DNA of 64,000 nucleotides from a virus: positions 12,829 through 76,828 of IMG/VR virus record IMGVR_UViG_3300034152_000419; one strand, written 5' to 3'. The notes under the pieces were generated by a model. It was not told the DNA's origin. It did not search any database and saw only the letters and a list, made by a program, of their open reading frames with translations. Of the stretch, positions 1 to 64,000 are shown piece after piece (position 1 is the first letter of the stretch; each line of letters begins with the position of its first letter). The translations under genes were made by a program, and so were the position numbers.

Positions 1-116
1 ACACTATACAGGACGTCGCTCAGGAGTTTCCGGGTCGGTTCCTTGAAAAACAGAGTTTTCAGCATTGTGTTGACTTTGATCGTCAGTGTCTCTTTTTTGG
101 TATCAAACAGATTCAT
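1..116 (-). CDS. Hypothetical protein, N-terminal part (runs off window)
   Basis: ATG at 116 after RBS GAGGGAGG; open frame MNLFDTKKETLTIKVNTMLK to the window edge; lies downstream of a sigma54-type promoter. Confidence 0.55.
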   Translation of the reverse strand, partial: MNLFDTKKETLTIKVNTMLKTLFFKEPTRKLLSDVLYS

Positions 117-158
117 TTTTTTCCTCCCTCGTTTGTGTTGACGTTTGACATTATATAA

Positions 159-174
159 AGCAATTCCCATGCCA
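159..174 (-). promoter_or_regulatory. Sigma54 (-24/-12) promoter, copy 1
   Basis: TGGCATGGGAATTGCT = GG-N10-GC consensus; conserved in a second module at 15884-15899. Confidence 0.7.
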
Positions 175-265
175 CACGTCACGACTTTTTTCAATTTTTT
201 ATTTCGAGGGATTTCAATCGTTTATGAGGTTTCGACTTTTTTCAAGTTGACTCGCCGCCGGGGGA

Positions 266-302
266 TTGACGACATTTGTCGTCAAAGTGACAATTTGCGT
301 CA
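266..302. promoter_or_regulatory. Candidate enhancer (UAS) palindromes for a sigma54 activator
   Basis: TTGACGACA-tt-TGTCGTCAA (266-285) and TGACAATTTGCGTCA (288-302); counterpart TGACAATTTTCGTCA at 16011-16025 at nearly the same distance from its promoter. Confidence 0.5.
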
Positions 303-515
303 AGGGATTCGTCCCTCCTCGTCAAGATACTCGACGGATTCATCATAAGCCTCCTCGAATCCGTGCATGATCTGACGATAGAGATCGCGTTGCAAGTTCG
401 CCGGGAGTGTCATATAACATCGATAGCAAAACGCGAATCCCCGCTTTTTAGATCTGCCGCAGACACACTCCTCGGATTTCAGTGCGTTGAGATAAAATTC
501 CAGATCACCCGACAT
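300..515 (-). CDS. Small Cys-rich hypothetical protein (possible Zn finger)
   Basis: CVC...CYRC; overlaps the upstream gene stop. Confidence 0.65.
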   Translation of the reverse strand: MSGDLEFYLNALKSEECVCGRSKKRGFAFCYRCYMTLPANLQRDLYRQIMHGFEEAYDESVEYLDEEGRIP

Positions 516-1092
516 TGAGTTCCATCCTTATGAGTTCGATCTGATCAGTATGCGTGACTTTTTTTAGGACATCATGTTCATATTTTACGAGATCCCGCCA
601 GTGCTCCCGTCCCGTGCACACGTGTGCACCGAGATCGCAGATCGCGACCGCGACGGAGGCATCGTTCGAGTCGGTCTCAATGTCGAATTTACGAAACACC
701 TTGAGTTTGAATGAATCCTTTTTGAGGTTCCCCATGCCACAGAGAAACTTTTTCCACTGACCCGGAGTGACTTTGATGATCTCCCGCCCAGTGTATCGAG
801 AGACAAACAGGTTGAGGATTCCGCAGAGTTCTCCCAGTTGAGCGAGCGACTGTCCTGAGAATCTGCCTTTTCCCGCAGAGTAAGCATAATCCTCCATGAA
901 CACGACGTCGTCATTGTGGATGATCCCCTGACATTTTTTCCAAAGAGCGAGACAGCGATTGAGACGGGACCCGTCTTTGACCGATGACGTGAATGTCCTC
1001 CACATAAAACATTGATCATCGAGAGAAAATTTCTGTCGAGCAATTCCGAGCGACGTGAACGATGGATCGATTCCGACGATTCCTGAGATCAT
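505..1092 (-). CDS. RuvC-like Holliday junction resolvase
   Basis: N-terminal GIDPSFTSLG, VFMED, GELCG, KKFLCGMGN.KK motifs. Confidence 0.8.
   Translation of the reverse strand: MISGIVGIDPSFTSLGIARQKFSLDDQCFMWRTFTSSVKDGSRLNRCLALWKKCQGIIHNDDVVFMEDYAYSAGKGRFSGQSLAQLGELCGILNLFVSRYTGREIIKVTPGQWKKFLCGMGNLKKDSFKLKVFRKFDIETDSNDASVAVAICDLGAHVCTGREHWRDLVKYEHDVLKKVTHTDQIELIRMELNVG
614..629. repeat. Dispersed 16-bp palindrome GTGCACACGTGTGCAC, copy 1
   Basis: Perfect copy inside the RuvC-like gene. Confidence 0.85.
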
Positions 1093-1616
1093 TTTTTCTC
1101 CCCCCTATTGACCCGGATGACCCGGATGTTCTGACGTTTTTTGAATCGACGGTCCTCCTCGACCCATCTTTTGAGAGCCTCATGTCCCTTGAAAACCTCT
1201 GCTCTCGGTTCCGCAGAGATGTCAAGTCGGTCAGTGAAAACACAAGACATATTCCATCGATGCTCGATGACCTCGTCTGTCTCCTGATCACGGACAATCT
1301 CCTGAATGATTGTCGTTTTGACCCCCTCAAACTTATAACACGACGCCTCCTCGTCATAAGTCGGTTGACAGAAAATCATGAGATCTGAATCTTTTTCGAG
1401 TCCCGTGTGACGCTCGATTTTAATCCTTTTTTCTTTCACCGCTTTCTCCTCTGCCGTGATCGCCTCCATGAGTCCCCGGACTGCTCGATCCCACTGTTCG
1501 GACTGCTCCGGTTTCCCATAGATCAGCCGCTCAAATGCACGATCCACAACCCCGAAAATTTTTCCGATCAACGACCCGCCTCCGCTTGTTTGAGACACTC
1601 CTCCCGACATGCACAA
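1089..1616 (-). CDS. Hypothetical protein
   Basis: 175-aa ORF coupled to neighbours; start uncertain; basic C-terminus IRVIRV. Confidence 0.6.
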   Translation of the reverse strand: MCMSGGVSQTSGGGSLIGKIFGVVDRAFERLIYGKPEQSEQWDRAVRGLMEAITAEEKAVKEKRIKIERHTGLEKDSDLMIFCQPTYDEEASCYKFEGVKTTIIQEIVRDQETDEVIEHRWNMSCVFTDRLDISAEPRAEVFKGHEALKRWVEEDRRFKKRQNIRVIRVNRGEKK

Positions 1617-2479
1617 CTTTTCGCTCGGTAGTTTCTGAAATCTCCCCGATCACATTCATGGAATACAGGAGGGAGATGTTCAGGATATTTGAGGACCGCT
1701 CGTTTATACTGTCCCGCCCGATCCTTGATCATCTCAATGATCTTAGGATTTCGCCGCACGTGAAACATTTTGAACGGGAGTTTTTTCATCATGTGCACCT
1801 TTGAGATATAAAGCACATATCCGATCTCAGGATCGATCTCGAACGGGATCGTCTTGTCCTGAGGTAATCCCCACATATAACATTGACACTGCTCCTCATG
1901 ATCCGCGAGAGGGACCTCAAGTTTCTCGAACTCGTCCAGTTTGATCGTTTTTATCTCAACGACCCGGATCAGACCTCCCCGAACGAGGATCAACATATCA
2001 GGATGTCCAGAGACCGGATATTTCCCACGGAGGATCATGTGATGTTCTCTGTAAACGTAAGCCTCCGGGAGAGCGTTGCATTTCGGACAGTTGTCAACCG
2101 GGGGACCCCCGACGTGTGTGACCTCGCCACATCCCCGACATTTCCAGAATCCGACCCGCCGCTTTCCGAAAACGTCATCTGTATTTTGTACCCAAAAATG
2201 ATAAGCGTTGCCATATCCCCACAACAACCGTGATCTCGGTCCGATATATTCTTTTTTATTGAGACGGAATTTTGTCCCGATGACGTGATATCGGAGACAG
2301 GATTTCATGATCGAGGATGCACGAGGAAAGAGGATTTTCTGATCCTCCACGATCTCGGTCCTCATCCGAACGTGAGTCGCCGCAATCGCGACCGGATCAT
2401 CGAGGTTGTCCTCGATGTCTCGGATTGCCTTGAGGGATGATCGATCTTTCCCACGGATCAACTTTCGGTGAAATTTCAT
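1568..2479 (-). CDS. PD-(D/E)XK exonuclease (Cas4-like) with Zn-ribbon insert
   Basis: RASSIMKSC, GHPD...VEIKT, QCQCYM, CxxC pairs and C-terminal Cys cluster. Confidence 0.75.
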   Translation of the reverse strand: MKFHRKLIRGKDRSSLKAIRDIEDNLDDPVAIAATHVRMRTEIVEDQKILFPRASSIMKSCLRYHVIGTKFRLNKKEYIGPRSRLLWGYGNAYHFWVQNTDDVFGKRRVGFWKCRGCGEVTHVGGPPVDNCPKCNALPEAYVYREHHMILRGKYPVSGHPDMLILVRGGLIRVVEIKTIKLDEFEKLEVPLADHEEQCQCYMWGLPQDKTIPFEIDPEIGYVLYISKVHMMKKLPFKMFHVRRNPKIIEMIKDRAGQYKRAVLKYPEHLPPVFHECDRGDFRNYRAKSCACREECLKQAEAGR

Positions 2480-3024
2480 TTGACACACCCGCCGAAATAG
2501 CATGACTCTCTCAGACTCGCAGTCCTCTCCCTCGCCTCTCGTGCAAAAACCCACGGGAGGACAAGCATCGAGATCTCAGGAAAAGCCTCCCGGAAACTTG
2601 AATATTTTGATCGAGTCGAACAGTGCCACAGTCCTTTGATTTCAATGAATGATTTATAAAATGGGAAATAAAAATCGGGACAGTATAATTTTGTCCCCCA
2701 CTTGAAACCGATCTTTTCATATTGCAGATCAAGTCCCTCGCAGAAAAAGAACTCCGCACAGTTTCTCTCGAACTCAGATCTGAACGACATATTGAGCAGT
2801 TGAGAATAGACACCCCCGTCATCGGGAGGTCCGAGATCCACAGGACCGATCCACCGATCATCGGAGTTCAGTGTCATCGGATCAGGACGAGTGTGAAAAC
2901 CGTTGATGATCCAGTTCTTGACACAAGGGAGAGAGCAAACGAACGGTCCCCCATAATCGAGGCATTTTTGTTCACCCCTCGGAATATAAACTATTTGACG
3001 ACAAGAATCACACGTCTTGTTCAC
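2476..3024 (-). CDS. PD-(D/E)XK endonuclease (T7 endonuclease I-like)
   Basis: FRSEFE...YCPDFY...IEIKG; N-terminal Cys motif. Confidence 0.7.
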   Translation of the reverse strand: MNKTCDSCRQIVYIPRGEQKCLDYGGPFVCSLPCVKNWIINGFHTRPDPMTLNSDDRWIGPVDLGPPDDGGVYSQLLNMSFRSEFERNCAEFFFCEGLDLQYEKIGFKWGTKLYCPDFYFPFYKSFIEIKGLWHCSTRSKYSSFREAFPEISMLVLPWVFAREARERTASLRESCYFGGCVK

Positions 3025-4162
3025 CGCTTTCCTCCCGGAGTCTATTTTTCGCCGCTCGAATTATGTCCATTTGTGCCTTATAATAATATTCAGGCTTTTT
3101 GACCCACAACTCGACGATCTGATCAAGAGTGCGAGCATTGAGTTTGCCATATTTCCACGGTTTCGCACCGGAAACTTTTTCAATGACGCCGAACTCTTTT
3201 GCATAATTCAAAACAGTTCTATGATCACCGATCATCCCCGGTTTCAGACCGAGATCCGGCATCTCCTCCCTGATTCTGACGAACTCACCGGACCCCGCGA
3301 GCGTGAGGACTTTTTCTTTTTTAATGGAGAACGCATGTCGGACCGCTTTGTCCCGATCCGTGCTTTTGTCCCCCTTATATTTCCGATCCGCAGAGGCATC
3401 GAGGACCTTTTTCACGCATCTCAGGAGCAGAGAGTTCTCGTGCCGCAGTCCCCACCCTCCGGGCATCGTCTCCGGGGACCCGAACGTGACCCCGATCTTT
3501 GTCCTCATCTGATTGATAAAAATCACGATGCACGGATGTTCTCGTTTGCGTTCCCTCATGAGTTGTTGTTTGAATTTTCGGATCATTTTTCCGATGAGCC
3601 GCGCCTGTAAAGCATAAAAGTCCTGTTCTGCCGGAGCGTCATATTCGCTCTCCGGGACCAGTGCCGCGAGCGAGTCCACGACGAGGATTCCGCAGTCGTC
3701 CGCCTTGAGGACATTTTTCCCGATGTTCACATACTGTTCACCGTAGTCCGCAATCACACAGACATATCGCTCAGGATCAGCACCGATGTTCGTGACCCAC
3801 GTCCGATCAAGCGTTCCCTCGATATCAAGCCACACCCCATCGAGTTTCAGTGGACTCCGGGAGCATTTGCAAAATGGGAGCAGACTAAAACATTTCCAAC
3901 AAATACTCTGACCCATCGCGAGAATGTTTGCCGCCAGTGATGACTTTCCTCCCGCCTCCGGTCCCCACAAACAACATGACGTGTAAACCGGGACACCCCC
4001 TCCCGTTGCGTAGTCAACCGCAAAAACTCCGAACGGGACACGATCCGGGTCCTTTTTAAGTCCGGTCCCATAAAACATCGTCCCCGCACCGAGATTCTCA
4101 TTCTCTGCCGCGATGATTGCCGCGAGAGTCGTTGTCCCATCGTCAGACTTTTTCTTTGTCAT
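3008..4162 (-). CDS. recA: RecA/UvsX-like recombinase
   Basis: Walker A GPEAGGKS, VVDSLAAL, QARL, IFINQMR.KIGVTFGSPETMPGG. Confidence 0.9.
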   Translation of the reverse strand: MTKKKSDDGTTTLAAIIAAENENLGAGTMFYGTGLKKDPDRVPFGVFAVDYATGGGVPVYTSCCLWGPEAGGKSSLAANILAMGQSICWKCFSLLPFCKCSRSPLKLDGVWLDIEGTLDRTWVTNIGADPERYVCVIADYGEQYVNIGKNVLKADDCGILVVDSLAALVPESEYDAPAEQDFYALQARLIGKMIRKFKQQLMRERKREHPCIVIFINQMRTKIGVTFGSPETMPGGWGLRHENSLLLRCVKKVLDASADRKYKGDKSTDRDKAVRHAFSIKKEKVLTLAGSGEFVRIREEMPDLGLKPGMIGDHRTVLNYAKEFGVIEKVSGAKPWKYGKLNARTLDQIVELWVKKPEYYYKAQMDIIRAAKNRLREESGEQDV

Positions 4163-4497
4163 CCCTTTTTCTCCCTGTCGATATCGGATTGAATTTCATC
4201 GATTTCGGTCTCAATCAGATCCTCGACCATTTTTCGAGTCTGCTTGTAAACCGAGACGATCTCCTCGACATAACAGGGGACCGTCAACATGATATCCAGA
4301 CGGACTCCGGCATAATCAGCCGTCGGAATCGTTGCTCCCATCTTGACGGAAACATGAGCCGGATTCGTGACGAACGGTCTGACTTTTATCCGTTCATTTT
4401 TTCGCTTTGACTTGAGGTTTGTGTCTCCGAGAACAGTCCGGGACACTGAGAGAGACGCCTCGTCACTGGAAATCCGGTCGATCTGTTTTTTCGGCAT
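4159..4497 (-). CDS. Hypothetical protein
   Basis: RBS GGAGGGG before ATG; coupled to recA. Confidence 0.65.
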   Translation of the reverse strand: MPKKQIDRISSDEASLSVSRTVLGDTNLKSKRKNERIKVRPFVTNPAHVSVKMGATIPTADYAGVRLDIMLTVPCYVEEIVSVYKQTRKMVEDLIETEIDEIQSDIDREKKG

Positions 4498-4498
4498 A

Positions 4499-4939
4499 TC
4501 AACCCCTCCATCCGGCATGAATCCTCGACCGGAGTTCATCCGTTGTGATCTCTTTTGCATCATACAAAGAGAACAAGTCTTTCAACATGATTGCCTGATC
4601 GACGGAATAAAGTCTCCACCCCCGCTTGTCATGATAGAGGGGAGAGGGAAACAATCCGGTCCGATGATACCACCGAATCGTTTGAATTTCACGATTGATC
4701 GCCTGACCGAGTTTGCCGATGGAGATGAACTTTTTTCCATTCCGCCCGGAGAACACGTGACGGTCTGACGGTTTGTCAGGTTTCGATTCGTCATAGATCT
4801 CCCGTGCACGTTGTCTGATCCGCTCGCGATATTCTTTGTCATCTTGATATCGCTTTCGCCTCCGTTCGAGGATTTTGTCTCTGTTTCTCCGATAATATTC
4901 TGTTTGAGAGAACGGTCTCTCTCCTCTCCTGCGTCCCAC
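4499..4939 (-). CDS. MerR-like HTH DNA-binding protein
   Basis: SIGKLGQAINREIQTIRWYHRTGLFP...GWRLYS is a MerR HTH signature; basic N-terminus. Confidence 0.75.
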   Translation of the reverse strand: MGRRRGERPFSQTEYYRRNRDKILERRRKRYQDDKEYRERIRQRAREIYDESKPDKPSDRHVFSGRNGKKFISIGKLGQAINREIQTIRWYHRTGLFPSPLYHDKRGWRLYSVDQAIMLKDLFSLYDAKEITTDELRSRIHAGWRG

Positions 4940-4951
4940 GTGATCACCTCC

Positions 4952-6331
4952 TCATTTTTCCGTGATCTGTTTCATCTTGAGAGTTTTTCCTTGATAGTAC
5001 CTGAGACGGGACCTCGACCATCCGACAGCGTCATCATAATATGAATCGACGATGTCCACGACCACAGGTTGAGACTTTCCCTCAAGCAACCGCTCGATCC
5101 GTCCCTGAGTCTGACGGACGTCGCTCTGAGGTGTCGCATATACCAGACCCGCGAGATCCGCGATGTCTGTCCCGATCCCCGCTTTTCCGTAAGTTGCGAG
5201 AACAACTTTGCACACGTGTGCACTGTGCCGCAGTTCCGACGGTCTGACTTTTCGTTTCGTCTTTCCCTCCGGGACCGTGTCACAATAAAAACCGACTGTG
5301 TCGAGATCATATCCGAAATCAAGAATCAGCATCCGCCGCAGATCGACCAGTTGTTGAGTCCGGTCCGAGAGAACAAGGACCCGCCGATCCGATTCTGAAA
5401 TTAAATGAATATACTTGCACAAGATCCGGTTTCTGTCCTGATTCGTTGACAGCCGGGAGAGCAACATTCCACGTCGGTTGATTTTCGTCGATCCCGGATG
5501 GACATATCCCGATGACTCAGGATAATCGATCACAAGGACTTTCGGATTCATCCGACCGTGATCGCCTCCCCGGATCAATGTCTGTCCGATATGATATTCA
5601 TTGATTAAATGGAGACCGTCTTTGCGCGTGACCGTCGCCGATGCACCGATCCGATATCTCGCCGGAAACATGCACAGCACCGGGGAGAACGTCGCCGGGG
5701 GGACAGACCTGTCCACCTCATCGAAAACCGCAATCCCGAAATTTTCACGAAACCGACGATTGTCGTTGAGACGTGCCGCCAGTGAGTGAACCAGTCCGAC
5801 GACGATTCTCTTTTTCTCCCAGTTGACCTCTTTCCCGTTAACGATCCCGATCTCCGATCTTTTCAGGGATGTGTGTTGAGCAATCCGGGAGACCCACTGC
5901 TCGACCAGATTCGACCGGGGGACGACGACAATCGCCGATCTGCCGATCATCTGAATCATCTTGATCATCACGACGGTTTTCCCGAATCCCGGAGGAGCAT
6001 CAACCACGAATCCTGTGACCCCGGAGTCGAGTTGCTTTTTGAACATTTTGAGAACCGGGATCTGACCGGGACGCATCTCTGACAAAAAATCATATTTGAT
6101 CTTTGACCCGTCGAGACGGGTATCAGAGATCTCACGAGCGAGATCCGTCCATCGTGTCGTGTAATATAATGGAATCCCGAACATCGTCGGAGTCTCAAGA
6201 AATGTCGGAAATTCCGACCTGTCATATCGACTGACGACCGTCAGTTTTTCCCTGAGACGACCGATTCGATCCGGTCCGAGTTCATCCACCGGGACGAACA
6301 CGTGAGTGTGAATAATTGCTTTTGAAAACAT
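4952..6331 (-). CDS. SF2 helicase (UvsW/Rad25-like)
   Basis: APPGFGKT, DEVD, SAT, QTQGRIER motifs. Confidence 0.85.
   Translation of the reverse strand: MFSKAIIHTHVFVPVDELGPDRIGRLREKLTVVSRYDRSEFPTFLETPTMFGIPLYYTTRWTDLAREISDTRLDGSKIKYDFLSEMRPGQIPVLKMFKKQLDSGVTGFVVDAPPGFGKTVVMIKMIQMIGRSAIVVVPRSNLVEQWVSRIAQHTSLKRSEIGIVNGKEVNWEKKRIVVGLVHSLAARLNDNRRFRENFGIAVFDEVDRSVPPATFSPVLCMFPARYRIGASATVTRKDGLHLINEYHIGQTLIRGGDHGRMNPKVLVIDYPESSGYVHPGSTKINRRGMLLSRLSTNQDRNRILCKYIHLISESDRRVLVLSDRTQQLVDLRRMLILDFGYDLDTVGFYCDTVPEGKTKRKVRPSELRHSAHVCKVVLATYGKAGIGTDIADLAGLVYATPQSDVRQTQGRIERLLEGKSQPVVVDIVDSYYDDAVGWSRSRLRYYQGKTLKMKQITEK
5208..5223. repeat. 16-bp palindrome, copy 2 (15/16)
   Basis: TTGCACACGTGTGCAC inside the helicase gene. 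Confidence 0.8.
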
Positions 6332-6333
6332 GA

Positions 6334-7350
6334 TCAGATAATGTCATCGATATCGGTGACGTCGTCATCCTTGTCCTTGCCAGTTTCAAGATCGTCGTCA
6401 TCCAGACCGCCGCCGGACTCCTCTCCGTGTTTCTCTTGATATGCGGAGACCAGTTCGTCGATCACCTCCTCAGGATCACTGCTCTGACGGATCTTGACAT
6501 CCCCTTTGAGACCGTTTTCGTCTCTCCACTCAAGCAGTGCCTTGAGTTTTGAGACATCCTTTTTCTTTTCCTTGATCAGTTCGACCAGAGTCGAGCGAAC
6601 ATCGTCCTCGCCGCTTGCCTCGTCATCAAAGAGATCAGCATCTCCGCCGCTCTCCGTGTCATCGAAAAGATCCTCATCGGACTCACCCGTCTTGTCGTCG
6701 TCAGATCCGACCGGGGACGATCCCCCGAAAAGTTTTCGCATCTCTTTTGAGGATTTCGGTGAGAGTAATTTTTCATAGTCAATCGGAGTGCACAATTCCT
6801 TGAGCGTGACGTCCTCATCTTTGATCAAGGGAGCAAGTTTTTTCGGATCGATATATTTCAGAAACTCGAAATCCTCTCCCGTCGCACATTCATTGAGAGA
6901 GGACCCCCGCGACATCTCATAGACCGCGAACCTCAATTTGTTGTCGCGTTTCTGCATCTGCTTGAGCAGTTTCTCTCGTGCCTTTGCTTTTCCGACGAAT
7001 AGTTTTTTCTGAATTTTGTGAACCTTGCCGTCTCGGTCCTCATACTTTCGAGTGTCGAGCACCGTGCACACGACGACATAGGACGCATTGAATCCGGCAT
7101 CACACGCCGGACAGTTATCGTCAGCACCGAGACACGTCGCCGTCACAAATTCTTTTCCGATTTTCTCCGTGTGCTCATAAAAGAAAAACTCAGGATTATC
7201 GAGGAAAATAATTTTCGCGGATTCGTCATTTTTCAGACGGAATCTCCACGGACCCGATTTTTCCTCTCGACGTTTTTTCGCCGCCGCATCCTCTTGATCT
7301 GCTCGTCTCTGTCCCTCGGACCCTTTGAGATACCATTTTCCTTTTGCCAT
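6334..7350 (-). CDS. ssDNA-binding protein (gp32-like)
   Basis: H...C...CPAC Zn motif, very acidic C-terminal region ending DIDDII; replication context. Confidence 0.7.
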   Translation of the reverse strand: MAKGKWYLKGSEGQRRADQEDAAAKKRREEKSGPWRFRLKNDESAKIIFLDNPEFFFYEHTEKIGKEFVTATCLGADDNCPACDAGFNASYVVVCTVLDTRKYEDRDGKVHKIQKKLFVGKAKAREKLLKQMQKRDNKLRFAVYEMSRGSSLNECATGEDFEFLKYIDPKKLAPLIKDEDVTLKELCTPIDYEKLLSPKSSKEMRKLFGGSSPVGSDDDKTGESDEDLFDDTESGGDADLFDDEASGEDDVRSTLVELIKEKKKDVSKLKALLEWRDENGLKGDVKIRQSSDPEEVIDELVSAYQEKHGEESGGGLDDDDLETGKDKDDDVTDIDDII

Positions 7351-7373
7351 GTTTGACCTCCTGTCTGATTTTC

Positions 7374-8441
7374 TCACACGTTTGATTTTTTGTCAAGAAC
7401 TCTCCTCAACTCCTCCACACTTAAAAGATCTCCGGCATCCTTGCACCATTTGTCGCCGGGATTCTTTTTAAATTTTGGATGACGTTTGCCGACAGACCAG
7501 TCCGCCTCAAAGATCGTTGATCTGCCGTTGACCCTCTCGATGATTTTTTTGTGAGTGTTCTGTCCCGCACGGTCAGCATCATATCCGAGAATGATCGTCC
7601 TTGCCATGCACAGAGAATCGATCTGAGAATCCGTGACCGAACTCGTCGCAGACGCCACGACGTTGAAATATCCGAGTGTATGCAACCGACACACGTCGAG
7701 TTCCGCCTCGATTGCCATGACCGGACGAGTCCAGTCGATCAAGTGCATCCCGAACCAGACACCGACCTCCCGGAGTTTCGGAAAAACAAGTCTCGGAAAA
7801 CCCGCTTTTTTTGGATTGATCGTCCAGATCGCTTTTTCCACCCGTGACCGGGACCGGAGCATATAAATTCGTCCCTGAATATCGGTGAGAGGAAAAATCA
7901 AACACCGATTGTCAGGATCGAATCTGACTCCGAGTTGATAAGCGAAAACAGGATCGATCAGTCTTTCGTTTTTCAGATACTCTCGACACCTCCGCGCCTC
8001 GAATCCTTTTCCGCTCTGTAATAATCTATATTGACGAATGACCTCCGGGGGGAGGGGAGGGATCTCGTGATCCGCATCACTGTCCGGGAGTTTCCAGTGA
8101 TCGCGAGGTTGCATTTTCGAGATCGCCTCATCCGAGTGATAATGGATCTCCTCCTCTGCAAAGATCTGAGCAGAGGTCCACGGATATCGACCTGTGACCA
8201 CGAAAAGTCTGTGAATGAGTTTCGACAGCGTCCTCCCATTCGGTGAACATCCGAAACAATACCAGTGAGACAGTCCCTCATCGTTGATCCGAATCCCGAA
8301 TGATGGACGACTGTCAGCACCCCCGGCATGTGTCCACGGAGCGAGAGGACACCCGCAGTTGACCCACTCCTCCCGGACGTGAATCTCATCGCGGGGGACG
8401 CCGAGTCCGATCAAAAATCGAATAATCGACTCCTCGATCAA
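7374..8441 (-). CDS. DNA primase
   Basis: CP...H...D.RPSF...CFGC Zn finger; TOPRIM EAELD and YDADRAG, KDAGD. Confidence 0.85.
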   Translation of the reverse strand: MIEESIIRFLIGLGVPRDEIHVREEWVNCGCPLAPWTHAGGADSRPSFGIRINDEGLSHWYCFGCSPNGRTLSKLIHRLFVVTGRYPWTSAQIFAEEEIHYHSDEAISKMQPRDHWKLPDSDADHEIPPLPPEVIRQYRLLQSGKGFEARRCREYLKNERLIDPVFAYQLGVRFDPDNRCLIFPLTDIQGRIYMLRSRSRVEKAIWTINPKKAGFPRLVFPKLREVGVWFGMHLIDWTRPVMAIEAELDVCRLHTLGYFNVVASATSSVTDSQIDSLCMARTIILGYDADRAGQNTHKKIIERVNGRSTIFEADWSVGKRHPKFKKNPGDKWCKDAGDLLSVEELRRVLDKKSNV

Positions 8442-8800
8442 AGAGAGTGCCTCCTCAATTTGTAATTCTCTTGAACTTTCAAAATCCGCTCGTGAATCTT
8501 TTTCGCTCGACCGTTTAATTGATGGATATAGTCCTCGACCTGTCGCTCGGATCGAGCGAGATAATATCCTTGATTTTTTGCAACCGGGACGAACGTCTGA
8601 TCATAATCCATACACTCAAGGATGATCTGACGGACCCTGCTCGACGTGCTCGTGTCCGAAAATCCGAGTTTCCTTGAGATCTCGATGCACTTGATCGGAT
8701 CGCTCTCAGTCGCCGAGCGAATCAGCCGCATCACCTCAAGCATGACCTCGATGTTTGTCGAGAATCCGTTTGCTCTGCCTGATTTTTTAAAGATTGTCAT
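8438..8800 (-). CDS. Winged-HTH protein
   Basis: EISRKLG...VRQII...GYYLA pattern; strong RBS AGGAGG. Confidence 0.6.
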   Translation of the reverse strand: MTIFKKSGRANGFSTNIEVMLEVMRLIRSATESDPIKCIEISRKLGFSDTSTSSRVRQIILECMDYDQTFVPVAKNQGYYLARSERQVEDYIHQLNGRAKKIHERILKVQENYKLRRHSL

Positions 8801-9408
8801 GTCCTTGTCCTCCTGTTTTTGTCAATACGAATCACCCTGACTTTCCTTTTTCTCGCCGCATTGTCAGGGATCACGTGTGCGAGTTCCGCCTCAAGTTGAT
8901 CGATTGCCTCGGACAGATCCGGTCCCTCGTCGTCATCAAAATCAAGCACCTCCGAGAGAGGACGTCCCTGACCGAGATCCTCTGATCGACAGTTCGGATG
9001 AAAGGGAGGATCGCCTCGCCGCAGTCCCCTCGTCCGATTGAGAGCCTCGCGACTCATAACGTCTCGAACATTGTCGTCATCCGCGATGACGATGAGATCA
9101 AATGAGTCCCTCAAAACGTCCTGAGTCCCGTCTCCGAAATCTATTTCAGCACTGACATTGACGGTATAAGGACTCATCGAAATATGTCCCTCCCGGATCT
9201 GCATCTCGACCCGGAGAGGTTTGTTTTCAGGGACAATGCTATCTCTCAGCATGAATGTCGTCGTGTCATTGTTTATCAGATTCACGATTCTGATTTCGTG
9301 ATCGATAATTTTTGCCTCTCCGATCAGACCCGGAATCAAGGCATTGTCAAAATCAACCCGGAGAGTGATTGTCTCCCTGATCTTTTTGAAAGTAGTTCCG
9401 AGACTCAT
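8797..9408 (-). CDS. Hypothetical protein with MuF-like PPFHPNCR motif
   Basis: 203-aa ORF coupled to the helicase; motif at 8983-9009. Confidence 0.65.
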   Translation of the reverse strand: MSLGTTFKKIRETITLRVDFDNALIPGLIGEAKIIDHEIRIVNLINNDTTTFMLRDSIVPENKPLRVEMQIREGHISMSPYTVNVSAEIDFGDGTQDVLRDSFDLIVIADDDNVRDVMSREALNRTRGLRRGDPPFHPNCRSEDLGQGRPLSEVLDFDDDEGPDLSEAIDQLEAELAHVIPDNAARKRKVRVIRIDKNRRTRT

Positions 9409-10667
9409 TTTCGACGTTTTCCCTTGTCCTCTTTTTTCACGAAAACTGTGTTCTCCGCCACGACTGCAAATTGTGTGATCGTCATTTTGTTAAAATCGAA
9501 CTCGACCTCAATGACTCCCTGCTCTCCCTCACGTCCCTTGAGGATCGACAGATAACTATAAACGACGCCTTTTGCTCCCTCCCGTGTCGAGGGATTCAAT
9601 CCACAGACAATCGAGGCGAGTTTTCCGATCTCATCCGATCCGCCGATGTGATCGATTGAGCCGGACCCTTTTCGACTGAACTGATATGTCGCGATGATCG
9701 GGATCGAGAACTCGGTCCCCATCATTTTCTGATATTCCGCGACCTCCGCGATTCGTTCCCATCGTGACCTGAACCTGTCCCGTGTCCTGAGCATATATGC
9801 ACCGTCAATGTAAACACACGTCGGACGTTTCTCCTGAATCACGAGAGCGAGATCCTCAATGGTTGACTTGAGAGATCCCTGCATCACATAAAACGGATTC
9901 TCAAGTTTTTCCAGATCGGAGAGAATATTGACGACCTTTTTGACCTTAAAATGATCCGTCTGTCCGAGTCGGAGGTGTCGAACATTCACTCCTGTGTCCA
10001 GTGCGATGATCCGCCTTGCACACTGTAAAGCAGACATCTCGAAATTGACGACAAGAGGTGTCTCTCCATAACTGTGAGCATATAGAGCAGAGGCGAACAG
10101 GAGATATGATTTCCCGGTTCCCGGACGTCCGACGATTGCGACCGTGTCGGATGCTTGAGCACCATCGGAGAGATCGTCCAGATACTCAAAACCGAACGGG
10201 ACCCCGCTCATCCGGGAGGACATCTGCCGGAGTCTCTGTGCCTTTAGGACATCACGTCCGGCATCCGAGAGAGTCCTCACACTGTCCGCCGCGAACTTTT
10301 CCCTGAGTTTCAGAGCAAGTCCTGAGATCTCCTCCCTTGCCTCGTCAACAAAACCGTCGCCGATTTTCATCTGAATGGATTTCATCGTGTCGATCATCAT
10401 TTTTTCTTGATGACGATTCCTGACTCCGTCCATCCAATATCCGAGAGGTTCGTCGGGAAATGATCCGATCTTGACCTCGACCTCCCGCTCGACCGTCTCG
10501 ATGCTCGGCATTTTGCCGAATTTTATGAAATGATGACGAACATATCTGAGGACCGCGACCTCCTCCCCCTCGAACGATTCGTCGTCGATTGAGTGTTCTA
10601 TTAAAAAAGACGGAGATCGCCTCTCCTCGATCATTCGCCTGAGCAGACCCATCCCGACGGACATCAA
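9405..10667 (-). CDS. dnaB: DnaB-like replicative helicase
   Basis: GRPGTGKS, NFEMS, YIDGAY, QFSR, SD.I, KGREG. Confidence 0.85.
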   Translation of the reverse strand: MMSVGMGLLRRMIEERRSPSFLIEHSIDDESFEGEEVAVLRYVRHHFIKFGKMPSIETVEREVEVKIGSFPDEPLGYWMDGVRNRHQEKMMIDTMKSIQMKIGDGFVDEAREEISGLALKLREKFAADSVRTLSDAGRDVLKAQRLRQMSSRMSGVPFGFEYLDDLSDGAQASDTVAIVGRPGTGKSYLLFASALYAHSYGETPLVVNFEMSALQCARRIIALDTGVNVRHLRLGQTDHFKVKKVVNILSDLEKLENPFYVMQGSLKSTIEDLALVIQEKRPTCVYIDGAYMLRTRDRFRSRWERIAEVAEYQKMMGTEFSIPIIATYQFSRKGSGSIDHIGGSDEIGKLASIVCGLNPSTREGAKGVVYSYLSILKGREGEQGVIEVEFDFNKMTITQFAVVAENTVFVKKEDKGKRRK

Positions 10668-10693
10668 TCCCTCCCATGTTCAACACTGTTTGT

Positions 10694-11338
10694 TCAAAAA
10701 AGTTCAATGTCGCTTTGTCCCCGTCCCTGTCGAGTTTGAAAAACGTCACACTGAGTTTTTATCAGACGTGCAATATTTTTGCCGACGGCATTTCCGATCT
10801 CATCCCATATCCGGGGGAGTGCCTCTTTGTCAGCATTGACATCGGAGTCGAAATGGACCAGAAAAACAGTCGGAGCACCACTCGCCGCCCGATCTGATAA
10901 ATTGTTAAATATCCTTGATTCATAGTTGAAAAATTTTCGGTATTTCGTTGTCGGATAGATCCACAGGAGCAACTCATTTCGAGTGATATCGTTTGAGAAT
11001 CGTGTGACGTCGTCCTCAAAATCCCCCCGCTCAAACGGATCGACAAAATCATGAGTCGTCAGAGAGTTCGCAAATTTCAGATATGAGATGATATAGGTGA
11101 TCGGGATCAACTCATAAAAAGTCTCAAGCGTTTTTATATCATCCGAGACGATCATGATCCACGGATGGGATTCGATCTTGAGAAAAAATTTCGCGAGACT
11201 CTTGAGGATTTTCTTTTCGACCTTTTCCTCCCGCCACCCGTCGAGATTAAACCCGCACCTCTCACAGAGATGACTCGCCTTTTCAAAACGGTCCGACGGT
11301 TTTTTGATCGTCCACGGATAAAAAATTTTCATGATCAA
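10694..11338 (-). CDS. Hypothetical protein, possible degenerate helicase loader
   Basis: Between initiator-like gene and helicase; DnaC-like C-terminus but no Walker A. Confidence 0.45.
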   Translation of the reverse strand: MIMKIFYPWTIKKPSDRFEKASHLCERCGFNLDGWREEKVEKKILKSLAKFFLKIESHPWIMIVSDDIKTLETFYELIPITYIISYLKFANSLTTHDFVDPFERGDFEDDVTRFSNDITRNELLLWIYPTTKYRKFFNYESRIFNNLSDRAASGAPTVFLVHFDSDVNADKEALPRIWDEIGNAVGKNIARLIKTQCDVFQTRQGRGQSDIELF

Positions 11339-11344
11339 TCATCC

Positions 11345-12202
11345 TCATCGGTTGTCGATTATTCGATATCTGCTCGACACATAGTCCGTTCGTCTTTTTG
11401 CCTCGGATAGTGCCTCAAGGATTCTCTTTCGGTGACTGTAAACAAATGAGAACGTGAACCGGGAGGGGACGAAAAGCGGTCTTTTGAAATCATCGACCAG
11501 TGACGACCGGAGGACGTTCCATGACGAAACCAGATCACGGAAAACCTCCCTCGGATCTCGTCCCATTTCCTCACAGTCCTGTTTCATGAACATTTTTGCC
11601 TGTCTCTCAAGTTTTTTCGTCCATGCCTCCCCGGAATATTCAACATCATACTCAGCACACAGATCCCGAAAATAAGAGGTGAGCGTTTGCACTCTCAACT
11701 CTTTCCGCTTTTTATTTTTAAAATCCTTTGACTCCTCAAAACCATCCCGGACACCTTTAATATAATTTTTCAAGAGCGTCACCCCTTTTCGAGTGAATTT
11801 CGGTTTGATCAGTTTACCGAACTCCCGTGACGTCCGCTCAAGGATCTCGACGATTCTGTCAGGGATGCACGAGATGTCCTGATACAACTTTTTAATTGCA
11901 TACCAGATCGCCGGGAGATTTATCGTTATATCACAGCGACCGTCAACCCTGTCCCTGAAAAAAATCAGTCCTTGATCCCTGAGTCTCTTTTTTGCCTTGT
12001 GAATATTTTGTCGATTAAACGGGAGACCGAGTGTGATTCCCGGAATCCCCCTTTCAAATTGTTTCGCCGGAATCCTCTCCGTGAGTTTGTCGAACCGGAG
12101 TGTCCTCTCGCAGACGAACCGGAGAACAAAATAATCAGATCCAGTCCCGAATAAATGCAAATGACTTGAGATCAACCCGTTATAAGCGAATGACAGACTC
12201 AT
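11345..12202 (-). CDS. Putative replication initiator / HTH protein
   Basis: First gene of the replication operon, next to the iterons; HTH-like NRQNIHKAKKRLRDQGLI. Confidence 0.5.
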   Translation of the reverse strand: MSLSFAYNGLISSHLHLFGTGSDYFVLRFVCERTLRFDKLTERIPAKQFERGIPGITLGLPFNRQNIHKAKKRLRDQGLIFFRDRVDGRCDITINLPAIWYAIKKLYQDISCIPDRIVEILERTSREFGKLIKPKFTRKGVTLLKNYIKGVRDGFEESKDFKNKKRKELRVQTLTSYFRDLCAEYDVEYSGEAWTKKLERQAKMFMKQDCEEMGRDPREVFRDLVSSWNVLRSSLVDDFKRPLFVPSRFTFSFVYSHRKRILEALSEAKRRTDYVSSRYRIIDNR

Positions 12203-12317
12203 GATTTCCCTCCCCCCGTTTTCAGTCAAAAAATCCCCCGGTCTGCTTATGCGGACTTTGTCCGCCTTTGCTATCTCAACTTATAATCTCATATAATAAT
12301 CTATATATATAGGTGAC

Positions 12318-12400
12318 TCGCCAGCGAGACACAGCGTCTCGCCAGTGAGACACAGCGTATCGCCAGCGAGACACCCTGTCTCGCCAGCGAGACACCCCTG
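12318..12400. repeat. Four tandem 21-bp repeats (candidate iteron origin)
   Basis: TCGCCAGCGAGACACAGCGTC and variants starting at 12318, 12339, 12360, 12381; AT-rich tract at ~12281-12311. Confidence 0.8.
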
Positions 12401-12418
12401 ATCCCCCCTTTTTTCAAG

Positions 12419-12447
12419 TTGACAAGGATTTCATCCCCTGATATATT
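12419..12447 (+). promoter_or_regulatory. Sigma70-type promoter
   Basis: TTGACA-17 nt-TATATT. Confidence 0.65.
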
Positions 12448-12452
12448 CCCCA

Positions 12453-12575
12453 TAATTGAGCATCGGTTCGATGCTTGATTCCCGCAGTGACCGTCCTTGT
12501 CCTTTGCCACCATGACTCATGTCACTGCAACCCCGGACCCGGAGGGAAATCGCCGCCCCTCCGGGTTTTCTTTTT
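12453..12575 (+). ncRNA. Candidate ~120-nt structured small RNA
   Basis: Bounded by promoter and terminator; stems AGCATCG/CGATGCT and GCAGTGAC/GTCACTGC. Confidence 0.5.
12537..12575 (+). terminator. Intrinsic terminator
   Basis: ACCCGGAGGG/CCCTCCGGGT stem followed by a T-rich tail. Confidence 0.7.
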
Positions 12576-12822
12576 AATATTTCGAGAGACGACTCAGAGA
12601 CGGTTTCTTTTTCGGTTTTCTAAAATGCCGGACCCCCTCCTGATATATCCATTGAATGACTGATTCCAGATCTGAGAGATCCCGTCTGTCCCACTCTTGA
12701 GCGTTGCCCGAAAACAGATCCCCCTCACCCTGCTCGAAATGAACCTCAAGAAATGGGACGACCGTTTCAATGAGAATCCGTGCTCTGTTTTTTGTCAGAT
12801 TTATTCTCGTTGATTTTTGCAT
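12574..12822 (-). CDS. Hypothetical protein
   Basis: 82-aa ORF on the coding strand. Confidence 0.5.
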   Translation of the reverse strand: MQKSTRINLTKNRARILIETVVPFLEVHFEQGEGDLFSGNAQEWDRRDLSDLESVIQWIYQEGVRHFRKPKKKPSLSRLSKY

Positions 12823-12923
12823 ATCGACACCCGATCATTTTCCCAAAAACGAACGGAGCAAGAGGACCGAGACCGATCCCGCTCCGTTCGGATAGATTCC
12901 AGATTGACCGAAAAACGGATCGA

Positions 12924-13211
12924 CTAATTTTTGAAAAATGATTCGACAGGGATTCCCTGAAACAGGACCCCGTTGAGAACTTTGATCTCATGTGCAATCG
13001 CCTCGGATCTTTTTGCGAATGTGTCGGAGAGTCTTTTCCTCGAACCGTCGAGCATGTTCACCTCGACGAACCATTTTTGTTCATCCTCGTCGAACAGCAC
13101 ATTCGATGCACGAATGACACTGACCCGTCCCTCGGTGACAATCGGGGAGTCCTCATCATACAAGCAAAACACCTCCCCGTGTGCCGTGATCTTGAACGTC
13201 GTTGCTTTCAT
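12924..13211 (-). CDS. Small protein typical of DUF1257/DUF2997 clusters
   Basis: CLYDE...IRASNV...W...RSEAIAHE pattern. Confidence 0.6.
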   Translation of the reverse strand: MKATTFKITAHGEVFCLYDEDSPIVTEGRVSVIRASNVLFDEDEQKWFVEVNMLDGSRKRLSDTFAKRSEAIAHEIKVLNGVLFQGIPVESFFKN

Positions 13212-13237
13212 CCCTGTCCTCCGCCAGTGTCCCCCCA

Positions 13238-13253
13238 GTGCACACGTGTGCAC
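13238..13253. repeat. 16-bp palindrome, copy 3
   Basis: Perfect, intergenic. Confidence 0.85.
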
Positions 13254-13271
13254 CGGGAGGACGTTTCAGGA

Positions 13272-13466
13272 TTATTGACCGACGTGAACTCCGCCGGACC
13301 CCTCCTGATAAAATTCAGGTTTTCGTTTCTTGTCCCGGACCTCGCCGAGTGCGTTCATCGCCTTTTTCGCGAGATCCTCACACTTTCCGCCTGTGAAACC
13401 CTCAGCGTCGAACTTGACGTCCGAACCATCCGGGGAGATCGTGATTGTCAAAGTACCGTCAGACAT
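13272..13466 (-). CDS. DUF2997 family protein
   Basis: ITISPDG.V...AEGFTGGKC...LG.V...KPEFY. Confidence 0.8.
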   Translation of the reverse strand: MSDGTLTITISPDGSDVKFDAEGFTGGKCEDLAKKAMNALGEVRDKKRKPEFYQEGSGGVHVGQ

Positions 13467-13484
13467 TTACTCACCTCCTCCCAT

Positions 13485-13868
13485 TTACATTGACGCCGCA
13501 CGGAGGACGATTGAGCCGTCGTTCTGCTCGACGGTCTCCGTGACCATTCCCCCGCTCTGCGTGATCCCGTTTCGGACGACTCCGACCGCATAATCACGCA
13601 TGAGTTTTCCACCATTCGCACCGAGACGCCGAGTGATCGACGAATAGTGAGCGTCGGTGTCCAGTGCGAGACGATATGCTCCACCCTCACGGACGAGATA
13701 TCCCTGAGAGCCTCCCTGCGTGTCCCTGAGGATCGCATGAACCGGATATCCGTTCCACTGCATCCGCTCATCCCGGTTCAGATTATACTCGATCCCGTGT
13801 TGACGACACACATTTTTGAACATCGTGAGGTCCGAGATCTTGACCCCGACTTTCGCCCAAAATGACAT
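13485..13868 (-). CDS. DUF1257 (Ycf35-like) protein
   Basis: MSFW.KV..KISD...YA...E..DGSIVL; adjacent to DUF2997. Confidence 0.7.
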   Translation of the reverse strand: MSFWAKVGVKISDLTMFKNVCRQHGIEYNLNRDERMQWNGYPVHAILRDTQGGSQGYLVREGGAYRLALDTDAHYSSITRRLGANGGKLMRDYAVGVVRNGITQSGGMVTETVEQNDGSIVLRAASM

Positions 13869-13889
13869 ATTTCACCTCCGTTGTGGTTT

Positions 13890-14456
13890 TCAGTCGATCA
13901 GTTGATCGACCGGATTGTTTCTTGACTTTCGCCCGACCCTAATGTGTCGGACACCTTTTCGCAGTTCGGACCGATCCACGTCGATGAGTTCCCTCAGAGT
14001 TTCCAGAGGGAGGATCGGCATCCGTTGAATCCATTTTCGGGAGTCGTTGTCTTTTCCGAGCAGTTCCAGTGCCTCCGATTTTTTCAGAAACGAGATCTGT
14101 CCCCGGAAAAAATGATCGTCATAATCCTGATCATGATCGAACGGACGAACAGTGACCCACGGATGACCTCCGCCGTCTTTAAATCGAAAATAAAAAGAGT
14201 AATATCGAGACGGGACCCCGAATCCGCTTTGACCGAGAAAAACTTTGCCGAATTTGAGTGTCGTCTCAAACTCCGTCCACGGTTTCGCGAAATCGGTTTT
14301 CGTCGGATTCGACATGACCGGAGTGACAAGTCCGTCTGATTTCGCCTGTGAGAACGCAATCTCCTCGCCGCCGACGATAAACCAGAGCAGAAACTTTCCC
14401 GTCACGTGATCTCGGTATTTCCAGACTCCCCCGTTGTAATAAAATCGACTCGGCAT
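13890..14456 (-). CDS. Hypothetical protein
   Basis: 188 aa, RBS AGGAG, own promoter. Confidence 0.7.
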   Translation of the reverse strand: MPSRFYYNGGVWKYRDHVTGKFLLWFIVGGEEIAFSQAKSDGLVTPVMSNPTKTDFAKPWTEFETTLKFGKVFLGQSGFGVPSRYYSFYFRFKDGGGHPWVTVRPFDHDQDYDDHFFRGQISFLKKSEALELLGKDNDSRKWIQRMPILPLETLRELIDVDRSELRKGVRHIRVGRKSRNNPVDQLID

Positions 14457-14476
14457 CTTTTCACTCCTGATTAAGC

Positions 14477-14505
14477 ACTTTATATCAGATCAAATTTTTT
14501 GTCAA
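14477..14505 (-). promoter_or_regulatory. Sigma70-type promoter
   Basis: TTGACA-17 nt-TAAAGT. Confidence 0.55.
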
Positions 14506-14529
14506 TGGGATTTTTAAACCCCCGGAATT

Positions 14530-14790
14530 TCAGGACAAGTCCTCCACGATGACCCGCTTGAAATTCTTTTCCCTCGTCTCCTCGATTGCCTCGAACATGA
14601 AAAACTTTTCGCGAGGTCTCGCATAGTAGTGAACGCGATGAGCCTCGCACCACTGACGGAATCTCTCATTCAGGATCTCAATGTCGATCTGAAAATGATT
14701 CTCATCGTCACCGAACTCGGCATCCATCCAGTCGCATATATTAAAGATCTCGATCCCGTCGTGAGTTGTCTCCATCGGTTTGATCATCAT
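14530..14790 (-). CDS. Hypothetical protein
   Basis: 86 aa, RBS GGAGG, coupled to the upstream gene. Confidence 0.6.
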   Translation of the reverse strand: MMIKPMETTHDGIEIFNICDWMDAEFGDDENHFQIDIEILNERFRQWCEAHRVHYYARPREKFFMFEAIEETREKNFKRVIVEDLS

Positions 14791-15035
14791 TCCTGTCCTC
14801 CCCAGTCCTCGACCTTATAGTCCCACGGTTCGGAGACGGTTTCTTTTTTGCCACAACAAACACAGGTGAGAGTCCACTCAACCGGAGGACGTGTCGGACC
14901 CATATTGACCGAGACTCCGGTTCGCTCGAAATGACGAGCACCACACTCGCACCGATATCCGCGATTGATGAAAGTGTTTCCACTGTCATGATTTTTGAGG
15001 ATCTCGACCTTTTCCGTGATGATATGTGTCAGCAT
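14787..15035 (-). CDS. Small Zn-ribbon-like protein
   Basis: CEC...CVCC; RBS GAGGGAG. Confidence 0.55.
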   Translation of the reverse strand: MLTHIITEKVEILKNHDSGNTFINRGYRCECGARHFERTGVSVNMGPTRPPVEWTLTCVCCGKKETVSEPWDYKVEDWGGQE

Positions 15036-15096
15036 TTTGTGTCTCCCTCGTTTGAGTGTCTGATCTATCGTCTCACACCTAAAATTTTTTGTCAAG

Positions 15097-15846
15097 TTAA
15101 AATTCAACCTTTGTCCATTTTTTCGGAGTTCCCGCCGGGACATTATATCCTCGCTCGAACAGTGACATCGGAGTCGGACGATCTGCATGACCTGTCACAC
15201 TGCCGTCGGTCCAGAGCACCGCATAAGACCGGGACCCGCGAGTCGTTCCCGTATAGGTGACTGACTCATACAGAGCAATTTCACCCGCGACAGCGACCAG
15301 ATCATAAGGATTGATTCCACGGTTGACTGTCTGAGGAAACCTGATCCGAACCATCTCGTGACGGATGCACCATTCACCATGATCGGGATGCTCGCGGTCG
15401 AACACGTCGATGATCACGTGAGTCTCGTCTTTGAGTTCGGAATTTTCTTTCGCGTTCGCGACAGCGTTCTTGAAAGCATCGTCCTCGGTCTCACCCTCGA
15501 CGATCTGATTGACATAGTGCTCATCCTCGTCGCCGACCCGGATCTCAGCATAATATCTCGGAGTCTCGAACTCGACAAAGTATCTGACCGGACGACCCGT
15601 CGATGAGAAAACGTGTCCGCAGTTCCCGTCGTGAATCGTCAGACGACCGTGTCTCTCGACTTTCGCTCCGCCGCCCAGTTTGACCCACATCTTTTTGAAC
15701 TTGACCGAATAAACATCGTCACCCAGTTTTTCGAGGATGACCAGAGTCTTTCGGGTTTCGCGTTCCGCCGGGACGTGTCCGTGATTCGCATAAATATTTT
15801 TTCGAGTTGCTTTGACTTTGATTTCCTGTCCGATTGTGAGTTCCAT
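15097..15846 (-). CDS. Hypothetical protein (first gene of the sigma54-type operon)
   Basis: RBS GAGGGGGA, ATG 15846. Confidence 0.7.
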   Translation of the reverse strand: MELTIGQEIKVKATRKNIYANHGHVPAERETRKTLVILEKLGDDVYSVKFKKMWVKLGGGAKVERHGRLTIHDGNCGHVFSSTGRPVRYFVEFETPRYYAEIRVGDEDEHYVNQIVEGETEDDAFKNAVANAKENSELKDETHVIIDVFDREHPDHGEWCIRHEMVRIRFPQTVNRGINPYDLVAVAGEIALYESVTYTGTTRGSRSYAVLWTDGSVTGHADRPTPMSLFERGYNVPAGTPKKWTKVEF

Positions 15847-15883
15847 TTTTTGTCCCCCTCGCGTTGTGTTTGACGATATATAG

Positions 15884-15899
15884 TGCAATCATCATGCCA
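15884..15899 (-). promoter_or_regulatory. Sigma54 (-24/-12) promoter, copy 2
   Basis: TGGCATGATGATTGCA; the surrounding ~170 bp resembles 130-302. Confidence 0.7.
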
Positions 15900-16044
15900 C
15901 ACGTCACGACTTTTTTCAATTTTATTTACGAGGGATTTCGGTGAGTTATGAGGTGAGGACTTTTTTCAAGAATAGATCGGGAGCAAAAGTGACGCAATTT
16001 GCGGGAAAAGTGACAATTTTCGTCAAAACGAATCCGGGACCCCA

Positions 16045-16060
16045 GTGCACACGTGTGCAA
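16045..16060. repeat. 16-bp palindrome, copy 4 (15/16)
   Basis: GTGCACACGTGTGCAA, intergenic. Confidence 0.8.
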
Positions 16061-16124
16061 CCGAGATCCCGGTTCGTGAAATGGAGTGAAAGATGCGACC
16101 TGAGCGTGTCAGGTTATCCTTATA

Positions 16125-16892
16125 TTACTTGATCGGGAGCAGTTCGTCAAGATCTGTCGCCTCCTCCCTGTGATTCCGGGGGAGTTTTGCATCCGCATCG
16201 TGCTCAAGTTCGGGATATCTCCCCGCGAGGACCCCCTCCGGTTGAGCATAATCACTGACTCCCGCGAATGTGTCTGTCGCCAGTCTGACCGGATTCTTTT
16301 CCTCGATATCGGAGATCTCCTGAATTTTCTCAAGGCATCTGAGATCCTCTTTCGTGACCTTTTCAGTATCGAGTCCGAGTGCTCTCCTGTGTCTCTGCAA
16401 ATGGTTTATGACCTCCTGAGATGCACGTTGACCGGATCTCGCGCCTTGAGCCGCCGCCCATGCCGCATTGAGTCCGCCTCGATGGAGATACATATCCCCG
16501 GACGAATAAACCCCCATGTCGTTGAGTTCCCCTCCGTTTCGGACCCAGTGATGGGGATAGGACCACGTCGATTTTTTCTCCGGGTCCGTTCCGGGATCTT
16601 GCCACACAAACGCTCGATATGGGAGTTTCGTCTTGTCCACGGTTCCCCATCCCGGTTCACCGTCCTCGACGTTCGAGTTGTGGTTCAGTGCCTTTTCCCG
16701 GATCGGAGTGACGCTCGGTTTGTTGATCGGGAGGATTGCATCTATCGAATCCCATTTTGAGGCATCCGACCTGAATGTGTCATAGCAGATCGCGAGTGCC
16801 GTGTTTTGATCATATTCGTCCCCGATCTCCCCCATGCACCGGGAGACGAACTCACTTTCCGTTTCGCCTGATCTCGGTTTCGGAATCGGCAT
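16125..16892 (-). CDS. Head-associated hypothetical protein
   Basis: MPIPKP..GE...FVSRCM...A.AIC N-terminal motif and a PHH...GL.AA...HL..H domain, both recalled from phage head proteins. Confidence 0.6.
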   Translation of the reverse strand: MPIPKPRSGETESEFVSRCMGEIGDEYDQNTALAICYDTFRSDASKWDSIDAILPINKPSVTPIREKALNHNSNVEDGEPGWGTVDKTKLPYRAFVWQDPGTDPEKKSTWSYPHHWVRNGGELNDMGVYSSGDMYLHRGGLNAAWAAAQGARSGQRASQEVINHLQRHRRALGLDTEKVTKEDLRCLEKIQEISDIEEKNPVRLATDTFAGVSDYAQPEGVLAGRYPELEHDADAKLPRNHREEATDLDELLPIK

Positions 16893-17021
16893 TTTCTGTC
16901 CCTCCCTTTTCCGTCTTTTCGATGTCCTCTTTCGAGTAAACATCGGGCCAATCATCGAACTCACCGTCAAGAACGACGACATCGCCTGTGTCGGGTTTTG
17001 AGTAATCAATATCAGTCGTTT

Positions 17022-17294
17022 TCATTTTTCCTCTTTCACATCGCTCGCCCGGATCGACGACCCGGAGAACTCAAATTTGAGATTTTTCAAAAATAGCAGA
17101 GGATCGGATCCGTCGGGAAACATCTGACGGTTTGAGTTTTCCTCCACCTCTATGACACCGAATGTTTCCAGAGATTCGATTATATACTCATCGAGATCCT
17201 CTCCATATTTAATTTTTGATTTCTTTCCCTCCTCGTCAAGATAGATTCGACCGAGTGATTTATTATTTGAGTCTGTAAATTCAACATATCGCAT
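17022..17294 (-). CDS. Candidate immunity protein for the MuF toxin
   Basis: 90 aa, AT-rich, directly downstream of the MuF gene; function inferred from position only. Confidence 0.5.
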   Translation of the reverse strand: MRYVEFTDSNNKSLGRIYLDEEGKKSKIKYGEDLDEYIIESLETFGVIEVEENSNRQMFPDGSDPLLFLKNLKFEFSGSSIRASDVKEEK

Positions 17295-17312
17295 TTTCGA
17301 TCTCTCCTCAAC

Positions 17313-20300
17313 TTAAAACATCATAAAATTCCATAACTCCTCCGCCGCTTTTCTGTTTCCCCATCCAGAATAACCCCGGAAAAGATTGTGCATCCGACTT
17401 TGTTGAATTGCTCTGACAAGCAGATCCCGACGTCGTTCCATCGAAGTGACCTCCTCTGTCGAGAGACCATATTTCCGACCGAGTTGCTCGACATCGAGTG
17501 CGTCGAGTCGTTTCATCAAAACCTCTCGTTTATGGATCGAGAGGATCGAATTAAAACCGGGGACCGTTGTGCTCGGTTGCATCGCCGCTCCGCACCGAAA
17601 CTCTCGCATACCGAGCAGATCGTCGATCCCCTCCTGCGGAAAAGCATATCCGTTGTCGATGAGAATCATTTTGCCTTTGCCGCGACCCTCGACGACTCTC
17701 ATCCAGTTTTTCCCGTGACGGTCCGTGTTGCCGATCAGGAAATCAAAAATCGTTGAATTATAGACATCCTCGTCTTTCAGATCGCGGAGAGGACTCGTCC
17801 GAAATTTTCTCGCGAACTCCGCCTCGGTGATTGCGTCCCCCCTGAAATATTGCAGAGATCCGGTTTTCCCATTGATCTTGACGAGCCGTGTCTCCGGGAC
17901 GAGATTCAATCCGAGATATCTGTCGATCTCCCATGCGAGAGCCTCCCTGTGTGCAAGGGGAGCATCCACATTCGTGATCGTTTTCCTGATATCGAACCTC
18001 TCTCCCTCAATCGGTTTAAACACTCCCTTTTGTCCATTCGGGAGAGTGACAATCTGTGTCTCGTTGACACCTCCGCCGAGACCGACGATTTTTTCCTTTT
18101 CTATTTTTCCGAGATCGATGACGAGTTCGCCGCGATTCGCAGTGAGTTGCTTTTTTGTCAGGAAAACTGATTTCCCATCATAGGGATCATTGAGTGAGAC
18201 ATACCAGTTTTTTCGTTCATATTTTAACCATTTGAGTTCATCGGAGACTCTCCTCCACACCTCATGATAATGGAGACGATTCGCCTCCGTGACCGTCATC
18301 TCACCTTTTTTCAATAACGCCTTGAACTCTGTCTCGACGTCGTCATAATGTTTTTTAAAAGATTTTTGCCACGCATCATTGAGACGTTTTTTGCGAATGT
18401 CAGGATCATATTTGTTCAGAGTCTTGACAAATTTATCATCATAATCGACCCACATTTGATGACGGTATTGACGACCGACCGCTCGAATCGTTCTCAATTC
18501 GTGAGTGACAAGAAACTTGACGTCCGCCGGAGAGAACGCATTGTTCGAGGGATGATTGTGCGTCAAGTGTTTCCCTGCAAATGTCTCATATTCTGAGCGA
18601 GTCCATTCGACACTGTGCTTTTTCCCACGTTTCTTGAGTAGGATCTCTCCTGCGTCATCATATACGACCCCATATTCAAAATTGTGATCCGCGATTTCCT
18701 TTTCAATCTGCAAAAGTTTTTGTTCAAATTTTGAGACCGGAGCATGTGTCGTCGGTTGAATTTTCTCCGCCGGAGTGACTTTCGCCGGAGGTTTGACCCG
18801 ACGTCTTTTTCCCGCGAGGATCTTGTCCAGTGCGGACCCGTCCGCCTGATATCCGAGTCTTGTCTCTTTGAACCAGTGCCGCTCTAAAAATTTCACCTCT
18901 CGCAGTGACGCCGGGGATGCAACCCGCACATATCCGCCTTTGTCCTTTGCGAACTGTGCGAAATTCTCGATCACCGTTGTGTCTTGTGCTCTGCCGAAAT
19001 TATAGAATTTATTGACCGTGACCCCGGACTTGTGCTTGTTATACTGAGCGACACAGATATTGTCACCATGACGGGAGACCGCGACGTTTGCTTTTTTGTC
19101 CCCCATCAATCTCCATGCCGCCTGACGGGTTTTGTCCCTGTGAGTGTCCCATCCCTGCATGTGTCGATCCCTGAACAAGAGTCTCTGTTCGGGGACCATC
19201 GGGATTTCATTGAACGACTCGAACGTGACATTCCCATCGAAACGAGTATGCAGGAGAACGACCTCACACCGACATCGGGGATGGAATGGGGGGACGAGAT
19301 CCAGATCACGGATCGCCTCCGGGGGGACGTTGTCGACATCGTCCATTCGGGGAAATTGCCACAGATCCCGGATCGCCTGAACATTTCCCGCAGTGATCCC
19401 GTCATATTCCTGCATTTTGTTGATTGCCATTTCCGCAGAAAAACACCGACCATCGATCCGTTGACACACGGGACAGGTTTTGCGGTCCCTCTCACTGATC
19501 ACTTGATACTCTGAGACTGCATATCCCTGCATCATCGCGACCGCAGTTTTATTCCATGCACGAGCGACCTCGACGTCGCCTGTGATGTCAAATTGTGCAT
19601 GAGGGATCGAGGGGATATTATTGACCCGATTGATGAGTTCCGCACGATCAACCGCACGGACACCCTCTTTGAGTGTTGCCTGAGTTGCAAGTTCCGCGAT
19701 TCGGGGATTGAGAACCTCGGATGGAAATCCGTTTATATAGTCCTGAATAAGGATCGGTTGTTGCAGAGAAAACCACTGATCGAACTGTTCGCGGGAGACC
19801 TTTTCGACCTTGCCGACATCCGCTTGAATCTGATTCACCGTCGGTTCGTGACCACGTTCCGTTGTTGCCTCAATGAACTCGCCGAACCGCTTGTCATAAA
19901 AAACTTGAGACCGATATTGCGTCTCAAGATAGATCTCCTCGACTTTGTCCTTGACGAGTTTCCAGTGACGAGCACCGAGAGACTCCGCGCCTTTGAGGAT
20001 CTTATTCAACCGCTTGTTGTCAACCGTGACAGGATCAGCCTCAAGATCGAACGCATCGACGACCTCGTCCGTGTAATCCTCCCCTCCCGCCTCTTTCCAT
20101 CCGTTGACGAGGACCCGAAACATGAGAGCCGCCTGAGGTCCCCACAGGATCAGATCTCCTGACGCCTTGAGGACCTCCGCGATTGTTTCAAGGGGATTGA
20201 TGAGTTTGAGGTTTCCTGTGTGAATCAAGAACGCCTGATCAAATGAGTCAAGATTCAGGACCTCAACCGGATTCGGTTTTCTCCTCGACAGGTGACTCAT
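17313..20300 (-). CDS. MuF (SPP1 gp7-like) head protein fused to JAB-like and HipA/PI3K-like kinase domains
   Basis: D..TCPVC...PPFHPRCRC; E...THNHPS...FSPAD; GGGVNE...FKP...RE.LA...VPET...GSLQ...NTDRHGKN...IDNG. Confidence 0.8.
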   Translation of the reverse strand: MSHLSRRKPNPVEVLNLDSFDQAFLIHTGNLKLINPLETIAEVLKASGDLILWGPQAALMFRVLVNGWKEAGGEDYTDEVVDAFDLEADPVTVDNKRLNKILKGAESLGARHWKLVKDKVEEIYLETQYRSQVFYDKRFGEFIEATTERGHEPTVNQIQADVGKVEKVSREQFDQWFSLQQPILIQDYINGFPSEVLNPRIAELATQATLKEGVRAVDRAELINRVNNIPSIPHAQFDITGDVEVARAWNKTAVAMMQGYAVSEYQVISERDRKTCPVCQRIDGRCFSAEMAINKMQEYDGITAGNVQAIRDLWQFPRMDDVDNVPPEAIRDLDLVPPFHPRCRCEVVLLHTRFDGNVTFESFNEIPMVPEQRLLFRDRHMQGWDTHRDKTRQAAWRLMGDKKANVAVSRHGDNICVAQYNKHKSGVTVNKFYNFGRAQDTTVIENFAQFAKDKGGYVRVASPASLREVKFLERHWFKETRLGYQADGSALDKILAGKRRRVKPPAKVTPAEKIQPTTHAPVSKFEQKLLQIEKEIADHNFEYGVVYDDAGEILLKKRGKKHSVEWTRSEYETFAGKHLTHNHPSNNAFSPADVKFLVTHELRTIRAVGRQYRHQMWVDYDDKFVKTLNKYDPDIRKKRLNDAWQKSFKKHYDDVETEFKALLKKGEMTVTEANRLHYHEVWRRVSDELKWLKYERKNWYVSLNDPYDGKSVFLTKKQLTANRGELVIDLGKIEKEKIVGLGGGVNETQIVTLPNGQKGVFKPIEGERFDIRKTITNVDAPLAHREALAWEIDRYLGLNLVPETRLVKINGKTGSLQYFRGDAITEAEFARKFRTSPLRDLKDEDVYNSTIFDFLIGNTDRHGKNWMRVVEGRGKGKMILIDNGYAFPQEGIDDLLGMREFRCGAAMQPSTTVPGFNSILSIHKREVLMKRLDALDVEQLGRKYGLSTEEVTSMERRRDLLVRAIQQSRMHNLFRGYSGWGNRKAAEELWNFMMF

Positions 20301-20314
20301 GACTCCCTCCGGGA

Positions 20315-22072
20315 TCAGACGTCGTGTTGACAGGTTTTCCCTGCCTTTTCAACCGCTCTGTCGAGTGCTCCCGTGTCGATTGCCGATTGAAAGTTTGTCA
20401 AGAATCGATAGAGAGAGACCTCATCGGGAGAGAACATATCCGACTTGAAAAACTTTTCTGTCATCGCCGGGAGCAGACGTTGACGGGGGACCGGGAGTTG
20501 TTTCGAGTTTTTCTCCGCAATTTCCCCAGTGACCAGAGGTTCGACCCCTGCGAGTTGACCCAGTTCGAGCAGTTTCATGACAATCGGGAGAGGATAGTTC
20601 GCCCACGACGCATCGAACTGACTCATCTCAAGTGCAAATGCCTTGTTTGCCATAGCAATCGCGTTATTGATCGAAAATGCTCCGATATCGGAGAACATCT
20701 TGACACCCTCGGAGATCTCCCCCGAACCGACAATCTGAGGACCTTTGCTTTTGTATTTCCATTGATCGATTTTCAGTTCCCGCTTGACGAGAGTATTGTT
20801 GACGTTCTCGTCGAACTCGGTCCTCTCTGGAATGAAAATCTGCTCCTCCGCGACCATCCTTGCCGCCGTCGCCGTCGCGTGAGTATATGTCTCGGACTGT
20901 CCGATATACAGATCCGGGAGTCTGTATCGGTGACGGACGTCGTCCTTTGCAGTGTTCAGATATCGGTCGAACATCATGTCCTCTTTCCGATATTCTGTCA
21001 TGTTCTTGAGTTCCATTTTCGCCGAACCTTTTTCCTCGATTCCCAGTCCCTCGACCTGAGATTCAAGCAGAGCGATTCGGTTGAAATTTTCCTCACCCCT
21101 CATCGATCTCAGGATCGAATAAAGTTCATCGAGCGATTCGTCGTTCAGGACTCCGCCGGAGATCATGATCAGGAGGGGAGCAATCCCCTGATTTTTGAAA
21201 AGATCATAATTGACGAACTGAGAGGATCTGCGTCCCATGACCTGTAACACCGCACCGATCCACCGGGGGACCCCGTAAATTTCACCCCCGAATGACGTCT
21301 TGAAATACCAGACCTCCGATGCTTTATATCGAGTCTGTTCGACATAATCCCCGGAGCGATAGTCCATGATCCGGGGATCGCCGAACTCTTTAAAATATCG
21401 CAGTTTCGTTCCGTATTTCGAGATCTGAACGAACCTTTTGAATGTCTTTTTGATCTTGATTGTTGTCGGTTTCCCATTCCGCATCAATGTGACCTCGACC
21501 GGGACCGGATTTTCTTTCCGTGCCGAGACCCGCATATATTTGAACGGGAGATGATAAATGAGTTGAACCTCTCCGATCCGGTTTCGGATCACCTCGAATC
21601 CAGAATTTCCGAGGACCTCAAGATCCTCCCTTTGCTTTTTGCGGACCGTCATGAATGATTCGGTCTCGTTGACCTGATCAAAAAAGTTCTCCGCCTTGAT
21701 CCGTTGCGTCTGTGCGTCCGTCGTCTCCCGTTCCGTCGCATCGTCGCCGAGAAAATCCAGTCGATATCCGAAACCATCCACATTCAGTTGCATCGCCTCG
21801 ATGACTGCCTGTAAAATATCGGACTCCTCATAGATTGTATAAAGATTGACAAAATTGAACGGAGGTTTGAGGATTCTCTCGGATTCATAGATCTCAACAA
21901 AAGGATCGGTCTCCTCGACATATCGACGATGGAGACCCTCATCGTCCTGTTTGAAAAGATCCCGGATCTTTTGCAGTTTGTATCGTCTCTCACTGATTCT
22001 CGATGTCCCTCCCTCCGAGGACTGACGACTCGCGAGATCAACGACTTTCCTTTGTTCGATGTCTTTTGCCAT
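20315..22072 (-). CDS. Portal protein (PBSX/XkdE-like)
   Basis: DLEVLGNSGFEVIRN..GE, YFKEFGDPR, YGVPRW, F.NQGI.P; upstream of MuF. Confidence 0.85.
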   Translation of the reverse strand: MAKDIEQRKVVDLASRQSSEGGTSRISERRYKLQKIRDLFKQDDEGLHRRYVEETDPFVEIYESERILKPPFNFVNLYTIYEESDILQAVIEAMQLNVDGFGYRLDFLGDDATERETTDAQTQRIKAENFFDQVNETESFMTVRKKQREDLEVLGNSGFEVIRNRIGEVQLIYHLPFKYMRVSARKENPVPVEVTLMRNGKPTTIKIKKTFKRFVQISKYGTKLRYFKEFGDPRIMDYRSGDYVEQTRYKASEVWYFKTSFGGEIYGVPRWIGAVLQVMGRRSSQFVNYDLFKNQGIAPLLIMISGGVLNDESLDELYSILRSMRGEENFNRIALLESQVEGLGIEEKGSAKMELKNMTEYRKEDMMFDRYLNTAKDDVRHRYRLPDLYIGQSETYTHATATAARMVAEEQIFIPERTEFDENVNNTLVKRELKIDQWKYKSKGPQIVGSGEISEGVKMFSDIGAFSINNAIAMANKAFALEMSQFDASWANYPLPIVMKLLELGQLAGVEPLVTGEIAEKNSKQLPVPRQRLLPAMTEKFFKSDMFSPDEVSLYRFLTNFQSAIDTGALDRAVEKAGKTCQHDV

Positions 22073-22083
22073 GTCGGACCTCC

Positions 22084-24735
22084 TCAGATTTTCAACTCCT
22101 CCATCTCAGCGAGATTCTGACCGATTTCAGCCTCGGCCTTGAGAGGGACGACCAGTTCAACCCCGAAATCCCTTTTCAGCGGGGGGTTTTCCATTTCGTT
22201 AATTATTGCTCCTGCATAGTCTGTCACTCGACTGCAATCCTTAATCAAAAAAACGAGAGAGTCGTGAATGAACAGCACAGGGAAAAAATAATCAGGATCA
22301 AAAATTTCTTTTTTTCGCGACTCGTTAAGTGCAATCAGCACCGTGTCGGATGACGGACTTTGAATCGGATGATTTATCGCTTGCCGCTCTGCCTCCCATC
22401 GGACACCCTTGTCGTTTGAGTGGATTTCGGGGAGATGACGCCGACGTCCGAACACTGATTCAACATAACCCTTTTGACGACAAAATTCAACGATTTCCTC
22501 GTGATATCGTTCGAGTCCCGGATATTTCCCGAAAAAGATATTGACCCAGTCCTCCGCTTGTTCATATTCAAGATCGATCCCATACTCCTCTTTTGCATAT
22601 CGGATGAAACCCGCGACTGTCATTCTGAACAGGAGACCGAAATTCACGGACTTTGCATCCCGTCGAGCTTTCCATTTTTCAAATTTGTCAAGTTCGTCAA
22701 AAGGTTTCGGGGAGAGAGACTTTGCAGTTTCCGTGTGAATGTCGAGCGAGGCATCCCGGAAAATTCGGATCATGTTTCTGTCGAGTGAGACATGAGACGC
22801 CCATCTCAATTCAGATTGACTCTCATCGACCTCAAGCAACAACCATCCGGGGGGAGCAGATATCAGCCGCCGGATTTTCTTTGCCGACTTTGATCTCTTT
22901 GGATTGTTCATCATGTTCGGATCGGAGGATGCAATCCGACCCGTGACCGCGACCACGAGAGAAAACTTTGAATGAATTTTCCCGTCGTGCCGGATGTGCT
23001 GGTCGAATCCGTTGAGATATCGACTCCACAGTGTATGTAATTCTTTAAACTCTCCGAACTCTGTGAGAAACCGCTCCGCATTTTTTGTGAGTCTGCCGTC
23101 GAGCAGTTCTTTTCGGACCGCTTTGTCTGCCGCCGGGAGTCCGCTTTTTGTTTTCTTGATCGACTTGAGCCGGAATCCCTGAGGATCAAAAAGAATATCC
23201 CGGACCAGTTCAGACCGAGTGAGGACAATCCCGTCCTTTTTATTCTTTGCGATGTTTTTCTTTCGGTGATCGTCGCGATGGAGAACTTTTTTCGGGACCG
23301 TCATGAGTGCTTTGCGTTGATGCTTGAGCATCTCAATTCGGACCTCCTCCGCGACCTCCGGGAGAGCCGCACGATCAATCGGACACCCATTCGACTCAAG
23401 CATCATGAGTGATTTCAGAGTCGGCATAATAAACTTGACGAGATAGTTCACATATTTCGGGTTTTTCGCGAGTTCTTTTTTCAATCCCTGTGTGACCTGA
23501 TATGTGACATCTGCGTCCTGTGCCGCATAATCTGTCCGCGACTCACGGGGGACGGACAACATATCCGCCTTGTCATATTTTTTCTCGAACTCAATATTGT
23601 ATTCGTTTTTAATATTGCTATAAAATTTTTGCAGTTCGTCGAGTCTCGACATCTTGAACAGGTTTTCATCGATCAAGTGTGACGCCGCTTGAGTATCGAT
23701 GACCCATCCCTCTATTTTTGGGAGATATCCTCTCTCCCTCGCGAATGTCGTCTCAATGCAGTGAAAATCAAATGACCCATTATGTGTATAAATGCGGATA
23801 TTCTCATCCGCGAGCAGTGCCTCGATCTCATCGAGTTTCCGTTCAAAGTCCTCGACCCTTTTGACATAGACATCGACGAGTTGTCTCTTTTTCTTTCCCG
23901 GAGGGATTCGATTCCACTTGAAAGTATAATCCCACGAATCCCCCGCTCCGACCTCCTCGAACAATACGAAATCATATCCAGACCCCGACTTATCCGACAG
24001 GGAGAGCGAAATCATTATATAATTCGGATCAAGCCAGTCGAGACCCTGTCCCTCCGTGTCGAGAGCGACGGGTTTTTTCTGATCGATCAAAAACTGAATC
24101 GAGTCCACCTCCTGATAGTGTGTGACCCGACTGTCCTCCGGGGGAGTGTAATTATTCCGCATAAACCGCTTGACGGTTTTGAGATCCTCCACGAGCAGAG
24201 GTTTGAGGGATCGGTTTCTGAGAATATATGCAGGATGGAAACAAGGCATCACATAACAGTCGAACTCTTTTGAGAACTCATATCGACCACGTGCCTTTGT
24301 GATTCCAGACTTTCGGAGGATCTGACGGAGTGCGAAATCCCCGGAGGCGATGATCAATTTCGGTTTGAGGATCTCGATTGTCCTTGTCACATATTCCCGA
24401 CAAAAACTCAGAGCAGAGGTGATCTCTTTCCCTGACATTTTGCTTTTGTCGATCCGACATCGGGCGGAGTTCATGACGTAGAACCGAGAGAAAACGAGAC
24501 CCGCCTCCTCCGCACATTCTTTGATCATGTCTCCCGCCGCACCGACAAACGGTTTCCCCTCGACCTCCTCGTTATATCCGGGAGATTCCCCGATGAAAAC
24601 AACTTTCGCCTTTTTGTTTCCACCATAGGGGACCTCGATTTTCTTAAACAGAGGACACTCCCGGATTCGACATTTTTTGCCGCCTGTGTCTTTTCGTTTC
24701 TGCTTGAATCTAATTTTTCGGACCTGTGATTTCAT
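22084..24735 (-). CDS. polA: Family A DNA polymerase with N-terminal family-4 UDG domain (SPO1-like)
   Basis: GESPG..E...G.PFVGAAG, FHPAYILR; exonuclease DTE, HNGSFD, YAAQD; polymerase DESQSELR, R..AK.VNFGL, IQS, HDS. Confidence 0.9.
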   Translation of the reverse strand: MKSQVRKIRFKQKRKDTGGKKCRIRECPLFKKIEVPYGGNKKAKVVFIGESPGYNEEVEGKPFVGAAGDMIKECAEEAGLVFSRFYVMNSARCRIDKSKMSGKEITSALSFCREYVTRTIEILKPKLIIASGDFALRQILRKSGITKARGRYEFSKEFDCYVMPCFHPAYILRNRSLKPLLVEDLKTVKRFMRNNYTPPEDSRVTHYQEVDSIQFLIDQKKPVALDTEGQGLDWLDPNYIMISLSLSDKSGSGYDFVLFEEVGAGDSWDYTFKWNRIPPGKKKRQLVDVYVKRVEDFERKLDEIEALLADENIRIYTHNGSFDFHCIETTFARERGYLPKIEGWVIDTQAASHLIDENLFKMSRLDELQKFYSNIKNEYNIEFEKKYDKADMLSVPRESRTDYAAQDADVTYQVTQGLKKELAKNPKYVNYLVKFIMPTLKSLMMLESNGCPIDRAALPEVAEEVRIEMLKHQRKALMTVPKKVLHRDDHRKKNIAKNKKDGIVLTRSELVRDILFDPQGFRLKSIKKTKSGLPAADKAVRKELLDGRLTKNAERFLTEFGEFKELHTLWSRYLNGFDQHIRHDGKIHSKFSLVVAVTGRIASSDPNMMNNPKRSKSAKKIRRLISAPPGWLLLEVDESQSELRWASHVSLDRNMIRIFRDASLDIHTETAKSLSPKPFDELDKFEKWKARRDAKSVNFGLLFRMTVAGFIRYAKEEYGIDLEYEQAEDWVNIFFGKYPGLERYHEEIVEFCRQKGYVESVFGRRRHLPEIHSNDKGVRWEAERQAINHPIQSPSSDTVLIALNESRKKEIFDPDYFFPVLFIHDSLVFLIKDCSRVTDYAGAIINEMENPPLKRDFGVELVVPLKAEAEIGQNLAEMEELKI

Positions 24736-25441
24736 CGAAATTCGGTTTCTCGATTGTCTCGTTCAGATCCATCGGCATAAAAGCACCGACGACATCGTTG
24801 ACGAAACCCTGATTTTTGACCCGGATCTGAACCGGAGTGATGTTCGATTCTTTCATTCCAAAGAATGACGCCGAGGGAAATTTTTTGACCGCGAAATCAA
24901 AATACATTCCTTGAACCGGGACCATCGTCTCTCCGGTTTCGTCACATAACCAGATCAACTCGATCCCTCCGAGATCAGACATTTGCCAGATCCGGGGAGT
25001 GAGTTCGACGAGATTTTTCATTTTATTCACAGAACCGAGAGTCGCCGGGACCGCTTTTTGAAATTCCGCCGATCCTTTTTTCGGTTTCATCGACGCATAA
25101 GGTTTCGCAAAAATCAGGAAATATCCGTCTGAAATAAAGGTTTTCTTTTTGTAAGTTCCCGTCAACCATTGTCCGTCAGTGTCTCTGACTTTCAAGTGAT
25201 CTGATTTTTTGCGACGTTCAAAAGGCAACCCCCGTCGGAGATCCGCAATTCTGCTCTTGAAAGCCTCTGCCTTTTTGATCCCCTCCTCGGTGAGGTTTCC
25301 CTTTTTGTCGCACAGACCCGCTTGTTCGAGACGGATTATTGATTCGGGATCGATTGAGATCATCCGGTTCGCATAATCGATCTTTTTGATCTCCATATCT
25401 GCGCGGGACAGACACACGAGATCGTCCACGGATAAAACCAT
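24710..25441 (-). CDS. Hypothetical protein
   Basis: RBS AGGAGG; overlaps the polA start. Confidence 0.7.
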   Translation of the reverse strand: MVLSVDDLVCLSRADMEIKKIDYANRMISIDPESIIRLEQAGLCDKKGNLTEEGIKKAEAFKSRIADLRRGLPFERRKKSDHLKVRDTDGQWLTGTYKKKTFISDGYFLIFAKPYASMKPKKGSAEFQKAVPATLGSVNKMKNLVELTPRIWQMSDLGGIELIWLCDETGETMVPVQGMYFDFAVKKFPSASFFGMKESNITPVQIRVKNQGFVNDVVGAFMPMDLNETIEKPNFDEITGPKN

Positions 25442-25476
25442 CTGACACCTCCTCATGATATGATTAAAATTACCTA

Positions 25477-25505
25477 TACATATCACAGGTGAATGTTTTT
25501 GTCAA
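25477..25505 (-). promoter_or_regulatory. Sigma70-type promoter abutting palindrome copy 5
   Basis: TTGACA-17 nt-TATGTA with upstream TG. Confidence 0.5.
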
Positions 25506-25521
25506 GTGCACACGTGTGCAC
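25506..25521. repeat. 16-bp palindrome, copy 5
   Basis: Perfect; immediately upstream of the -35 box. Confidence 0.85.
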
Positions 25522-25522
25522 G

Positions 25523-25693
25523 TCACACGTCGGGGAGATTTTCCGGTTTATTCTGAACGAATTTTTCTTTTTCTCCCTGATAGATCAGATCGATTTCCTC
25601 ATCGGTCTTTCCCGCAGTTTTCATCAACGAAAAAGCACCATTGATCAAGGTTTTCGCGACCTCGATCAGCGCGAGAGCAGTGACTTGATCCAT
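25523..25693 (-). CDS. Small hypothetical protein (lysis region)
   Basis: RBS GAGGAGG. Confidence 0.6.
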   Translation of the reverse strand: MDQVTALALIEVAKTLINGAFSLMKTAGKTDEEIDLIYQGEKEKFVQNKPENLPDV

Positions 25694-25734
25694 TGTAAAC
25701 CTCCTCAGTTTCAATCAGTTAAAAGCGACCCGGA

Positions 25735-26112
25735 TCAATCGACCACAAGGACCGCGAGTTGATCCAGATAATTGATAATTTTTTGTTCGGTTTCCGTTGA
25801 CGGGACCGCGCCTGAGTCCACATAGGACATATAAAGTTCGATCAGAGGATAGACCTCAGACAGAATCTTTTTCTTTTTTCGGAGGATCTCCCGCTCCGCC
25901 TCTGTCAATTCAGGTTTTGCCGCCTGTGTTTGATAATTTGAATATTGCTTGTTATACATACTCATCATGAACGTCGCTTTTTCTTTCGCCGACATCTCAT
26001 CGAATGTCTTGATATTATTCGTCGGACACCCTATCAGAGCAATCGACATGAAAGCGACAGCGAGCAACATGACGAGCAGTCCCAAAAAACGCGAGAACTG
26101 AATTTTGTTCAT
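25735..26112 (-). CDS. Lipoprotein (possible spanin component)
   Basis: Signal peptide with lipobox LIGC; near holin and endolysin. Confidence 0.6.
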   Translation of the reverse strand: MNKIQFSRFLGLLVMLLAVAFMSIALIGCPTNNIKTFDEMSAKEKATFMMSMYNKQYSNYQTQAAKPELTEAEREILRKKKKILSEVYPLIELYMSYVDSGAVPSTETEQKIINYLDQLAVLVVD

Positions 26113-26159
26113 TTAACACCTCCTCGTTTTTGTCCATTCAACCATTGATCCCGGATCGA

Positions 26160-26420
26160 TTAAACTCCCGGAGGACTTGGGGGAGTTGTGCGTCCTCCCG
26201 TCAATAGAGCAGTCTTGTCAGAACTGCCTTTCGATGATCCGAAAAACCAGTTCACGACGGTCGTCGCGAGGACGATCCATGCACCGACGATCATGTTCAG
26301 GATCTTTTCCAGAAAATCAGGGACCCTCTCCGGCATGAAAAAGACACTCCCGGAAATAGCCAAAAATCCGATGAGCACTATGACCGCGATTGCAATCTGA
26401 CCCTTTGTCATGTTTGTCAA
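26160..26420 (-). CDS. Putative holin
   Basis: Two TM segments followed by WFFGSSKGS..K. Confidence 0.7.
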   Translation of the reverse strand: MTNMTKGQIAIAVIVLIGFLAISGSVFFMPERVPDFLEKILNMIVGAWIVLATTVVNWFFGSSKGSSDKTALLTGGRTTPPSPPGV

Positions 26421-26435
26421 TTAGATCACCTCCTC

Positions 26436-26858
26436 TCAAAAAGATGGGGGAGCAAGATATAAATAGATCATCCACGATTTCGGATTCCCGTCCACCTCCG
26501 CCGAGGCGGAGTCCGTCGAGAGAGTCCAGTCCGAGCACTCATCCGCCGAGCACGATCTCACTTGAAAAATATAATGACCCGCCTTGTTGAGTTGAACTGT
26601 GAATTGTGGATTGTCTCTTTGCGGGACCGTCCCCCGTGCAAGAACCGCAAAATTTTTCTCCGGTTGAATCGCCTCCCATTGATACTCTGTCAAATTTGTG
26701 TTCTCGACCTTGTCCCACGCGACCGTGAAACTCGACCCGGACGTCGCCCAGTATGTGTGAGCATCATAAAAATCAGGGATCGTTTCCTGAGCCTGACCGG
26801 GGACAGTCAAACAGAGCATGAACAGGAGGACGACCCATATCTTGAACAGTGTTTTCAT
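26436..26858 (-). CDS. Secreted fibronectin-III-like protein
   Basis: Signal peptide; TVAWD...Y.FQVRS...SDW. Confidence 0.6.
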   Translation of the reverse strand: MKTLFKIWVVLLFMLCLTVPGQAQETIPDFYDAHTYWATSGSSFTVAWDKVENTNLTEYQWEAIQPEKNFAVLARGTVPQRDNPQFTVQLNKAGHYIFQVRSCSADECSDWTLSTDSASAEVDGNPKSWMIYLYLAPPSF

Positions 26859-26930
26859 GGTCGTCCTCCCCTGTCACCTTTTAATGTTCTCACAAAGTTT
26901 TGAGCAGATCAGCCGGATCAGTTGAGCAAC

Positions 26931-27275
26931 TCACTCCGCGATGAACTCAAGATCCGTCGGGGGAGCCGGAGCAACAAAATCAAGACCGATCCCACTGAGC
27001 ACCGACATCCCGGATTCGTTCCCTGCGTCGTCGATTGCCGTCAGTCCGAGATTATAGGTTCCATCGAGCGTCTGCATCGCGTCAACCCCCGTCAGATCGA
27101 GGATCTTTTTTCCCGGACTGTTCGGATCGTCCGGGAGATCAGCCGCGACGAAATCATGATTCGGTGACGTGTAATCGACCGGAGTTTCCGCCGGGGACCA
27201 GTAAAGACGATATCCCGTCACGTCCGGGGACGAGGACGGAGTGAAAGCGATTTTTCCTTTTGCGACTTGAGCCAT
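26931..27275 (-). CDS. Fibronectin-III/Ig-like protein
   Basis: DVTGYRLYW...TAIDDAGNES...APAPPT.L. Confidence 0.7.
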   Translation of the reverse strand: MAQVAKGKIAFTPSSSPDVTGYRLYWSPAETPVDYTSPNHDFVAADLPDDPNSPGKKILDLTGVDAMQTLDGTYNLGLTAIDDAGNESGMSVLSGIGLDFVAPAPPTDLEFIAE

Positions 27276-27306
27276 TTTGAGACCTCCCTTTTTGATTTTG
27301 GGTTTT

Positions 27307-27726
27307 TTAATACGGATTGACATATCCGCGAACACCCGCCCGACTTGTGATCGGACGAATTTTAACAAACGCATTATATTTGATTGCATCGTCAACCGTC
27401 CTCACGAATGATCCGCCTCCCGATGCACCGAGAGACAGTTCCCGATTCAAAACAATTTCGACATGAACGACTTTGTGATTCGAGTTCTCCCAAAAAACGA
27501 GGTCCCCCGAATCCGGGATGACGACTTGATTTTCTGAAAACATTTTCCACAGTTGAGCCGCAGTCCAGTCGCCGCCACGAGCGAGGACGCCGACGGATTT
27601 CAAACACTCGATGACCAGACCTGAGCAATCAAACGACGACGGATCATCTCCTCCCCATGTATAAAATTTTCCCCAGTTCCGCCGCGCGACATCGAGCACG
27701 ATCTGTCGTTTCTGAGTCTCGTTCAT
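27307..27726 (-). CDS. NlpC/P60 peptidoglycan peptidase (endolysin)
   Basis: YTWGG....FDCSGL, GDLVF, HV. Confidence 0.85.
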   Translation of the reverse strand: MNETQKRQIVLDVARRNWGKFYTWGGDDPSSFDCSGLVIECLKSVGVLARGGDWTAAQLWKMFSENQVVIPDSGDLVFWENSNHKVVHVEIVLNRELSLGASGGGSFVRTVDDAIKYNAFVKIRPITSRAGVRGYVNPY

Positions 27727-28712
27727 TTTTCACCTCCCCCGAAAATAAAGTGACCGTCTGTTTTCCAGTATTCGAGAAACTCTGTGAGATCCCTCATTCG
27801 GTTGACCTCAATCAGTTTTTTTTGTGCTCCGCATTTTTCCCGGATCTTTTCCATCACACCGTTTGTCCTCCGGGGAGAGGTGACAAAATAATTTGACGCA
27901 TACTTGAGAGCCTCTGCCTCATCGGAGTGCATATAGACTGCCGTCATCCGGTTTTTGTGGTAATCCTCATAGCGATAATTATATCCTCTCTTGTCTCCGT
28001 GATGAAAAAGCGTCCCCCACGGATAGATATATTTTGAGATCCCCATGACCGCGAGTGTATAATTGACAAAGTTCTCGCCTCCACCATAGATCCCCAGTGT
28101 CGGAGGAAAACCGCCGAGCATAGCAAAGATTTCTCGCGTCATAAGCATCCCACAGAGACTCATGACCGGGACCTCAAAAACGTCGTCGTGTCCTTTGAAA
28201 TTCATAAATTTATAGTGATATTTCGCCGTCTCCTCATCGAAATCCATCTGATAGATCAGACGTTGTTTTTCGAGGATCTGATATGTGAGAGGGAGAGACA
28301 GTGTCCCCGCGAGATCGACATGAGCGTCCTCATAATACATGAACATATCATGGAGAGAGTTTTGTGACGGAATCACGTGTCCATCCATGAACCACAGAAA
28401 CCGACCGGAGGATTGTTTGACTCCCTCGTTTTTTGCTTGCCAGTGACTCAACCGCTCATCATATCTAACATATTTGAGCCAGTCGAAAAACTTTGAGACC
28501 TGTTTGATGTGTCCCTCTTTTGCTTTCCCGTCTTTGCCGATGTGATCGTGACCTCTGTCCGGTTCGCGACAGTCGGGACCGTCAATATAATTATCGACCG
28601 CGATGATCTCAAAATCCACTTTGTCGATCAGTTGCTCCGCAATCGCCCGGATCGTGAAAGCGATGTTCGCCCATTCATTACAAAATGGAATTATTATTGA
28701 TAGATCACTCAT
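27723..28712 (-). CDS. GT-A glycosyltransferase with polypeptide-GalNAc-transferase-like motifs
   Basis: SIIIPFCNE, FMDGH (DxH), LGGF...IYGGGEN, downstream His. Confidence 0.8.
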   Translation of the reverse strand: MSDLSIIIPFCNEWANIAFTIRAIAEQLIDKVDFEIIAVDNYIDGPDCREPDRGHDHIGKDGKAKEGHIKQVSKFFDWLKYVRYDERLSHWQAKNEGVKQSSGRFLWFMDGHVIPSQNSLHDMFMYYEDAHVDLAGTLSLPLTYQILEKQRLIYQMDFDEETAKYHYKFMNFKGHDDVFEVPVMSLCGMLMTREIFAMLGGFPPTLGIYGGGENFVNYTLAVMGISKYIYPWGTLFHHGDKRGYNYRYEDYHKNRMTAVYMHSDEAEALKYASNYFVTSPRRTNGVMEKIREKCGAQKKLIEVNRMRDLTEFLEYWKTDGHFIFGGGEK

Positions 28713-29103
28713 CCTTGAATCCTCTGAGTTTTAACAGTTCCCGTTTCAGGATAGGAAAAACGGGGACCAGATCGGGAGCAAGTTCGACGACATCCTCCAC
28801 CTTGATCGAGGCAAAATGGACGACGGTCGATTTCATCATTCGCGCCTGTGTCCCTTTGGGAGTTGCGTCCTGAACATCCCTGAAAAATCCCGCCGACTTT
28901 TTCAAATGTCCATAATAATCAACCGCGAGGGATACAGAGCAGTCGATTTCGAGACCGACAAGTTTCCCGAATCTCTGTTTCGACAGTTTCCCGTTTCTGA
29001 CCGGGACCATCTCCTCCCGTCCGATTTTGCCACCTTGCACACCCCGGATGATCACATCGTTCTCAAATTTCAGGAGAACATTTTTGAAATCGCTCTGATC
29101 CAT
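28705..29103 (-). CDS. Hypothetical protein
   Basis: 132 aa, coupled to neighbours. Confidence 0.6.
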   Translation of the reverse strand: MDQSDFKNVLLKFENDVIIRGVQGGKIGREEMVPVRNGKLSKQRFGKLVGLEIDCSVSLAVDYYGHLKKSAGFFRDVQDATPKGTQARMMKSTVVHFASIKVEDVVELAPDLVPVFPILKRELLKLRGFKDE

Positions 29104-29106
29104 GTG

Positions 29107-29730
29107 TCATCCTTTTTTAAATGGGATTTTTTCCAGTATCATGACCCCCTCAAGTTCGAGGTCGAATCTGTATTCCATGAACAGGACCCGGAATGAAAAC
29201 CCGGACGACAGATTGTCCGCGAACTTGTCGAACAAAAAACCCAGTGACGAGATCGGTGAAAAGTGCGCCTTGTTTCCCGTTCCCTTTGGTTCGATGGGAG
29301 TGAACACCGAAACACGATTCCCGATCCCCATTAATTGAATCACATTGAAAATTGAACGGTCCAGATTTCGACAGTGTTCAAAAACATGAGACGCATGAAT
29401 ATCAAACTTTTTTCCATGCAGTCCGAGAGAGTGTGTGAGCAGTTGATCGACATCCCCACGTCGAATCCGCAGTCCCGCCTCACGACCCCGATTGACCCGT
29501 TCCCTGACGATCTCAACCCCGATGACATCCGAAATCAAACGAGTCTCAAGCATCGCGAGAATCTCGGTCCCATCCCCACAACCGAGCACGAGAACCGGAT
29601 CACTCAAAAAGTGCGAGGATTCGCGAGCGTTGCGAATCGCACGGAGACCCATCCGGGACGGTCGATCTCCCGCCTTTGCTCCGCCGCTTGAGTTCGAGCA
29701 AAATCTCCTCTGTATCTCCTCATAACTCAT
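29107..29730 (-). CDS. Class I SAM methyltransferase
   Basis: VLVLGCGDG, GVE, FD...SHVFEH. Confidence 0.8.
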   Translation of the reverse strand: MSYEEIQRRFCSNSSGGAKAGDRPSRMGLRAIRNARESSHFLSDPVLVLGCGDGTEILAMLETRLISDVIGVEIVRERVNRGREAGLRIRRGDVDQLLTHSLGLHGKKFDIHASHVFEHCRNLDRSIFNVIQLMGIGNRVSVFTPIEPKGTGNKAHFSPISSLGFLFDKFADNLSSGFSFRVLFMEYRFDLELEGVMILEKIPFKKG

Positions 29731-30062
29731 TTAAACACCTTGACCGTGACCTGTCCGATTGAGAAAAATGAATCCGATCCGATTGTGAGCATGTATTGTC
29801 CCATCGAATCAGATCCCGCCGTCAGTATCAGACCGAATGTCACCTCCGTGCCGGGAGGGATCGGTTTGATGTGTGTGATACTCATCGAGACACAGACCGC
29901 TTTGTCACCGAGAGATCTCCACACAGTATCATTGACCAGAGCACACAGGAGACCATTCGGGACCTGACGTCCCTCGCGATATTTTTCTCCGATCAAGTCC
30001 CCATAAGCCTCGATCATCTCCGATGTGACAGTGAATTTTCTTTCGACTGAGTTCATCCCCAT
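29727..30062 (-). CDS. Hotdog-fold (MaoC/thioesterase-like) protein
   Basis: VT.EMIEAYGDL.G, VPNGLL, H.KPI.PG. Confidence 0.55.
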   Translation of the reverse strand: MGMNSVERKFTVTSEMIEAYGDLIGEKYREGRQVPNGLLCALVNDTVWRSLGDKAVCVSMSITHIKPIPPGTEVTFGLILTAGSDSMGQYMLTIGSDSFFSIGQVTVKVFK

Positions 30063-31345
30063 GTCTCCGAATCCCCGAAAATCGGGAGATAATGTCGATT
30101 ATAAATATAATCCCAGTTGTGAAATTGCCGATGAAAAGTTTTGCAGTTGATTGATTCATTCTCTCTCATCCGCCCGACGATCAGTGCCGCGACGAGATCA
30201 AAATATTCCCGCTCTGAAACTGCGTGTTTCGGTTTCACCTCGAACGATCCGAAATTGACAAACAGGGATGAGAATCCGTGAACCTCAAGCATCATGTCGA
30301 GCGACTTGTTGAGCACGACCAGACATCCCCCCGCGAGAGCCGCCTCAAGTCCGATCAGACCGAATGACTCCTCCTGTGTCGGATAGATCATCACATTCGA
30401 GCACATCAAAAGTTCCCGGACCATTCTGATCGGGACCCCTGTTTTATATTTTTCTGAAAACCGGGATGTGAAAAAGAACTCCTGACGTGTGAGTCCGTTC
30501 CGCATCGCAATCCTCTCAAAATGCTCGACGTCCTGCATAGGTTCCCGACCCGTCGCCCATGAGTTACAGACACACAGACACACCGAGAATCCCATTTTTT
30601 TGAACGCTCGAAAAAGAATAATCACATCTCGGAGATGTTTTGCCTTGAGCCTGTCCGATCCGACCGGATAGATCTGAACGATGTCCGATTGCAGGAGACC
30701 CGGATAATTTTTAATCAAAAGATCCGTCTCAGGATCGAACTCCATAAACGACCGGAGATCTTTGATGTGAGGGATCACTTTCACGTCCGCGACTTTGCAC
30801 TGATATGCAGTCGCGACCCGGAGAGCGTCCGTCTTGTTCGGATAAATGAGTTTGTGTCCGGGACCATATCTTTTCAGATTCCACCAGTCAAAACCCTGAG
30901 CCGGGAGAGAGTGAATCCAGTGTAAATATTTTATCAGATGTCCCTCCCTCCGCAGTTCCCGACCGGACTCCATCAACGCGAGAGCATAGGGGAGATTCCA
31001 TCCCGTGAAAACAAAATCGTGAGTGAAAACGAAATCAGATCCGGGGAGGATATTTTTCAGCACGTGTGAGATCTTTTTGACGTCTGCCTTGTGCTCCTCG
31101 GAGATCTCTTTTTCGCTCCGGTAGTCAACAAGATCCGGTTGAGGTAGAGCCGGAAAAACCTCGACCCCCAGTTCCCGGAAAAACTTTTCACCCCGACTCT
31201 CATCGTTGAATTGTTCGGAGACGACGACACAGACATCGTGTCCGTGTTCGGTGAGCATCCGGCATTGATCCTTGACAATACCAGTCAAAGAATATCCCGG
31301 ATGGAAATCGGTGAAATTTGTAAGGATGGAAATTTTCTTTTTCAT
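30053..31345 (-). CDS. GT-B (GT4-like) glycosyltransferase
   Basis: YPTQEESFGLIGLEA (EX7E-type motif). Confidence 0.8.
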   Translation of the reverse strand: MKKKISILTNFTDFHPGYSLTGIVKDQCRMLTEHGHDVCVVVSEQFNDESRGEKFFRELGVEVFPALPQPDLVDYRSEKEISEEHKADVKKISHVLKNILPGSDFVFTHDFVFTGWNLPYALALMESGRELRREGHLIKYLHWIHSLPAQGFDWWNLKRYGPGHKLIYPNKTDALRVATAYQCKVADVKVIPHIKDLRSFMEFDPETDLLIKNYPGLLQSDIVQIYPVGSDRLKAKHLRDVIILFRAFKKMGFSVCLCVCNSWATGREPMQDVEHFERIAMRNGLTRQEFFFTSRFSEKYKTGVPIRMVRELLMCSNVMIYPTQEESFGLIGLEAALAGGCLVVLNKSLDMMLEVHGFSSLFVNFGSFEVKPKHAVSEREYFDLVAALIVGRMRENESINCKTFHRQFHNWDYIYNRHYLPIFGDSETWG

Positions 31346-31397
31346 CTGAGCCTCCTGTCATGATTCTCTGCCGAGTCTGATTCAGGATCAGTTTATA

Positions 31398-32129
31398 TTA
31401 AACCGTCAGGGAGATCTCCTCGACGGTGATATCAACGATATATGCCGCCCCTGCACCGTAGTTCATACCGAGCATCAAATAATTCATCGTGTCAGTACTT
31501 GTCAATGTGTGTGCTATTAAAGATCCGACCTGAACCGAAAAATCGGGATCGGAATAAACTCTTTGTTGGATCTGTGCTCCGACCCGTTTCATCTCGATAA
31601 AATAATCTGTATCAAGAGAATGGGATAAATTTGAGGTTGAGATTGAGTTCGTCCCGTCCACCGCTCCGCCGCATGTCAAATATGGATTCGGAGATCCTCC
31701 CTGATAGGATCTTACATAATTATAATCATAATCCGCCACGAGTCCGCTCCACCAGCAATCCGCCTCCTCACCGAGTCCGAACCAAAAAAAAGCATTTTGA
31801 TGCGTTTTGCTCCCTCGCCGAAATTTGACTCTGAGTGTGTAATCCCCACTGATCGGAGAGTCAAGTTCACGAGAGGCATGAGCACAGACATTTGATAGTC
31901 CCTCGTTTGTATAAATACCATCCCCGGAAATGACCCAGTCGCCGCCCGGATCGACGATTGTGTGTTGAAAAGCAGGATATGTCCCTTTTAAAAATTCCTG
32001 AACCGACCGATTTTCAGCTTTGCCTCCCTGTGTCCGGTTGACATCTCCGATCCCCAGTCCTCCGATGATTGATGTGTTCGGAGTTCCGCGACCGGGACCT
32101 CCCCCTCGGATCGAAAATGTCTTTGCCAT
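31398..32129 (-). CDS. ConA/lectin-like beta-sandwich protein
   Basis: Beta-rich C-terminal domain, Gly-rich N-terminus. Confidence 0.5.
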   Translation of the reverse strand: MAKTFSIRGGGPGRGTPNTSIIGGLGIGDVNRTQGGKAENRSVQEFLKGTYPAFQHTIVDPGGDWVISGDGIYTNEGLSNVCAHASRELDSPISGDYTLRVKFRRGSKTHQNAFFWFGLGEEADCWWSGLVADYDYNYVRSYQGGSPNPYLTCGGAVDGTNSISTSNLSHSLDTDYFIEMKRVGAQIQQRVYSDPDFSVQVGSLIAHTLTSTDTMNYLMLGMNYGAGAAYIVDITVEEISLTV

Positions 32130-32147
32130 AGCACACCTCCGATGATA

Positions 32148-32163
32148 GTGCACACGTGTGCAC
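32148..32163. repeat. 16-bp palindrome, copy 6
   Basis: Perfect, intergenic. Confidence 0.85.
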
Positions 32164-32165
32164 AT

Positions 32166-32468
32166 TCACGACGTTTGTTGTCGCATTAAGATCTCAATCT
32201 GTCGTTCGAGTTTCTCTTTTTCTTTTCGCAGTTGACGGATCTCATCCCGAACCTCCGGGGGAGCAGTCTGTCCACGATATCGATCCTCAAGTTTCCAGAT
32301 CCGATCATTGACCTCATTGAGTCGGTCCTGTAATATCTTGAGTTCGAGTCGGATCGAGACGAGTTTCACATCCCCGGATTTCGCATATCTCTGATCGACC
32401 GCGAAAAGTGCTCCGGTAATGGAGATCAGAGCGACAATGATTCCACAAATGATCTGTGTCTTTTTCAT
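32166..32468 (-). CDS. TM-anchored coiled-coil protein
   Basis: N-terminal hydrophobic helix followed by heptads. Confidence 0.6.
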   Translation of the reverse strand: MKKTQIICGIIVALISITGALFAVDQRYAKSGDVKLVSIRLELKILQDRLNEVNDRIWKLEDRYRGQTAPPEVRDEIRQLRKEKEKLERQIEILMRQQTS

Positions 32469-32800
32469 AGTTCTTTCACTTTCATTTGAACATCGACCTC
32501 GAATGTCTGACCCGCCGACGTCGGCATCAAAAAAGTGACCTGATACTTTTTCCCGTCGTCTCCCGCCTGACATAGGACACCGAGCATATTGTCCGAATAT
32601 TCCCCGTCAGGATCATCCGCGAGTTTTTTCGTTGCCGTGTTCAGGACGATGCTCGTTGCGTCAGATCCGTCGGAGAGATCTTTTGCCGTGACTTGTGCCG
32701 TCGCGAGATTGATCGTCTCCGTCTCGTCTTGAACATTCAAAATCGATCCGTAAATATAGAACTCCTCCGACGGTTGTTTCTCAAACTTTTCAAGTGCCAT
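32465..32800 (-). CDS. Hypothetical virion Ig-like protein
   Basis: KQPSE...G.DG..Y.VT...T..G...E.D. Confidence 0.6.
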   Translation of the reverse strand: MALEKFEKQPSEEFYIYGSILNVQDETETINLATAQVTAKDLSDGSDATSIVLNTATKKLADDPDGEYSDNMLGVLCQAGDDGKKYQVTFLMPTSAGQTFEVDVQMKVKEL

Positions 32801-32943
32801 GACAGACAGCCTCCCTGAAAATCACTTTGATCTCCTCCCGCCGGAAATTATTTTCGATTTCCTCTCGACGGATCGGAGGTTTCTCATCCTCCCGGAAAAC
32901 TCTCTCCGGGATCTCGACACGCCTAAAAATTATACATTCGTTT

Positions 32944-33132
32944 TCAATCGACACGTTGACAATCCCTCCCGAAAATCCGATCCACAGTTATTCGCCGGAA
33001 AAACTTTTTGATCGTCGCTCGCCTGAAAATGCAAGTGACGACCTCTTTGATCTCGACAAATATTCCCGCATATCCGCGAGTGACGATTCTGTGTTGATTG
33101 CCGAAACCACGTGTGACGATATATGGCATCAC
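32944..33132 (-). CDS. Small hypothetical protein
   Basis: Repeated IVTRG motif; coupled start. Confidence 0.45.
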   Translation of the reverse strand: MMPYIVTRGFGNQHRIVTRGYAGIFVEIKEVVTCIFRRATIKKFFRRITVDRIFGRDCQRVD

Positions 33133-33605
33133 GGGACCCTTTGCCGCTCAAAGACGTTGACCACTGAGGGAGATCCAGACTGATCAAAGAGATTGAATCT
33201 CGCGACCTCCGTCACGTTGTCGTCCTCATAAAAGATCATCTGATTATTGATGATCCTCCACCGTCCCCCCTCAATATGTTTCACAAACTCAAGATCGAGT
33301 CCGAGCGTGTCGAAATCATCGTCGAAAACTTGAAAACTGCCTCCCTTGCCGGAGGGAAAATATGTCGGATGAGTTATGACCAGATACCAGAGACCCGTTG
33401 AGTCCGGGACGAACGAGACACGATAGTTGCCGGAATCGAGTTCGACTATCGTGACCGTCAGAGAGCCTGTCACCTCAATCCCTGACGGATTATAGAGTTT
33501 TTTCCCGAACGATCCCGGACTCAATCCCGTGACCGGATCTCCCCCCGGATCAAGGACCGTGAAATCATCTTTGACTGTCTGATCTTTTCGTCCGATAATC
33601 ATCAT
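33129..33605 (-). CDS. Ig-like virion protein
   Basis: PVTGL...EL..G.Y.VSF.P...G.W. Confidence 0.6.
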   Translation of the reverse strand: MMIIGRKDQTVKDDFTVLDPGGDPVTGLSPGSFGKKLYNPSGIEVTGSLTVTIVELDSGNYRVSFVPDSTGLWYLVITHPTYFPSGKGGSFQVFDDDFDTLGLDLEFVKHIEGGRWRIINNQMIFYEDDNVTEVARFNLFDQSGSPSVVNVFERQRVP

Positions 33606-35050
33606 TGAACCTCGATTGACCCGCCTGTCACCCCCGCACCATAGTCGAGAATCAGACGTCCGGTTTGAGTATATCTGAGATATTTGTCAGCATCTCCGAC
33701 GACAGCTTGAACCGATGGATTTCGATCATATAAAATCCCCAGTCCCGCGATGTCCGGTCGTGTCCAGAATGTGACCGTCGCCGACCCTGCCCCATAATTT
33801 GTATCAGACGATCCGTGTGCATCGAGAGAAAACATGAGAGCAGATATGAACGAAAAGTCGAAAAGATCTTGACCGTCGGAGTTTCCATTGTCGATCATGG
33901 AAACCGCCGCGACCCGGACCCCATAATTTTCACGGTGTCCGATTGCCTTGTTTCCCCTCGCCGCCCAGTCAGCATGAGGATTGATTCCCGGTGAACTATA
34001 CGAGAGCGTATTGACCGGAAACGACTCCAATAAATACCAGTCGTTCCGTGTGAGTTCGGATTCCTTGAGCAGAGGATTGAAAGTTGAGTTCGGATATGAG
34101 ACATCGTCCGCAGTTCCGATGACGTGATCCATATTCCACGCATTGACGAAACACGTGAGTCCGTTGTCGTGTGCATATTTCAAACGCCGATTTAACTCCT
34201 CCCGGTTCGTCCCGAAATCATATCCCGCACGATCAAAGAAAATACCATTGACGCCGAGCGTGACCCACTGATCAATTTTTGAAATGACCGTGTCATAATC
34301 GAGATCGGTCTGAATATATCCGAAAAGAGTTGTCCGAGGATTGAGTTCTCGCAGTCGAGGGAGGATCACCGACGTGTTCGCATAATCCCCATGACTCGGA
34401 TCTTGAATCCCATCCCCGACGACCACGAGTTCATATTTCGCGAGGTCCTGTGCGACAAGTTCATTATTCCATCCGTTATCCCCGAAATTGAAAGAATTGA
34501 GCCACCCATAATAAAACAGGAGATCCGGGGGACGTCTCCACAATGCCGCTTGAACCTGATCATCATGCCACCCGCCCGGATTGTGGATCGTTTCCAGATT
34601 GAGAATCCTTGCCGCATGATCCTCCGCCCATCCAGTCTCACCGAGGATCGGAGTGAATCCCGCGAGATATAAAGGATTATTCGGATCATTATATAATTCA
34701 CGGAGGATCGCATTGAGATTGATCCAAAAAGCCGGACCCTTAATCCCAGTTGAGGGATCTGTCACTATGACCGGAAAAATCGTTTTTCTCGATCCCGCCG
34801 AGTCGATGATCGCCGAATCGTCATCGAATCTTTGTTTCAAAAAGACGAGACCCTCTTTCACATCGGTCAACCATTGAGAGCCTGTCCCGACTTGAATATT
34901 CCCACTTTCAATTTCACTTTCAACATCGAGACTCTGACGGAATAGATCATATTCGTTTTGAGGGACGACATATTGACGGTCCACCCCGATCAAACGTCCG
35001 ATGTCATCAAAAGTGACGACCACTCCCGAAACATTTTTGAGAATCAGCAT
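33602..35050 (-). CDS. TIM-barrel glycoside hydrolase-like protein with N-terminal shared domain
   Basis: FGYI, GV.GIFFD.AGYDFG, VNAW, LESF (GH114/spherulin-4-like). Confidence 0.6.
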   Translation of the reverse strand: MLILKNVSGVVVTFDDIGRLIGVDRQYVVPQNEYDLFRQSLDVESEIESGNIQVGTGSQWLTDVKEGLVFLKQRFDDDSAIIDSAGSRKTIFPVIVTDPSTGIKGPAFWINLNAILRELYNDPNNPLYLAGFTPILGETGWAEDHAARILNLETIHNPGGWHDDQVQAALWRRPPDLLFYYGWLNSFNFGDNGWNNELVAQDLAKYELVVVGDGIQDPSHGDYANTSVILPRLRELNPRTTLFGYIQTDLDYDTVISKIDQWVTLGVNGIFFDRAGYDFGTNREELNRRLKYAHDNGLTCFVNAWNMDHVIGTADDVSYPNSTFNPLLKESELTRNDWYLLESFPVNTLSYSSPGINPHADWAARGNKAIGHRENYGVRVAAVSMIDNGNSDGQDLFDFSFISALMFSLDAHGSSDTNYGAGSATVTFWTRPDIAGLGILYDRNPSVQAVVGDADKYLRYTQTGRLILDYGAGVTGGSIEVQ

Positions 35051-35053
35051 TTT

Positions 35054-36907
35054 TTATCCCCTCCACGCGACAATAATTTGAATTATAGGATTTTCCGTGA
35101 ACCGGACGTCACTGACATTTTCCTCAAGTCCTTGTGAATAAAACGTCGATTGAGAAAGCAAATTATTTGCCTCCGCCTCGATGTGTTCGGGAGTCGTTGC
35201 CGTCTTTTTGATTCTCAGTTCATCGAGAATGACATCCTCGATCCCTCGTGTGTCAGATCCAAGTCTCCGACAGATTCTCGCACCGACTCCCGTTTCGCCG
35301 ACAATCGTCCCGGATGCACCATGATTGCCGATCTGAGACCCGTCCTGATAAATTCTTTTATTTTCTCCGTTCTTGTATCTTAAATGTGTTACATGCCACC
35401 CCGTCGAAACACCGACATCGTCATGTCGATTATATCCGCCAGTCAAAGTCAACCGAGAGTTGATTCTGACCGGATTCGATCCTCCATCGAGTCCGAACAT
35501 TATTTGAGGATTGTTTGAGTCCGCGCCACGGTTGAAAAAACCCGCATCGTCTCCATGAGGGACCGAATAGATATTGAACAGAGCGAGGACCTGAACCTCT
35601 GACGCTCCGTTGAGATCCGTTGCGAGAGTTGCATCTGTAATGTCATAATAATCACCTCCCGCATTTGTGAAATCGTGTGCCTTGCCGAATCGACCATCGA
35701 CCCAGTCTGACGGGTCCATCCCGACCGCAGTCGCCTCATTTCCATTTTCGGTTGAGTCTGCGACAGAGTCGCCGGACCCCGTGATCTCCTCCTGAAAATG
35801 CCACACTGCAATATAATCAGACCACACAGTCGCCGGATCTGACGGATCACTTGCCGCAGACGAGTTCCCATAGTAAAGACGGATCGGAGTGTCCAGATCA
35901 TGAGAAACCGTTGAGATTTTAACATGAGCGACCAGTTCCCCGGTTGACTGATCCCAGTAAACCCGCTCATAGGGGAGGACAGTCTCATCGTCCTCCGCGA
36001 TAAATACCAGATCATATCCGTTCGCGAGTGCCTTTGTCAGATCGCCGTCTGTAATATCCACAGACAGGATGAAATCGGTGAGATCCGCAGTGCCGGGGAT
36101 TTTTGTGTGATCGATTGTGAGTGTCTTTCGATAATTATAATCAAGATCCCACCACGAGGACGGTCCCCCGGATTCATCGGTTGCAAATGTCTGCAATTTC
36201 GACGAGACCGTCAGATCGATATCAAGTCCTGAATTTTTATATTCAAAATTTGACAGATTAAATGTCAGGACAGGAGTCCCGTCATCCATGATCTGAAATT
36301 CTTTGTCAGTATATCCGCCAGTCGCCGAGGCAACAACCCCGACAATGGTTCCATCCCGGATCAGTGGATATCCGACACCCGCACCGAGAGCATCGCCGAT
36401 CTTGAGATATCCGTTCTCAACCGATCCACCACGGTTGAAAACGAAAACCTCCCGATCAACCGAGAGCCATTTCGCGAAATCGTTATTCCAGATATACAAA
36501 AGACCGTTGCTCGTATTGTACCATCCGAGACCATCTGTCGGGGAGGACGGAGCAGTCGCCGAAATGACCCACCCCTCATTGATTGCCGCGATGAGAGCAT
36601 TGACCTCCGCTTGAGTGTACTTGTCGAGGTTCGTGATGTCCGCCTCGACATGAGTGTGAACGGTGTCCGCTTTCCCGTCGAGTGCATTTTGTAAATCGGT
36701 CTGATCCGACAGCGTTCCGACGATGTCACCCCAGTTGACCGAACTTGTCTCGAACCAGTATGAGAGCGAGTTCCATTCAGTGACACCGTCCCCGATCTTG
36801 ATCTTTTTCGTGTCCTGCTCGATCCCGATCTCACCGTCCGCGAGGACCGGATTCACTGAGGTCCAGTCCGCCGCCGAGTCACGTCTGATCTGAATTTTAT
36901 CAGCCAT
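35054..36907 (-). CDS. Fibre/receptor-binding protein (MTD-N + DUF2341 + LamG)
   Basis: IQIRRDSAADW...NPVLA.GE.G...KIGDG; W...Y.YRK.LTI...LYYGN; LamG-like ...ILDELRI. Confidence 0.75.
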   Translation of the reverse strand: MADKIQIRRDSAADWTSVNPVLADGEIGIEQDTKKIKIGDGVTEWNSLSYWFETSSVNWGDIVGTLSDQTDLQNALDGKADTVHTHVEADITNLDKYTQAEVNALIAAINEGWVISATAPSSPTDGLGWYNTSNGLLYIWNNDFAKWLSVDREVFVFNRGGSVENGYLKIGDALGAGVGYPLIRDGTIVGVVASATGGYTDKEFQIMDDGTPVLTFNLSNFEYKNSGLDIDLTVSSKLQTFATDESGGPSSWWDLDYNYRKTLTIDHTKIPGTADLTDFILSVDITDGDLTKALANGYDLVFIAEDDETVLPYERVYWDQSTGELVAHVKISTVSHDLDTPIRLYYGNSSAASDPSDPATVWSDYIAVWHFQEEITGSGDSVADSTENGNEATAVGMDPSDWVDGRFGKAHDFTNAGGDYYDITDATLATDLNGASEVQVLALFNIYSVPHGDDAGFFNRGADSNNPQIMFGLDGGSNPVRINSRLTLTGGYNRHDDVGVSTGWHVTHLRYKNGENKRIYQDGSQIGNHGASGTIVGETGVGARICRRLGSDTRGIEDVILDELRIKKTATTPEHIEAEANNLLSQSTFYSQGLEENVSDVRFTENPIIQIIVAWRG

Positions 36908-37250
36908 TTGCATCGCCTCCGTCAACTACTTGAGAGGGGAGATAGACACTGTCCGCGACACCCCCCTCGACGTTTCGATCTGCCGTGATCGATTCGTCCT
37001 GTCCGAGATCCTCCCATTCAGTTTGAACGTCAAGATGATCGAGAGCATCTGAGATCGAGAGATCCGAGGTTCCATCGTTAATCACGATCTGAGCCGCCGA
37101 AACACGAGTTTTCAAAGACTCAGATTGAGTGATATCGTCGAGAGAAAACAGTTCCGTGAGGTTCCGTTGCTCTCCTGCTTTCACGACGAGTCCGAGATCC
37201 TCAATTCCGATATCGGACCCGCCGGGATTTTTCGCGATGATCGTTGTCAT
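36900..37250 (-). CDS. Small adaptor protein with shared N-terminal domain
   Basis: KN..GSD..IEDLG...NDG.SDLS, shared with 37254-38675. Confidence 0.7.
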   Translation of the reverse strand: MTTIIAKNPGGSDIGIEDLGLVVKAGEQRNLTELFSLDDITQSESLKTRVSAAQIVINDGTSDLSISDALDHLDVQTEWEDLGQDESITADRNVEGGVADSVYLPSQVVDGGDANG

Positions 37251-37253
37251 ATC

Positions 37254-38675
37254 TTACGGTCTCCACGCAATTTCGACCAGTGCGACGGGGGATCTAACAT
37301 TTGCGACATTGTCAATGTAACACTGCAAAAAGTCTCCCGCAGAGAGATCAACATTCGCCGCCGCATTTTGAGCACCGACGACCGCAGAGAGTGACAATGT
37401 CAGGATGTCCGTTGCGACGTCGTTTTTTCGGACGTTGAAATCGACTGTCCCGGACGCATTGAGTTGACCGGAGATCCCGACAATCGTCGCATCACGGAGC
37501 ATCCGCAGACCGGAGAGATTCGACTGAATGTCCCCTCCGTAGTGATTGAGATATTGATCTTTTGACCTGCCTTTTTTCCCGAACGCGACCATGACCCTTT
37601 GAACCGAGAGCCATTTTGCACGAGTCGCATCGTAAATGCAGAGAATCCCGGACTTGACCGCGAGTTGTCCGTCCGCGAGTCCTGTCGAGGGGAGAGATGC
37701 TTTCGGGACGATCTCAAAGGGAGCATTTGTCGCCGATCCCGTGTCAATTTTAACCGATCCGGCATCTGCATTGATGACCCGTCCGTTTCCCGCGCCTCCC
37801 TCGTCATAAGCCTCATCGAGAGTGTTTCCAGATATCGCGGAGATTGCCGAATATAGATTTCCGATCTCCGTGTCAATCTCACTGATCACCGACTCAAGGT
37901 CAGTCGTGCTCAAATAGGTATATGTCCCCTCGACATCAATCTCAGAGGCGTCATGTTTGCTCGCCCCTCCGTCAAGGTGTCCGCCGAAATCGACGTCGCC
38001 GATTTTTTTCCACGAGGCGGAGGTCGTGTCATAGATATATTGAGCCTGTTTGCCGTCCCCATCGTCGTTGACGACGACTGCATCATTGTCAGAGTTGACC
38101 CCCTCCGCCGACCACGTTGAGCCGCCGAAAGTGTAAATCTCCTCATTTGCGTTCGCGAGGTTGATGACACGATCACCCGTTGACGCCGCTCCGAGATCAT
38201 CCCATGAAACACCATTATATTTATAATAGTGATTGTCATCGGTGTCCACGTAAACATCCCCGGTTTGTGCTCCTCCCGGAGGTGACGCCGAAATATCGAG
38301 GACACGATATTGAACCGGATCAAGCCACGTCGGGGACCCGAACGATGGAGCATTTTGAATATTGTCCCAGTCAACGGACGCCTGACCGGATGTTTGCAGT
38401 TGTGTCTTTGTGTAAAATGTCGCGAGCGTGTTTTGTTTCTGATCCAGTGTGAGGAAATTCACACCGTCCGCCGCAGAAAGATCCGAGGACCCGTCATTGA
38501 CGACCAGATCCCCTGACTGAACCAGAGCACGGAGATCGTCGGATTCTGCGATTTCGGGAAAAGTGAATGAATCTGAAAATGTGATCTGTGTTGCATCGAG
38601 GACTGTGATTCCGAGATCCTCAATCGCCTGATCACTTCCTGAACTGTTTTTGATTATCACTGTCCACATCGCCAT
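37254..38675 (-). CDS. Fibre-like virion protein
   Basis: Shared N-terminal domain; C-terminal KWLS...RDATI.G...EIAWR domain. Confidence 0.7.
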   Translation of the reverse strand: MAMWTVIIKNSSGSDQAIEDLGITVLDATQITFSDSFTFPEIAESDDLRALVQSGDLVVNDGSSDLSAADGVNFLTLDQKQNTLATFYTKTQLQTSGQASVDWDNIQNAPSFGSPTWLDPVQYRVLDISASPPGGAQTGDVYVDTDDNHYYKYNGVSWDDLGAASTGDRVINLANANEEIYTFGGSTWSAEGVNSDNDAVVVNDDGDGKQAQYIYDTTSASWKKIGDVDFGGHLDGGASKHDASEIDVEGTYTYLSTTDLESVISEIDTEIGNLYSAISAISGNTLDEAYDEGGAGNGRVINADAGSVKIDTGSATNAPFEIVPKASLPSTGLADGQLAVKSGILCIYDATRAKWLSVQRVMVAFGKKGRSKDQYLNHYGGDIQSNLSGLRMLRDATIVGISGQLNASGTVDFNVRKNDVATDILTLSLSAVVGAQNAAANVDLSAGDFLQCYIDNVANVRSPVALVEIAWRP

Positions 38676-38700
38676 TATTCAACCCTCCTCATATAATGTT

Positions 38701-39141
38701 TTAAATTCTCCACGCAATCTCCGCCGATATCACGGGATAATCGACCTCCCCCGATGTCATTTTCAACCGGAGCACGTCATCCTCGTTAATATCGACATCG
38801 GTGACAAAGACATCGCCACGTTCGCCGATCACCGAGAACTGATACACCATGACCTCGGACGGACTGCGAAACACGAGAATCTGAAATGTTCCACTTGCAG
38901 AGGACTTGAACTCGACTGTCACTCCTGTGATTGTGGCATCCCTTGGAATCCGATATCCGCAATTATTTGAAACAACACCCCCGTCGATTTTCAGATATCG
39001 CGGAGGTCTGATTTTCTTGTGGTTCGCACCGAACAGAAAAACTTTTGTGTCACTGAGCCATTTATCCCGAAAATCATCATAAAAATAAAGGACCCCGTCG
39101 TTTCCCTGCCTGAAATTTTGTGTGTGTAAGTCTCTGAGCAT
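38701..39141 (-). CDS. Stand-alone KWLS...AWR beta-sandwich protein
   Basis: Paralogous to the C-termini of the two downstream fibre genes. Confidence 0.7.
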   Translation of the reverse strand: MLRDLHTQNFRQGNDGVLYFYDDFRDKWLSDTKVFLFGANHKKIRPPRYLKIDGGVVSNNCGYRIPRDATITGVTVEFKSSASGTFQILVFRSPSEVMVYQFSVIGERGDVFVTDVDINEDDVLRLKMTSGEVDYPVISAEIAWRI

Positions 39142-39150
39142 CGTTCCCCC

Positions 39151-39166
39151 GTGAACACGTGTGCAC
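39151..39166. repeat. 16-bp palindrome, copy 7 (15/16)
   Basis: GTGAACACGTGTGCAC at a gene junction. Confidence 0.8.
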
Positions 39167-39546
39167 TATTTTTGACCCGGAGGTTCCGCATGTCTGACAT
39201 CGAGTCTTTCGATCTGCCTCTTGAGTTTTTCGTTCTCCTGTTTCAGTTCATCAATTCTCTTTTCTATCTTTAGATATTCAGACTCCGCGACTTTTCGGGA
39301 TTCCGACGGAGTCGTGATCGACCTCAGACTCCCACTGAGAAACATGATCAGGATCGTGACTGCAACCGGGATGAAACCCGCGACCAGACCCCACATTCCC
39401 GCCTTGACCTTGAGAATCGTCTGCTCGATCTCAAACTCCCGGAGTCTCGTACTGAGAGCCTCGATGCAACCGTTGAGTCTTTCAAGTTCAGACAGGACAT
39501 GACGTCCCCATTCTGTCCACCCGTTCGTTTCCGGCATCTCATTCAA
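39166..39546 (-). CDS. Membrane protein with coiled coils
   Basis: One central TM segment. Confidence 0.65.
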   Translation of the reverse strand: MNEMPETNGWTEWGRHVLSELERLNGCIEALSTRLREFEIEQTILKVKAGMWGLVAGFIPVAVTILIMFLSGSLRSITTPSESRKVAESEYLKIEKRIDELKQENEKLKRQIERLDVRHAEPPGQK

Positions 39547-40103
39547 TCCTCGTCCTCGAACCGTGCCTCGGTGACAATAGGTTTCGACCGGAGCAGTCCT
39601 CTCTCACTTTGCGGACAAGGCATATAAACACTTACGATATAACAGTCCTCGATAGCCTGAAAATTATGAGGTGTCTTTGACGGGACATAGATTGAACGAC
39701 CCTGAGCGACAGTGTAAATTTTCGCCTGACCCCCCGGAGGACACATCTTGATTGATGCACTGCCTCGAACGACGGAGATGTGTTGAATCTCTCCCTCATG
39801 GTAGTGAGTTTTGAGCCTGTGTCCCTTTGGAATCAATGACCTCTCGATTCTGAGAATCCCGTCAAAGTATAGAGGAAAAACCTGAATCTCGGACTGTTCT
39901 CCCCTGTCAGTCTGCATCGTATAGGATGACGGACCGATTGATGACCCCACAATCTCTGACGCCGGGACCCCCTTGAGTTGACTCGTCAACTCCCTGAGTT
40001 TTGTTAAATGCTCACTCGTCTGTCCCAGTTCACACGCGAGATCATCCGCCTTTTTTGACGGTTTCCTATGAACAAGCATCTGAATTATATTTGACATTTT
40101 CAC
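39543..40103 (-). CDS. Cupin domain protein
   Basis: HYH...V.RG...G.SIYVP...PH. Confidence 0.75.
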   Translation of the reverse strand: MKMSNIIQMLVHRKPSKKADDLACELGQTSEHLTKLRELTSQLKGVPASEIVGSSIGPSSYTMQTDRGEQSEIQVFPLYFDGILRIERSLIPKGHRLKTHYHEGEIQHISVVRGSASIKMCPPGGQAKIYTVAQGRSIYVPSKTPHNFQAIEDCYIVSVYMPCPQSERGLLRSKPIVTEARFEDED

Positions 40104-40117
40104 TCCTCTCCCTCCAT

Positions 40118-40771
40118 TTAATTTTTCACAAAAACAAGCATCGCGAAAGTATAATTCAGATCATTCACCCTGACAATGGGACGACCCACTCGCGGGATTT
40201 CCTTGTTCGACAAAAGTGTGAATCCACTTTGATTCGCAATCGTGACCATCTCTTTGAGTTCATTCCGGTCGAAAATAGTCCACGGGAGACCATTGAGTTC
40301 GGTTGTGTTTATCTTTTTTGACCAGTAATCAGTTGTAATAAAAAGCAGTCCCTCCCGTTTAATAAGTCTTTCGCAGATCTTGAAAAACTGATTGACAGCA
40401 ATTCCGTGTTCAATCACCGAGACGCATGTGACGAACCGAAACATCTTGTCGCGAAAAGAGTTGTCCTCGAACCTCCCCCTGAGAATCCGAGCGAAATTCT
40501 GTTTCTTGTCCTGCGTGAATTTCGAGACATCGTCATATCTATCAATCCCGAACATTCGTCGAAATCCCATCGCACGGAGCATCTTTAAAGTTGCGAGCAT
40601 CCAACAACCGACATCGAGGATCGGAGCGTTTCGATGTCTCCCCTCAAGGATCTGATATAATTTCGACAGATCCCAGTTTTTCAATCTGTCCCGGTGAACT
40701 GGCAAATTTTTTGATTTCAAAAATCTGACAGCATCGTCAATCTCTTTTTTTGATCTCAGAATTTCGATCAT
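40118..40771 (-). CDS. Class I SAM methyltransferase
   Basis: ILDVGC, GID, CVSVIEHG, GLLFITTD. Confidence 0.8.
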   Translation of the reverse strand: MIEILRSKKEIDDAVRFLKSKNLPVHRDRLKNWDLSKLYQILEGRHRNAPILDVGCWMLATLKMLRAMGFRRMFGIDRYDDVSKFTQDKKQNFARILRGRFEDNSFRDKMFRFVTCVSVIEHGIAVNQFFKICERLIKREGLLFITTDYWSKKINTTELNGLPWTIFDRNELKEMVTIANQSGFTLLSNKEIPRVGRPIVRVNDLNYTFAMLVFVKN

Positions 40772-41514
40772 CTCTCGAACCTCGATTTCAGTGGAAACAA
40801 CTCAGTGATAACTTGAATCAGATCATCGTTGAGACCTTTGTCGTTGTGATTCATGAATTGAACGTGAGGTGACAGTATTATCTCAAGGATCTCCCTCTGA
40901 GTCAATTTTTTACTGAAACCCGCGACCCATCCATCATGAATCTCCGCCTCCTGTCCGTCAAAAAAGTGATTGAAATATAACGTCTCCCAGTTGAAACCGT
41001 GTGACGTTCCATATCTCGTCACGATGTCAACATAAAAACTTTTGTGAACCAGTTTCGGGACGTGTGTTTCATAATTATATATCCGATCCGTCTTTCCCTT
41101 GAGAGCCTGAACAGTTCTCCAAAAAAACGAGGTCCATCCCTTTTTCAGTCTCGTCGGGATCTCCGAGTCTGTGAGATCTGCGAGAGCATAATTCCGCGAG
41201 ACCTCTTTGATCCCTGTCTTTTTCATGAGATAGAAATCATCGCACATATACAAAAACGGATCACTGACATCGTCCACAAAACACGCCTTGAGCAGTTTTT
41301 CCGAGATCAGACGGTTTCTTTGTTGTGCTCCCCCGACCCATCCTCTTTCAGGGATCAGATTCAGATCTCCCGACCACTCAGGACGCCTCTCTCCGATGAG
41401 ATAGACATTTCGCAGATCCTCAAAGTACTTGAACAGGGATCGGAGAGAATATTTCAACTCCTCCCCCCAGTATGAGGTTGACCGACAATATGGATAAACT
41501 GCATCAATTTGCAT
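40768..41514 (-). CDS. Stealth-like sugar-phosphotransferase
   Basis: IDAVY, ELKYSLRS...P.W, FLYMCDDF, H.P. Confidence 0.7.
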   Translation of the reverse strand: MQIDAVYPYCRSTSYWGEELKYSLRSLFKYFEDLRNVYLIGERRPEWSGDLNLIPERGWVGGAQQRNRLISEKLLKACFVDDVSDPFLYMCDDFYLMKKTGIKEVSRNYALADLTDSEIPTRLKKGWTSFFWRTVQALKGKTDRIYNYETHVPKLVHKSFYVDIVTRYGTSHGFNWETLYFNHFFDGQEAEIHDGWVAGFSKKLTQREILEIILSPHVQFMNHNDKGLNDDLIQVITELFPLKSRFER

Positions 41515-42436
41515 CGATGAAAACCATCTCCTCGACCGTCGGTGACATCGAGTCGAGGACATCTTTGAATTTTCTCCTCTGAAACATAATCTCGGCATCG
41601 TTCATGCCGTAAGTGATCAGGAGGTCCTCTCCGTCTCTGACCAGACCACAAGGGAAAATATGCCATTTGCCGAACTCAATCGGAGTCTTTGAGTATTTCA
41701 AGATCTGAAACGGAGGTTCCGCAGAGAATAGCATCGCACCGACGAAATAAACCCGATTGATCGCCCGGAGAAAATGAGGTGTCGCTCTGTGTTTCGGCAT
41801 CCATAAATGACTCTGAAATAAGCACAGATATCCCTCGTCAATTCTGATCGGAGATGTCCCCCCGTGCGCCCATCCCCACACCCATTCGTTCATCCCCGGA
41901 GATCTCCACTGTTCACGAGTCTCCACATCAAAGACGATCTGAGGTGTGACCATGTAATGAGCCATTAAACGTCCGTTATATTCAAAAAATGTCCAGTTTT
42001 TCTCTGTGCGTTTGCCAGTCTTGACAATCTGTTTCCCGGAGACTTTCCTGACTGCGTTGACCTTGCAATATCCCATCTGAGCAAAAACAAAAGAGTTTCG
42101 TCCGGGAGGGGAGTCAACATAGGCGAGATATAACTGACCATTGAACCAAAAAAACCGAGGGTCCTCCGCCCCTTTGATCACCCTGAACTCTCTCCGAACT
42201 CTCAGAGTCCGCATATCGAGGGGTCCCATATAAATTGAACCACAGAGTCCCCAGTCGTCCTCGTCTTTGCGATAGGCAATCCACATCCGATCTCCGACCT
42301 TTGCGAGTGTCGCATTGTAAGCACCTTTTGACAGACCGGGAGTGATGACTTTGTGCAATATCACCCGGACACCTCCGCCGCTTGAATCTTTTGATTGAAT
42401 CTCGCGTTCGTTTCCTTGTTGAAAATCCGGGACCAT
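41504..42436 (-). CDS. Beta-propeller glycosidase/phosphorylase-like protein (GH130/GH43-like)
   Basis: YN, AYR, EDPR, EKNW, FPCGL, YGMND; true start probably near 42365. Confidence 0.7.
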   Translation of the reverse strand: MVPDFQQGNEREIQSKDSSGGGVRVILHKVITPGLSKGAYNATLAKVGDRMWIAYRKDEDDWGLCGSIYMGPLDMRTLRVRREFRVIKGAEDPRFFWFNGQLYLAYVDSPPGRNSFVFAQMGYCKVNAVRKVSGKQIVKTGKRTEKNWTFFEYNGRLMAHYMVTPQIVFDVETREQWRSPGMNEWVWGWAHGGTSPIRIDEGYLCLFQSHLWMPKHRATPHFLRAINRVYFVGAMLFSAEPPFQILKYSKTPIEFGKWHIFPCGLVRDGEDLLITYGMNDAEIMFQRRKFKDVLDSMSPTVEEMVFIDAN

Positions 42437-42990
42437 TTTTTCGGTTCATTCTGTGCTCGTTTCCTGAACCACTCATCCGCAGAGCACCGAGTCCCGTGTT
42501 TCTTGAGAATGAACCTCGGAATATATGCAAGTCGTCCCCGTTCAAGTGCTTTCCACATCATGAACAGATCCTCCCGGACAAGGGGAGTTTCCACGAACTC
42601 CTCAAGGATCGAGATCAGAAAATCAGTCTTGAAAAGCACACGAGCCGTCGCCGACTGCGTCCATCCCCGACCTTTGATGAGTTTCTTTTGTTCTCCATCA
42701 TGACGGATCGACCAGAATAAAAGAAAATCGAGATCCTCGAATCCGCTCATGTCATCGGGAAAATGTCCGATCAGTTCGTCATCACTGTCCAGACAAAAAA
42801 CCCATTTCGTCCCGATCTTGTAAAGTTCATTGAGTCTTTTGTGTCCGATAGTTTCCACTTGCCAGTTGACAGGATCAGAGATCCCCACCATCCACGGGAG
42901 ATCCGCCGCATATTTCAGGACCCCCTTTCGCGTTGCCGGAGAGAGCAGATGATCAGGAGCAATTACTGTCGAAAGAGTGGTGTCTCTCAT
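42361..42990 (-). CDS. GT-A glycosyltransferase-like protein
   Basis: WVFCLDSDD (DxD) and ED motifs. Confidence 0.6.
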   Translation of the reverse strand: MRDTTLSTVIAPDHLLSPATRKGVLKYAADLPWMVGISDPVNWQVETIGHKRLNELYKIGTKWVFCLDSDDELIGHFPDDMSGFEDLDFLLFWSIRHDGEQKKLIKGRGWTQSATARVLFKTDFLISILEEFVETPLVREDLFMMWKALERGRLAYIPRFILKKHGTRCSADEWFRKRAQNEPKKWSRIFNKETNARFNQKIQAAEVSG

Positions 42991-43544
42991 TTTGAATACA
43001 TTTTCCGAACTTGTTGAATTTTCCAGACATGAGGAAAAGCGACCCCCGGAGGATCGACCCCGATGAATGGACAAAGTTTTTCCCATCCATCCCCCGCACA
43101 AATGTTCATGATCAGGAGATCTCCGGGACGGTCTCTGAAATATGATCGAACATAAGCCTCATGACGATCCCACGCATCAAAAAACACCTCCTCATCGAAC
43201 CATCGACAGCCATAAACTCGATTGTGAACATAGATCGTCCATCTCCGGGTTTTCGGTCCCTTTGGAAAAGGTTTCGTCGAAAAGAACTCCCGACAGTTTT
43301 TCAACCATTCCGATTTTTCCCTCGTCGTCAGGATAAATTTCGATCCCGGATATTTTTGATCAAGCCACCGAAACCGCATCGTCACGGACAGATCATCTGA
43401 AAAGTCCGCCTCATCGATTGCCTTGACATTGACCGGGAGATGAACAGCACTGAATCCCAAAATCCGAAAAGCATGAGACAAAGACGTCGTCCCAGTTCTT
43501 GAAAGTCCGATTCCGAAAACCTTTGTCCATCCACGATCAACCAT
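42987..43544 (-). CDS. Sulfotransferase family protein
   Basis: GIGLSRTGTTSL, YPGSKFILTTR, DGWEKLC.F.G...FPH. Confidence 0.85.
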   Translation of the reverse strand: MVDRGWTKVFGIGLSRTGTTSLSHAFRILGFSAVHLPVNVKAIDEADFSDDLSVTMRFRWLDQKYPGSKFILTTREKSEWLKNCREFFSTKPFPKGPKTRRWTIYVHNRVYGCRWFDEEVFFDAWDRHEAYVRSYFRDRPGDLLIMNICAGDGWEKLCPFIGVDPPGVAFPHVWKIQQVRKMYSK

Positions 43545-43556
43545 CGATCCCCCCTA

Positions 43557-44006
43557 TCAACTCGGACTCGGTGACGGCGACGGACTCGGTGACGGCGACG
43601 GACTCGGACTCGGACTCGGTGACGGACTCGGAGACGGTGACGGCGACGGACTCGGACTCGGACTCGGTGACGGACTCGGTGACGGTGAGGGGGATGTCTC
43701 ACCGAGCAGTTCGTCGAGTTTTGCCTCGATCTCATTGAGTTGTGCCTGAATCGCGTCAATGTCAGTTTGCAGATCCGCGACGTCGGATTCGATGGAATCG
43801 ACTGTCGATTGCAAGTTTGAAACCGCCGTCTGTAAAGCATCGACGTCGGACTGTAAACTCGCGAGATTCGTCGTCAGTGTGTCAACATTCGCATCGATTG
43901 TGTCGATTTTTGACTCAAGAGTCGTGATCGTGTCGAGGATCTCCGCGACTGTCGGATCGACATAAACCTCGCCGGATCTGACACTATTGTTTCCAGTGTC
44001 GAGCAT
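43557..44006 (-). CDS. Coiled-coil protein with (Ser-Pro)22 tail
   Basis: Long heptad repeat followed by a 45-aa SP repeat (43560-43694). Confidence 0.8.
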   Translation of the reverse strand: MLDTGNNSVRSGEVYVDPTVAEILDTITTLESKIDTIDANVDTLTTNLASLQSDVDALQTAVSNLQSTVDSIESDVADLQTDIDAIQAQLNEIEAKLDELLGETSPSPSPSPSPSPSPSPSPSPSPSPSPSPSPSPSPSPSPSPSPSPS

Positions 44007-44019
44007 TTTCGACCTCCTC

Positions 44020-45129
44020 TTAAATGACCCCCGCTCTCAGTTGAACTTTGTTGCTCGTTCCGTTGATCTCCGTGACATGCAGACCGACCTTTTTTGCACC
44101 GTAAACATCCCACGCGAGCAGAGGTGAGACATATTTCCCGTTTGAATCGACGAATTTCGCAGTCCCCATCGCAGTTGATTTCGTCGGGAGGATTGAATAA
44201 TTGTTTTGATCGAGAGAGGTATATTCCATCACGATCAGAGCATTTGAGAGACCTCCCGGTTTTGCATAAGGTTGAACGTCTTTCGCAGATCCCTCCCATG
44301 CCGCCGAATAAAACAAAATCCCGACATTGTTTCCGTTCGCGAATCCCGCACGACTGACGACCTCTTTGAACGGAGTCGTGATATCTGCGACCTCGTCCCG
44401 ACCGTTTGAATTAATAAAGGACGTCACCCCGTCCAGATAATATCGAGAATCCCAGTTGACCGGAGTCTTGAGCGACAGTCCCGAAAACAGATCATCCGGG
44501 TCCGCCGGGAGTGAGGCATCGTCCACATCGAGCAGAGCAATTCTCATATTTGTCGGATTGTCTGCCGCATCGTCAATCGCGTCAACGAGTTTGAGAACGA
44601 CCCGTGTGATATCATCGACCGGGACCGGGAGTGTGATCTCCCACAGACCTATTGATCGATACTCATAATTGCTCGCGAAAAAACCCGTGAAAAATGTATT
44701 GATCGAACTCCCCCAGTTATAGGTTGACCCGCCGTCGTCCGTGTATGCCGATTTATGTCCCGTGTTATATGTGCCGATCAACTCGACATTTGTCTCTGAC
44801 GCCTCATTTGACTCATTGACAGCGACAGGAGTGATCAGGACCTCCCCGTCGTTTGCGTCATGCAGTGCCTCGACAATTAGGACCCGCTTGTCTCCCATCT
44901 CAACGAGATTGTCGGTGAGTTCGGACGGGAGACTCGACAGATCGACACCGTCCGCCGCATCAATGGGAGTTCCGATCCCCCGGATCTCGTTGAGTGTGAC
45001 CTGACGATATGCGAGATCGACAAGTTGAATCACCCTGTCGAGGGATTCTGCGTCCTGCTCATAGGCATCACGTGTCGCGACATAGTCGCCCGTCCTGTCA
45101 TCACTGACTCTGATTGCTTGTTCAGCCAT
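44020..45129 (-). CDS. Putative virion protein
   Basis: Acidic, beta-rich, end of the tail module. Confidence 0.6.
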   Translation of the reverse strand: MAEQAIRVSDDRTGDYVATRDAYEQDAESLDRVIQLVDLAYRQVTLNEIRGIGTPIDAADGVDLSSLPSELTDNLVEMGDKRVLIVEALHDANDGEVLITPVAVNESNEASETNVELIGTYNTGHKSAYTDDGGSTYNWGSSINTFFTGFFASNYEYRSIGLWEITLPVPVDDITRVVLKLVDAIDDAADNPTNMRIALLDVDDASLPADPDDLFSGLSLKTPVNWDSRYYLDGVTSFINSNGRDEVADITTPFKEVVSRAGFANGNNVGILFYSAAWEGSAKDVQPYAKPGGLSNALIVMEYTSLDQNNYSILPTKSTAMGTAKFVDSNGKYVSPLLAWDVYGAKKVGLHVTEINGTSNKVQLRAGVI

Positions 45130-45145
45130 TTTTCATCTCCCTTGT

Positions 45146-46738
45146 TTAAAACCAATATGTCGGAGTGTCCACCATTCTGACTCGTCCATTCCTGATCCTC
45201 TTTGCTTCAATTCCGGTGATCGTAGGACTCCCCGGTATTACATGAGCCGTGTAAGACACACCCTCATTCGGACCCATGATCCACTCTCCGAAATCAATCG
45301 GAGGACTTTCGTTGTCATTTACAATAATATACCATTTACCGGAATCCGGGGGGTCCCACACAAGAGATCCCGTTTCCAGAGGGGGTGCACAAGTCCACGA
45401 CCCATCGGGCCAAAAATAGTTGTCGGCAGCAATATTTGAGCACCCGTTGACCGACTGGACAGAGGTTTTCCAGAATTGAGTTAATCTGAGATTATTTCCA
45501 TAATTATAAGCCTCATTTGATCCGTCCCATATCGTGTCGGGGAAAAAAGCGTTCCCGTAGAAATAACCTCTTTCCTCTCCCTCAAGTGTACCATAAGGAT
45601 CGTAAATCGCGGACCACTCAGACGTATAATGCTCTTTCACTTTGAGTCCGAGATTCCAGTTATAAGTGACGACCGGGATCGACCTCGTCTCCCCCTCGTC
45701 AGGATGTCCGGGAGGGATCACGAGTGTGCGATATGACAGACCATCGATAAAACTTGACCATGAGATCTCATCCCATATAATATCAATGAGAGAAAGAGCA
45801 GAATCGACGTTCCGAGTACAGACCCCATTTCCAGAGGGGAGTGACGAGGTTGTAAATTCACCACACTGACATCCCGGTTGCAACCATTCTTGATTCATGC
45901 CGTAATAATAGCCGACAGTCCTCGTGCCGCCGCTTGTAGCATCGTAAGTGACAGTAAATGGGATGATATCATCGTCTCCCCCATATTCAAAATAACAGAA
46001 CATAAACTCAAGTCCTGCGTATCTATAATTTGTCCGAACCGTGCCGGAAATTTCACCCCTGTCTCCCTCATATCTATTGACGGTCTCGTTGCAGTTGTCA
46101 TCGAGGTCCTTGTCGCTAAAATTAGAAAAGGGAAAATCAGGATGACTCTCATCGAGCAGTTTTGAATTTCCCGGAGAGATCGCACGGACTCTGCCGAGAC
46201 CGAGAAACACAGGTTCGTCATAGTCAATCGCCTGTAAAAAGAAATTTCCGACGACTCCCTCCGTATATCCCTCGGAGACCCGATCCTTGTCACAGGGAAC
46301 ATATTGAGGACCGACGACTCTTTCGACTCCCTCGGTGTCCGTGTATTTCATATAAATCGCCTGTCCCCCATAAACTAAGGGATTCCCGTCAATGGACAGA
46401 TCAATCCAAAAATTCGCGCCACATCGACGAGGTTTTCCGTCTTGATGTCCGATGATCCATCTCTCAGGAGTCTCGTCCACGATTGCATTTTTGCTCAACA
46501 CAAGCACGTTGTCCCCGATTTCAAATGCCGAGTGACCATAGGGGGACGGAGTTGTTTCTCCCTCGCAGTGATAATGAAACTCAACTCCGGTGAGTGTCCC
46601 ATATTCCGCAGTCTCAACCGTCGCGTCATTGTTCACCGTGTCGATTGCCGTGATCGTTCCCACGACGACAGTCGTCCTGTGAACCTCGTTCACCTCGTCG
46701 AGCAGAAATTTTATATTTTGATGAGGTCTGTCAACCAT
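45146..46738 (-). CDS. Tail tip/spike-like protein
   Basis: OB-fold-like N-terminus (G.I.AID...F.IGD.VLV); tail context. Confidence 0.55.
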   Translation of the reverse strand: MVDRPHQNIKFLLDEVNEVHRTTVVVGTITAIDTVNNDATVETAEYGTLTGVEFHYHCEGETTPSPYGHSAFEIGDNVLVLSKNAIVDETPERWIIGHQDGKPRRCGANFWIDLSIDGNPLVYGGQAIYMKYTDTEGVERVVGPQYVPCDKDRVSEGYTEGVVGNFFLQAIDYDEPVFLGLGRVRAISPGNSKLLDESHPDFPFSNFSDKDLDDNCNETVNRYEGDRGEISGTVRTNYRYAGLEFMFCYFEYGGDDDIIPFTVTYDATSGGTRTVGYYYGMNQEWLQPGCQCGEFTTSSLPSGNGVCTRNVDSALSLIDIIWDEISWSSFIDGLSYRTLVIPPGHPDEGETRSIPVVTYNWNLGLKVKEHYTSEWSAIYDPYGTLEGEERGYFYGNAFFPDTIWDGSNEAYNYGNNLRLTQFWKTSVQSVNGCSNIAADNYFWPDGSWTCAPPLETGSLVWDPPDSGKWYIIVNDNESPPIDFGEWIMGPNEGVSYTAHVIPGSPTITGIEAKRIRNGRVRMVDTPTYWF

Positions 46739-47640
46739 TATGGAAAGAGGACCTCCTGAGGACCATAAGGACCGATCTCAATCGGGAGGATCGTCCACTG
46801 TCCCGTGTATGGAGTTTCAAGATTCGGAGCAAAATAATCATTCGGATCTCGTGCCGTGTCCCTGCATGTCTCCGTCACTCCCGGAGTTTTAACCATATAA
46901 ACCCAGTCCCCGACCTCATAAGTGACAAAGTCCGACGGATATGCAGTGACCGTCCGACCGAGGACTTCGACAGTGAAACTGATATTCGGATCGTCATAGT
47001 CACCATTGACCGCAGTGATCAACCCGCCTGTCAAGCACGGGGAGACATAATAGATGAAATCGGGATCATATCTCTCAGTGTTCGACCCATTATAGAAAAA
47101 ATGTGTCAGTTGAATTTTCATGCCGGGGACGATCTGATTTTGAGTGACCTGATAGATCGTCGTCCCTCCCCCGGAGTGTGCATCCGCTTTGTTCTCCGGG
47201 ATCTCTCCGGGAGCATCGACCTCAACGAGCACAAGAGGACAGTCTCCGGGACCCTGACATTCGAGGGGACCATAAGCAATCAGTTGAGACAAGATCCACT
47301 GACAATGATCAGGATTCCTGAACTCGATAATGATCCATGACTCAAACTCCCCCCAGTAAATCGAGATCATCGATTCCGGTTCGTTTGCATAATAATGACA
47401 AAACGGTTCGCAGACCATCGGACGGGGATCAGGATCGAGCGTGAGAACGAATCTGCCGTGACGGACAGCCGGACAATCTGAGGGGAGGGATTCCGGCATG
47501 ATGTCCATCTCCACACGATCCGGTCCGAAAAAGTCCTCGACGACCTCGATCCCATCCCGCAGATCATCGAGACTGTCAAAATATAATGACCGCTCAAGCG
47601 TTTCGGGACAGATCCAGACTGTGAGTTGTGTCGTCATCAC
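46738..47640 (-). CDS. Tail tip protein
   Basis: Tail context; PSDF..YEVGDWV. Confidence 0.5.
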   Translation of the reverse strand: MMTTQLTVWICPETLERSLYFDSLDDLRDGIEVVEDFFGPDRVEMDIMPESLPSDCPAVRHGRFVLTLDPDPRPMVCEPFCHYYANEPESMISIYWGEFESWIIIEFRNPDHCQWILSQLIAYGPLECQGPGDCPLVLVEVDAPGEIPENKADAHSGGGTTIYQVTQNQIVPGMKIQLTHFFYNGSNTERYDPDFIYYVSPCLTGGLITAVNGDYDDPNISFTVEVLGRTVTAYPSDFVTYEVGDWVYMVKTPGVTETCRDTARDPNDYFAPNLETPYTGQWTILPIEIGPYGPQEVLFP

Positions 47641-48389
47641 TCCTCCGCCGTCGGGACAGTGAACTCATCATTCCTGAGAGCGTCCTCATCGGATGGGATA
47701 TATCCAGACTTGACGACCCGGACTGTGTGACTCGATCCCCGGACCAGATCTCCGAGATTTATGATTCCCTGTGTGTTCGTCCGACCGATTTCGACGTCGT
47801 CGAGAAAAACTGTCGCGAACGGGACCGCGAGGTCCGTGCAATAATCCTTGACGAGTAACTCATACTCCTCGACCTCCGAGACGCCTCCGCCGAAATTGAC
47901 CGTGAGACACGCCTTTTGCTCCCCCATCCGCGCCACGACGAGAACATCACCGTCGTGACTTATATTGTGCAATTTCCACCGATCATATAAATAATTATAA
48001 TCAACCGACATGATCGCGACGACCTCGGATGAAAACTGAATCGTCTTTCCGTCGATTGTCGGAATGATCCCCGGATCTCGACCGATCCAGTCGTAAGATA
48101 CAGGAGAGTCCGGTCGATCATCGAGGTCCTGTTCTTTTTCATAGCAAAACTTGACCTGTTCGTCAGTGATCGCCTGATATGTGTTCACCGCAGTCCGCAC
48201 GATGTCTCCCGCAGAACGCGACATCGTGTATATATCCCTCGGATATCTTTTGACCCGGATGAACGCCGACTCCCCCGGAGCGAACTCTGTTTTCCCGTCG
48301 TTCAACTCCTCGTCGAGTTCCAGTTCGAGGAAAGCATCCGGGGAGACGGAGGGATCGGTGAACCTGATTGTCAATATTTTATCAGCCAT
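47637..48389 (-). CDS. Tail protein with C-terminal PEGA-like domain
   Basis: ATVFLD...G.T...G...H.V.V.K.GY. Confidence 0.55.
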   Translation of the reverse strand: MADKILTIRFTDPSVSPDAFLELELDEELNDGKTEFAPGESAFIRVKRYPRDIYTMSRSAGDIVRTAVNTYQAITDEQVKFCYEKEQDLDDRPDSPVSYDWIGRDPGIIPTIDGKTIQFSSEVVAIMSVDYNYLYDRWKLHNISHDGDVLVVARMGEQKACLTVNFGGGVSEVEEYELLVKDYCTDLAVPFATVFLDDVEIGRTNTQGIINLGDLVRGSSHTVRVVKSGYIPSDEDALRNDEFTVPTAEE

Positions 48390-48678
48390 TGATCACGACC
48401 TCCCGGATGTCTCTGTTTTTCGATGACTCAGATCCGACAATATAATATCCCTCAGGAGTCGAGACGAGAATCACCCTCGCTCCGACTTCGAGGTCCTGTG
48501 CGATTGCCGACTTGACTTTCCTCTCTTTCCCCGCGATTGAGATCGTATATGTTTTTTTACTTTCCGAGATCTTGTTGACGACCTCACCCGTCGGTTGAGT
48601 CGCGATTCGTTTTCTCTGATTGAATCCGAGTCGTTCGATTCTCTCTTTTAAAAGTGCATTGATGAGATTGTATGCCAT
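48382..48678 (-). CDS. Small OB-fold-like tail protein
   Basis: G.V...L.VGARV; tail context. Confidence 0.5.
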   Translation of the reverse strand: MAYNLINALLKERIERLGFNQRKRIATQPTGEVVNKISESKKTYTISIAGKERKVKSAIAQDLEVGARVILVSTPEGYYIVGSESSKNRDIREVVING

Positions 48679-48679
48679 A

Positions 48680-50356
48680 TTACACGACCTGAGGTTGAGT
48701 GACCGTTAATTCACACACGATCTGCGGTCCGGTGAAAAATATCCGCACCGAATTGACATGATAGTTTCCGACACAGTTAATCTCCGCATCGTTGACATAG
48801 ATGAGAATCCCATCCCGGATCAGTTCGTCATAGGGGACCCGGATATCGAGCACCTTTTGAGTATATCGGACCTCGTCCAGATATGCCGCCCCTCTGCTCA
48901 GTGCCGCGACCCATGATGTGAGCAGTCCGTCTGAGATGCTCGGAGCAAAAATGCTCCCATCATTCATCCTCACCCGGACCGACGAATCTGTCGCGCCTGA
49001 ATAGATCAGCACATCGAGCAACACCTCGACATAGTGAGAATGGAGTCTATATCGACGATATTCTGTCGTATAAGTAAACCGACCGACAGCGAAATCCTCA
49101 TCAATCGTGATCTGTTTCGACGCCGTCGATGTGTTCGGAGTGCCGCCGTCAGTCCCGAACCACTCAAACGAGTCAAGAGTTTTGATCGGTTTCGACGATG
49201 ACCCTGATCCTCTCTTGAACTGAATGATCTCGGTTTTTGATTCTGTAAAGACTCCCTGATATGCAATCAGACCATCGGTGACAAGTCTCTGAACGACAGA
49301 CGGGACCGATCCCTCCCAGTAAACCCGAACGTGAACGTCATCGCCGATTATCGGACCGCTCTCCTCAAGTTCCATCTCCGGTTCGAGGTTGTCGGGAGCA
49401 TATCCATACACCTCAACGACATTATATCCAGATCCTCTCTCCTCCATATAATTGAGAGCGATGAGATTCGTCTGTCGATCAAAACTGATATCCGCGACAC
49501 TCGACGGCATGTTCACAGGACGGACCGGATATCGATTCCGCACGAGGATCGTTCCGTCATCTTTGCACCGAACAACCGCTCCGACAGAACTCGCAATCTC
49601 CTGAACTCCCTCAAGTGGATCTCCCGAAAACTCATAAGTGTCCGGGAGGACCCAGTCGAGTTCTCGTCCATAAATATCATAAACTTGCCAGTCGATAGGA
49701 TTGACCGAGAGCATCTCCTCCGCCGTCTCTTTTGCGGATTTTGGGATCTCGTTCGCGACATCAACGGTGTCGATATAGGGGACGTCATCCCTTGCCGATG
49801 CACTCCTCCCCCATAATGTGAACTCGATCTCGTTCCCCTCTCTTTCCTCAAGCAGAAAATAAACCACCCTCGCACCGATATGAACCTCAAGTCTCGCGGT
49901 CCCCTGTCTGACATAGGGATCAGCCCGGAGGAAAAGTTCACGACTGATTGAGGTGAGAGTGAGTTGATTGTGAACACTGTTCTCATCCATCTCGATTTCA
50001 GCGGAGACGACGAGTCCCTTGATATTCGATCCGTCGAGATAGATGTCCCAGTTCGACGCCTGAAACTCAATCCCGATGTCACCGATTGTCTGTAACAATT
50101 TCTGAACGCGAAAGACGAGATCCCGCTCATTGATCGTTTGTTTCAGGACCTCGACAGCCTGTGCACCATCCCCGGAGATGACCTGATATAAAGCATGAAT
50201 CCCCGCATTTCGACCCGCAATCTCTCCGAGTAGTGCTTGAATCGACTGAGGTCCGATCCCGACCGGGAGTGCATCGACAGCCTGTTCTCCGAATGAGTTA
50301 TGTCGGACCGAGAGTGCTTGAACTCCCGCCCCTTTGAATAATAGCAGGAGAGACAT
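48680..50356 (-). CDS. Tail hub/baseplate-like protein
   Basis: 558 aa; GRS, YN.V.V.G; position after distal tail genes. Confidence 0.6.
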   Translation of the reverse strand: MSLLLLFKGAGVQALSVRHNSFGEQAVDALPVGIGPQSIQALLGEIAGRNAGIHALYQVISGDGAQAVEVLKQTINERDLVFRVQKLLQTIGDIGIEFQASNWDIYLDGSNIKGLVVSAEIEMDENSVHNQLTLTSISRELFLRADPYVRQGTARLEVHIGARVVYFLLEEREGNEIEFTLWGRSASARDDVPYIDTVDVANEIPKSAKETAEEMLSVNPIDWQVYDIYGRELDWVLPDTYEFSGDPLEGVQEIASSVGAVVRCKDDGTILVRNRYPVRPVNMPSSVADISFDRQTNLIALNYMEERGSGYNVVEVYGYAPDNLEPEMELEESGPIIGDDVHVRVYWEGSVPSVVQRLVTDGLIAYQGVFTESKTEIIQFKRGSGSSSKPIKTLDSFEWFGTDGGTPNTSTASKQITIDEDFAVGRFTYTTEYRRYRLHSHYVEVLLDVLIYSGATDSSVRVRMNDGSIFAPSISDGLLTSWVAALSRGAAYLDEVRYTQKVLDIRVPYDELIRDGILIYVNDAEINCVGNYHVNSVRIFFTGPQIVCELTVTQPQVV

Positions 50357-51777
50357 TATTCAGCATACCATCCCAAAATTGTGAGATTGTCCGGTTCCTG
50401 TGCCGTCGCCGCCGGGACGACCTCTTTCCACCACACGGGGACCGCTCCGGGGAGAGTCGTGAACTGAACCGTGTCACCCGACGCCCATATCCCACCCCAT
50501 CCGCGATAATCGAGAGTGAAAAACGGTTCGCCTGTATTCGGATTGATCGGTTCAAAGTTTGCCGTCACGACCCCGGACCCGACACCTCCGTTGTATAGAC
50601 CGGAAACAGTGAAAGCAGTTGCCGAGGTGAAAGTGACCGTCCACACATCATATTCGACCCCGTCATTGTATAGGACGAGAGGATATGTGCTCTCGTCAAA
50701 GGTTCCCGATGCACTGACCTCCGTCCATCCCGTGACCTCCGGTCCGGTATCTCCCGCCCGGAGGCAACCCCCCGCAATCGTGTTCGCGACAGCATAGGGA
50801 TTCGCGACGGAATCGACGAGATCAACCGCGACCACATTTCCCGTGTATGAGTAATTTTTATCATAGTAAGTGATCAGGATGTCCTCAGTGTCATCCGGGG
50901 GAGTCGTCCAGACGATGTCCGTGACCCACACCCCCGTGTCAGGATTGATCTCACCCGCCGAACAATAACCGGAGCAAGTCCCGTCCGGTTCGATATAAAC
51001 CGTCCGAGTCGTTCCACCACAGACGGTTGTCACGACAGGTTTGAACTCATCTTGTAACACGAGACCATTCGTGACAGAGGCGAGATCTGTGAGGGGAGGA
51101 TTGCTCGTGCTCCCGTCCCCGGTTCCGATGTCCTCATCGGTGACGAGGTTTGTCTGCATTTCAAGAAACTCCTCCGTCGCCGATCCGTGTTCGGAGAGGA
51201 CTGAGTCCGATCCGAGATAAATTCCGTAAGGATATGTAATATCCGTTTGATTCGCGATTTTTGTCCACGTTCCCGCGACATCCTCGACAGAGTCGCCGAC
51301 CTGAACGCCGGAATCTATTGTCTGAGAATTGAGGATCTTGTTCGCGATGTGCAAAAATCCTCCCGGTTCAAACTCGAAATCGTCGTTCTCCATCAAAATT
51401 TCGACCTGAGTTTCTCCGCCGGACAGAGCAGAATTGAGGGTCCCTGCTCCCATCCACATCGGGGGAGTTCCGAGGATATCAGACTGTGTGTCATTCTGCT
51501 CTCCCTCTGCTATATAATACCGATCCCCCCCGTTTGACGGATATTCGAGAAACAGGATCACGTCATAAGCGATATCATCGTCCGCATTGAGATTCGTCCA
51601 GAACTCTTTTCGATATCGCGTCACACCCGCAGTCCTCTCCGCCTTTGTGACGCGAGGAAACAAATTGTGTCTCGCGCCTGAGACGACCTCGACCTGACCT
51701 TTTCTGCCTCCGTTGACGCCTGTGTCCGTCACGGTGACAGATTTCAAAAATTTGATATCGGATGCTTGAACTGCCAT
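50356..51777 (-). CDS. Tail protein
   Basis: NGGR...HNLFP.V...ER.AG..RYRK. Confidence 0.6.
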   Translation of the reverse strand: MAVQASDIKFLKSVTVTDTGVNGGRKGQVEVVSGARHNLFPRVTKAERTAGVTRYRKEFWTNLNADDDIAYDVILFLEYPSNGGDRYYIAEGEQNDTQSDILGTPPMWMGAGTLNSALSGGETQVEILMENDDFEFEPGGFLHIANKILNSQTIDSGVQVGDSVEDVAGTWTKIANQTDITYPYGIYLGSDSVLSEHGSATEEFLEMQTNLVTDEDIGTGDGSTSNPPLTDLASVTNGLVLQDEFKPVVTTVCGGTTRTVYIEPDGTCSGYCSAGEINPDTGVWVTDIVWTTPPDDTEDILITYYDKNYSYTGNVVAVDLVDSVANPYAVANTIAGGCLRAGDTGPEVTGWTEVSASGTFDESTYPLVLYNDGVEYDVWTVTFTSATAFTVSGLYNGGVGSGVVTANFEPINPNTGEPFFTLDYRGWGGIWASGDTVQFTTLPGAVPVWWKEVVPAATAQEPDNLTILGWYAE

Positions 51778-51778
51778 T

Positions 51779-52159
51779 TTAGACCTCCATCAATTTGATT
51801 CTGACGTTCGCATACCAGTCCCCGTCAACATGGTTCGGTCGAGGGAGGATCGGTGTCGCAGAGATCACGGGAGGGTCCTCCTGTCTGAATCTGACACTTT
51901 TGAGTTCCCCCTCATAATCGAGAGTAAATTCCTGTAATGGGATGTTTGCAATCGATTGCAGTTGCTCAAGTGTGCTCCGGTCGATCCATCCCGTGTCCCC
52001 CGTCCCCACGAGATCGATTGTCTTTCCATACCTGAGATCCTCCCATATTATCGGACGACCTCCGAGAGAGAACTCGACGACTGAGCGGACCCCCGCTTGT
52101 GCGTATTCATCCTCAATGACCAGATCGGGGAGTGAGATTCCCGCGAGTGTGATTGACAT
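51779..52159 (-). CDS. Distal tail-like protein
   Basis: Immediately after the tape measure gene. Confidence 0.6.
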   Translation of the reverse strand: MSITLAGISLPDLVIEDEYAQAGVRSVVEFSLGGRPIIWEDLRYGKTIDLVGTGDTGWIDRSTLEQLQSIANIPLQEFTLDYEGELKSVRFRQEDPPVISATPILPRPNHVDGDWYANVRIKLMEV

Positions 52160-52160
52160 T

Positions 52161-54938
52161 TTAATTGCTCCTCAAAAGTTCTCCTCGCCGGAGTGCAATT
52201 TTCAACTCCTCCATTGTGGATTTCGTTGACATGACAGGGAAACCCTGATTCCCGACCCGGAGTTCGACGACTCCGAGATCATCAACATTGAGACCTCCCG
52301 TGACGGTCCCCCCTGTCTGATATTGATATCGGGGAGTCGGAGGGATCATCCCTCCCAGTTGTGCCGCGAGCATCCCCGGTATTTTCTGCATATTGAGCGA
52401 CATCGAGTTGACCATGTGCATAAACCCGACCCCGTATTTTCGGACAGCCTCTTTCCGCACGACGAACTCACCCGCCTCAAGCATCGCACGAATCCGATCT
52501 CCTCCACCATATCCCGCGAGTTTTCCACCGAAAGACATCATTCTTTCCATGAGTCCGCCAGTCCTCGCAGTCCTCTCCTCCGTGATTCGGACCGTGACCT
52601 CTTTTGTTTCCGGTTTCGTGAGTTGAGCCAGTTGAGCAGTGACCTCCTCGAAATTCTCGATCAGGACTTTGATTCGGATTCCCTTTGCGACGATGACGTC
52701 GATTGCCGCCTGTAACTCCCGCATCGAGATCGTTCCCTCTTTTGCACTTTCCGAAATCTGTTTGACGTTTTCGGTCGTCTCCGCCGGGACCTCGACTGCG
52801 AGTGCTTGTTGTTTCAGTGTTTCAAATGGGACCCCCGTCTGTTCAGCCGCGATTTTGAGGTCCTCAAGTTGTTCTTTCGTGAGTTGAATTTCCTGTTTTG
52901 TTCTCTGTGCCTCATCTGCGACCTCTCTCGGAAATTTAAATTCCTTGAGACCGTCCTTTGTCTCGACGAGCACATACTCAAATTTTTTGAACTCCTCTGT
53001 GAGATCTTGATCAATCCCCGCGCCTGTCTCTTTCGCAAGTCGATTGACCTCCGCGAGATTTTCCTCAAACGCCGACGCATATTTGAGATCGGGTTTCTTT
53101 TCAGCCTCGGACCGGACCCCCGCAATTTTTCTCTTTGCCTCCTCCTCATTGACATCGAGATTGACCGGATATTTTCGCGACTCACCCTCACGGACGATCC
53201 GCTCCGCCGTCTCATTAATGATCTCAAGTTCACGTTCCAGACGTTTGATCTCAGCGATATTGTCCTCAGTATCGAGACCGAGAAACTCGTTCGTCTTGAG
53301 TGCAAGTTTCTCATAGGCGAGAATGAGACGAACGATATCCCGCTCGATCCGTGCAAAAGTAAACTGAATCACATCGCCGACTTGAGAGTTCAGATCTCTC
53401 CACACCCGCATCTCATTGATGATTTTTCCGATCTGCCACCCCGCAATCAGAGCAGTGATCGCGAGCAAAACGAATCCCAGTGACGCCGCGAGACCCTTTG
53501 CAGAAACCGACATCACATTCATTTGCAGTGTCGATGCTCTCAACCATCCCGTGAGAGCGACGACAGCTTTCCCGAATTTGACGAATCCCAGTCCCGCGAA
53601 TCCGATGACTTGCAAAAGTCCTCCGATTGCGATTCCGAGCAGACCGACGACTGTCAGGAGTGCACCGAGTCCTCCCGCGAGTCCTGCAATCGTCGAGGCG
53701 AGTTTCGGATTCTCAATAACCCATTGAGTAATGACCTGAACGACCTCTTTGATCTGATCGACGAGATTTTCCATCGGTTGTAACAGAGGTTCACCGATCT
53801 CGATTGCGAGTCCCTGAGCCGCAGATTTCAACTCAACCAGTGCACCTCCGAGACCCTCAAGCATCGTGTCTGCCGTTGCCTTTGCGGTCCCCTCTGCGTT
53901 CCGGTTCGCCTCGGTGAGTTCCTTGAGACGCTCGACGTTTTCCGCGATGATCAGAGCAGTCGTTGAAAAGTTGCGACCGAAAATCTCTGTCGATTCCGCG
54001 AGTCCGAAAGTTCCCGCCGCCGCTTTTTCTCCGATGTTTTCAAATGTCGAGATGAGATCAATTCCACCGTCCGCAGTCTCCTCGACCGCGATTCCGATGT
54101 CTGAGAGTTTCTTTGCAATTTTTGGATCGGAGAGTCTTGTGAGAATCGCCCGGAGTCCGGTTCCTGCTCTTGTTGCCTTGACACCCGCATCACCGAGGAC
54201 GCCGACTGCCGCACTCGCCGCCGCAATCTCCACTCCTGCCGCTTTCGCCGCCGGAGCAGCAAAGGACATCGCCTGACCGAGATCGGTGATATTCGTATTT
54301 GCAGACGTCGCAGTGTTCGCGAGGATATCGGTGACTCGTGTCAGATCCTCCGTCGCCAGTCCGAAACCTTTGAGCACGTTTGTCGAGATATCCGCCGACT
54401 CCGCCAGTGACAGACCTCCCGCCGCCGCGAGATTGAGTGCGGGTTCGAGTGCGACGATTGCCTCCTCTGCCGTGAGACCCGCTTGACCGAGCAGTTTGAA
54501 ACCCTCCGCCGCCTCGGTTGCCGTGAAAGCAGTCTCCCGACCGAGTCGTTTCGCCTCATTCGCGAGAGCCTCATAATTTTCCCTCGCGCCAGTCGTGACA
54601 GCGACGACCCCTTTCATCGCCGACTCGAAATCCGACGCAATCTTGACGGGAAAAAGTCCTCCCGCCGCGAGTCCCGCTCCGATTGCCGCAATCCGTGTCC
54701 CGGTTGAGACAAATTGTTGACCCGCATTGTTCAGACTTTTGAATCCAGATTCCGCCTTGTCGAGAGCGACTGAGAGTTTCGAGATATTCGCGGACCCCTG
54801 TGCTCCGAGTCTGTTTGTCGCCTGTGTGAGTCGATTCGTCTCGTCTGTCACCCTTTTGAGATCAGCCGCGACCGAGTTGAGTTGTTTTGAGACGTTGCCG
54901 ACGACGTCTATAATCAGTTGCAGTTTTGCGTCTGCCAT
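52161..54938 (-). CDS. Tail tape measure protein (TP901 family)
   Basis: FESAM..V, T.FTA.EAA, AGT.LR, hydrophobic segment, GEFVV. Confidence 0.9.
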   Translation of the reverse strand: MADAKLQLIIDVVGNVSKQLNSVAADLKRVTDETNRLTQATNRLGAQGSANISKLSVALDKAESGFKSLNNAGQQFVSTGTRIAAIGAGLAAGGLFPVKIASDFESAMKGVVAVTTGARENYEALANEAKRLGRETAFTATEAAEGFKLLGQAGLTAEEAIVALEPALNLAAAGGLSLAESADISTNVLKGFGLATEDLTRVTDILANTATSANTNITDLGQAMSFAAPAAKAAGVEIAAASAAVGVLGDAGVKATRAGTGLRAILTRLSDPKIAKKLSDIGIAVEETADGGIDLISTFENIGEKAAAGTFGLAESTEIFGRNFSTTALIIAENVERLKELTEANRNAEGTAKATADTMLEGLGGALVELKSAAQGLAIEIGEPLLQPMENLVDQIKEVVQVITQWVIENPKLASTIAGLAGGLGALLTVVGLLGIAIGGLLQVIGFAGLGFVKFGKAVVALTGWLRASTLQMNVMSVSAKGLAASLGFVLLAITALIAGWQIGKIINEMRVWRDLNSQVGDVIQFTFARIERDIVRLILAYEKLALKTNEFLGLDTEDNIAEIKRLERELEIINETAERIVREGESRKYPVNLDVNEEEAKRKIAGVRSEAEKKPDLKYASAFEENLAEVNRLAKETGAGIDQDLTEEFKKFEYVLVETKDGLKEFKFPREVADEAQRTKQEIQLTKEQLEDLKIAAEQTGVPFETLKQQALAVEVPAETTENVKQISESAKEGTISMRELQAAIDVIVAKGIRIKVLIENFEEVTAQLAQLTKPETKEVTVRITEERTARTGGLMERMMSFGGKLAGYGGGDRIRAMLEAGEFVVRKEAVRKYGVGFMHMVNSMSLNMQKIPGMLAAQLGGMIPPTPRYQYQTGGTVTGGLNVDDLGVVELRVGNQGFPVMSTKSTMEELKIALRRGELLRSN

Positions 54939-55083
54939 TGTCAGATTTCTCCGGGTTTTTTCTCTGACGGTCGAGTTCTTTTTCGATCTCTTTGTGACGA
55001 CGATTGATCAGGGAGAGAAACAAATTAAATTGAGGGAGAGAATATCTGCGAATTTCAGAAAACGAGTGTCCCTCCGTGATCAA
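54862..55083 (-). CDS. Tail assembly chaperone, frameshift extension (gpT-like)
   Basis: In the -1 frame of the upstream gene and open from the slippery site at 55194-55200. Confidence 0.6.
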   Translation of the reverse strand: MITEGHSFSEIRRYSLPQFNLFLSLINRRHKEIEKELDRQRKNPEKSDNGRRKTATDYRRRRQRLKTTQLGRG

Positions 55084-55559
55084 GAACTCGATTCCGATTG
55101 CGATTGATCGGGAGAGGTTATCTCTTTGACGCTCTGCCGAATCACCTCTCCCGACGGGATCATTCCCGTGAACGTCTTGAACAGAGCGACCCAGTTTTTT
55201 ATTGTGTCCTCGGTGAAATTCAGTTCGACGATTGCCTTGAGGATCTGAGGGAGAACAGAAACCGGGATTTTTCTCATGTCCGGTTCAGAAACACAAAACG
55301 GGATGAGTTTGACGATCTCTTTCATCCCGATTTTCAGGAGCACAACATTTGAGGGGATCTCGTCACCCGACTGCTCCGCTTTCGTCTGCTCCTCCCGAAA
55401 TTTTTGGAATTTTTCGAGCAGATCTCCGAGCGTGTCGGTGACTTTCGGGAAATCCTCAAGGGAGAGAGGACGGACTTTCAGTTCCGCATCTCCGGGGAGT
55501 TTCACTGTCGCCTCTCCCGGAAACATGGTTTTCAAAATATTTGATTTTCTCTTTGCCAT
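55080..55559 (-). CDS. Tail assembly chaperone (gpG-like)
   Basis: Between tail tube and tape measure; slippery A-AAA-AAC. Confidence 0.7.
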   Translation of the reverse strand: MAKRKSNILKTMFPGEATVKLPGDAELKVRPLSLEDFPKVTDTLGDLLEKFQKFREEQTKAEQSGDEIPSNVVLLKIGMKEIVKLIPFCVSEPDMRKIPVSVLPQILKAIVELNFTEDTIKNWVALFKTFTGMIPSGEVIRQSVKEITSPDQSQSESSS

Positions 55560-55626
55560 TGACGACCTCCGTTTCGAGTGTTTTATCCGCCCGGATAACA
55601 CTCATTAAACGACTGAATCGATCAAT

Positions 55627-55642
55627 GTGCACACGTGTGCAC
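55627..55642. repeat. 16-bp palindrome, copy 8
   Basis: Perfect; just after the tail tube stop codon. Confidence 0.85.
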
Positions 55643-55645
55643 TGA

Positions 55646-56206
55646 TTATGTCGTTGTCGTTGTGGTTGTTGTTGTGGTTGTCGTTGTGACGAACGTGACC
55701 GTGAAAAACGGACTGTCAGGATTGTTCGCCGAATCGGACAGACCCTCACCCTCGAATGTCAGAATTTGCCATTCGTCGGAGATCAGGTTGAACGCCGCTC
55801 CGGGATTCAATGTGACTCTGTGAAATTCCCACGTCGCGTTCTCCCCGACCGGATTGTCGGAGACGAACTTGAGTGCATATTCCTTGTCGAGAACTGTGTT
55901 CGCATAGAGCACATTCGTCCCGGACAGTGTCGCTTTAAAAAACTTTTGCAAGTTTTTGATAGAGATCTCGTCCAGATCAAATGTCACTGTATATCCGGTT
56001 TCAAGGACGACGATCTTGTCCTTTTGCCGAGTTCCCGAACGCGAGGAAAAATGCTCAAGTCTCTCCTCCGTCACTTCGATTGAAAATGACGGACTGTTTC
56101 CGACATCAACCAGAGACGCCGGAGGAGTGTCGCCGACCCACTCGCCGATTGACAAAATTCCTTTTCCGAGCGAGTAAAGTTCAGTTGACGGACTTTGAAT
56201 GGGCAT
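55646..56206 (-). CDS. Major tail tube protein with Thr13 tail
   Basis: LGKG, DVGN, EHFSSRSG, DNPVG; position. Confidence 0.8.
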   Translation of the reverse strand: MPIQSPSTELYSLGKGILSIGEWVGDTPPASLVDVGNSPSFSIEVTEERLEHFSSRSGTRQKDKIVVLETGYTVTFDLDEISIKNLQKFFKATLSGTNVLYANTVLDKEYALKFVSDNPVGENATWEFHRVTLNPGAAFNLISDEWQILTFEGEGLSDSANNPDSPFFTVTFVTTTTTTTTTTTTT

Positions 56207-56221
56207 TTTTAAACCTCCTGT

Positions 56222-56650
56222 TTACAGTTGACTTGTGTCCTCAACATACCGGATCAGAACGGTCGTGCCGACTCCCGCAATATGAGAGCCGGATTCCGGT
56301 CGAAACACTCGCGAGTCTCCCGCCTCCTCGACAATCGCGTTGAGTCCCAGTGCGACAGGATCAGCATATAACTCCCGCCGAACCTCCGCATGTTTCTCCA
56401 TCAATTCCCGTGTCGCGAGGTCGTCAGAGGTCCCAGTGATGAAAACCTCGATGACCAGTCTGAGGGTCCTTTTGTATCTCGGTTTCCCTCCCCGTTGATC
56501 GGTCTCATCGACATCGCAGTTCAATTCGATGATCGAGATCATAGGGAGATCATCCTTTGACGGGACGTGATCGGGATTTCGATAAACATTCGCGATGACC
56601 TCACTCATCCGTTTTTCGATTTCCCGGACGATTGCCTCCCGTTTTTGCAT
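56222..56650 (-). CDS. Tail terminator
   Basis: RE.I...LP.I.I...D..LG...Y; position. Confidence 0.65.
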   Translation of the reverse strand: MQKREAIVREIEKRMSEVIANVYRNPDHVPSKDDLPMISIIELNCDVDETDQRGGKPRYKRTLRLVIEVFITGTSDDLATRELMEKHAEVRRELYADPVALGLNAIVEEAGDSRVFRPESGSHIAGVGTTVLIRYVEDTSQL

Positions 56651-56659
56651 CCGTCCCCC

Positions 56660-57076
56660 TTATAGCCGCGACATTTGTTGTTCGAGAGCCTGAGCAATTC
56701 CGACGATGATCGACTCGATCCGCGCCTGATCCTCAAGCAAAGGTCCGATAATTCCCCCCGGTGCTTGTCGTGAAAAAATCCCGTCCCCCTGTGCGACGGT
56801 TCGAGGACCGACTCCCGGATATCTCCCCTCCTCAAGGACTTCTGCATAATCTTTCGGATTCGAGAACGCAAAACCAGTCGATGTCCGTTCCACTTCTGAC
56901 CATGACTGTTTCATCCGGGGGGAGTTCGGTCTGATTCCGACCGGAGTCCTCCCGATCACAAGGTTCCTGAGAGTTGTCGCAATATCACGGACTGAGACCT
57001 CAATCGCCTCCGGGAGGTTATCGAAAATCCGTCGGACCTCTGCCTCGCCTAAAAATCTGACATTAGCGTCCAACAT
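56660..57076 (-). CDS. HK97 gp10-like tail completion protein
   Basis: RTPV, YA.VLE.G, SRQAP.G. Confidence 0.7.
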   Translation of the reverse strand: MLDANVRFLGEAEVRRIFDNLPEAIEVSVRDIATTLRNLVIGRTPVGIRPNSPRMKQSWSEVERTSTGFAFSNPKDYAEVLEEGRYPGVGPRTVAQGDGIFSRQAPGGIIGPLLEDQARIESIIVGIAQALEQQMSRL

Positions 57077-57458
57077 CGACAGAACCTCCCTTGACCGTGA
57101 CCGCGATTGCAAGATTAAAAATGTTTGTAATGTTTTGAATGTCCTGAGTCTGCTCGAACTCGTCAACGATCTCATCCTTGAGGGACATTCCCGACGGAGC
57201 GTCACGGTAATCGATCAAATAAAGTTGATCCCCGATCTGAATATTCGAGAATCCGACGAGTTTACTCCTGTCCGTGTGTTGCAGTCGAACCGCTTTGATC
57301 CGAAATGTTTTGAACTTTGTCACATTCGCTCCGACGCTCTCGTCAAACTCACGACTGAGATATTTCCGATATTGGATGAGCGATTGCAATCCCGGATCGT
57401 TGACCAGTTCTTTGATCACCGCTCGAACAGGAGATTCGATCTGTTTATAGATTGCCAT
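57063..57458 (-). CDS. Head closure protein
   Basis: Position and size; IQIGD. Confidence 0.55.
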   Translation of the reverse strand: MAIYKQIESPVRAVIKELVNDPGLQSLIQYRKYLSREFDESVGANVTKFKTFRIKAVRLQHTDRSKLVGFSNIQIGDQLYLIDYRDAPSGMSLKDEIVDEFEQTQDIQNITNIFNLAIAVTVKGGSVDVGR

Positions 57459-57472
57459 GATTCACCGACGGT

Positions 57473-64000: not shown

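Follow-up and report, generated by a model that had tools for sequence, protein, structure and literature searches.

A 76.8-kb genome of an uncultured siphophage from soil carries, on the same strand as the tail-fibre and lysis genes and between them, a gene whose predicted product resembles the polypeptide GalNAc-transferases (ppGalNAc-Ts) of family GT27. These enzymes start mucin O-glycosylation in animals and their acceptors are unstructured Thr/Ser/Pro-rich peptides. The question raised by this locus is what such an enzyme would glycosylate in a phage. The initial annotation, made from 64,000 nucleotides of the genome (referred to here as the window, whose numbering is used throughout), had proposed that it is the initiating enzyme for the poly-Thr and Ser-Pro (SP) tags. 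About half of the sampled words of the phage were present in three soil-metagenome samples from one study, and there were no RNA datasets with words of the phage among the sequencing runs listed.

The gene and its main motifs are as follows.

27723–28712, minus strand: predicted GT27-like GT-A glycosyltransferase (329 aa, ATG start, soluble)
28374–28391, minus strand: FMDGHV (aa 108–113), DxH motif with D110 and H112 as putative Mn2+ ligands, aligned by HMMER to DSH of ppGalNAc-T10
28071–28091, minus strand: IYGGGEN (aa 208–214), counterpart of the GT27 WGGEN (Gal/GalNAc-T) motif, aligned to IWGGE of GT27 enzymes
27999–28010, minus strand: LFHH (aa 235–238), with H237 as putative third metal ligand, aligned to the GH histidine of TgGalNAc-T3 in a HMMER domain (domain 2) that is weak on its own

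All of the peptides quoted in the initial annotation, which also included SIIIPFCNE (aa 5–13), PVMSLCGMLMTREIFAMLGGF (aa 182–202) and KNRMTAVYMHSD (aa 253–264), were found in the translation of the 329-aa open reading frame. In the AF2 model (pLDDT 93) the catalytic domain comprises residues 1–323, with its first beta-strand beginning at residue 4. No transmembrane segment was detected (maximum 19-residue Kyte-Doolittle hydropathy of 1.45), so the protein is predicted to be soluble in the compartment of virion assembly. The N-terminal anchor and stem of a type II membrane protein are absent, and there was no Pfam match to Ricin_B_lectin, the catalytic-domain model taking up the 329-aa protein as far as residue 323.

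When the protein was compared with 177,635 PDB sequences using phmmer, the top match was ppGalNAc-T10 (E = 2.7e-4). The best E-value for a family profile (33 sequences) against the PDB was 1.8e-7, and GT27 enzymes, among them T10, T3, T7, T4, PGANT9 and T12, account for seven of the eight top matches. HMMER aligns the motif pairs proposed in the initial annotation (SIIIPFhNE, DxH and PVMaGG...LGgYD...IWGGE), to which the TgGalNAc-T3 alignment adds the GH metal histidine and tRNq.RlAeVWMDE. The Foldseek matches listed (30, from ranks 1–47) are all GT27 enzymes, with E-values of 2e-16 to 6e-13 and TMq of 0.58–0.72. In VIA, a fold search independent of Foldseek, the Z-score is 25.4 for GalNAc-T1, with 292 residues aligned, and 24.6 for TgGalNAc-T3, the two alignments covering 290–292 residues. 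The next GT-A enzymes have Z-scores of 18.5 or less over 188–236 residues, such that GT27 leads every other GT-A enzyme by 6–7 Z units and 55–100 aligned residues. The best profile and fold matches (human GalNAc-T1, T2, T4, T7, T10 and T12, Drosophila PGANT9 and Toxoplasma GalNAc-T3) extend over the whole catalytic domain and have the same motif order, namely ..IIPF.NE, DxH, PVM..G...LGG(Y/F), (W/Y)GGE, a downstream metal histidine and RN..R.A.V(W/Y)M.

Judged by these alignments and the predicted fold, the resemblance to GT27 exceeds chance. The initial annotation had set GT27 against polysaccharide- or DNA-modifying GT2 enzymes as the test of its assignment, and both the best sequence matches and the best structural matches are ppGalNAc-transferases. 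The phage protein, as predicted from its sequence, is nevertheless not a canonical GT27 enzyme, since it has neither a lectin domain nor a membrane anchor. It also shares only about 15% identity with GT27 enzymes, has YGGGEN in place of WGGEN and would work in the bacterial cytoplasm, unlike the GT27 enzymes of the Golgi. DNA modification as the main role of the enzyme was set aside in view of how the folds rank and of the association with tags described below.

Pfam Glycos_transf_2 (PF00535), a model that includes the GT27 catalytic domain along with CAZy GT2 and does not tell the two apart, matches the protein with 54.2 bits (cut-off 23.3) and also matches all 33 aligned relatives. At E ≤ 0.1, PF02709 (Glyco_transf_7C) is absent from the window protein and all 33 family members, and the only matches came from P0133, a fused relative, and from neighbouring Atlas clusters. 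The Pfam family GlcNAc (PF11397; CAZy GT60) consists of cytoplasmic polypeptide or hydroxyproline GlcNAc-transferases and, at the same threshold, matches neither the window protein nor the 33 relatives. Fold matches in BFVD include phage proteins named 'Glycosyltransferase, GlcNAc' (E ~1e-9, TM 0.50–0.57), and these are weaker than the matches to GT27. The NCBIfam matches are all sub-threshold, generic GT2 signals, while the sole match in PHROGs is a weak one to phrog_22088 (function unknown).

The residues D110, H112, H237, G211, G212 and E213 are invariant in all 80 full-length family members (28–50% identity). The family comprises at least 267 clusters at 50% identity and is almost exclusively viral. 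Among the cellular genomes of 185,579 species it was found at seven loci, all on contigs of metagenome-assembled genomes; poly-Thr runs are present at four of them and a gene for a GT4-like glycosyltransferase (see below) at five, the other two being short or truncated contigs. A tblastn search of 50,697 cultured-phage records gave zero matches to the enzyme, and nothing relevant was found in the literature on GT27 or ppGalNAc-T relatives in phages or on poly-Thr virion tags.

Five open reading frames of the virion modules end in a tag encoded by mixed codons.

58557–59492, minus strand: major capsid protein (HK97 type; phrog_1623, E 8e-106; Pfam Phage_capsid), ending ...QPNPTTTTT (T5)
57677–58261, minus strand: head-tail adaptor Ad1 (phrog_477, E 3e-15), T12 end
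57473–57664, minus strand: 63-aa open reading frame of unknown function in the head-neck module, T17 end
55646–56206, minus strand: major tail (tube) protein (phrog_807, E 2e-28), T13 end
43557–44006, minus strand: coiled-coil protein, (SP)22S end, for which a link to the GT27-like enzyme is not supported

The poly-Thr and SP tags reported in the initial annotation are therefore present at C-termini and are encoded by mixed synonymous codons, exemplified by the T5 tail of the capsid protein (ACG ACG ACA ACG ACC). The 76.8-kb genome contains no other poly-Thr runs of five or more residues and a single further Thr run, an internal TTTT in the open reading frame at 61830–62429. The proposal that the (SP)22 tag is a substrate of the GT27-like enzyme is not supported: (SP)n or (TP)n repeats are absent from about 160 related loci, and the cassette next to the gene for the (SP)22 protein is a different one, which includes sulfotransferase, Stealth-like and GH130-like genes.

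The poly-Thr tails, by contrast with the SP tag, travel with the enzyme, and they fit the unstructured Thr-rich acceptors of GT27. Runs of five or more Thr residues are found within 10 kb of the enzyme gene in 48 of 77 loci, with 264 on the same strand as the enzyme and four on the opposite strand, and in 23 of the 77 loci a run lies within four residues of the stop codon. Runs of (ACN)6 are present in 41/45 viral records with the enzyme compared with 5/19 of the capsid-related records from which it is missing (Fisher p = 5e-7), and in records that are at least 90% complete the corresponding values are 19/19 and 1/8 (p = 9e-6); both tests treat records as independent and are uncorrected for shared ancestry. 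Complete capsid relatives without the enzyme have no poly-Thr runs. Within the capsid family of the window the tail state changes only three times on the tree, and an independent-pairs test on that tree gave p ~1 with 3–5 usable pairs and so no power. The same capsid family is missing from 38 enzyme-positive records (positive controls passed), which means that the association spans unrelated lineages with genomes of 42–277 kb; some of the tagged proteins of the other lineages are tail proteins. The GT27-like family is strongly associated with poly-Thr tails or tracts across phage lineages.

Upstream of the GT27-like gene are the following genes.

28705–29103, minus strand: 132-aa protein of unknown fold; its stop codon overlaps the start codon of the GT27-like gene
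29107–29730, minus strand: SAM-dependent methyltransferase, variable cassette part (Pfam MetW, Methyltransf_11 and Methyltransf_12)
29727–30062, minus strand: 111-aa possible hot-dog-fold protein, variable cassette part (faint Pfam FlK and 4HBT signals below cut-off)
30053–31345, minus strand: GT4-like GT-B glycosyltransferase, conserved partner (AF2 pLDDT 92.5; fold matches)

A homologue of the 132-aa protein adjoins the GT27-like gene in 22/77 loci; the protein has no match in Pfam, PHROG, NCBIfam, Atlas or PDB (best PDB E-value 0.79). Homologues of the methyltransferase and of the possible hot-dog-fold protein are missing from the 77 related loci. Of the 77 loci, 60 have the GT4-like gene, which almost always lies upstream of the GT27-like gene on the same strand and usually directly after tagged open reading frames. 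The best named fold matches of its product are the retaining GT4 enzymes BshA, MshA, WaaB, PimB and TarM (Z 14.7–17.4). GtfA/GtfB and SdgB are GT4 O-GlcNAc transferases which start glycosylation of the low-complexity Ser-rich repeats of adhesins in the cytoplasm. They share the GT-B fold with the GT4-like partner, to which BshA and MshA are closer.

The explanation that we prefer, with a probability of roughly 0.57, is that a cytoplasmic, lectin-less relative of GT27 starts the glycosylation of the poly-Thr tails and that the GT4-like and variable genes extend the glycan to give a mucin-like coat. The analysis shows the fold, the conserved motifs and the association across genomes, from which we infer a peptide acceptor, a donor sugar, an order of action and a timing. 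The GT27-like enzyme, probably made late in infection, would use a UDP-sugar together with a divalent metal bound by D110, H112 and H237, and the first sugar would probably be transferred to Thr hydroxyls in the tails of the capsid, adaptor, tail-tube and 63-aa proteins. The GT4-like enzyme and the products of the variable genes between the two glycosyltransferase genes (the methyltransferase and the hot-dog-like protein) would then extend and decorate the glycan, and the outcome would be a virion with a mucin-like coat. Poly-Thr phages with the GT27-like family thus probably sugar-coat their own particles. A more far-reaching proposal, which we put forward tentatively and with more doubt than belief, is that the viral family with the GT27 fold and no lectin domain carries out mucin-type O-glycosylation in the cytoplasm, placing the first hexosamine directly on the encoded poly-Thr tags of capsid, neck, tail-tube and fibre proteins, while a swappable cassette between this gene and that of the GT4-like partner would diversify the glycan.

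A phage system of the kind proposed for the soil phage is found in mycobacteriophage Che8. According to PMC12619734 and PMC11256854, which cite Freeman et al. 2023 (Cell Host Microbe 31:1216), the Che8 virion is glycosylated by a system (gp108–110) of phage glycosyltransferases and methyltransferases, and the glycans are at the C-termini of the capsid and tail-tube subunits. No sequence relationship to the GT27-like enzyme was detected, the tblastn search of phage records having given no match. Of the three Che8 enzymes, one is a GT2-methyltransferase fusion, another a weak GT2 and the third a GT25. For gp109 and gp110 the hhalign probability of a match to the GT27-like protein is below 1%, while gp108 is set apart from it by Pfam architecture only. 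The host of Che8 is an actinobacterium, whereas the present phage is uncultured and from soil.

The initial annotation is supported in the resemblance to GT27 and in the link to poly-Thr and is not supported in the link to SP, and its assignment of the initiating role is the part on which the GT4-like enzyme has to be weighed. Comparative data do not separate the two enzymes as the source of the first sugar because the GT4-like gene is also present in 42 of the 45 enzyme-positive whole records. That the GT4-like enzyme puts the first sugar on the Thr tails and the GT27-like enzyme adds a later one is unlikely, even though the gene usually follows the tagged open reading frames and three incomplete records (G075, 82% complete; G065, 91%; G002, 74%) have the GT4-like gene and poly-Thr runs with no detectable GT27-like gene. 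In G075 another GT-A enzyme, a GT2-methyltransferase fusion, occupies the position of the GT27-like gene, and a relaxed HMM search of loci L166, L226, L168, L239 and L174 found no GT27-like remnant. Other records point the opposite way: in G078, which is complete, the GT4-like gene occurs by itself and there is no poly-Thr run, and two records (G058, 100% complete; G045, 93%) combine the GT27-like gene with poly-Thr runs and lack the GT4-like gene. The Ser-rich-repeat initiators GtfA and SdgB are among the fold matches of the GT4-like enzyme (Z 12.3 and 12.2), but these peptide O-transferases rank only 37–38 and the best named matches act on small-molecule, lipid or polysaccharide acceptors, whereas it is specifically initiating peptide transferases that are the relatives of the GT27-like enzyme.

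Two other explanations concern the acceptor. It is quite improbable that this is a non-protein molecule, for example a polymer of the host cell wall or surface, a lipid carrier, a small molecule or phage DNA, with the co-occurrence of poly-Thr reflecting shared ancestry or habitat. Consistent with such an acceptor, the Pfam and NCBIfam signals are generic to GT2, bacterial GT2 enzymes of ~300 aa occur among the nearest Atlas clusters, and the association inside the capsid family of the window is largely at the level of clades. The Staphylococcus aureus enzymes TarP, which like the GT27-like enzyme is phage-borne (prophage-encoded), and TarS also match (profile E 3e-5 and 1.8e-3; VIA Z 16.8). 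These are GT2 wall-teichoic-acid GlcNAc-transferases with a GT-A fold and a similar N-terminal nucleotide-binding half, but they score clearly lower than GT27, align over ~230 residues and have a polyol-phosphate polymer as acceptor. The lead of GT27 over every other GT-A enzyme, the lack of a membrane segment and the near absence of the family from cellular genomes argue against a non-protein acceptor, as do the poly-Thr association in lineages without a detectably related capsid and the lack of runs in complete capsid relatives without the enzyme. Still less probable is that virion proteins are modified at structured surface sites, with the Thr tails serving, for example, as flexible hydrophilic spacers or being modified by host enzymes. 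The Che8 virion, glycosylated according to the two sources named above, offers a precedent, as the C-termini of its capsid and tail-tube proteins read ...NKTGS and ...YSDGS, with no poly-Thr run, whereas the soil phage has acceptor-like C-terminal tags on both. The presence of the tag tracks that of the enzyme, however, and the established acceptors of GT27 are unstructured.

To our knowledge, virion glycosylation has been demonstrated experimentally only in mycobacteriophages, with enzymes that are unrelated to the GT27-like family and no obvious acceptor tag. New here are a defined, almost wholly viral enzyme family and its pairing with a simple putative acceptor tag, the poly-Thr tail, that can be read from sequence, so that a peptide and purified enzyme would suffice to test the hypothesis. 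The pairing predicts modified proteins in dozens of uncultured phage lineages. If initiation by the GT27-like enzyme is correct, phage biology would be linked to mucin-type O-glycosylation, and the compact soluble enzyme and its tag could serve protein glyco-engineering in bacteria. Were the more far-reaching proposal true, phages would possess counterparts of the animal initiating enzymes that are close in function and possibly also in evolution, and a mucin-like coat would be present on many environmental phages, from siphophages of ~40 kb to jumbo phages of 277 kb. Such a widespread glycan coat might influence how particles adsorb, how stable they are, how they adhere to environmental matrices or how defence systems recognise them.

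The GT27-like enzyme is encoded in a single virus record of 76,828 bp, of which the window makes up the right-hand 64 kb. The listed genes of the region are all on the minus strand. DNA of this uncultured phage turns up in three soil-metagenome samples, all from one study. The genome surroundings are of siphophage type, with genes for a major capsid protein (phrog_1623, E 8e-106), head-tail adaptor, tail terminator, major tail protein, tape measure protein and Mtd-like fibre protein, and an NlpC/P60 lysin immediately downstream of the enzyme gene.

27723..28712, minus strand: GT27-like glycosyltransferase (ORF, 329 aa)
28705-29103, minus strand: 132-aa protein, the stop codon of which overlaps the start codon of the GT27-like gene
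30053-31345, minus strand: GT4-like GT-B enzyme (430 aa)
35054-36925, minus strand: fibre-like protein (623 aa) with an N-terminal Mtd_N domain (major tropism determinant, E 1.4e-14), then a phage tail repeat

The initial annotation had likened the 329-aa protein to the polypeptide GalNAc-transferases (GT27), and the peptides it quoted are all present, in the order and at the positions given. Pfam detects only a generic Glycos_transf_2 domain (54 bits), a model that also covers the GT27 catalytic domain. When the single protein was searched against all PDB sequences the best match was ppGalNAc-T10 (E 2.7e-4), improving to 1.8e-7 with a profile built from 33 relatives. The next profile matches were GalNAc-T3, T7, T4, PGANT9 and T12; seven of the best eight were GT27 enzymes (T1 was lower down), and the only other enzymes near the top were TarP (E 3e-5) and TarS. 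The HMMER alignments reproduced the motif pairs that had been proposed: DxH/DSH, YGGGE/WGGE, H237/GH histidine and RN..R.A.VYM/RNQVRLAEVWM.

The structural comparisons agree. The protein was modelled confidently with AlphaFold2 from the alignment (mean pLDDT 93, pTM 0.91). When this model was compared to the PDB with Foldseek, every match listed (ranks 1–47, E 2e-16 to 6e-13) was a GT27 enzyme. In a Foldseek-independent search of 48,161 representative chains with VIA, mouse GalNAc-T1 (Z 25.4 over 292 aligned residues) and Toxoplasma GalNAc-T3 (Z 24.6) were followed by other GT-A enzymes at Z ≤18.5 over 188–236 residues, including a Leptospira GT, WrtF, CgT, K4CP, SpsA, RmlT, TarS and TarP. A further independent structure search, of the Atlas, found chordate and arthropod ppGalNAc-T clusters (TM 0.75–0.77) and bacterial clusters of ~300 aa with PF00535 and Glyco_transf_7C (TM 0.77–0.78). 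The GT27 resemblance is therefore real, the best sequence and structure matches being GT27 and not polysaccharide- or DNA-modifying GT2 enzymes. Unlike GT27, however, the window protein has neither a lectin domain nor a membrane anchor and shares only ~15% identity, and Pfam Glyco_transf_7C was undetected in it and in the 33 relatives; it is for these reasons called GT27-like and not a canonical GT27 member. No hydrophobic segment was found in the 329 residues and the first beta-strand of the model starts at residue 4, so the protein is predicted to be a soluble, cytoplasmic enzyme.

The family is sizeable, with at least 426 proteins (word-indexed search) and at least 267 clusters at 50% identity, and is almost wholly metagenomic or viral. 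D110, H112, H237, G211, G212 and E213 are invariant in all full-length sequences (81 distinct members, 28–50% identity). In GT27 enzymes Mn2+ is held by the DxH pair and a downstream histidine. No family match was found in 50,697 cultured-phage records, and 185,579 species genomes gave only seven loci, all on MAG contigs, probably phage sequences that ended up in the bins. The GT4-like gene is present on five of these contigs, the other two being short or truncated, and poly-Thr runs are present on four. By label, four contigs belong to Desulfobacteraceae or Deltaproteobacteria and one each to Proteobacteria, Thermoplasmatota and Thorarchaeota; the first of these labels hint at the phage host only weakly, at best.

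Of 77 viral loci collected as encoding relatives of the GT27-like enzyme, 60 also contain the GT4-like gene, as do 42 of 45 whole records. The GT4-like gene is nearly always upstream of the GT27-like gene on the same strand, 0.04–9 kb away, with variable genes between. A homologue of the 132-aa ORF adjoins the GT27-like gene in 22 of the 77 loci; the 132-aa protein matched nothing in Pfam, PHROG, NCBIfam, the PDB or the Atlas and could be an accessory factor. These co-occurrences define a conserved unit consisting of the GT4-like gene, a variable cassette, an optional 132-aa ORF and the GT27-like gene. The model of the GT4-like enzyme (pLDDT 92.5) matches GT-B folds, the named top matches being the retaining GT4 enzymes BshA, MshA, WaaB, PimB and TarM, while the peptide O-transferases GtfA and SdgB match only at Z ~12.

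The virion module contains five ORFs with a homopolymeric C-terminal tag.

Major capsid protein: C-terminal T5
Head-tail adaptor: C-terminal T12
57473-57664, minus strand: 63-aa ORF between the head-tail adaptor and neck genes, no family match; C-terminal T17
Major tail protein: C-terminal T13
43557-44006: coiled-coil protein; C-terminal (SP)22

The Thr tags use mixed codons (ACA, ACG, ACC and ACT) and there are no poly-Thr runs of ≥5 elsewhere in the genome, the sole other run being an internal TTTT in ORF 61830-62429. This pattern speaks for selection acting on the peptide and against DNA slippage. Directly downstream of the (SP)22 protein is a second carbohydrate cassette (39543-44006, minus strand) with cupin, SAM methyltransferase, Stealth_CR2-like, GH130-like, 246-aa unknown and Sulfotransfer_4 genes. 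The SP tag had also been proposed as a target of the GT27-like enzyme, which is unsupported: a separate cassette adjoins the SP protein and no (SP)n or (TP)n repeats occur among ~160 loci carrying either enzyme, so the (SP)22 tag and second cassette look specific to this phage.

The association with poly-Thr extends across the enzyme family. Thr runs of ≥5 lie within 10 kb of the GT27-like gene in 48 of the 77 loci, 264 on the strand of the enzyme versus four on the opposite strand. In 23 loci a run is ≤4 residues from the stop codon and in the remainder the tracts are internal to large, fibre-like proteins; some tagged proteins in other records are recognisable tail proteins. Of 45 enzyme-positive records of ≥40 kb, 41 contain the coding pattern for six threonines, (ACN)6 (19/19 of those ≥90% complete). 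The control, the pattern read backwards, is near zero in most of these records, though not in G035 (13 control versus 11 real matches). By comparison, of 19 records with the capsid family of the window and without the enzyme, five have the pattern (1/8 of the near-complete); three of these are fragments of close kin (37–74% complete) and two have single, noise-level matches. The difference gives Fisher p values of 5e-7 (all) and 9e-6 (near-complete), in tests that ignore shared ancestry and on sets that were sampled differently. On the capsid tree there are only three changes of tail state, so a paired test is powerless. The capsid family is, however, missing from all 38 further enzyme-positive records (42–277 kb), while two positive controls do contain it, and the link thus spans lineages that are not detectably related.

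Within the HK97-type capsid family (L078-L157) the C-terminus ends at ...VVKxxNIG or adds a short linker and 3–10 Thr. This extension is limited to two clades, where most of the less-fragmentary records carry the enzyme pair; in the enzyme-positive L097 and L147 the capsid protein is tailless and other proteins have Thr tails. Among records of 113–277 kb with the enzyme pair there are genes for proteins of 1,300–1,400 aa that contain poly-Thr/Ser tracts internally, dozens per protein (L064:6836-10708, L053:10981-14874 and L060:16580-20707; records G060 (277 kb), G053/G055 and G057). These records, up to jumbo-phage size, contain 103–162 (ACN)6 matches each, and the large products are predicted mucin-like fibre proteins, not short C-terminal tails.

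We give a probability of about 0.75 to the GT27-like enzyme belonging to a system that O-glycosylates poly-Thr on the virion. That it is also the initiating enzyme, as first proposed, is somewhat favoured, mainly because of its specific homology to initiating peptide transferases, but the evidence at record level is sparse and points both ways. Poly-Thr runs occur with the GT27-like gene but no GT4-like gene in G058 (100% complete) and G045 (93%), and G078 (100% complete) has the GT4-like gene alone and no poly-Thr runs. In G075, G065 and G002, all of them incomplete, the GT4-like gene occurs together with poly-Thr runs and the GT27-like gene was undetected. In G075 a GT2 and Methyltransf_24 fusion (L226:11715-13169), with the architecture of the glycosylation enzyme gp108 of mycobacteriophage Che8, directly follows the GT4-like gene, which suggests that different GT-A enzymes may be swapped beside it.

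According to Freeman et al. 2023, as relayed in PMC12619734 and PMC11256854, the capsid and tail-tube subunits of mycobacteriophage virions are glycosylated at their C-termini. The glycosylation enzymes of Che8 are unrelated to the GT27-like family and, unlike in the window phage, its capsid and tail-tube proteins have no poly-Thr tail. Literature searches turned up neither GT27-like enzymes of phages nor poly-Thr tags on virion proteins. The original observation is confirmed and its interpretation stands in part, for the GT27 likeness and the poly-Thr link and not for the SP tag. What is partly supported, from sequence comparisons, is that phage virion O-glycosylation would here involve a new, GT27-like family of enzymes and an acceptor tag that may be read directly from the sequence.
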